This document shows, in pieces, positions 1 through 20,371 of a stretch of 20,371 nt of DNA. Both the position numbers and the translations under genes were made by a program. How positions within the stretch are numbered: the first letter of the stretch is position 1; every line of letters begins with the position of its first letter. The notes beneath the pieces were generated by a model that was not told the origin of the DNA, searched no databases, and saw nothing but the letters and a program-made list of their open reading frames with translations. The DNA is from Candidatus Jordarchaeales archaeon (GTDB taxonomy: Archaea; Asgardarchaeota; Jordiarchaeia; Jordiarchaeales; Freyrarchaeaceae), in contig JAWCFL010000003.1 of assembly GCA_038858525.1 (NCBI GenBank), positions 8,364 through 28,734 on the forward strand, in the 5' to 3' direction.

Positions 1-325
1 TAACCTGCCATTTTCTTATCCTGTAGATTTGTGCTCTTCTTCTTGGGGATATTTTTCTTCCGTAGGCGTCGCGGTCGCTTCTGCTTATTGTTGTGCTTAG
101 TCCTCTGTCTGGCATTCTTAGTGTTAGTGGTGAGCCTACTCTTGATCTGTCTTTTTTTTCTTCTGCTGTGAATGCTCTCCATTCTGGTCCGGTGTCTATC
201 ATTGTGGTGTCGATTACTGTTCCGCATTCGCTGCAGGTGGTTTCTCCTCTGGTGTAGTCTTTGATGATGTTGGTGCTGCCGCAGTTGGGGCATTGTTGGG
301 TTGGGGTGGTTTCTTGGTTGGTCAT
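1..325 (-). CDS. tfb: Transcription initiation factor IIB (TFB), N-terminal part; runs off the left edge
   Basis: Manual translation from ATG at 325: MTNQETTPTQQCPNCGSTNIIKDYTRGETTCSECGTVIDTTMIDTGPEWRAFTAEEKKDRSRVGSP...RKWQV. Zn ribbon (CPNC...CSEC) plus B-reader motif GPEWRAF...RSRVG. GGTGA RBS upstream. Absent from the ORF track because no stop lies in the window. Confidence 0.97.
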   Translation of the reverse strand, partial: MTNQETTPTQQCPNCGSTNIIKDYTRGETTCSECGTVIDTTMIDTGPEWRAFTAEEKKDRSRVGSPLTLRMPDRGLSTTISRSDRDAYGRKISPRRRAQIYRIRKWQV

Positions 326-402
326 TTTGTTTTCACCTTTTTTGGTGTGTTGTGTGGGGGAGATGGGTGTGGGGTGAGAAGGAGTGTGGTTTGTGGTGTG
401 GG

Positions 403-419
403 CTATTTAAGTTTTTCGG
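403..419 (-). promoter_or_regulatory. BRE/TATA promoter candidate for tfb
   Basis: Minus strand reads CCGAAAAAC-TTAAATAG, about 80 nt upstream of the tfb start. Confidence 0.55.
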
Positions 420-518
420 TTTGGAGAAGAGGATTAGCATTAAGGGCTATCTTCCATCTCCCTTCATGTAGAGGGGAGGGGAGTTGTTGTATATAAATTT
501 TTCGGTTGTTTTTGGGGT

Positions 519-959
519 TTAGGTGTGTTTGATTGTTGTGATTTCTACTGTTGTTACGCCTTCTAGTTGTTGTATTTCGTTTTTGAGTGTTTCGAGGTTG
601 GTTTTTATTTGTGTTTTGTCTATGTAGCCTTCGTAGTAGCAGAGTTTTCCTTTTCTGCATAGTCCTGTGGTGTAGAGGAAGTTGACTTTGTTTTTTACTA
701 TGACTGTGCCGAGGTCTTTGAGGAATTTTTGGCTTAGTTTGTTTATTGTTATGGTTATTTTTATTGCTTCGGGGCTGTCTGTTGGGATTATGCGTGCTTC
801 GCTTGTTGTTTTTGAGATTATGAGGATGGCGTTTTGTTTTCCGAGTGTTTGGGCGAATTCGGGTGGGAGGTTTATTGGTTGGTTGGGTGCTACGGTGATC
901 ATTTTTGCGAGGGTTAGCTCTTCGCTCATGGTGGGCACCGGCTTCGGTTTTTCATGCAT
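519..959 (-). CDS. Hypothetical protein, AbrB-like N-terminus plus ACT-like C-terminal domain
   Basis: Coding part of track ORF 519..1298; start ATG 959 (MHEKPK) or 929 (MSEELT); the upstream extension is an off-frame overlap with the SCP2 gene. ITVAPNQPINLPPEFAQTLG resembles an AbrB hairpin; the C-terminus ends in an ACT-like LKNEIQQLEGVTTVEI pattern. Confidence 0.6.
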   Translation of the reverse strand: MHEKPKPVPTMSEELTLAKMITVAPNQPINLPPEFAQTLGKQNAILIISKTTSEARIIPTDSPEAIKITITINKLSQKFLKDLGTVIVKNKVNFLYTTGLCRKGKLCYYEGYIDKTQIKTNLETLKNEIQQLEGVTTVEITTIKHT

Positions 960-1030
960 AGTATAGTTTCGTGTTTTGGGCTTAATTATTTTTGGGGTTG
1001 TGGGGGTTGAGAAAGGGGAGGGGTGGGTTG

Positions 1031-1378
1031 TTATTGCATTTCGTCTCTGATTATTTCGATTATTGTTCTGAATTTTACGGCGTCGGGGAGGGCGCCTGTG
1101 ATTTTTAGGTCTCCGCTCATGTAGGCGGATGTGGCGTCTATTTCGCCTGAGAGTATTCCGAGTATGGTTTCCCTGTTTGTTTCGAATGTGAGGTCGGGGT
1201 TTTCGTGTGTTCCTTCGTGGACTTTGAATTTTCCGTCTTTTATTTGGATGTAGAATGGTTGTGCGTCTTCGATGATGAATTGGAGTGTTCTGTCCCATCC
1301 TTCTATTTCGGCTTCGACGTCTTCGCTTTTGGCGGCGGCTTCTTCTATTTTTCTTAGGAGGCTCATTATTTCGGACAT
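1031..1378 (-). CDS. SCP2 sterol/lipid-binding domain protein
   Basis: 115 aa with SCP2 pattern LQF...FYIQIKDGKFKVHEG...PDLTF...GEIDATSAYMSGDLKITG. Confidence 0.88.
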   Translation of the reverse strand: MSEIMSLLRKIEEAAAKSEDVEAEIEGWDRTLQFIIEDAQPFYIQIKDGKFKVHEGTHENPDLTFETNRETILGILSGEIDATSAYMSGDLKITGALPDAVKFRTIIEIIRDEMQ

Positions 1379-1677
1379 TTTTCCTCCTCCGTTGTGTGGA
1401 TTTTTCGGGGGAGGAGCTATTAAGTGTTTCTCTGTGTGTGTTGTGGTTTTCCGGGGTTGGTTTGTGGCTTTGTTTTGGCTGTGTGGTTTTTGCGATTTGT
1501 GCGGTTGGTTAGGTTCCCGTGAGGATTCATTTCAAGACTTGTTGGGTTTGATTGAAAGGAGTTTGTGGATTTCTTGAGTGTTGGGCAAGGAGTGTTTGTT
1601 TGAAACGTGAAAAGGTAAAAGCTAAATATTCAAAGTATGTAATTTTATGTGGAAAAGGTTTTGGGACTGTGATACGG

Positions 1678-2547
1678 ATGAGCGTCGTGATTTATGACGT
1701 TACGGCTGAGGGAGACCTTGCGGAGCTGCCTAGCCTCAGCAGGGATGCGCTTAGCAGTGACAGAGTGGTGATCGTTGTCGCTGAGAGGCAGAGGAAGATC
1801 TACCTTTGGAAGGGTAAGAGGTCCTCGGTGAAGAAGAAGTTTGTCGGTGCGAGGAAGGCGTCTGACTTGAGGGCTGAGTGGGGGCTCACGTTTAAGGTGG
1901 TCGCCATGGATGAAGGAGAGGAGGACGGCGACTTCCTCAACTTGCTCGGCGTCAGGGTTGAGGCGGCCTCTAGGACGGCGCCCCGAGAGGTGGCCGTGAA
2001 GCCTCCTCAGGAGGCGGCTGTTGCCGATGGGCCGGCGGCCGTTGCTGTGCGTGAGGAGAAGGTTGTTGTCGAGGAGAGGGCGGCGGCTCCTCCTGTCCGC
2101 GCCGTGAGCCGCACTGCGCCGTCCACTGCTACTGTTGCTCCATCTGTTCAGGCGCCTCGTGGTGCTTCTGCGTCTAGGCCTGCGGGCGGCGCCTCTTTAG
2201 AGGTTAACGAGGAGGCGGTGCTCTCGAAGCTGAGCGAGATAGAGGTCCCGTTGGGGTATGCTAGGGAAATAGTGGTTGTCGGGCCGTGTATTTACGCGGT
2301 GAAGGAGACGAGGACTAGCATTTTTGGGAAGGAGAGTGTTGAGCGCAGGCTGGAGAGGGTTAACCCTCCTGAGGGTGTCTTCGTCGTGGAGAACTTTTTG
2401 CCGAGAGTGATATCCGAAGGGGGAAGAATAGTGGCTATAGAGTTTCTCAGGGAGAAGAGCGACGAGGCTGGAGTGGAGCCTTTGAAGAGCGAGATGGTCA
2501 AGCACCTCGAGGATATAATCTCAGTGTTTAAGGGTGGAAAGGAGTAG
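1678..2547 (+). CDS. Gelsolin-domain protein (single gelsolin-like domain, low-complexity linker, C-terminal domain; Asgard 1DGelX-like)
   Basis: Likely start ATG 1678 (track starts 1552 in GT-rich intergenic DNA). N-terminal ~90 aa LSSDRVVIVV...KIYLWKGKRSSVKKKFVGARKASDLR...KVVAMDEGEEDGDFLNLLG follows the gelsolin repeat pattern (xxWxG, helix, EGxE..F). Confidence 0.8.
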   Translation: MSVVIYDVTAEGDLAELPSLSRDALSSDRVVIVVAERQRKIYLWKGKRSSVKKKFVGARKASDLRAEWGLTFKVVAMDEGEEDGDFLNLLGVRVEAASRTAPREVAVKPPQEAAVADGPAAVAVREEKVVVEERAAAPPVRAVSRTAPSTATVAPSVQAPRGASASRPAGGASLEVNEEAVLSKLSEIEVPLGYAREIVVVGPCIYAVKETRTSIFGKESVERRLERVNPPEGVFVVENFLPRVISEGGRIVAIEFLREKSDEAGVEPLKSEMVKHLEDIISVFKGGKE

Positions 2548-2640
2548 AGGCTGGCGGTGGCTTTTTTCTGCTTAAAATTTATTTAGTAGTTTGTTTAAGG
2601 ATCATTTTGGATTGATGGATTAAATTGTGAAAGGGTGAAT

Positions 2641-3447
2641 ATGATGCTAGTAGCTGAGGGTGTATCCAAGATAGTCGGGATGCTTAGGGATGAGTTGAGG
2701 GTACTTGGCGCCATAACGGCGAGGGGGATAGCGCTCTACACGGTTGGGGGGAAGCAGATTTACTCGGACCTGGACGCCTCGGTCGAGGAGAGGCTCAGAG
2801 TGTTCATTCCGAGCTTTCCGGGGCTCAGCGTCGGGTCTCACATAACGCTTAACATAGGTGAGAGGACTCTTATAGTGATGAGGCTCTCGGAGAGAGCTGT
2901 CCTGGCGGTCTTCACCCACCAGAGGGTGGGGATAGTCCTCGTCAAGATGAACGCGCTAATAAAGGCGTATGGCTCAACACTCGACAAGGTGCTGGAGGGC
3001 GTCGTGGAGGAGGAGGTCCCATCGGTACAGCTGCCCGCGGTGGAGGAGAAGGTTGAGAAGGAGGTTGAAGAGGTTCAGGCGGAGGGCGTGGTGGAGGAAG
3101 CTAAAGTAGAGGAAGCCGTGGAGGCGCAACCCTCTGAGGGGGCAACTGCCGAGGCAGCTCCCGCCGCTGAGGCTGCCGCCGAGGCGGCTAAACCCACTGA
3201 AGCCATTACGGCGGGGAGAGTTAAGATAGTTACTGTTCAGGTTCCAGTGATACTCGACGAGAGCATAGTGAAGAAGAGTAGTGGGAGGGAGAGGAAGGTT
3301 CTCGAGCTGTGCGACGGGGAGCGCTCCGTTGACGATATAGCGAAGGCGGCCGGCGTCCCGTTCTTCGAAGCCCTACAGATCTGCACTAAGTATAGTGTCA
3401 AAAAGAAGATCCGCCTAATAGACAGGCCGAGAGTGGTACAGGAGTAA
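2641..3447 (+). CDS. Longin/roadblock/profilin-like N-terminal domain, acidic linker, C-terminal winged helix resembling that of NPRL2
   Basis: GGGTGA RBS at 2633-2638 before ATG 2641/2644. N-terminal ~120 aa alpha-beta-alpha pattern; Glu/Ala-rich linker; C-terminus VQVPV...KVLELCDGERSVDDIAKAAGVP...KIRL. Confidence 0.6.
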   Translation: MMLVAEGVSKIVGMLRDELRVLGAITARGIALYTVGGKQIYSDLDASVEERLRVFIPSFPGLSVGSHITLNIGERTLIVMRLSERAVLAVFTHQRVGIVLVKMNALIKAYGSTLDKVLEGVVEEEVPSVQLPAVEEKVEKEVEEVQAEGVVEEAKVEEAVEAQPSEGATAEAAPAAEAAAEAAKPTEAITAGRVKIVTVQVPVILDESIVKKSSGRERKVLELCDGERSVDDIAKAAGVPFFEALQICTKYSVKKKIRLIDRPRVVQE

Positions 3448-3466
3448 GATTCCCTAAAAATTCCCC

Positions 3467-3490
3467 AAAAAAAAAGGAGAAGAGGGGGGC
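3467..3490 (-). terminator. Oligo(U) terminator candidate of the surface-protein gene
   Basis: Just after the TGA at 3494 the minus strand reads CCCCCCTCTTCTCC then T9 (A-run 3467-3475 on +). Confidence 0.55.
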
Positions 3491-3493
3491 GTT

Positions 3494-6400
3494 TCACCTT
3501 TTCTTTTTCATGCGCCGGACAGCTATTGCCGTGGCTCCAGCGGCGGACACTGCTACAAGCGCCACTACGACTGAGCCTCCCCGGCTTGACGACGCTGTTA
3601 CTAGTAGGAGTAGGAGGAGTAGGAGGTTGGCTTGGGTTTCATAGATGCTCGTTGACACGTATGAAATGTATGATGGGTCGTTCTGGACGTCTTGTCCGTC
3701 CCATTCGGGGAAGCACGTCGCCATGAAGTATGTTTCTCCCGTTATTGTTATGTTGGCTACGCTGTCCCCTGCTTCTCCAATGTACATTCCCCTGAACGCT
3801 GAGAGCGGTGTTGTTGAGGAGAGAGCTGTGAAGGTTCCGCTTCCGTTGAGCGTGTAATTTGAGCCACCCATGTGGAAGTCGGCTATGGGGGAGGAGCCAA
3901 CCTTGAAGCTGAAGCGGTTAGACATCGTGGAGTTGCTGTCAGGGTCCAATGCGGCTCCGCTTTCACTAGTGAAGACCGCCGTGTAGTTCCCTTGGATGAA
4001 CTTGCCGTAGTACGCCATGGCCAAGCTTCTACCCGTGAGGTCGACCGGGCTGCCTTCACCTGTCGCCGCGCTCCAGTCTCCCACTTCCTGGTCTACTTTA
4101 AGGATGCCACTGTAGTTGTCCTCCCCTGCTTCCAAGTGGAAGTGAGCCACCAGCGAGAGGGAGGTTACGTTGGCCGGCGAGGGGGACTTTTCGAAGTCGT
4201 CTGGGTCAACGTAAAGGGGAACATCCCTTATGAATGACCAGACGCTGTGCACTCTGTCGTCGTCCCCCACCTTGAGGGGGAACAGTGTTCCGTTGAGACC
4301 GCTGAGCGAGACGCCGAAGTCCACCGTGGTTCCGCCGGGAACCTTGACGCTGCCGTTAGCCCCGTGCTCACCGTTAAACGGAAGCCTCAGCTCAACGTCT
4401 TCCGCCGAGTTTATGATGAAGACGTGGGTTGCCTCCTCAGGGTCAGCGGCTCCCAGAAGAGGGCTGACGCCCATGTCTAGGACGCCGTCCCCATCCTGGT
4501 CAGTGTAGAGCAGCATGCCTGCGAAGGACGCCTCAATAGTGCTCCAGGAGAGGCCACGGTCAGGCAGGGAGGTGACGTAAACCTCTTGGACGTTGAATAC
4601 CAGCCAGGTCCACTCGTAAGTGTTAGTGGTGATCCACCAGTAGTCGGGGTTGTTTATCAGGTCGTCTATTGATGCATTGATGGTCATAGGGCCAAGGCCA
4701 GCGTAGCCCGGATTCTCCATGCCATTACTCCAAATAGTGCCGTTTATCATTTGCATATCGTTGCTACTGATGGGGGAGCCGTTAACGTAGGTCCAAGTGT
4801 AAGTCCTGTTCCACAGCATGGTTTGCTCGAAGTGCACGTATCCAACATGGGAAATGAGGAGCAAGCCTGGAGGAGACCCTATAGCTGTCACCAGCAACTC
4901 GTAGGAGACATTGGTGGTAATAGTCGCGTTAGCCCGCATCCGGACATAGTAGTTATCTGTGCCGGGGTTATTGTCCAGGTCCAGTGACCCGTCCTCGCCC
5001 ACGGAGTAGTCGAGCCAGCTGAAGGCGGAGTTAAAAGCGATGAGGCTTGAAAGCTCAAAGTGCTTCGATAAGTCAACGCCCCACACCGGGCTTCCATTCG
5101 AGCTGTTGAGGTATATGGGGAGGACGGCGTAGGAGCCGAAGAATGTCGAGTTTGTCGTGTTAAACTTCAGCGAGAATTTTAAGTGTAGAGCCTCGTCAAG
5201 CGTTCTGTTCGCCTCTAAGAGCTCAACGGGTAACTCAGACAGAGGGATAAGAAGGGGTAGTTTTACGGCTATGGCGGCTGAGATGTTTAGGGGGATGTTG
5301 TACATTAGTAGGATTGCGTATTCGGGGAGTTGTCCTCTTAGTAGTTTTAGGGAGAAGGGTAGGAGTGCTATGCAGACATTGTCTACTTGGTTTACGTTTT
5401 GGCCGTGGATGTCTACTAGGATGTTGAAGGGCTCGTTTGTTCTAACCGGGACTTCGATGAGCTGTTTCCCCGCCGTCTGCTGGCTTGTCACGTTTATGTA
5501 AATGTAGGGGTCGTCAACTATTATTTTTGGGTCCAGTGGCTTGTTTATCCATCCGAGCACGTTGCTGTAGTTGTCTAGGACGTTGATCACAGTGTACTTG
5601 TGCTCCCCGTCTGATATGCTGAGGGAGCCGACGAACGTCACGTTGTCGTTTGACGAGTAGCACTCATTAATGTTCAGGGTGAAGTTGGGCGAGCCAGTGC
5701 GCGTAATAACGTACTCGTACTCCGAGACCCTGTAGCCTTCCCCGACGGTGAATGCTCCCTGGTTGAATTTGAGCACTATCCACGTCTTGTCGCCCTTGTC
5801 TATGGCGAATATGGCGTAGTTTATGGGTGAAGAGGCATTTATGGTTATCTTGAACTTCTGCCCGTTCTTGACGTACTTTATAGGTTGCCCGTTTTCGTCT
5901 AGGAAGTGCACTGTGAAGCCGCTTGCCTTCTCGAGGGTTATCAGCCTGAAGGACTTGAACATGCTCTGTGGAAGCCAGTTGAGGGAGCCGGGCTTAACCT
6001 CGTTGCCCTTACTGTCGAGCGTCTTGACTGCGCAGTAGTAGTATCCTTGGAGGGCGGCGTCGGTGAAATAGCCTGTTACGTTAACCACGTATTCATTATC
6101 GCTGTCACTTCTACTGGTGCCGGTGAACGAGAAGGGGTCGGCAACCGTGGTGCCGTCGAACTTAACCATTATGGACTCCTTCTCCCACCTGCTTGAATTG
6201 TAGTTGTATCCTGCCTGGACGTAAACCTTGGCGCCCCCGATGCTGCCGAAGATCTCCACTCCGATATAACCTGCGGCCAGACCTAAGCCCTCAAAGAACT
6301 GCTTCGGCACCCTGACCGAGAAAGTGTAGTTGGCGTTCCTGCTGAGCGTCGACTCGAATCCAAGCGGCCCTGTCTCCACTTCTCCCCCGGAGGAATTGTA

Positions 6401-6631
6401 AATTATGAGCGTCGGCGTTGGGCCAAACTCCCAAGCGTTCACCTCCCAGCTGGCATTGATTGTTGTAGTTCCATTCAGCGTTGACCATGTAACGTTCATT
6501 TCAGGCAGGCTCTGGGCAGCGTATACTGGAGCTTGAATATGCTGGCTGGCCGCCGCAACGCCGACTCCAGTTAGGCCAGCGCCAATCAGGAGCACGGCTA
6601 GAAGCGCCGCCAGCATCACCCTTCCACTCAA
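3494..6631 (-). CDS. Large secreted, C-terminally membrane-anchored glycoprotein (S-layer/surface protein-like), function unknown
   Basis: Likely start TTG 6631, 7 nt after GGAGG (track start 6661). Signal peptide RVMLAALLAVLLIGAGLTGVGVAAA; about 30 N-x-S/T sequons; DQDGDGVLD Ca-binding-type motif at 4475-4501; C-terminal hydrophobic helix then RRMKKKR. Confidence 0.8.
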   Translation of the reverse strand: MSGRVMLAALLAVLLIGAGLTGVGVAAASQHIQAPVYAAQSLPEMNVTWSTLNGTTTINASWEVNAWEFGPTPTLIIYNSSGGEVETGPLGFESTLSRNANYTFSVRVPKQFFEGLGLAAGYIGVEIFGSIGGAKVYVQAGYNYNSSRWEKESIMVKFDGTTVADPFSFTGTSRSDSDNEYVVNVTGYFTDAALQGYYYCAVKTLDSKGNEVKPGSLNWLPQSMFKSFRLITLEKASGFTVHFLDENGQPIKYVKNGQKFKITINASSPINYAIFAIDKGDKTWIVLKFNQGAFTVGEGYRVSEYEYVITRTGSPNFTLNINECYSSNDNVTFVGSLSISDGEHKYTVINVLDNYSNVLGWINKPLDPKIIVDDPYIYINVTSQQTAGKQLIEVPVRTNEPFNILVDIHGQNVNQVDNVCIALLPFSLKLLRGQLPEYAILLMYNIPLNISAAIAVKLPLLIPLSELPVELLEANRTLDEALHLKFSLKFNTTNSTFFGSYAVLPIYLNSSNGSPVWGVDLSKHFELSSLIAFNSAFSWLDYSVGEDGSLDLDNNPGTDNYYVRMRANATITTNVSYELLVTAIGSPPGLLLISHVGYVHFEQTMLWNRTYTWTYVNGSPISSNDMQMINGTIWSNGMENPGYAGLGPMTINASIDDLINNPDYWWITTNTYEWTWLVFNVQEVYVTSLPDRGLSWSTIEASFAGMLLYTDQDGDGVLDMGVSPLLGAADPEEATHVFIINSAEDVELRLPFNGEHGANGSVKVPGGTTVDFGVSLSGLNGTLFPLKVGDDDRVHSVWSFIRDVPLYVDPDDFEKSPSPANVTSLSLVAHFHLEAGEDNYSGILKVDQEVGDWSAATGEGSPVDLTGRSLAMAYYGKFIQGNYTAVFTSESGAALDPDSNSTMSNRFSFKVGSSPIADFHMGGSNYTLNGSGTFTALSSTTPLSAFRGMYIGEAGDSVANITITGETYFMATCFPEWDGQDVQNDPSYISYVSTSIYETQANLLLLLLLLVTASSSRGGSVVVALVAVSAAGATAIAVRRMKKKR

Positions 6632-6811
6632 AGGAAATCCTCCACTGCATAATTTAATCAAATTATAAATAAAGAGGGAATGAAGATTAAATAATATTCT
6701 AAAGAGGCAATTCAGCTTCGGGGTTTGTTCGATCTTGGCGGTGTTGGGGGGAGGAAAAGTTTTAGTTTGTCTTTCGACTTTTTCTAGGTTGAGGGATGGT
6801 TTCTAGTAGCG

Positions 6812-8038
6812 GTGGTATTTTTGCCTGATAACGGTGACATGGTTGTTGTGACGGCGACTGGCAGGGATAGGCCGGGGCTTGTGGCTGAGTTGACTAGTAT
6901 AGTGGCTGGGGTCAACGGGAACATAGTTGACATTGAGGAGATAGTGATGAGGGGGCTTTTCGCGATCTTCATGATAGTCGACCTCAGCCGGGCGTTCACC
7001 TCCATGGAGGAGCTTAGGGAGAGGATCGTGGCTAAGGGGAGAGAGGTAGGGTTACAGGTAAGCGTTGAGCCATATGTGCCTGGGAGGAGGAAGGCGGACA
7101 AGAAGCTCGTGTTCATCAATATTCTCGGCAAGGATAGGCCCGGCATAGTTGCGGCGGTATCCTCTCTTCTCAGGGATTACAACGTGAACATTGAACGCAT
7201 ACGCATGATCGCGAGGGGGGAGATGTTTGCGATGGAAATGGTGGCTGACGTGAGCGAGGTGAGCGGCGACCTGGAGGAGGTCAAGTCTAGGCTGAAGGCG
7301 AAATGCGAGGAGATGGAGCTGAGCGCAATAGTGCAGAGGGAGGACGTTTTCGGCGTCCCAAAGAGGCTGGTCGTGTTCGACATGGACTCGACGCTTGTAG
7401 AACAAGAAATAATAGACGAGATCGCCAAGGTTGCAGGAGTCGGAGAGGAGGTATACGAGATAACGAGGCAGGCAATGGAGGGAAAAATAGACTTCAAGGA
7501 GGCGCTCAGAAGGAGGGTCAAGCTCCTAGCCGGGTTAAAGGTTGAGGAGCTTGAAAAAGTAGCGCAAAACATCCGCTTGACACCCGGCGCAAGGGAGCTG
7601 ATCCAGGCTCTGAAGAGCATGGGCTGCAAGGTTGCCCTGATAAGCGGAGGCTTCACCTACTTCACCGACAGGCTTAAGGAGCTCCTAGGGCTGGACTACG
7701 CCTTCGGGAACAAGCTCATAATAAAGGACGGGGTTGTAACGGGCGAAGTCGAGGAGCCAATAATAGATGCTGAGAGAAAGGCGGAGATAATAGAGTGGAT
7801 AGCGGAGAACGAGGGCATAAGCAAGGACGAGATAGTTGCTGTGGGAGACGGGGCCAATGACAGGTTTATGCTCAAGAACGTCGGGCTCGGCATAGCTTTC
7901 AACGCCAAGGAAATACTGAAACAGGTTGCTGACGGAGTCATAAGTCAGAAGAACCTGCTAAGCATACTGTACGCCTTCGGCATACCCCAACAGGACATCG
8001 AAAAATACGTTAACCAGAGCAGTGTAAAAGAGGGCTAG
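6812..8038 (+). CDS. serB: Phosphoserine phosphatase with two N-terminal ACT domains
   Basis: ACT motifs GRDRPGLVA and GKDRPGIVA; HAD motifs FDMDST, ISGGF, KAE, GDGANDRFM. Confidence 0.93.
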   Translation: MVFLPDNGDMVVVTATGRDRPGLVAELTSIVAGVNGNIVDIEEIVMRGLFAIFMIVDLSRAFTSMEELRERIVAKGREVGLQVSVEPYVPGRRKADKKLVFINILGKDRPGIVAAVSSLLRDYNVNIERIRMIARGEMFAMEMVADVSEVSGDLEEVKSRLKAKCEEMELSAIVQREDVFGVPKRLVVFDMDSTLVEQEIIDEIAKVAGVGEEVYEITRQAMEGKIDFKEALRRRVKLLAGLKVEELEKVAQNIRLTPGARELIQALKSMGCKVALISGGFTYFTDRLKELLGLDYAFGNKLIIKDGVVTGEVEEPIIDAERKAEIIEWIAENEGISKDEIVAVGDGANDRFMLKNVGLGIAFNAKEILKQVADGVISQKNLLSILYAFGIPQQDIEKYVNQSSVKEG

Positions 8039-8172
8039 AGGAGTAATTTAGCGCTACTTAAACCCGGCATATCCCCAACCGGAAGGCCGAGCGGGCGGCT
8101 CACGGAGCCCTCAACCTCCTAGAAGCTCATGGGCTCACCGAGTAGAGGAAGCGCAGGGTCTCCGGCGCGCTG

Positions 8173-9297
8173 CTAATGTGTCCTTCCAACCCTTACCTGT
8201 TCCTCCATTTCGGCTTGATTTCTGAACGGGACGCTATCCCTAACCTTCTTGAGGGAGACCGCGCCGTTTGGGCAGTTCGATGCGCACAGGCCGCACCCTA
8301 TACAGAGGTCGTACCTCACAACCATCATGTCGTCTGAAAGGTCTTCGGAGTGGGGGTAGTGGTGGTATATTGCGTCCATGGGGCAGATCTCCATGCATTT
8401 CTCGCACCGCTTGCACAGGCCCCCATCTATTATGGGGGCGAAGTTTGATTTACATATGGCGCCGTAGTTTCGAAGCTCCTTCACTGATTTCAAGAAGCCG
8501 CAACAGCAAGGACAGCAGTTACAGATGAAGGCAGCCGTCTCCTGAATGTTTATTGTCTCATGGACGAGGCCTTCCCTCTCGGCGCGCCTCATGAGCTCCA
8601 TGAGTTCCTCGAAGGAGACTTGTCTGCCGATCCCCTGGTCCAAAACAGACTGCGCCAGCAAGCCGACGGCCACGCAGAAGTTTTCCTCTGTGCGCTTGCA
8701 TGGTTCCCCAGCGTGCTTCGCTGCATTCCTGCAGCTGCAGGGAACTACTGCGAAGAGGTTCGCCTTCGAAAGGTACTCCTCCAGAACCTCGTAAGGCAAA
8801 ACCTGGCGTTCCAAGCCCAGCGCCTTGTTTATCTCGATGGTCTTCTTCACCGGCTCCACTGCGGGTATAACCCGGTAGATTGGGTGCTTCCCCGCGCTCA
8901 GCTCGAATGGGTGCCCTGAATAAAAGAGCTCACGGTACGCTTTAGCGGCCTTCGCCATCCTTTCAGGCTCATCCCTGTTATGAGTGAAGTACACCTCGAA
9001 TAAGCCTGGTATAAAGGGGAGTAGCACGTAGAAGCCACCAACCTTAAGTAGCTTTCCCTTAAACGCCATGTCGTCGAGGAGACGCACTACTTCACTTTCA
9101 TGGAGGCCTGAGAGCTGGGCGATCATGCCTGCGCTTAGAGGCTTGTTTGGCTTCTCGAATGCCGTGAGTAGCCTAGCTTCCTCCTCGCTGAAAATTGCCT
9201 TCAACATGTCGTAAACCGCCCTGTGCTTGGGCAGCTTGATAAGCGCGCCCCTATTCATTGTTTGGCGAAGAAGCTCGTAGAGGTCTTCGCCAGCCAC
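8173..9297 (-). CDS. Cys-rich 4Fe-4S dicluster protein with N-terminal winged-helix-like region
   Basis: Two CxxCxxCxxxCP motifs (CKRCEKCMEICP, CIGCGLCASNCP) plus PCSCR and CNCCPCCCG clusters; GGAGG RBS before GTG 9297. Confidence 0.85.
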   Translation of the reverse strand: MAGEDLYELLRQTMNRGALIKLPKHRAVYDMLKAIFSEEEARLLTAFEKPNKPLSAGMIAQLSGLHESEVVRLLDDMAFKGKLLKVGGFYVLLPFIPGLFEVYFTHNRDEPERMAKAAKAYRELFYSGHPFELSAGKHPIYRVIPAVEPVKKTIEINKALGLERQVLPYEVLEEYLSKANLFAVVPCSCRNAAKHAGEPCKRTEENFCVAVGLLAQSVLDQGIGRQVSFEELMELMRRAEREGLVHETINIQETAAFICNCCPCCCGFLKSVKELRNYGAICKSNFAPIIDGGLCKRCEKCMEICPMDAIYHHYPHSEDLSDDMMVVRYDLCIGCGLCASNCPNGAVSLKKVRDSVPFRNQAEMEEQVRVGRTH

Positions 9298-9422
9298 AAA
9301 AACACCTCCCGAATAGAGAGTAACAATTAAGCCTTTGAATATTTTATGCTTTTTTCGTGTGGGGAAAGCCTTTAAGGAAGGGGGGGCTTATTTTAACTTG
9401 TTGTCTCGTAGGAGGAGTGAGT

Positions 9423-9848
9423 GTGTCCGGCGAGAAAGATTTTGGCGAGGATGAGGAGCTGAAGCGCATAAAGGAAAGGAAGCTTAGGGAGCTTGCCAGA
9501 AAGCGTTCAGGCCGTGGCGCGCCAGGGATCGTGATGCTTGACGGAGAAGGGTTTGACGAGTTTGTGTCCCGCTCCTCTGTCCCGGTGCTCGTGGACTTTT
9601 TCGCTGTCTGGTGTCCTCCATGCAGGATGATGGAGCCCGTAATGGAGAGGCTGGCTGAGGAGTTCGCGGGGAAGGTTGCTTTCGGTAAGGTTAACGTTGA
9701 CGAGAACATGGAGCTCGCCGCTAGGTTCGATGTGTCGGCTGTCCCGACTTTCATACTATTCAAGGGCGGCAAGATGCTTGGGAGAATTGTGGGGGCTAGG
9801 GACTACGAGGACTTCAAGGAGATACTTGAGGAAGCCATAAAAAGCTGA
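9423..9848 (+). CDS. trxA: Thioredoxin
   Basis: DFFAVWCPPCRMM active site and cis-Pro loop VPTF; likely start GTG 9423 after GGAGG at 9411-9415 (track start 9357). Confidence 0.93.
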   Translation: MSGEKDFGEDEELKRIKERKLRELARKRSGRGAPGIVMLDGEGFDEFVSRSSVPVLVDFFAVWCPPCRMMEPVMERLAEEFAGKVAFGKVNVDENMELAARFDVSAVPTFILFKGGKMLGRIVGARDYEDFKEILEEAIKS

Positions 9849-9876
9849 AGGGTGGCGAAGCGGGGCTTGAGGTCGG

Positions 9877-10587
9877 ATGAGCGGGGGGCTGGCTGAGCTT
9901 GTCCTCTCGAAAAAGGCGGTCGTCTTCGACTGTGACGGCACCCTCGTTAAGCAGATTATAGATTACCGGTCAGCGAGAAGGGCTGTTATCGATGTGCTAA
10001 GGCGCCACGGTGTCCCAGGAGAGCTGCTTTCCCCCGACGAAGGCATCCTGACTATGCTAAGGCGAGGCGTGAACTTCCTGTCGGCTAAAGGAGAAAGAGT
10101 TGACCAGATGATTTCCGATGTGGACGAGCTTGTTGAGAGGTTCGAGCTTGAGGCGGCGAGCAAGACAACTCCTATACCCGGCGCCCTGGAGCTGCTCACC
10201 CTACTAAGAAGGCTTGGGTTTAAGCTTGGTTTATTCACCCTCAACAAGCGGTCAGCTATGATGATAGTGGTGAAACGCTTCAACCTGGACCAGCTCATGG
10301 ATGTTATGGCTTCGAGAGATGACGTGCCCGCCCCGAAGCCGGACCCACGCCACCTGGAGAGCGTCTTCTCAAGGCTTTCAGTTGAGGCGGCTGAGGCAGT
10401 AGTCGTCGGGGACCACCCAGTGGATGTCGACTGCGCCGTGAGGGCTGGGGCGGTAGCAATAGGAGTGCTCTCCTCCGGAAGAAGAAGAGAGGAGCTTGAG
10501 GGAGCAGGGGCTAAGGTGGTCGTTAACAGCGTGGCCTCCATACTGGAGGCTTTGGAGAGGGCTGTTAGTGGCTCCTTACGGGCGTAG
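9877..10587 (+). CDS. HAD-superfamily hydrolase (phosphoglycolate phosphatase-like)
   Basis: FDCDGTL motif I, TLN motif II, KPDP motif III, VGDHPVD motif IV. Confidence 0.9.
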   Translation: MSGGLAELVLSKKAVVFDCDGTLVKQIIDYRSARRAVIDVLRRHGVPGELLSPDEGILTMLRRGVNFLSAKGERVDQMISDVDELVERFELEAASKTTPIPGALELLTLLRRLGFKLGLFTLNKRSAMMIVVKRFNLDQLMDVMASRDDVPAPKPDPRHLESVFSRLSVEAAEAVVVGDHPVDVDCAVRAGAVAIGVLSSGRRREELEGAGAKVVVNSVASILEALERAVSGSLRA

Positions 10588-11629
10588 ACCCAACGTAGCG
10601 CCACTTCTTCGCCTCCAAGACCATCGCCAGTACATTTTCCACCCTGCACGCCTTGTGAAGGCTGTTGCTGGAGGAAAGAATATACCCTCCATCTTTCCCC
10701 GCCTTCGCTATAGTTTCGCCAACCACCCGTCCCACCTCACGTGGGGGTGCTGAGGGCAGGAGGACGTCGCAGTCTATGTTTCCGACGAGCACGAGTTTTT
10801 CCCCGTACTCCTCCTTAACGCGACCTATGTCGACTCCGGCGGCTGGCTCCAATGAGTGTATGGCATCTACACCAGCCTCGATGAGAAGAGGGAGAAGCGG
10901 GACGATGTAGCCGTCTGAGTGGTGGATCACAGGGACGCCGAGCTTCTTGAATGCGGAAACCTCCCTCTTAAGGAGGGGGAGCACGAGCTTTCTGAAGGTT
11001 TCAGGTGAGAAGAATGGACCGGATTTGTAGGCGTAGTCGTCGGCCAACACGAGAGCGTCAACCCCTAGTTCCACTTCTAATTTCCCCACTTCAACCCAGT
11101 AGTCGCAGACCTTCCTCATGTGCTCGACAACAAAGGATTGGTCCGCGTGGACGTCCGCAAGAAACCTTTCGTGGGTTCTACCGAGGGCGGCTCTCTCAAG
11201 CGGCCCCCCAACGAAGCCTACGACAGCCAAGTCGCCGCTGAGCTCGATCACCCGCTTAACCCCGGCGTACCTTTCAGGCAGGTTTGGATCAGGCCAGCTC
11301 CACGACTCAAAGTCCTCTCGTGTAGCTATGACGCCGCCCGCATACCATTTTGTTCCGTCCTCCGTTATGATCCTCCTCCGCCCCCATTCATCCACATACC
11401 CCCTCCGTCCCTTCTCGTCCTCGAAATGAAATACGGGGAAAGTCTCTGGCCAAGCCGTTATGGCGTCCAGCCCCAGCCACCTATGACATTCGACGCCCGC
11501 CTCCAAACTGTAGTTCCCGCCCCCCATAATCCTGACTACTACCTCCTCGTCTATGCCCATGTCGTAGAGAGGAATAGTGTCTGGCACCCCGTGCTCCAGC
11601 GCTGTGAGGAAACGCTCCCTAGGCTTCAA
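10565..11629 (-). CDS. Uroporphyrinogen decarboxylase / MtaA-CmuA methyltransferase family protein
   Basis: Likely start TTG 11629 (MKPRERFLTALEHGVPD; track start 11743). Family motifs DEWG, ADDYAYKSGPFFSP, HHSDG, LVGNID, GGYILSSSNS. The 3' end overlaps the HAD gene at 10565-10587. Confidence 0.88.
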   Translation of the reverse strand: MKPRERFLTALEHGVPDTIPLYDMGIDEEVVVRIMGGGNYSLEAGVECHRWLGLDAITAWPETFPVFHFEDEKGRRGYVDEWGRRRIITEDGTKWYAGGVIATREDFESWSWPDPNLPERYAGVKRVIELSGDLAVVGFVGGPLERAALGRTHERFLADVHADQSFVVEHMRKVCDYWVEVGKLEVELGVDALVLADDYAYKSGPFFSPETFRKLVLPLLKREVSAFKKLGVPVIHHSDGYIVPLLPLLIEAGVDAIHSLEPAAGVDIGRVKEEYGEKLVLVGNIDCDVLLPSAPPREVGRVVGETIAKAGKDGGYILSSSNSLHKACRVENVLAMVLEAKKWRYVGSTPVRSH

Positions 11630-11699
11630 GCCACCCACCAAGAACTCTTTAAAGGGAAGGAGAATTAAAAAGTTAGGTGGAAAGCAGGGGGCGATTCGG

Positions 11700-12422
11700 G
11701 TGAGGGAGAGCGTTAAGGTCAGAGTGGCGGCAGTCGGAGACATACACTCCCCCCGCTACTTGGATGTTTTACTCGAGGCTGTAAAGGATACGTTAGAAGT
11801 GGACGTAATCATGCTTGCAGGGGACGTGGTTCACAAGGGGAAAGTAGACGAGTACACCCGAGTACTAGACTTGCTGGAGGAACACGTTGACGCCCCGATC
11901 ATCGCTTGCTTTGGAAACGAGGAGTACGAGGACCTTCATGAGGAGATCAAGGAGCTCTGCGGTGGAAGAGTAGTTTTTCTCGAGGAGGAGGCATTCGTCG
12001 TAAATGTTGGAAGCGTAAGCTTGGGGGTTGTGGGGTCTAAGGGCTCGCTTGACAGGCCAACCTGGTGGCAGTCCAAGAATATACCAAACATCAAGGAAAT
12101 ATACGCCGAGAGGGTAGAGCGAGTGAAGGAAGCTGTCTCGAAGCTGAACACGACATACAAGGGGATACTAACACATTACGCACCCACATATTGCAACTTG
12201 GAGGGGGAAAACCCATCGGCTTGGCCCGAGATGGCATCCAAGAAGTATGAGCCAGTACTGGAGAAAGTGGACTTCGCAGTCCATGGGCACGCCCATAGGG
12301 GGAAGACCTTCTGCGAGTTCAAGGGGGTCCCGGTGTTCAACGTGGCACTGCCAGCTACGAGAAAAATAACGGTCTTTGAGGTACCCGCAGGGAAAATTAG
12401 GCTGGACGCGTTCTTCGGATAA
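11700..12422 (+). CDS. Calcineurin-like metallophosphoesterase
   Basis: Likely start GTG 11700 (track start 11577 overlaps the divergent gene). Motifs GDIH, AGD, GNEE, THY, HGHAH. Confidence 0.9.
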   Translation: MRESVKVRVAAVGDIHSPRYLDVLLEAVKDTLEVDVIMLAGDVVHKGKVDEYTRVLDLLEEHVDAPIIACFGNEEYEDLHEEIKELCGGRVVFLEEEAFVVNVGSVSLGVVGSKGSLDRPTWWQSKNIPNIKEIYAERVERVKEAVSKLNTTYKGILTHYAPTYCNLEGENPSAWPEMASKKYEPVLEKVDFAVHGHAHRGKTFCEFKGVPVFNVALPATRKITVFEVPAGKIRLDAFFG

Positions 12423-12429
12423 GCCTCGC

Positions 12430-13479
12430 TCAGATGAGCCTCAGGGCGTGGAGCTGCTTCCCGAGAGGGATGTCGTTCAGCAGACCCGGATAGAAGAAGC
12501 AGTCCTTACAGAAGCCTGGCAGCTTCCCTTCCCTAAAAATTCTTCTCAGCTGGTTGTACCTCTCCCCGTTCCAGACCTCGCGGAAGCTCCTAGCCTTAAC
12601 GTTTCCCATAACTTCCTCACTGTAGCAGCAAGGAACAACGTCCCCGTTATGGTTAATGTCCGCCGAGAGCCACGGCCTATAACAAGTCACTCCCTTCGGA
12701 GGACGCCTGTAAAGTGAGAGAAACTCGTTCACGTTAACCAGTAAACCGTATCTTTCAGCCTTAGCGGCAGCTCTCTTCAAGCCATCCAGCATAACTGGGA
12801 TTTCCCGCTCCCCCAAAACCAAGGATGGGTCTTCCGGGTAATACTTGTCGAAGGTGAGAATTTGTGCCCCCACACTGTGAGCGAAGTCCACCATGTCCTC
12901 GAGTAACGCGTAGTTCAGGTTCGTAACCACGCAGTGAATGTGGAGGAGCGGCTTCGTAGCCCTCCTCAACCTTTTAACCCTCGTCAGACCATTCATAGCC
13001 GCAAGCACGCGCTCAAACATTCGGGAGGAACCTCTAACCTCCCCGTAAGCCTCAGGGGTCGGCGCGTCAACAGAAAACATCGCAACATCCCACCCCATGT
13101 CAACCAGCACGTTAGCGACAGACTCGTCGAGAAGAGTACCATTCGTGGTCAGCACACCCTCCATCCCCAACCTCTTCACTTCCCCCATAATCTCGAGGAT
13201 ATCCTTCCTCATCAAAGGCTCTCCTCCACCAACCACGTGTATGCGCCTCACGCCGAAAGACGAAAGCTCCCTCAGCAACTCCAAGTAGCGGCTAGTGGAG
13301 AGCTCCTCTCTCAAAGCGCGCTTACGGTCCTCCTCCGTCAACTTCCTCTGAAAACACATCTTACAGCTGAGGTTACAGCGGAGAGTAGGTTTAAGGTCAA
13401 CCTCCTCGGGAGGAGCAAAACCCCTACACCGCCAAATAGAAGCATAAAGAAGCGGAGCTCTAAACCACCAATAAACCAT
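12430..13479 (-). CDS. Radical SAM protein with SPASM/twitch domain
   Basis: CNLSCKMC, GGGEP, TTNGTLL; C-terminal TCYRPW...GDVVPCC...FCKDC. Likely start ATG 13479 after GAGGG (track extension to 13569 is F/L/V-rich skew artefact). Confidence 0.9.
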   Translation of the reverse strand: MVYWWFRAPLLYASIWRCRGFAPPEEVDLKPTLRCNLSCKMCFQRKLTEEDRKRALREELSTSRYLELLRELSSFGVRRIHVVGGGEPLMRKDILEIMGEVKRLGMEGVLTTNGTLLDESVANVLVDMGWDVAMFSVDAPTPEAYGEVRGSSRMFERVLAAMNGLTRVKRLRRATKPLLHIHCVVTNLNYALLEDMVDFAHSVGAQILTFDKYYPEDPSLVLGEREIPVMLDGLKRAAAKAERYGLLVNVNEFLSLYRRPPKGVTCYRPWLSADINHNGDVVPCCYSEEVMGNVKARSFREVWNGERYNQLRRIFREGKLPGFCKDCFFYPGLLNDIPLGKQLHALRLI

Positions 13480-14072
13480 CAAAAACCCTCCAACAAGCCA
13501 CAAGAAAAACACCAAAACAAAAAAACGTTTCGCCGCTCGAAAACCAAAAAGCACCAAGTGAAGAAACATTCGAGCTTAAAGTTTCTCCATCGATTTACAT
13601 GGATCAACTATTATAGATATGCTTGCTTAATTATTTCCATTAACCATTTAACTTTCACTTTCAGGTATTCTTCTATTCTATGTCCGCCCACCATCCTAAC
13701 GACTTGCATCTTCTCTTGTTGATCCTATTTTCCTTAGCATGTTTAGGTGACCTAACACTATAAGCATCATTAAACCTCAATGACTTTGACATTTTAGAAG
13801 CTGCTGATAGGACCCCACAGAAAGCAACTACTAAGCAATCAAAAACCACATAACATTAAGCACACGTGCTAGTCCTCCTCAACCAAAAGCGGTACCTCGC
13901 AACCAACATATAATGGAGAATTAGAAAGTTAAAATCCCTGAAGAAAGTAAAACTTTCTCAACTAAACAGAAAAACGGAAAAAGAAGAGTAACACACAAGA
14001 CCATCAAAAAATTCGACCACAAACGGAAAACAGATACATAATACTAAAAACAAGCACAAAACACCAAGGAAC

Positions 14073-14088
14073 TGGTAAGATTTTTAAA
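14073..14088 (+). promoter_or_regulatory. BRE/TATA promoter of the tRNA gene
   Basis: TTTTTAAA at 14081-14088 preceded by purine-rich GGTAAGA, ending 25 nt before tRNA position 1. Confidence 0.7.
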
Positions 14089-14113
14089 CCCACGATTCGT
14101 AAAAACGACATGA

Positions 14114-14216
14114 AGCGGGGTGGGGTAGTCAGGAGATCCCGCGGGGCTCATAACCCCGAGATCGGTGGTTCAAGGCCGCCCCGCTCTCAAGCGGCGAACA
14201 CATCCACCCCCCGCTA
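14114..14216 (+). tRNA. Initiator tRNA-Met (CAT) with a 28-nt intron at position 58/59 (14174-14201); CCA not encoded
   Basis: Acceptor stem AGCGGGG/CCCCGCT with A1-U72 and discriminator A; anticodon arm CGGGG-CTCATAA-CCCCG with the three G-C pairs of initiators; T stem GGTGG/CCACC. Removing 14174-14201 restores the T loop TTCAAAT. Confidence 0.93.
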
Positions 14217-14289
14217 TACCTTATTAACTTTAAATCCTCTTTAATTTCGTGTTTTTGTGAGCGGTTTCTTGTTCTTGTCCAAAGCTGTG

Positions 14290-14680
14290 CCTGTTTTCTG
14301 CTAGTTCAAGAACAGTTTCAGAACAACATGTTTTTGGTTTGTAGAAGCTTGTTCTTGAGATACGCGATTCTTGGCTTTAAATGGAGACTGTTGGAGCGAA
14401 GAACACCTCCGAAGTGACCGATATGCGACGAAACAATTAAGCCGAGTGAGGCGTCTTCAAGTTTGAGTGGGGCTTCTGAGGATTTTGAAGAAGTCTCTGA
14501 TGCTGTATGCGTGACGTTTCTCCGGTTAGTTATGGCATTATGGATTTTTAGGTGTAATTGAAGGGCTTGTTCAGCCATAAATGCTGCGATGCCGTAGTCT
14601 CCCTTCGGACAGGCTTCTTTTGGCTGTGTCGAGCATTCTTAGTGCTCTATGACCTTACCAAGTTCCTCGCGGCGGCTCAC
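14290..14680 (-). pseudogene. Degenerate HEPN-domain gene
   Basis: Joining frames from GTG 14680 gives SRREELGKV/RALRMLDTAKRSLSEG/DYGIAAFMAEQALQLHLK, then fragments LTGE and LEDA. This fits the archaeal HEPN pattern (A..L..G.Y..A.F.AEQA.QL.LK) with frameshifts near 14649 and 14602 and more damage downstream; 3' end approximate. Confidence 0.7.
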
Positions 14681-14830
14681 CGATTACACCACTAAACCAA
14701 TTTCTTGAGCTCCTTAAGATTCTTTTGAGAAGAGCGCTGAGTGGCATGAATGTCTTACTTTTCGGAGAAATCAGATTTTTCAGTAAAATTTAAATTTCCT
14801 GAGAGGTTACATCATCGTGGTGGTCTCGTA

Positions 14831-15094
14831 ATGTGCTGTGATGATTTATCCTGCTACGGTCAGCCTGGTGTTTTTAGGGTTGAGGCTGTTGTAAGTGTTG
14901 ATGCTAGAGGACAGATTGTGCTTCCTAAGGATGTGAGGGAGAAGGCAGGAATACATTCAGGGGATAAGCTGGCTGTTGTAAGCTGGGAGCGTGATGGAAA
15001 AATTTGCTGTATTTCTTTGATTAGGGCTAGCGACATCGTTGAGATGGTGAAGAAGATGCTTGGGCCCATGGTGAGGGAGCTTGTTATGGGGTGA
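14831..15094 (+). CDS. AbrB/MazE/SpoVT-fold protein with Cys pairs, resembling the 'HgcAB-associated protein' (HgcC) family
   Basis: Likely start ATG 14831 after GGTGG (track start 14750). [48 protein letters not shown]; the AbrB fold is clear, the HgcC family link is from recall. Confidence 0.8.
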
Positions 15095-15885
15095 CCTGCT
15101 TGGTGGGTAAAGACGTGAAGAAGCTGATTAAGGAGAAGTATGGTAGGATTGCTGAGACTGGTGGGTCGTGTTGCAATGGTTTTCAACCATGTTGTGGCGG
15201 TGAAGTGTGGGAGCTCATGAAGAAGATAGGATACGACGAGAAGGATCTCGAAGAGGTTCCTGTGGACGCGGTTCTCGGGCTTGGCTGCGGTAACCCCGTT
15301 ATCTTTGCTCTCTTGAGAAAGGGGGAGACTGTTCTTGACCTTGGCTGCGGCGCGGGGATCGACTGTTTCGTTGCCGCTAAGAAAGTCGGAGCGGGCGGAC
15401 GCGTTATAGGTGTGGATATGACGCCTGAAATGATTGAGAGGGCAAGGGAGAACGCTAGAAAGGGCGGCTTCAGTAACGTGGAGTTTAGGCTTGGCGAAAT
15501 AGAGAATCTACCTGTCGATGACTGCTACGTTGATGTGATCATTTCGAACTGCGTGATCAACCTTTCGCCCGATAAGGATAGGGTTTTTAGGGAGGCTTTC
15601 AGAGTTCTGAAGCCGGGTGGGCGACTGGTCATTTCGGACACCGTCCTGTTAAGGGAGCTTCCGGAGAACGTGAAACGCTCAGTTGACGCGTACGTTGGGT
15701 GCGTCGCTGGCGCGCTGAAAAAACAGGAGTACTTGGAAGCCATAAGGAAAGCCGGTTTTCAAGATGTTAGAGTGATCATGGAAGCCTTGTTCCCGGTTGA
15801 AAAAGTGATCAGAGATCCCGATTTGGTAAGAAAAGCAGAGGGAACAGTTGCCAGCATAACGGTGTGGGCAGTAAAACCGCATTAA
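15091..15885 (+). CDS. arsM: Arsenite S-adenosylmethionine methyltransferase
   Basis: N-terminal CC pairs, [45 protein letters not shown]; GTGA overlap with the upstream stop. Confidence 0.93.
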
Positions 15886-15945
15886 AGCGCTTGACGAAAA
15901 TAGCTTAACTGACAAAGTTACAGAAAAGGAGGGTAAGGTCGGGTT

Positions 15946-16872
15946 TTATTGTTGTGTTAGTTGTTCTAGTTTTTGTATTTCTTGCCATTTTTTGTCGACG
16001 TATGCTTGTATAGCGTTGATTATGTCGTGCCTAGTTTTTGGTGTGAATAGGTGTCTGAAACGTCCTTGTGGTCGAAGGTAGTATTCTACTGGGAGTTTTC
16101 TTTTAGGCTTCATGGTGATCTTGTATTGTCCATTTTCTACCTCGTAGAGAGGGAACATGCAGGTTTGGACTGCCAGCCGTCCTAGTTCTATTGTTAGGTA
16201 TGGGGGAGTTCTCCATCCTCTAGGGCATGGTGTTAAGGCTAGGATGAAAGATGGGCCGTCTGCCTGTATGGCTTTCTTCATTTTTCTTTGGAGATCCATG
16301 GGGTAAGAGGGGCTTACTGTTGCGGCGTAAGGTATGTCGTGAGCCACTACGATCTTCATGAGGTCTTTTTGCCACTCTGTTTTTCCAGGAATTACTTTCC
16401 CTGCTGGGCTAGTGGTGGTCCACGCGGCTCTTGGCGTTGCGCCCGAACGCTGTATTCCAGTGTTCATGTAAGCGTCATTAGTGTAGCAGACATAGACGAA
16501 CTTGTGGCCCCTTTCTAAGGCCCCAGAGAGTGATTGAAGCCCTATGTCGTATGTTCCTCCATCACCCGCTAAGGCTAACACAACGTCCCATTTCTTTTTC
16601 CTGCCTTTTCGTATCAGAGCCTTTTGGGCTGCCTCTACTCCCGCCGCCACGGCACCCGTGCACTCGAATGCCGGGTGGATCCATGGTGTTCTCCAAGAAG
16701 TGTAGGGGAAGGGTGTTGTTGACACTTCGAGGCAGGATGTGGCGTTGCAAATTATTGGTGGCTCATCGAAGGATTTCAGTATTTGCCTTATCGTTACTCC
16801 CTCGCCGCACCCCGCACAGAGCCTGTGTCCAGATGAGAGGTACTCGTGTAGAGGTAGCGATTTTAGAGCCAT
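15946..16872 (-). CDS. porB: Pyruvate/2-ketoisovalerate:ferredoxin oxidoreductase beta subunit
   Basis: GHRLCAGCG, CNATSCLEV, TPP motif GDGGTYDIG...AYMNTGIQRS, PCPRGW. Substrate not resolvable by eye. Confidence 0.93.
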   Translation of the reverse strand: MALKSLPLHEYLSSGHRLCAGCGEGVTIRQILKSFDEPPIICNATSCLEVSTTPFPYTSWRTPWIHPAFECTGAVAAGVEAAQKALIRKGRKKKWDVVLALAGDGGTYDIGLQSLSGALERGHKFVYVCYTNDAYMNTGIQRSGATPRAAWTTTSPAGKVIPGKTEWQKDLMKIVVAHDIPYAATVSPSYPMDLQRKMKKAIQADGPSFILALTPCPRGWRTPPYLTIELGRLAVQTCMFPLYEVENGQYKITMKPKRKLPVEYYLRPQGRFRHLFTPKTRHDIINAIQAYVDKKWQEIQKLEQLTQQ

Positions 16873-16881
16873 AATATCACC

Positions 16882-18084
16882 TCACGGTCCTATACATCCT
16901 GGCCCCCGACAGCCGACCACCCTGTAGTCTTCCTCGAGCACGTCTCGCTCAGCTATCCTTAGGAGCTCCTCTGTGATTTTGATAAAGTGCTCTACTCGTA
17001 TGTCTCGTCCGCCGAGCCCCGCGGGGAACCCCATGACGTGCGGTCTCTCTCTCATCTCGTAAAGGGCAGCTCTGACCTCCATGTTCAGCGCGCCTCCCAT
17101 GGATCCGAAGCTTATATGCCGATCGATCACTCCCACCGCCTTCAGGCCACTTAGGGCTTTTCTGAGGTCTTCGACTGGGAGGGGGCGGAAGAGCCTCAGC
17201 TTCAGTAATCCCACCGGCTTGCCCTCAGCCCTCATCTCGTCAACAGCATCCTTAGCTGTACCGCTAGCGCTCCCTATAGTCAGAAGGGCAACCTCAGCTC
17301 CATCCATCTGGTACTTTTCAATTATATCGTAGTTTCTCCCAAAGGACTCGTTAAATTCGTTGATTATCTCTTTTATTGTTTGAATGGATTTCTTGGTGGC
17401 GACTTCCTGCTGGTACTTTATTTCCGGGTAGTACTCTGGGACGCCGACGCAGCCTATAGTCACAGGATTCTCGACGTCCAGCGGGTAAACGGGGGTTCTC
17501 GGTGGCAGAAATGAGTCCACCTCACTGTCGCTCAGAGTCTCGACGCCCTCAGTGGAGTGGCTCACAACGAAACCGTCATGACAAACCATGACTGGAAGGA
17601 GAACCCTGTGATCCTCCGCTATCCTGAAGGATTGAATAGTGAAGTCATAAACTTCCTGAGCGTTCTCGTTGTATATCTGGATCCAGCCGCAGTCCCTCGC
17701 CCCCATAGTGTCGCTCATATCGTTCCAGATGTTTAGGGGAGAGTTCAGAGCTCTGTTAGCGACGCTCATCACTATTGGTAACCTGAAAGATGACGCTACA
17801 AACAGCATCTCGTACATTAAAGCCAAACCTTGGGAGGCTGTTGCAGTGTAGGTTCTAGCACCCATCGCTGAGGCGCCTATACAGGCGCTCAACGCCGAGT
17901 GCTCGGACTCGGCTGAAATGAACTCAGCGTCCAGTTCGCCGTCCGCGACGAAGTCGCTCAGCCTCTCAACAATTATGGTTTGGGGAGTTATAGGGTAAGC
18001 AGCTATGACGTCCGGTTTACATTGCTTAACAGCATAGGCCGCGGCTTCGTCGCCATTGAGGGCTAAAACCTTTCTCGCCATCAC
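16882..18084 (-). CDS. porA: Pyruvate/2-ketoisovalerate:ferredoxin oxidoreductase alpha subunit
   Basis: AAYPITPQT, ESEHSALSAC, TATASQGL, ANRAL, GLGGRDI. Confidence 0.93.
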   Translation of the reverse strand: MMARKVLALNGDEAAAYAVKQCKPDVIAAYPITPQTIIVERLSDFVADGELDAEFISAESEHSALSACIGASAMGARTYTATASQGLALMYEMLFVASSFRLPIVMSVANRALNSPLNIWNDMSDTMGARDCGWIQIYNENAQEVYDFTIQSFRIAEDHRVLLPVMVCHDGFVVSHSTEGVETLSDSEVDSFLPPRTPVYPLDVENPVTIGCVGVPEYYPEIKYQQEVATKKSIQTIKEIINEFNESFGRNYDIIEKYQMDGAEVALLTIGSASGTAKDAVDEMRAEGKPVGLLKLRLFRPLPVEDLRKALSGLKAVGVIDRHISFGSMGGALNMEVRAALYEMRERPHVMGFPAGLGGRDIRVEHFIKITEELLRIAERDVLEEDYRVVGCRGPGCIGP

Positions 18085-18085
18085 C

Positions 18086-18370
18086 TTACGCTTCCTCCGC
18101 CTCGCTCTTCATCCTTATGGCTCCTGAGGGGCACTCGTAGGCGCATATCCCACAACCCTTACAGTGGTAGTAATCGATTTCTACCTTACTTTCTCTCCGG
18201 GTTATGGCGCCATCTGGACAGTAGATCCAGCATAGGAGACAGAATGTGCACTTCTCCTGATTGATGACAGGTTTCTGCCTAGACCTCCAATCGCCTGTCC
18301 TGTAGCTTTCAGCGTTGCCTGGCTCTAATATGTATCCAGCGAACGGTACCTCCTCCCATGTTTTCAACAT
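18086..18370 (-). CDS. porD: Oxidoreductase delta (ferredoxin-like) subunit
   Basis: TGDWR...KPVINQEKCTFCLLCWIYCPD...DYYHCKGCGICAYECP. Confidence 0.93.
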   Translation of the reverse strand: MLKTWEEVPFAGYILEPGNAESYRTGDWRSRQKPVINQEKCTFCLLCWIYCPDGAITRRESKVEIDYYHCKGCGICAYECPSGAIRMKSEAEEA

Positions 18371-18936
18371 TACACCTCCTCGATTTTTGCTTCCCGGTAG
18401 GCCCGCTCAACAGCCTTAACGTTCGCCTCAGCCACTTTACCCTTAAAGGTGGAATTTACAACGCTAATAACCGAGTCAAGCGTGACTAGTTGAGTGGATT
18501 TCACTAAGGTGCCGAGTATCGGCGTGTTAACTCTTGGGGCCCCTAGAAGCTCCAACGCTATACTCGTCGCGTTCACAGTCGCAACCTTTGCTTTGGTTCC
18601 CAGTTCCTTCTTAAGCTCCCCCGGCTCCCTCGCCGTATTAACTATGAGCCAACCGTTATCCTTCAGTCCTTCCGTCACATTTTCAGCCCTAATAACTGTC
18701 GGATCCAGCACGACAACGACGTCTGGAGTGTATATCTGCGACCTTACACGGATTAGGGTGTCGCTTAATCTAGTGAAGGCCCTTATCGGCGCACCTTCCC
18801 TCTCAGCGCCAAAAGCAGGGAAACTCTGCACTTTTTTACCTTCAAGAAGAGCAGCCTCCGCAAGCAGGCGACTGGCTGTGACCACACCTTGTCCGCCTCT
18901 ACCGTGAAACCTGACTTCCACCATTCCGCGCAACAT
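18370..18936 (-). CDS. porC: Oxidoreductase gamma subunit
   Basis: EVRFHGRGGQGVVTAS, FPAFGAEREGAPI, PDVVVVLD, NTPILG; stop overlaps the delta start (TAATG). Confidence 0.93.
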   Translation of the reverse strand: MLRGMVEVRFHGRGGQGVVTASRLLAEAALLEGKKVQSFPAFGAEREGAPIRAFTRLSDTLIRVRSQIYTPDVVVVLDPTVIRAENVTEGLKDNGWLIVNTAREPGELKKELGTKAKVATVNATSIALELLGAPRVNTPILGTLVKSTQLVTLDSVISVVNSTFKGKVAEANVKAVERAYREAKIEEV

Positions 18937-19283
18937 TTTCCTCCCGTTATTTCTACGGGGTTGCTAAGTGTCTTCAGTAGGAATTACTAAAAAACTTTAC
19001 CGTGATTCTTTAATAGAAGCTTACATTCCTTGTTCCCGGGGTAGTAAGTTGATTGCTAAAATGGTGGAAAAGCATGGATAATAATGTTCGGCGACGGCGT
19101 GCAATTGGGTGGGGGAATGGGAAACGGCTATGATTCACGCGTCCGGCAGATGGCTGCTCTGAAATAGTAAGCAGTAGAATGAGGCAAGCTGACGAGCTAA
19201 GACTACACGATTTATCTGTCTATAAAAACTACTAATGGAAGAAATAAATGGTGTGGTGGCGAGAGAAGTTGTGGAGGAAAGAG

Positions 19284-20371
19284 CTATAAGAGGAAGAGGG
19301 CTGCTAGGGCTAGGAGTGATAGGAAAGGTATTACTGTGGCCTTTTTTGCTAGGGAGGCAGCTTTCTGCACGGATAGCGAGAGTTTCGTCATCGAGTTTTC
19401 CCCGATAACTTTTACTTTAACTTTTTCGATGAAATACGTTGGCTCGGCTTCTTCCATGTTTTTCTTAGCCGCTTCAACCGAGCTCAGCGCGGCGTCTATT
19501 ACGGCGTTCCAGTCAACAGAGAACCCCACAGGATTTGAGCCGCGTTCCCCTATTGAGACAGCGTTTGTTTCATGGCTATCACTGGTCAGCACCTCCACAG
19601 CATGTACCCCCAGCTCCTCCACTCTACGCCTTATAGATTCTCTGAGTCCATACATCATGTTGTTTCCATCCACTATAATGTAGCATGAAACGTGTCCTTC
19701 TACGTCTAAAAGAAGGGAGAAGACGCCGCCACTCCCTATTCCCTCCTTCACTCCAGCGCCCAAGACGCTTGCATGACCCCCTCCAGCCTTAACTCTAGCA
19801 GCCTTAAGCGTCTTAGCCGCTCTAAGAGCATTAGTGGCAGCAACGATTATTTCTTCGGCTATCTCGGTGCTGGGAGTTAATGGTTCCAGCTCAAGTCTGC
19901 CTTCGCTGGCACTGTGAGCATCTATCATGAAGATGTCGCTATTCCATTCGCCTGCTAATCGTTTTGAAAGCTCTGTCAGCATACTGGGATGCACATCATC
20001 ATAGCTGCACGATGTGAGGCTTACAGTGAACAAGGCTAGGTCACCGAAGAGCTGGCAACCAACTCTAACGGGGCCGCGCTCAACTTGAACCAGTGGGCTT
20101 ACAGGCTTACCCAGCTTAAACTTGTTGAGTTGAGCGGCTTTAATGACTTCCTCGGCCAGCTTGACTACCTCGAAGCGGGATACGGGGTTTTGAGCGTGGG
20201 TGGATGCCCCGTGGGCTACTCCAGCCAATCCGCCGACTTGCTCCTCGAACGCCTTAGCCATCACGTAAGGAAGGGTGGCTCCTCCAACTTTCCTGAAGGG
20301 ACCGGGGTGAACCATTGGAACTATAAGTGAGACGGCTGGTCTCTCTTGGCTGATGAAGCTCAACACTAGTA
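19284..20371 (-). CDS. DUF2070-family membrane protein, C-terminal part; runs off the right edge
   Basis: HPGPFRKVGG, HGASTH..NP, IDAH, DGNNM..GLRE, TSDSHE and a C-terminal hydrophobic helix; the frame stays open to the window edge. Confidence 0.8.
   Translation of the reverse strand, partial: LVLSFISQERPAVSLIVPMVHPGPFRKVGGATLPYVMAKAFEEQVGGLAGVAHGASTHAQNPVSRFEVVKLAEEVIKAAQLNKFKLGKPVSPLVQVERGPVRVGCQLFGDLALFTVSLTSCSYDDVHPSMLTELSKRLAGEWNSDIFMIDAHSASEGRLELEPLTPSTEIAEEIIVAATNALRAAKTLKAARVKAGGGHASVLGAGVKEGIGSGGVFSLLLDVEGHVSCYIIVDGNNMMYGLRESIRRRVEELGVHAVEVLTSDSHETNAVSIGERGSNPVGFSVDWNAVIDAALSSVEAAKKNMEEAEPTYFIEKVKVKVIGENSMTKLSLSVQKAASLAKKATVIPFLSLLALAALFLL

Follow-up and report, generated by a model that had tools for sequence, protein, structure and literature searches.

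A Jordarchaeial protein of the Asgard GelX family: a probable calcium-independent actin regulator with a conserved C-terminal domain of predicted alpha/beta fold

The gene at 1678-2547 on the forward strand of the window (the whole stretch of 20,371 nucleotides analysed here, from a hot-spring Asgard archaeon of the Jordarchaeales) encodes a 289 amino acid protein, P0001, which we consider very likely, with a probability of roughly 0.8, to be an actin-binding regulator that works without calcium and belongs to the Asgard GelX (1DGelX-type) family. It consists of one gelsolin domain, a low-complexity linker and a C-terminal domain, X, and this is the published 1DGelX/GelX layout (PMC7444086; bioRxiv 10.1101/2025.11.30.690169). 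Its own genome encodes one strong actin homologue (contig C32:12338-13447; 466 bits) and a weak profilin candidate. A link between P0001 and actin is supported indirectly by this actin, by the co-immunoprecipitation of B35_Gel1 with Lokiactin and by assays of Thor 1DGelX, and by analogy with these proteins P0001 may sever or cap actin filaments. Gelsolin-type proteins are among the few known actin regulators of Asgard archaea, from whose actin system the eukaryotic cytoskeleton is thought to have descended. P0001 adds a Jordarchaeial member to a known, published family and our findings leave the current picture of Asgard actin regulation unchanged; what deserves to be retained is the nature of X and how widely it occurs, the recognition that B35_Gel1 is a GelX paralogue, and the loss, in this lineage, of linkage to a Roadblock gene.

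The longest open reading frame at the locus opens upstream, at TTG 1552; the start codon of P0001 is likely to be ATG 1678, since the N-termini of 23 out of 23 aligned homologues, MS(V/L)V(V/I)YDV, are equivalent to its Met1 and since two TATA-like A/T-rich boxes (TAAATATT at 1623-1630 and TAATTTTA at 1641-1648) fall inside the longer TTG frame. These boxes (1623-1648) may serve as the promoter, and a partial Shine-Dalgarno-like GTGAT (1669-1673) lies five bases ahead of the ATG. The stop codon, TAG 2545-2547, is followed 15 nt later by a run of six T residues (2562-2567), a possible archaeal termination signal, and then by a further A/T-rich box (2572-2586) ahead of the next gene, which suggests that P0001 and the downstream gene are separate transcription units. 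The landmarks that the first-pass annotation had read from the letters are all present in the translation: MDEGEEDGDFLNLLG (residues 77-91, nucleotides to about 1953), VPLGYAREIVVVG, PPEGVFV, PRVISEGGRIVAIEFLR and HLEDIISVF. A total of 24 full-length homologues were found, and a search of 1.84 billion representatives with a profile of X retrieved 224 clusters at 50% identity, so this architecture is not that of a chance open reading frame. The Asgard origin that had been proposed from the gelsolin signature was confirmed by homologues of P0001 from Jordarchaeia and Freyarchaeia, and the contig is archaeal as the genes flanking P0001 include those for a TFIIB/TFB zinc ribbon and an SCP2 protein (Pfam).

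Elsewhere in the window, positions 1-1000 show a GC skew of +0.36 and an AT skew of -0.56 on the forward strand, and positions 1-2000 are strongly G/T-rich, with the real genes on the reverse strand and many spurious low-complexity open reading frames in the other frames. A reverse-strand gene at 3494-6661 encodes a 1055 amino acid protein. Its N-terminal segment is signal- or anchor-like, it contains many N-x-S/T sequons, and at its C-terminal end a hydrophobic stretch precedes a basic tail. The protein is conserved in two related loci (L003 and L004), a Pfam search with it gave no match, and it is probably a surface glycoprotein.

Residues 1-93 of P0001 (1678-1956) are securely assigned to the gelsolin/cofilin fold, in which a central sheet lies between one long and one short helix, as the first-pass annotation had claimed for a gelsolin-like domain, by matches in sequence and in modelled structure. 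In a phmmer search of PDB sequences they matched the Loki 2DGel 7whg (E 4.7e-10) and the Thor ProGel 7c2f (E 1.5e-7). The gelsolin profile check that had been suggested for this domain gave a divided answer, as Pfam PF00626 scored 22.6 bits at the P0001 locus in a six-frame search of the genome, above the gathering cut-off of 21 bits, but 19.8 bits (E 7e-4), below that cut-off, against the P0001 protein itself. An AlphaFold2 (AF2) model of P0001, built from 24 sequences, has a pLDDT of 80-86 across most of the domain and is least confident at residues 55-62, the start of the presumed actin-binding helix, where pLDDT falls below 50. The modelled domain superimposes upon ProGel in its complex with actin (7c2f) with a Z score of 12.9 and an rmsd of 1.8 Å over 86 of 88 residues (Foldseek E 1.7e-6), and upon eukaryotic gelsolin repeats, among them gelsolin G3, adseverin A3 and fragmin F3, with Z scores of 9-11. 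Foldseek gave 49 matches at E<=1e-3, and those listed were gelsolin-family chains throughout.

The gelsolin-like domains of the Sec23/24 coat proteins, which are not known to bind actin, also match the model (Z 7.3-8.7), and it could be argued that the N-terminal domain of P0001 likewise has a non-actin role, in membrane trafficking or some other process. Such a role would agree with the behaviour of GFP-tagged Thor 1DGelX, which in human cells was found around the ER and the nuclear envelope and associated weakly with filaments (PMC7444086), and with the fact that the conserved neighbour of the GelX genes (described below) belongs to the Roadblock family, which is tied to GTPase and trafficking systems. 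However, the closest matches of the domain in both sequence and fold are the actin-bound Asgard gelsolins and not Sec23/24, Thor 1DGelX acts on actin in vitro (PMC7444086), and B35_Gel1 is reported to be expressed and enriched in the Lokiactin co-immunoprecipitation (log2FC 2.08, adjusted p 0.025; bioRxiv 10.1101/2025.11.30.690169, supplementary table); we thus hold a non-actin role to be highly improbable.

The WxG (“DWG”) signature of gelsolin domains is present in P0001 as YLWKG (residues 42-46), with Leu taking the place of the Asp in the alignment, as it does in ProGel. The residues of LWKG (L43, W44, K45 and G46) are nearly invariant across the homologues and, together with the conserved basic helix VKKKFVGARKA which follows, make up the most conserved stretch of the family. 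The position nine residues after the Trp, at the start of the long helix, is presumably that of the type-II calcium ligand, Glu97 in gelsolin G1. In P0001 this position (W44+9) is Lys53, so that the type-II Glu is absent, and the Lys is nearly invariant in the family; it aligns with a Lys in ProGel and with a DE pair in Loki 2DGel. ProGel lacks calcium sites, as do the one-domain Asgard gelsolins, and the activity of Thor 1DGelX is calcium-independent (PMC7444086). From Lys53 and these published facts we predict that control of P0001 by calcium is unlikely.

The gelsolin domain is followed by a low-complexity linker of 80 amino acids (residues 94-173; 1957-2196), close to the roughly 85 residues of Ala, Pro and Val that had been noted by eye. 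Ala makes up 28% of it, Val 16% and Pro 12% (56% combined), and with a pLDDT below 50 throughout it is predicted by the model to be disordered. Neither a WH2-like nor a polyproline motif was seen in it. Its sequence is not conserved across the family, where the spacer between the gelsolin domain and X ranges from 5 to 237 amino acids, with a median of 69 (219 family members). At the other end of the protein, residues 268-285 (PLKSEMVKHLEDIISVFK; 2479-2532) are helical in both models, with a pLDDT of about 60-73, and are conserved as EPLKxEMVxHLxDLxxxF in the relatives from Jordarchaeia and Freyarchaeia. The first-pass annotation had described an amphipathic tail at HLEDIISVF; the motif is there and lies in a predicted helix, but its amphipathicity is moderate and weakly above chance (muH 0.42 compared to 0.22 +/- 0.11 for shuffled sequences, 6% of which reach 0.42).

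Between the linker and this helix lies the core of domain X (residues 174-262; 2197-2463), supported by the AF2 model, invariant columns and a family search. When modelled alone, from an alignment of the C-terminal regions of 18 related loci and that of P0001, X had a mean pLDDT of 81, rising to about 90 in the core, and was made of five consecutive beta strands accompanied by a short helix and a C-terminal helix. The invariant positions are P191, G193, R196, PEG-F (231-235), R243, G249 and A-EFL (253-257), which make up a P-G--R motif ahead of strand 1, PEG-F in the loop that follows strand 3, and the motifs PR, E-G and A-EFL. X has been described as a predicted coiled coil (PMC7444086) and as disordered (bioRxiv 10.1101/2025.11.30.690169), whereas the model and the conservation together argue for a folded alpha/beta domain and neither a coiled coil nor a disordered tail, and so bear out the extra globular domain that had been read at this end of the protein. 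P0001 showed neither a repeat nor a coiled-coil signal, and X is acidic, with a net charge of -4.

Searches of Pfam and NCBIfam with the X family and of PDB sequences with its profile gave no match. In structural searches, the best match of the X model by Foldseek against the PDB had an E value of 0.16, and the best against structure representatives a Z score of 3.5, which is below chance level for such searches; the top matches were Cache, PAS and GAF sensor domains (Z 2.8-3.5), and neither profilin nor Roadblock chains were among the 50 listed. The ESM Atlas gave scores of about 0.8 to unnamed Asgard clusters, and a repeat search gave no match. X is not a degenerate second gelsolin repeat, as its hhalign probability against gelsolin was 0.1% and its five strands are consecutive, without the inserted long helix. 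Kinship of X with the Roadblock or profilin folds was unsupported (hhalign probability 0.8% against the partner Roadblock family described below), and a single X protein, P0078, had a sub-threshold match to Pfam Profilin (E 0.056). As a phylum-wide folded domain without a relative in Pfam, NCBIfam or the PDB, X offers a defined target for structure determination.

Named carriers of X come from Thor-, Loki-, Heimdall-, Hermod-, Sigyn- and Helarchaeota as well as Jordarchaeia and Freyarchaeia, and X was found in 363 of 400 Asgard genomes sampled (and in 88 of the 90 that were of high quality), with between one and five copies in each; the genome of P0001 has a single X gene. A gelsolin domain was recognisable in 226 of 293 X proteins fetched, of which 219 have the order gelsolin-X, four gelsolin-X-X, two X-gelsolin and one gelsolin-X-gelsolin-X. 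The remaining 67, with X only, are mostly short fragments, together with some full-length members which have a diverged gelsolin-like N-terminus, and a few X proteins (for example P0069 and P0095) appear to have no gelsolin domain at all. That the two domains are fused in both orders is good evidence that they work together. Less common arrangements include a Helarchaeotal protein in which X is followed by a long coiled coil (gelsolin-X-coiled coil, P0142), gelsolin-X-X proteins with a basic K/R-IP(S/K)(D/G) tail (P0071, P0101 and P0166), X-gelsolin-zinc ribbon (P0115), X-zinc ribbon (P0097), X-SAP/HeH (P0168), and X with some 340 residues of unassigned sequence after it (P0069).

Tandem X-X forms (such as the three proteins with a basic tail above) bear upon a second possible reading, in which X would be a module for self-association, making P0001 a bivalent gelsolin whose dimers bundle or cross-link filaments, in place of a protein that touches a filament at two different sites. 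Thor 1DGelX does bundle filaments (PMC7444086), for which at least two actin contacts per particle are needed, and a small five-stranded sheet flanked by helices, as modelled for X, has a shape that often pairs along its edges. The net acidic charge of X and the lack of a repeat or coiled-coil signal in P0001 count against dimerisation, however, and we consider it distinctly unlikely.

The preferred reading of P0001 as an actin regulator draws upon its relationship to gelsolins that have been characterised, and here the first-pass annotation, which had placed P0001 with 1DGelX, was right as to the layout of gelsolin domain, linker and X, but the closest characterised counterpart proved to be B35_Gel1 and not B35_GelX, the paralogue with which Thor 1DGelX is said to cluster. 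By exact-sequence look-up, two of our family members (L030:988-1767 and L036:844-1884) are UYP47899.1 and UYP44381.1 respectively, both from the one complete 6.0-Mb genome of Ca. Lokiarchaeum ossiferum B35, and these have been named B35_Gel1 (UYP47899.1, NEF87_004184) and B35_GelX (UYP44381.1) (bioRxiv 10.1101/2025.11.30.690169). P0001 aligns over its full length with B35_Gel1 (30% identity, E 2e-34) and end to end, through X, with B35_GelX (E 1e-18); a Thorarchaeotal homologue, P0202, also aligns over the full length (E 2e-45). Within L. ossiferum the best match of the X profile is B35_Gel1 (E 5e-31), with B35_GelX at E 1.1e-9. In a quick maximum-likelihood tree of 70 proteins, the Jordarchaeial and Freyarchaeial clade containing P0001 falls among the B35_Gel1-type lineages and B35_GelX falls in a separate paralogue clade (98% SH-aLRT); the deep backbone of this tree is weak and so the assignment to clades is based upon well-supported subclades and pairwise scores. 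Taking together the pairwise E values, the best X match, the single X gene of the source genome and the placement in the tree, P0001 is by sequence the counterpart of B35_Gel1 and a paralogue of B35_GelX.

By the same comparisons, B35_Gel1 is a paralogue of B35_GelX and carries the same pair of domains, whereas it has been described as one gelsolin-homology domain and a disordered region, with no mention of X (bioRxiv 10.1101/2025.11.30.690169); their paralogy simplifies the catalogue of Asgard gelsolins. Thor 1DGelX (KXH72031.1) is reported to cluster with B35_GelX (bioRxiv 10.1101/2025.11.30.690169), and going by this statement of the preprint alone the assayed protein most likely belongs to the clade paralogous to P0001, so that its activities carry over to P0001 by analogy only. 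Those activities, on rabbit actin and all in EGTA, are binding with a Kd of 7.7 µM, nucleation at low ratio, severing and bundling; ProGel, by comparison, binds actin very weakly (Kd about 337 µM) and does not sever (PMC7444086).

A neighbourhood sample of 27 Asgard families (25 further families, each represented by a single genome, plus the loci analysed above) showed that in 16 of them the B35_Gel1-type orthologue lies directly upstream of a gene encoding a Roadblock/LC7 protein of roughly 130 amino acids, on the same strand and 6-150 nt downstream of the GelX gene (loci L013, L029, L030, L039, L040, L044, L045, L051, L055, L066-L069, L077, L079 and L080). The partner genes match Pfam PF03259 (E 8e-6 to 7e-5), form one well-conserved orthologous group and match solved Roadblock proteins (9jue, E 1.5e-11). 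Among the sampled loci, a Roadblock gene never adjoined the GelX paralogues. The Asgard papers that we searched gave no mention of this gene pair. In three of the Loki/Thor-type loci the Roadblock gene is followed by a third gene on the same strand (L013:7523-9625, L030:2316-3263 and L068:2577-3329); the N-terminus of its product is Cdc48-N/double-psi-barrel-like, and the L013 product also has a C-terminal vWA domain. This gene was seen in these three loci only, within fetched sequences which extend about 1.5 kb past X.

In the genome of P0001 the pair is split, with the Roadblock orthologue on another contig (C1:161078-161458; L083:1498-2088; E 2e-29); it has 196 amino acids, including a C-terminal extension of roughly 65 residues which the usual 130 amino acid partners lack. 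The orthologue is likewise kept but unlinked in four other genomes, including a Freyarchaeial and an Atabeyarchaeial one. Judged by gene order, the Roadblock linkage has been lost in the lineage of P0001. The gene that now lies directly downstream (2641-3447, forward strand) does not belong to the partner family: it is absent from the ten matches to that family in its own genome, and its hhalign probability is 2.4%. Pfam detected no Robl_LC7 domain in its product, in which an Ala/Glu/Val linker joins an N-terminal domain to a winged helix (weak Pfam match to HTH_47). A conserved two-gene module of P0001 and this gene was not supported, as their synteny is limited to L003, L004 and L010, the T run and A/T-rich box lie between them, and the downstream N-terminal domain differs from the conserved partner Roadblock; the genes flanking P0001 are common only to these three closest relatives. 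A second single-gelsolin protein is encoded in the same genome (L001:1432-2238, contig C4; 268 amino acids, with an Ala/Pro/Glu/Val linker), and its small C-terminal domain has no detectable similarity to X (hhalign probability 0.3%).

The pairing of genes raises the possibility that X docks the dedicated Roadblock/LC7 protein and through it a small GTPase, in which case P0001 would mainly be an adaptor from GTPase signalling to actin and X would not be a second actin site. The frequency, close spacing and common strand of the pairs, and the membership of the partners in one well-conserved orthologous group, all speak for such docking, but X also occurs in paralogue clades without an adjoining Roadblock gene, which shows that X is not tied to Roadblock and is a mild argument against a role with Roadblock only. 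Furthermore, the pair is split or unlinked in the five genomes described above, a profile comparison did not link X to Roadblock, and adjacency is silent on which domain touches the partner. We therefore think it rather unlikely that docking to Roadblock is the main role of X. A more speculative proposal, which we also think improbable, is that X is an unrecognised Asgard-wide interaction fold that receives Roadblock, by way of which a small GTPase would switch gelsolin-type severing on and off, with the Jordarchaeial genes being separated yet their products still cooperating. If this were true, such GTPase-switched severing would be a calcium-free forerunner of the GTPase control of the eukaryotic actin cytoskeleton. 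The dedicated Roadblock gene beside the B35_Gel1-type orthologues gives in any case a named partner to test.

[quoted passage not shown] (PMC7444086). This second contact may raise the affinity and so convert weak binding of monomers or barbed ends into severing, capping or bundling without calcium, as for Thor 1DGelX.

Compared with known systems, P0001 is most like B35_Gel1, which has the same gelsolin domain, linker and X, but which is shorter (259 amino acids), lacks the C-terminal helix, has a linker rich in Asn, Gly and Pro where that of P0001 is rich in Ala, Val and Pro, and has a Roadblock gene 42 nt downstream where none adjoins P0001. Thor 1DGelX and B35_GelX share with P0001 the single gelsolin domain, long linker and C-terminal X, and the calcium-independence of Thor 1DGelX is consistent with the Lys at the calcium-site position of P0001; B35_GelX differs in its Lys/Glu-rich helical linker and in its basic tail with an IPKG-like ending. 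ProGel (7C2F, bound to rabbit actin) is the best structural match to the N-terminal domain and shares LW(K/R)G and the Lys at the calcium-site position, but it is a bare domain of about 90 amino acids to which P0001 adds the linker and X. The eukaryotic gelsolin, villin, CapG and adseverin proteins have the same fold and the WxG signature, but they carry three to six repeats and calcium sites, whereas P0001 has one repeat without the type-II Glu and, unlike them, pairs it with X, a partner domain found only in Asgard archaea.

Follow-up and report, generated by a model that had tools for sequence, protein, structure and literature searches.

We found that the gene at positions 2641-3447 on the + strand of the window (the whole stretch of 20,371 nucleotides analysed, from a Candidatus Jordarchaeales archaeon) encodes a roadblock domain joined by an acidic linker to a winged helix of the NPRL2/NPRL3 subclass, and that the usual neighbour of this winged-helix family in Asgard archaea is a gene for a Bet3/TRAPPC3-like protein, of the type of the crystallised Thor-TRAPPC3 (7yh2/7yh3; PMC10933270). 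We propose that the protein may be an adaptor, whose winged helix would dock on a Bet3-like dimer and whose roadblock would offer a platform for small GTPases, a reading to which we assign a probability of roughly 0.5.

A two-domain gene in Jordarchaeales

The reading frame is open on the + strand from 2635 to 3447 and yields 268 amino acids from the ATG at 2641, with the ATG at 2644 being an equally or more likely start. The latter is favoured because a GGGTGA stretch, a putative Shine-Dalgarno-like site by its sequence, lies at 2633-2638 (+), 5 nt before it; the second Met is also the start in most close homologues. The gene is real and belongs to Jordarchaeales. Seven close homologues (69-94% identity), one of which is labelled Candidatus Jordarchaeales, conserve both domains, residues 2-124 and 192-268, with the variation confined to the acidic Glu/Ala/Val low-complexity linker of about 70 residues between them (3013-3213, +), whose length varies among the homologues. 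An identical protein sequence is present in the ESM Atlas. Single-sequence searches of Pfam and the PDB with the protein returned only weak HTH_47 matches or noise.

The C-terminal domain is an NPRL2/NPRL3-type winged helix

The C-terminal domain (residues 192-268; 3214-3444, +) was modelled by AlphaFold (AF2) as a winged helix with a leading strand, four helices and a closing strand (pLDDT 90), and it belongs to the NPRL2/NPRL3 subclass of winged helices. The top Foldseek matches were SEA/GATOR1 chains (E 0.03-0.08, TM about 0.7). Upon structural alignment with VIA-align, residues 258-333 of GATOR1 chain C, which we take as NPRL3 from the chain length and the residue range, ranked first (Z 8.7-9.3), yeast Npr2 reached Z 8.2, and the GATOR1/SEA matches covered 69-70 residues. 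Additionally, a profile of 67 family domains retrieved human NPRL2 first among natural proteins (whole-sequence E 3e-6, single-domain E 0.007) and aligned to its residues 171-237 (PDB 6ces_N), including the leading Val-Pro strand. The likeness to NPRL2 that a preliminary description had noticed by eye is thus borne out, as is the NPRL2 stretch that it gave. In the motif it cited, VQVPV is present from position 3235 on, with 15 residues rather than 13 between it and KVLELCDG; the Pro-to-DG spacing is 26 in NPRL2 and 23 in the Jordarchaeales protein.

The same description had named transcription factors and PqqD as possible better matches for this domain. Among solved structures this does not hold, with classical transcription factors at Z 5-6 over about 50-60 residues and PqqD at Z 5.4 over 49 residues, as against 8.2-9.3 for GATOR1; the bacterial winged helix Rv2067c reached Z 7.7-7.9 and an HTH_47 peptidase Z 7.0. 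By sequence and among predicted models it holds in part. Per single stretch, an Lrp/AsnC regulator (E 7e-5) beats NPRL2 (E 0.007) in the family profile search, and PqqD, matched in one short stretch, obtained E 2e-5 overall; a separate sequence match to PqqD covered only about 29 residues (E 0.003). The predicted models of bacterial PatA_N-linked and PqqD-family domains gave TM 0.73 against 0.70 for NPR2. Since some bacterial winged helices tie with GATOR1, the likeness to NPRL2/3 may mark an old subclass rather than special descent, one that extends beyond eukaryotes and Asgard archaea. Pfam HTH_NPRL3 matched 9 of the 67 family winged helices (best E 1e-6), one family protein passing the curated cut-off, and gave no match on this gene.

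These sequence matches bear on a different reading, in which the winged helix would bind DNA, a Bet3/V4R-fold protein would sense a small ligand and the roadblock would only dimerise. Such a split one-component regulator has a precedent in the HTH-V4R regulators, to which MsvR of methanogens belongs. The single-stretch Lrp/AsnC score speaks for it, as do the TrmB and MarR Pfam matches that are common among the family winged helices, the net basic charge of the domain (16 K/R against 11 D/E), the ligand-type cavities of Thor-TRAPPC3 (PMC10933270) and the suggestion that NPRL2 winged helices might bind DNA (Levine et al. 2013; PMC3747258). However, GATOR1 is structurally closer than classical transcription factors, at Z 8-9 over 70 residues, the putative recognition helix (FFEALQIC) is mostly hydrophobic and without conserved basic residues, and the C-terminal domains of NPRL2/3 form a protein contact surface (PMC8534245). 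We therefore regard a split regulator as credible but unlikely.

The N-terminal domain is a roadblock

The N-terminal domain (residues 2-124; 2644-3012, +) was modelled with AlphaFold (AF2) from an alignment of 31 sequences from Asgard genomes, resulting in a helix, two strands, a helix, three strands and a helix (pLDDT 89). The roadblock is a circular permutation of the longin, and under the fold-order definitions of Levine et al. 2013 (PMC3747258) the order α-ββ-α-βββ-α makes the domain a roadblock of the MglB/LAMTOR type, not a longin. The earlier assignment to a longin-like fold is correct insofar as the domain lies inside the longin/roadblock/profilin superfold, but "longin" in the strict sense is wrong. 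The best structural match was a Lokiarchaeota roadblock, PDB 8yqk (VIA; Z 14.4, rmsd 2.3, 107 residues aligned), for which we found no publication, followed by the inner domains of Mon1/Fuzzy, MglB, Rag C-domains and LAMTOR subunits (Z 9-11.6). Foldseek likewise returned roadblocks, MglB and the Rag C-domain, and the N-domain family profile matched two solved Asgard roadblocks at E 0.001-0.009 (8yqk at E 0.0013). The domain thus shares its fold and topology with Loki 8yqk/8yql (Z 14.4) and with MglB, LAMTOR/Ragulator and the Rag C-terminal domains (Z about 10), from which it differs in its fused winged helix and in being too divergent for Pfam Robl_LC7 (PF03259), which left the protein unmatched, the locus not being among the 20 matches in the genome. 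Matches to Pfam CdhC and bPH_5 on this domain were below the cut-off and conflict with the model, and were rejected.

Profilins, which the preliminary description offered as an alternative for this domain, share the superfold, at Z 7.8-8.6 with LokiProfilin at 8.6, but they are a much poorer match than roadblocks at 14.4. This comparison weighs on the reading that the protein is an actin regulator, its N-domain acting as a profilin and paired with the upstream neighbour (1678-2547, +), a 1DGelX-like protein made up of one gelsolin domain, a linker and a second domain (matches to Asgard gelsolins in the PDB at E 5e-10). In all 4 genomes of the window's own family the gelsolin gene does lie directly upstream. 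The two genes are separated, however, by an AT-rich gap of 93 nt with a T-run, and in other families none of 27 gelsolin-orthologue loci has a member of the winged-helix family within 1.5 kb. The gelsolin gene, matched in 54 of the 61 Asgard genomes searched, is probably not part of this system, and an actin regulator appears very improbable.

Comparison with NPRL2

We next consider whether the protein could be a true minimal NPRL2, that is, an arginine-finger GAP for a Rag-like GTPase. It resembles NPRL2 and NPRL3 of GATOR1/SEACIT (Npr2/Npr3) in having the same winged-helix subclass after a longin-superfamily domain, and the alignment to NPRL2 171-237 and the relation of roadblock to longin by circular permutation (PMC3747258) are in its favour. 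NPRL2, in contrast, has an N-terminal longin of order ββ-α-βββ-αα and two or more tandem winged helices (PMC3747258), against a single one here, and a long acidic linker takes the place of TINI. In GAP longins the β1-β2 loop bears a GP motif, and these domains also possess an arginine finger (PMC12290439), which is Arg78 in NPRL2 (PMC8534245). In that region none of the 31 N-domain homologues has a GP motif, and no Arg column is invariant among them (R81 in 21, R85 in 11 and R95 in 17 of the 31); from these columns no Arg78 equivalent was recognised. The structural comparison returned no alignment to the NPRL2 longin, which did not figure among the 50 best matches to the N-domain, an absence that does not exclude a match. 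Pfam NPR2 (PF06218) left the genome (92.7% complete) unmatched, even with hits accepted to E 1, and did not match the protein either.

Because three defining features that were tested are lacking, the protein falls outside the NPRL2 family; it is neither an NPRL2 orthologue nor a demonstrated GAP, and a true NPRL2 function is highly improbable. The preliminary idea of a minimal NPRL2 GAP thus fails on the catalytic domain. What is supported for the N-domain is that its fold is one used as a small-GTPase platform.

The family across Asgard archaea

Upon searching Asgard genomes, the family alignment matched 122 of 301, and the profile finds the family in 69 of the 76 genomes of a Thorarchaeota-like family. 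Of the 88 representatives that the N-domain profile retrieved, 47 also possess the winged helix, with copy numbers from one to three; the protein studied has a single copy, against two or three in paralogues and in relatives from Thorarchaeota. The same winged helix also follows true longins, including in a paralogue of this genome (G000:C1:9635-10258), whose architecture is closer to NPRL2 than that of the studied gene; an ORF that looks like a profilin by eye lies 2 kb upstream of it (C1:7123-7539). A further paralogue (G000:C4:15199-16071) combines a divergent roadblock with two winged helices in tandem. The nearest roadblock relative in the sister family (about 50-53% identical) stands alone, as a protein of about 126 aa that lacks the winged helix. 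The gene for this stand-alone roadblock is usually beside a TFB gene, and the studied gene is also near TFB. The roadblock of the studied family also occurs fused, via a proline-rich linker, to a domain that by eye looks like a nucleotidyltransferase type (L050:2173-3543, -).

The architecture class is known already. Liu et al. (bioRxiv 10.1101/2020.10.19.343400) report NPRL2-like proteins in Asgard archaea, which occur in most Thorarchaeota and combine a longin with a small C-domain of NPRL2 type, in agreement with what the preliminary description stated. Distribution and architecture agree, and their family is probably the one found here. The two are alike in a domain of the longin/roadblock superfamily followed by a small NPRL2-type C-terminal domain; the Jordarchaeales member differs in its N-domain, a roadblock instead of a longin, and in its single winged helix. 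Neither a Bet3-like neighbour nor Jordarchaeales is mentioned in the passages of the preprint that we found.

The winged helix is the constant part of a pair with a Bet3-like gene

In several families, homologues of the studied gene have a Bet3-like gene immediately after them. We then searched separately for the Bet3-like gene and read its neighbours, counting a gene of the winged-helix family as linked when it lay no more than 500 nt away and shared the strand. The Bet3-like gene adjoins such a gene in 50 of 61 genomes and in 9 of 13 families, counts that include kin genomes and are thus not independent; four of the linked families (24 of 24 genomes) were absent from the profile seed. With a profile of the Bet3-like clade, Thor-TRAPPC3 (7yh3) scored E 2e-25, and eukaryotic TRAPPC3 proteins scored between 1e-16 and 1e-8. 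Close relatives of the crystallised Thor-TRAPPC3 lie directly downstream of the roadblock-winged-helix gene, and in Thorarchaeota they are the second Bet3-like gene. Thorarchaeota also present two cassettes of roadblock-winged-helix and Bet3-like genes, separated by 3 kb and accompanied by membrane proteins and a third gene of the V4R fold.

The N-domain of the Bet3-adjacent gene is, depending on the family, a roadblock, a longin or a small CxxC module, the longin and the Cys module being read from sequence. Because the N-domain swaps between families, the winged helix is the constant part of the Bet3 neighbour. The module, of the form CxxC...HGxPxH, replaces the roadblock before the winged helix in one family, where it is beside the Bet3-like gene in 17 of 17 genomes. 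A comparable joining of longin-superfamily dimers to Bet3-type subunits is found in the eukaryotic TRAPP core. The longin subunits of TRAPP, however, have no winged helix, whereas in the Asgard pair, a complex that we infer from genes, the winged helix and not the roadblock is constant. No fusion of the winged helix to a Bet3-like domain was found among 96 proteins scanned, and Pfam labels likewise showed none. We also found no description of the winged-helix/Bet3 pairing in the literature on Asgard NPRL2/NPRL3, GATOR1, TRAPPC3 and the winged helix, a search that covered subscription papers only to a small extent.

In the window's own family the pair is unlinked (0 of 5 genomes), and the Bet3 link for this protein therefore rests on orthology. 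The Bet3-like gene of this genome (G000:C4:100093-100599) is on a different contig from the studied gene. Its surroundings (G000:C4:93000-107000) include KaiC-like ATPases and a second gene with a gelsolin domain, together with a GTPase fusion, two Rab-like GTPases and a roadblock. The Bet3-like protein of this genome is most identical to those of Atabeyarchaeia (42-43%), and the winged helix of the studied protein is placed, with weak support (85/76), as sister to Bet3-adjacent Atabeyarchaeia genes, in a tree of 74 columns whose key node is below the star threshold. The winged-helix and Bet3-like trees partly mirror each other, a sister family of the same order grouping with two distant families in both (95/98 and 98/94). 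This grouping runs against taxonomy, the sister family not falling with the Jordarchaeales lineage in either tree.

Furthermore, we co-folded the protein with the Bet3-like dimer of its genome, obtaining a score of 0.39 against 0.01 for the best of 3 controls, which is weak support and defines no interface; the runs agree in at least 38% of contacts, with partner pLDDT of at least 65. Of 80 solved complexes, 58 reached the mark used, as did 2 of 110 mismatches; those that did so with a score of 0.60 or under, however, were only 7 of the 80 together with both mismatches. A weak pass of this kind is more often wrong than right unless the pair was likely beforehand.

A possible adaptor between Bet3-like proteins and small GTPases

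Under the adaptor reading, the protein would be cytoplasmic and two-headed, with the variable acidic linker between the heads. The winged helix would be a protein-binding module docking on the Bet3-like dimer, here the product of G000:C4:100093-100599, and the roadblock might dimerise through its sheet edge and serve as the platform for a small GTPase or for another roadblock/longin protein. Such a simple TRAPP/GATOR-like scaffold could pass a signal from the Bet3-like protein, with its ligand cavity, to a G-protein switch, acting as a platform or allosteric regulator, like MglB and Ragulator, and not via the arginine finger of NPRL2. Against this reading stand the absence of a small-GTPase gene next to the studied gene and the lack of the winged helix in the closest roadblocks of the sister family.

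The roadblock and winged helix could instead act directly on a small GTPase of the genome, with no need for the Bet3-like protein, as a fused version of the actinobacterial conservon. There, a roadblock (MfpD) and a DUF742 protein (MfpC) are likewise arranged around a small GTPase (MfpB), and the two domains here would correspond to an MfpD/CvnB-like GAP and an MfpC/DUF742-like exchange factor. MfpC is reported as a GEF, encoded in an operon with the roadblock and the GTPase (PMC11343762), and the genome studied has several MglA-like and Rab-like GTPases. DUF742 matches 19 of 35 family winged helices (best E 5e-4), but these matches are weak, and at E 0.01 they shrink to 3 of 67 once the wider family is considered. 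The conservon differs in its separate genes, in a GTPase operon that includes a sensor kinase and in having no Bet3-like partner. Moreover, no small-GTPase gene is adjacent to the studied gene or to those roadblock-type homologues whose neighbourhoods were read, and the Bet3 link would be left unexplained. A fused conservon is in our estimation decidedly unlikely.

Returning to the adaptor, a broader and more tentative claim, which we hold to be possible though doubtful, is that docking on Bet3/TRAPPC3 is an ancient role of the NPRL2/3-type winged helix, through which Asgard archaea would fit exchangeable roadblock, longin or zinc-module heads to a Bet3-like dimer. The result would be a prokaryotic complex of GATOR1 and TRAPP building blocks regulating small GTPases, and in this lineage the pair would still bind though the genes have separated.

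Asgard genomes contain dozens of roadblock, longin, TRAPPC3-like and small-GTPase genes that rarely share operons (PMC10933270), and partners are therefore hard to assign. The winged-helix family points to one such pair of partners, whose Bet3-like side already has a crystallised close relative. If the pair binds, it would show how parts of TRAPP and GATOR1 were combined before eukaryotes and would indicate an ancestral role for the NPRL2/3 winged helix. For this gene taken alone the case is weaker, its lineage having lost the operon link. To the published class the locus adds an unlinked case, an exchange of N-domains against which the winged helix stands out, and the weak co-fold.

Other genes in the window

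Downstream, on the - strand, 3494-6661 encodes a protein of 1055 aa with an N-terminal signal-like stretch, a C-terminal membrane anchor and no Pfam match, possibly a surface protein. At 14750-15885 (+), preceded by an AT-rich gap (about 13600-14700), an AbrB-like gene overlaps a SAM methyltransferase gene that by eye looks like an arsenite methyltransferase. Finally, 15946-18936 (-) appears by eye to be a four-gene 2-oxoacid:ferredoxin oxidoreductase operon of an ordinary kind.

Follow-up and report, generated by a model that had tools for sequence, protein, structure and literature searches.

The DNA analysed here, referred to as the window, is a stretch of 20,371 nucleotides from a Candidatus Jordarchaeales archaeon. 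At positions 14114-14216(+) it carries, as read from the sequence, an archaeal initiator tRNA-Met gene whose T-loop is split by a 28-nt insert. For comparison we used the genome of the window (G000), those of three congeners (G001, G002 and G003) and that of a second genus of the same family (G004). Exon 1 (14114..14173, +) covers tRNA positions 1-58, that is the acceptor 5' strand, the D-arm, the anticodon arm with the anticodon CAT at 14149-14151 (+), the variable loop, the T-stem 5' strand and T-loop positions 54-58, and has the same bases as the intronless ortholog of G003. It is followed by the 28-nt intron (14174..14201, +) at tRNA position 58/59, to which a related 24-nt intron at the equal site in G002 corresponds, and by exon 2 (14202..14216, +), which comprises positions 59-73 with A59, U60, the T-stem 3' strand, the acceptor 3' strand and the discriminator A73 and does not encode CCA. 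Removal of the insert yields a 75-nt tRNA with the exon junction TTCAA/AT, which ARAGORN folds into a perfect cloverleaf with a 7-bp acceptor stem, the T-stem GGUGG/CCACC and the T-loop UUCAAAU. Initiator tRNAs are marked by the terminal pair A1:U72 and three consecutive G:C pairs in the anticodon stem. The excised form has the CAU anticodon in a 7-nt loop, the A1:U72 pair and, at the base of the anticodon stem, three to four G:C pairs, consecutive at 29-31:39-41. An earlier note on this DNA had named the gene an initiator tRNA-Met, which these marks bear out, and its coordinates and sequence strings for gene, insert and helices were all correct.

Upstream of the gene lies a putative archaeal promoter (14075..14088, +), in which a BRE-like purine-rich stretch is followed by the TATA box TTTTTAAA (14081-14088), 26-33 nt 5' of the mature tRNA start. 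In each of the four species of the genus, a TTTTTAA element preceded by purines lies upstream of the ortholog. Downstream, a T-run at 14252..14256 (+) within a T-rich trailer is, by its sequence, a candidate for the transcription stop, a role that we regard as possible.

It had also been proposed that standard annotation may miss or miscall this gene, and both outcomes were encountered. Both ARAGORN and Rfam place an erroneous 75-nt gene without an intron at 14114-14188, which in Rfam has 38.9 bits against a gathering score of 29, and the Rfam scan of the whole window at gathering threshold gave no hit. The initiator gene of G002 is called by neither program. Over the entire genome of the window ARAGORN finds five intronless tRNA genes, or ten if introns in the anticodon loop are allowed, and Rfam lists 14 tRNA candidates. 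The call at 14114-14188 uses intron bases as the 3' strands of the T-stem and the acceptor stem, which the 5' part of the intron resembles. One could take this agreement of two programs, at a score above the gathering score, to mean that the 75-nt tRNA is the true gene and the remainder a leftover duplicate of its 3' end. In such a gene two acceptor pairs would be broken and the T-loop would be atypical, and the gene's score is 23.6 bits below that of the spliced form. Moreover, the G002 intron lacks any resemblance to the T-stem and acceptor strands. When the insert was shuffled, ARAGORN still called 45% of the precursors as tRNA; the mimicry of the tRNA 3' end is therefore due to chance, and we discarded the notion of a meaningful copy of that end in the 5' half of the intron. 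We consider it next to inconceivable that 14114-14188 is the true gene. As ARAGORN and Rfam/Infernal miss or mis-end the gene with the 58/59 intron, the initiator tRNA may look absent or aberrant in such genomes.

Around the intron the precursor can be folded into a structure of the bulge-helix-bulge (BHB) type. The exon strand G53 U54 U55 C56 (14168..14171, +) of the central helix H pairs in 4/4 positions with the intron strand GAAC (14196..14199, +), that is GUUC with GAAC. The 5' bulge (14172..14174, +) is made up of A57, A58 and a G, and the 3' bulge (14200..14202, +) of A, C and A59. Between them the intron hairpin h' (14175..14195, +) is formed by GCCGC (14175-14179) and GCGGC (14191-14195) with 5 bp and an 11-nt loop. 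In canonical BHB geometry the cut is made after the second nucleotide of the bulge. This places the predicted 5' cut after 14173, between A58 and the G, and the predicted 3' cut after 14201, between the C and A59. The cut after 14173 is also the sole one that restores the T-loop of the ortholog. We scanned all excision sites that preserve the 5-bp T-stem, and among these registers 58/59 alone combines the full central helix of 4/4 pairs with an inner helix of 5 bp. Motifs of this quality are rarely obtained by chance, as only 0.035% of 200,000 shuffled inserts of the same composition matched it at any of 8 sites (P ~3.5e-4).

The motif shares the 4-bp central helix and the two 3-nt bulges on opposite strands with the strict form. 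The outer helix in the strict register is a single G52.U60 pair, however, where the strict hBHBh' form has an h of at least 2 bp, and the motif is therefore relaxed. If G52.U60 closes, the 3' bulge has 3 nt; if instead the T-stem pairs 49-52/62-65 form, it has 5 nt. The reason lies in the register, which is moved by one nucleotide and draws G53 into the central helix, so that the T-stem is unable to serve as outer helix. The elements of a relaxed BHB of the HBh' type, namely a central helix, a well-formed bulge and the inner helix h', are all present. In addition, excision restores the conserved mature sequence, and the host has the genes for an RNA ligase and for an EndA of the predicted broad-specificity type. 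The description of the insert as a non-canonical 58/59 intron in a relaxed BHB, which the earlier note had given, is thus upheld by the register scan and the outer helix. Minimum free energy (MFE) folding by itself, of the local region as well as of the full precursor, does not recover the BHB and prefers other pairings. The BHB fold has -12.8 kcal/mol versus -15.7 kcal/mol for the local MFE structure, that is 2.9 (~3) kcal/mol above it locally, and lies ~7.5 kcal/mol above the MFE in the full precursor. Failure of MFE folding is usual for motifs with 3-nt bulges, and for this reason we did not count it against the motif.

All four species of the genus have the locus in a syntenic position. 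In G003 the syntenic ortholog is intronless, equals the spliced gene of the window in 75/75 bases and reaches 62.5 bits on the Rfam tRNA model (RF00005). The ortholog of G004 is likewise intronless, differs in at most a few bases and also scores 62.5 bits on the Rfam tRNA model. G002 carries its 24-nt intron at the identical site, and the stem and the 3' part of this intron resemble those of the window. There the partner strand of the central helix is GAAU, which still gives 4/4 pairs by means of one G.U pair, and the inner helix has 6 bp with GCCGU/GCGGC kept and a loop of 7 nt. These comparisons bear on the exact excision site, since the intron could be real but cut at 59/60, leaving the mature T-loop UUCAAGU. 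Among the matches listed in the survey described below, 92 of ~100 T-loop introns in archaeal initiator genes sit at 59/60, which makes this by a wide margin the most frequent T-loop register; a cut there would leave the full 5-bp T-stem as outer helix, and the intronless relative G014 naturally has the T-loop TTCAAGT. In the precursor of the window, however, 59/60 is merely the next best register, with 1/4 pairs in a central helix whose exon strand would be U54-A57 and with an inner helix of 1 bp, so that the gene falls outside the 59/60 class. Besides, the product would not match the genes of the genus, which are otherwise identical, and the G002 intron shows the same preference for 58/59. 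Excision at 59/60 is therefore very unlikely in our view, and 58/59 is retained as the intron position.

The remaining congener, G001 (L006), has no T-loop intron; its insert, of 19 nt, is located in the variable loop. At one orthologous locus within a single genus, two species thus have a T-loop intron, one has a variable-loop intron and one has none. In the sister family (L008/L009/L018/L022-L024) the same tRNA contains three or four inserts, which are located in the acceptor stem, the D-arm and the anticodon stem and never in the T-loop, in contrast to the single intron of the window gene. A single gain on a branch leading to G000 and G002 is not supported by the sequences. The proteins neighbouring the gene are about 80-88% identical between these two species, and over four neighbouring proteins the identity to G000 decreases in the order G001, G003, G002 and G004. 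A tree of a single gene and one of the four genes resolve the genus poorly; they give weak support to G000 with G003 and contain no clade of G000 with G002. Because of this identity ranking and these trees, more than one event of intron gain or loss within the genus appears likely, though it is not proven. Judging by the four loci, intron positions in the initiator tRNA evidently turn over within the genus, and the locus illustrates on a small scale the fast turnover of introns that has been reported for the class.

Concerning a second initiator gene, for which the earlier note had proposed a search, motif scans of the 63 contigs of the 2.09-Mb assembly found one initiator-type anticodon arm and one matching acceptor 5' strand. 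The window gene is thus apparently the sole initiator tRNA gene of the genome, in an assembly that is 92.7% complete. In contigs from four hot-spring DNA runs the intron-bearing sequence recurred unchanged, and an intronless joint of this locus was found in none of these contigs. Among public RNA runs, none was found to contain the locus. The initiator genes of other organisms in the same contigs diverge at 37/38 or in the T-loop. A pattern scan of metagenomes for further orthologous 58/59 introns returned only two unrelated genes of the 59/60 type. If the gene were a pseudogene, or the insert were not removed, the working initiator tRNA would have to come from a gene in the 7% of the genome that was not assembled. 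The incompleteness of the assembly leaves room for this, and tRNA genes are often absent from metagenome bins. Against such decay, the exons show 100% identity with orthologs that look functional, the pairing of the insert that is compatible with a BHB is kept in two species whose neighbouring proteins differ by the amount given above, the promoter element is conserved and the unchanged sequence is present in several metagenomes. Together with the missing second copy in the motif scans of the 92.7% complete assembly, these findings make a non-functional gene highly improbable. We favour instead a functional single-copy gene with a removable intron.

The genome of the window encodes a eukaryote-like actin (466 bits) and an ESCRT-II EAP30-domain protein (66 bits, above the cut-off, which none of the control genomes passes). 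Both fit an Asgard host, as the earlier note had supposed, and these hallmarks together with the published traits of the group fit a hot-spring Asgard archaeon of the Jordarchaeia group. The host possesses two EndA paralogs, located in the regions C3:81835-82089 and C43:5978-6235. Over its full length the alpha paralog of 191 aa can be aligned with the catalytic alpha subunit of Aeropyrum pernix (E=1.6e-48). It possesses the Tyr/His/Lys triad, and the alignment extends across the Crenarchaea-specific loop, where the equivalent of Lys44 of this specificity loop is kept. Lys44 of the Crenarchaea-specific loop was reported to confer broad specificity (PMC3241643). In the beta paralog of 198 aa the catalytic His is replaced by Ala, and its nearest relatives are homotetramer-type and M. 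kandleri-type sequences rather than crenarchaeal beta subunits. An alpha subunit with the triad and a beta subunit without the catalytic His point to an (alpha-beta)2 arrangement, and the host enzyme is predicted to be of the (alpha-beta)2 type and of the broad-specificity kind. This answers the question of the EndA type on which, according to the earlier note, the intron bears. The enzyme resembles the (alpha-beta)2 EndA of A. pernix (Hirata 2011, PMC3241643; PDB 3P1Z) in its alpha subunit, including the specificity loop and the Lys44 equivalent, and in having a second paralog that lacks the catalytic His, but differs from it in that this paralog is not nearest to crenarchaeal beta subunits. 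RtcB ligase is also encoded (601 bits).

A BHB scan of the host genome revealed at least 10 T-loop introns in tRNA-like contexts, of which three are at 58/59, six at 59/60 and one at 56/57. The two further 58/59 introns (C1:76306 and C11:54172), those at 59/60 (C1:96824, C2:115007, C3:78700, C17:13128, C32:185 and C39:14630) and the one at 56/57 (C5:47217) are all BHB-shaped. With at least 10 T-loop introns in this genome, three of them at 58/59, the enzyme must handle the 58/59 register routinely.

Taken together, the window very probably contains the functional single-copy initiator tRNA-Met gene of a Jordarchaeia Asgard archaeon, with a 28-nt intron at 58/59 that is spliced out by EndA and RtcB. 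Splicing itself is inferred from the anatomy of the gene, its conservation and the enzyme content of the host. Transcription would yield a precursor in which T-loop positions 58 and 59 are separated by the 28-nt intron. In it G53-C56 would pair with the GAAC that lies close to the intron's 3' end and form the 4-bp central BHB helix beside the 5-bp intron hairpin. The (alpha-beta)2 endonuclease would then cut after A58 and after the last C of the intron, and RtcB would join the halves. Folding and modification of the T-loop would presumably be possible only after this joining. With the last T-stem pair borrowed and a proper outer helix missing, the 58/59 motif would be a relaxed substrate needing a broad-specificity enzyme. 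An essential tRNA of the organism would hence be made dependent on the splicing endonuclease and the ligase, and the gene offers a well-defined relaxed 58/59 substrate for probing the specificity of Asgard EndA.

To see how common such introns are, we scanned prokaryotes with sequence patterns, using one genome per species. The patterns catch exact exon matches only, and related genomes are non-independent samples, which applies to all counts given here. At least 119 matches were obtained, and of those listed ~100 represent initiator genes of archaea whose T-loop contains an insert. The listed matches come from Nitrososphaeria, Thermoprotei, Bathyarchaeia, Hadarchaeota, DPANN groups, bins labelled Thermococci and Asgard archaea. 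At least 90 sampled archaeal species have T-loop introns in the initiator tRNA, nearly all at 59/60, and the 59/60 introns among the listed matches are mostly of the strict hBHBh' form. Three clear 58/59 introns were among the matches listed, all from Asgard archaea (two Borrarchaeum species and one Promethearchaeota bin), and the ~84 listed initiator T-loop introns from outside this group include none at 58/59. Among 400 Asgard genomes 15 matched. The intron is at 58/59 in six of them, which come from four families, at 59/60 in seven from two families, and at 56/57 in two. Among 401 Thermoproteota genomes there were 8 matches, one of which is at 58/59, and on this ground we rejected the possibility that the register is exclusive to Asgard archaea. 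By these counts 58/59 appears to be the rarer register, commoner in Asgard archaea but not exclusive to them. The initiator tRNAs of four Asgard families and the three tRNA genes of the window's genome suggested to us that the 58/59 T-loop intron, with the last T-stem pair broken and almost no outer helix, might form a class of substrates that recurs and is favoured in Asgard archaea. We put this forward tentatively and think it rather unlikely. If true, the class would indicate a distinct register tolerance of Asgard EndA or a bias in insertion sites and not an accident of sampling.

As a separate observation, tRNA-fMet-like 3' halves that extend from the anticodon loop as far as the acceptor 3' strand were noticed in bacterial metagenome-assembled genomes (MAGs), for instance at L050:7098-7163 (+). 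Similar halves were found in L065, L072, L078, L097, L063, L082, L087, L137, L038, L073 and L100. The MAGs belong mostly to Chloroflexota/Anaerolineae and also to Zixibacteria and Phycisphaerales. These halves end in CGCTA and not in the bacterial CGCAA, have a T-loop insert of 18-36 nt and are directly followed on the 3' side by a hairpin with a T-run. A tRNA 5' half was not found upstream of them, and Rfam gave no match. To our knowledge, Bacteria do not possess EndA.

Several features of the window gene have been described in other archaea. Non-canonical sites of archaeal tRNA introns include 59/60, 56/57 and 53/54 (Yoshihisa 2014, PMC4090602), and ARMAN tRNAs carry introns at 59/60 (Fujishima 2011, PMC3239211). 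The 59/60 T-loop BHB introns of Crenarchaeota, Nanoarchaeota and ARMAN (PMC4090602, PMC3239211) are like the one studied here in that a short T-loop intron is removed, or in the window gene would be removed, by EndA and a ligase, with T-loop nucleotides in the 4-bp central helix and the intron hairpin as inner helix, whereas the window intron is shifted by one nucleotide to 58/59 and relaxed. The tRNA-iMet of Thermofilum pendens is permuted at 59/60, and the authors stressed its essential processing from a single-copy gene (Chan 2011, PMC3218864). Like the window gene, for which a single copy is apparent and the cleavage predicted, this gene and the split tRNA-iMet of Nanoarchaeum equitans (PMC3218864) encode an essential single-copy initiator that needs BHB cleavage to mature. 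The T. pendens junction is also located in the T-loop, one nucleotide downstream of the window intron. These genes, however, are permuted or split into separate transcripts, whereas the gene of the window has an ordinary cis intron.

The closest parallels come from the Asgard archaea themselves. Complete genomes of Atabeyarchaeia and Freyarchaeia have introns in 92%-95% of their tRNA genes (PMC11291895). For Jordiarchaeaceae, a 2026 preprint (bioRxiv 10.64898/2026.10.13.758758) gives ~2.0 intervening sequences per tRNA gene, describes many T-arm introns with BHB motifs and repeated recent gains, and counts two EndA paralogs in 44/60 Asgard genomes. The lineage and the window's host have in common that most tRNA genes contain non-canonical introns, that T-arm introns are frequent and mostly BHB-shaped, that gains and losses are recent and that the two-paralog EndA is typical. 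Neither the locus of the window nor the 58/59 register is mentioned in the accessible text of the preprint. The novelty implied by the earlier note was accordingly overstated: the phenomenon has already been published for the Jordiarchaeia lineage, T-loop introns in initiator tRNAs are common across archaea, and the window gene is a clean instance of them that involves no new mechanism.

Elsewhere in the window, the product of an ORF at 1552-2547 (+) matches the gelsolin repeat weakly (E 9e-4, 19.5 bits, under a cut-off of 21) and may be an Asgard cytoskeleton-related protein. A 1055-aa ORF at 3494-6661 (-) contains no Pfam domain. Close relatives of it are found in G001 and G003 and also in the family's second genus, which has several copies or fragments, some with internal stops; G002 gave a match of just 26 bits, and six sister-family genomes searched gave none at E <= 0.001. 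Finally, the first ~35 codons of a URO-D-like ORF at 10565-11743 (-) align to stop-containing sequence in three relatives. We considered these stops as possible introns and rejected this, as they sit in a spurious N-terminal extension; the annotated start is probably too far upstream.
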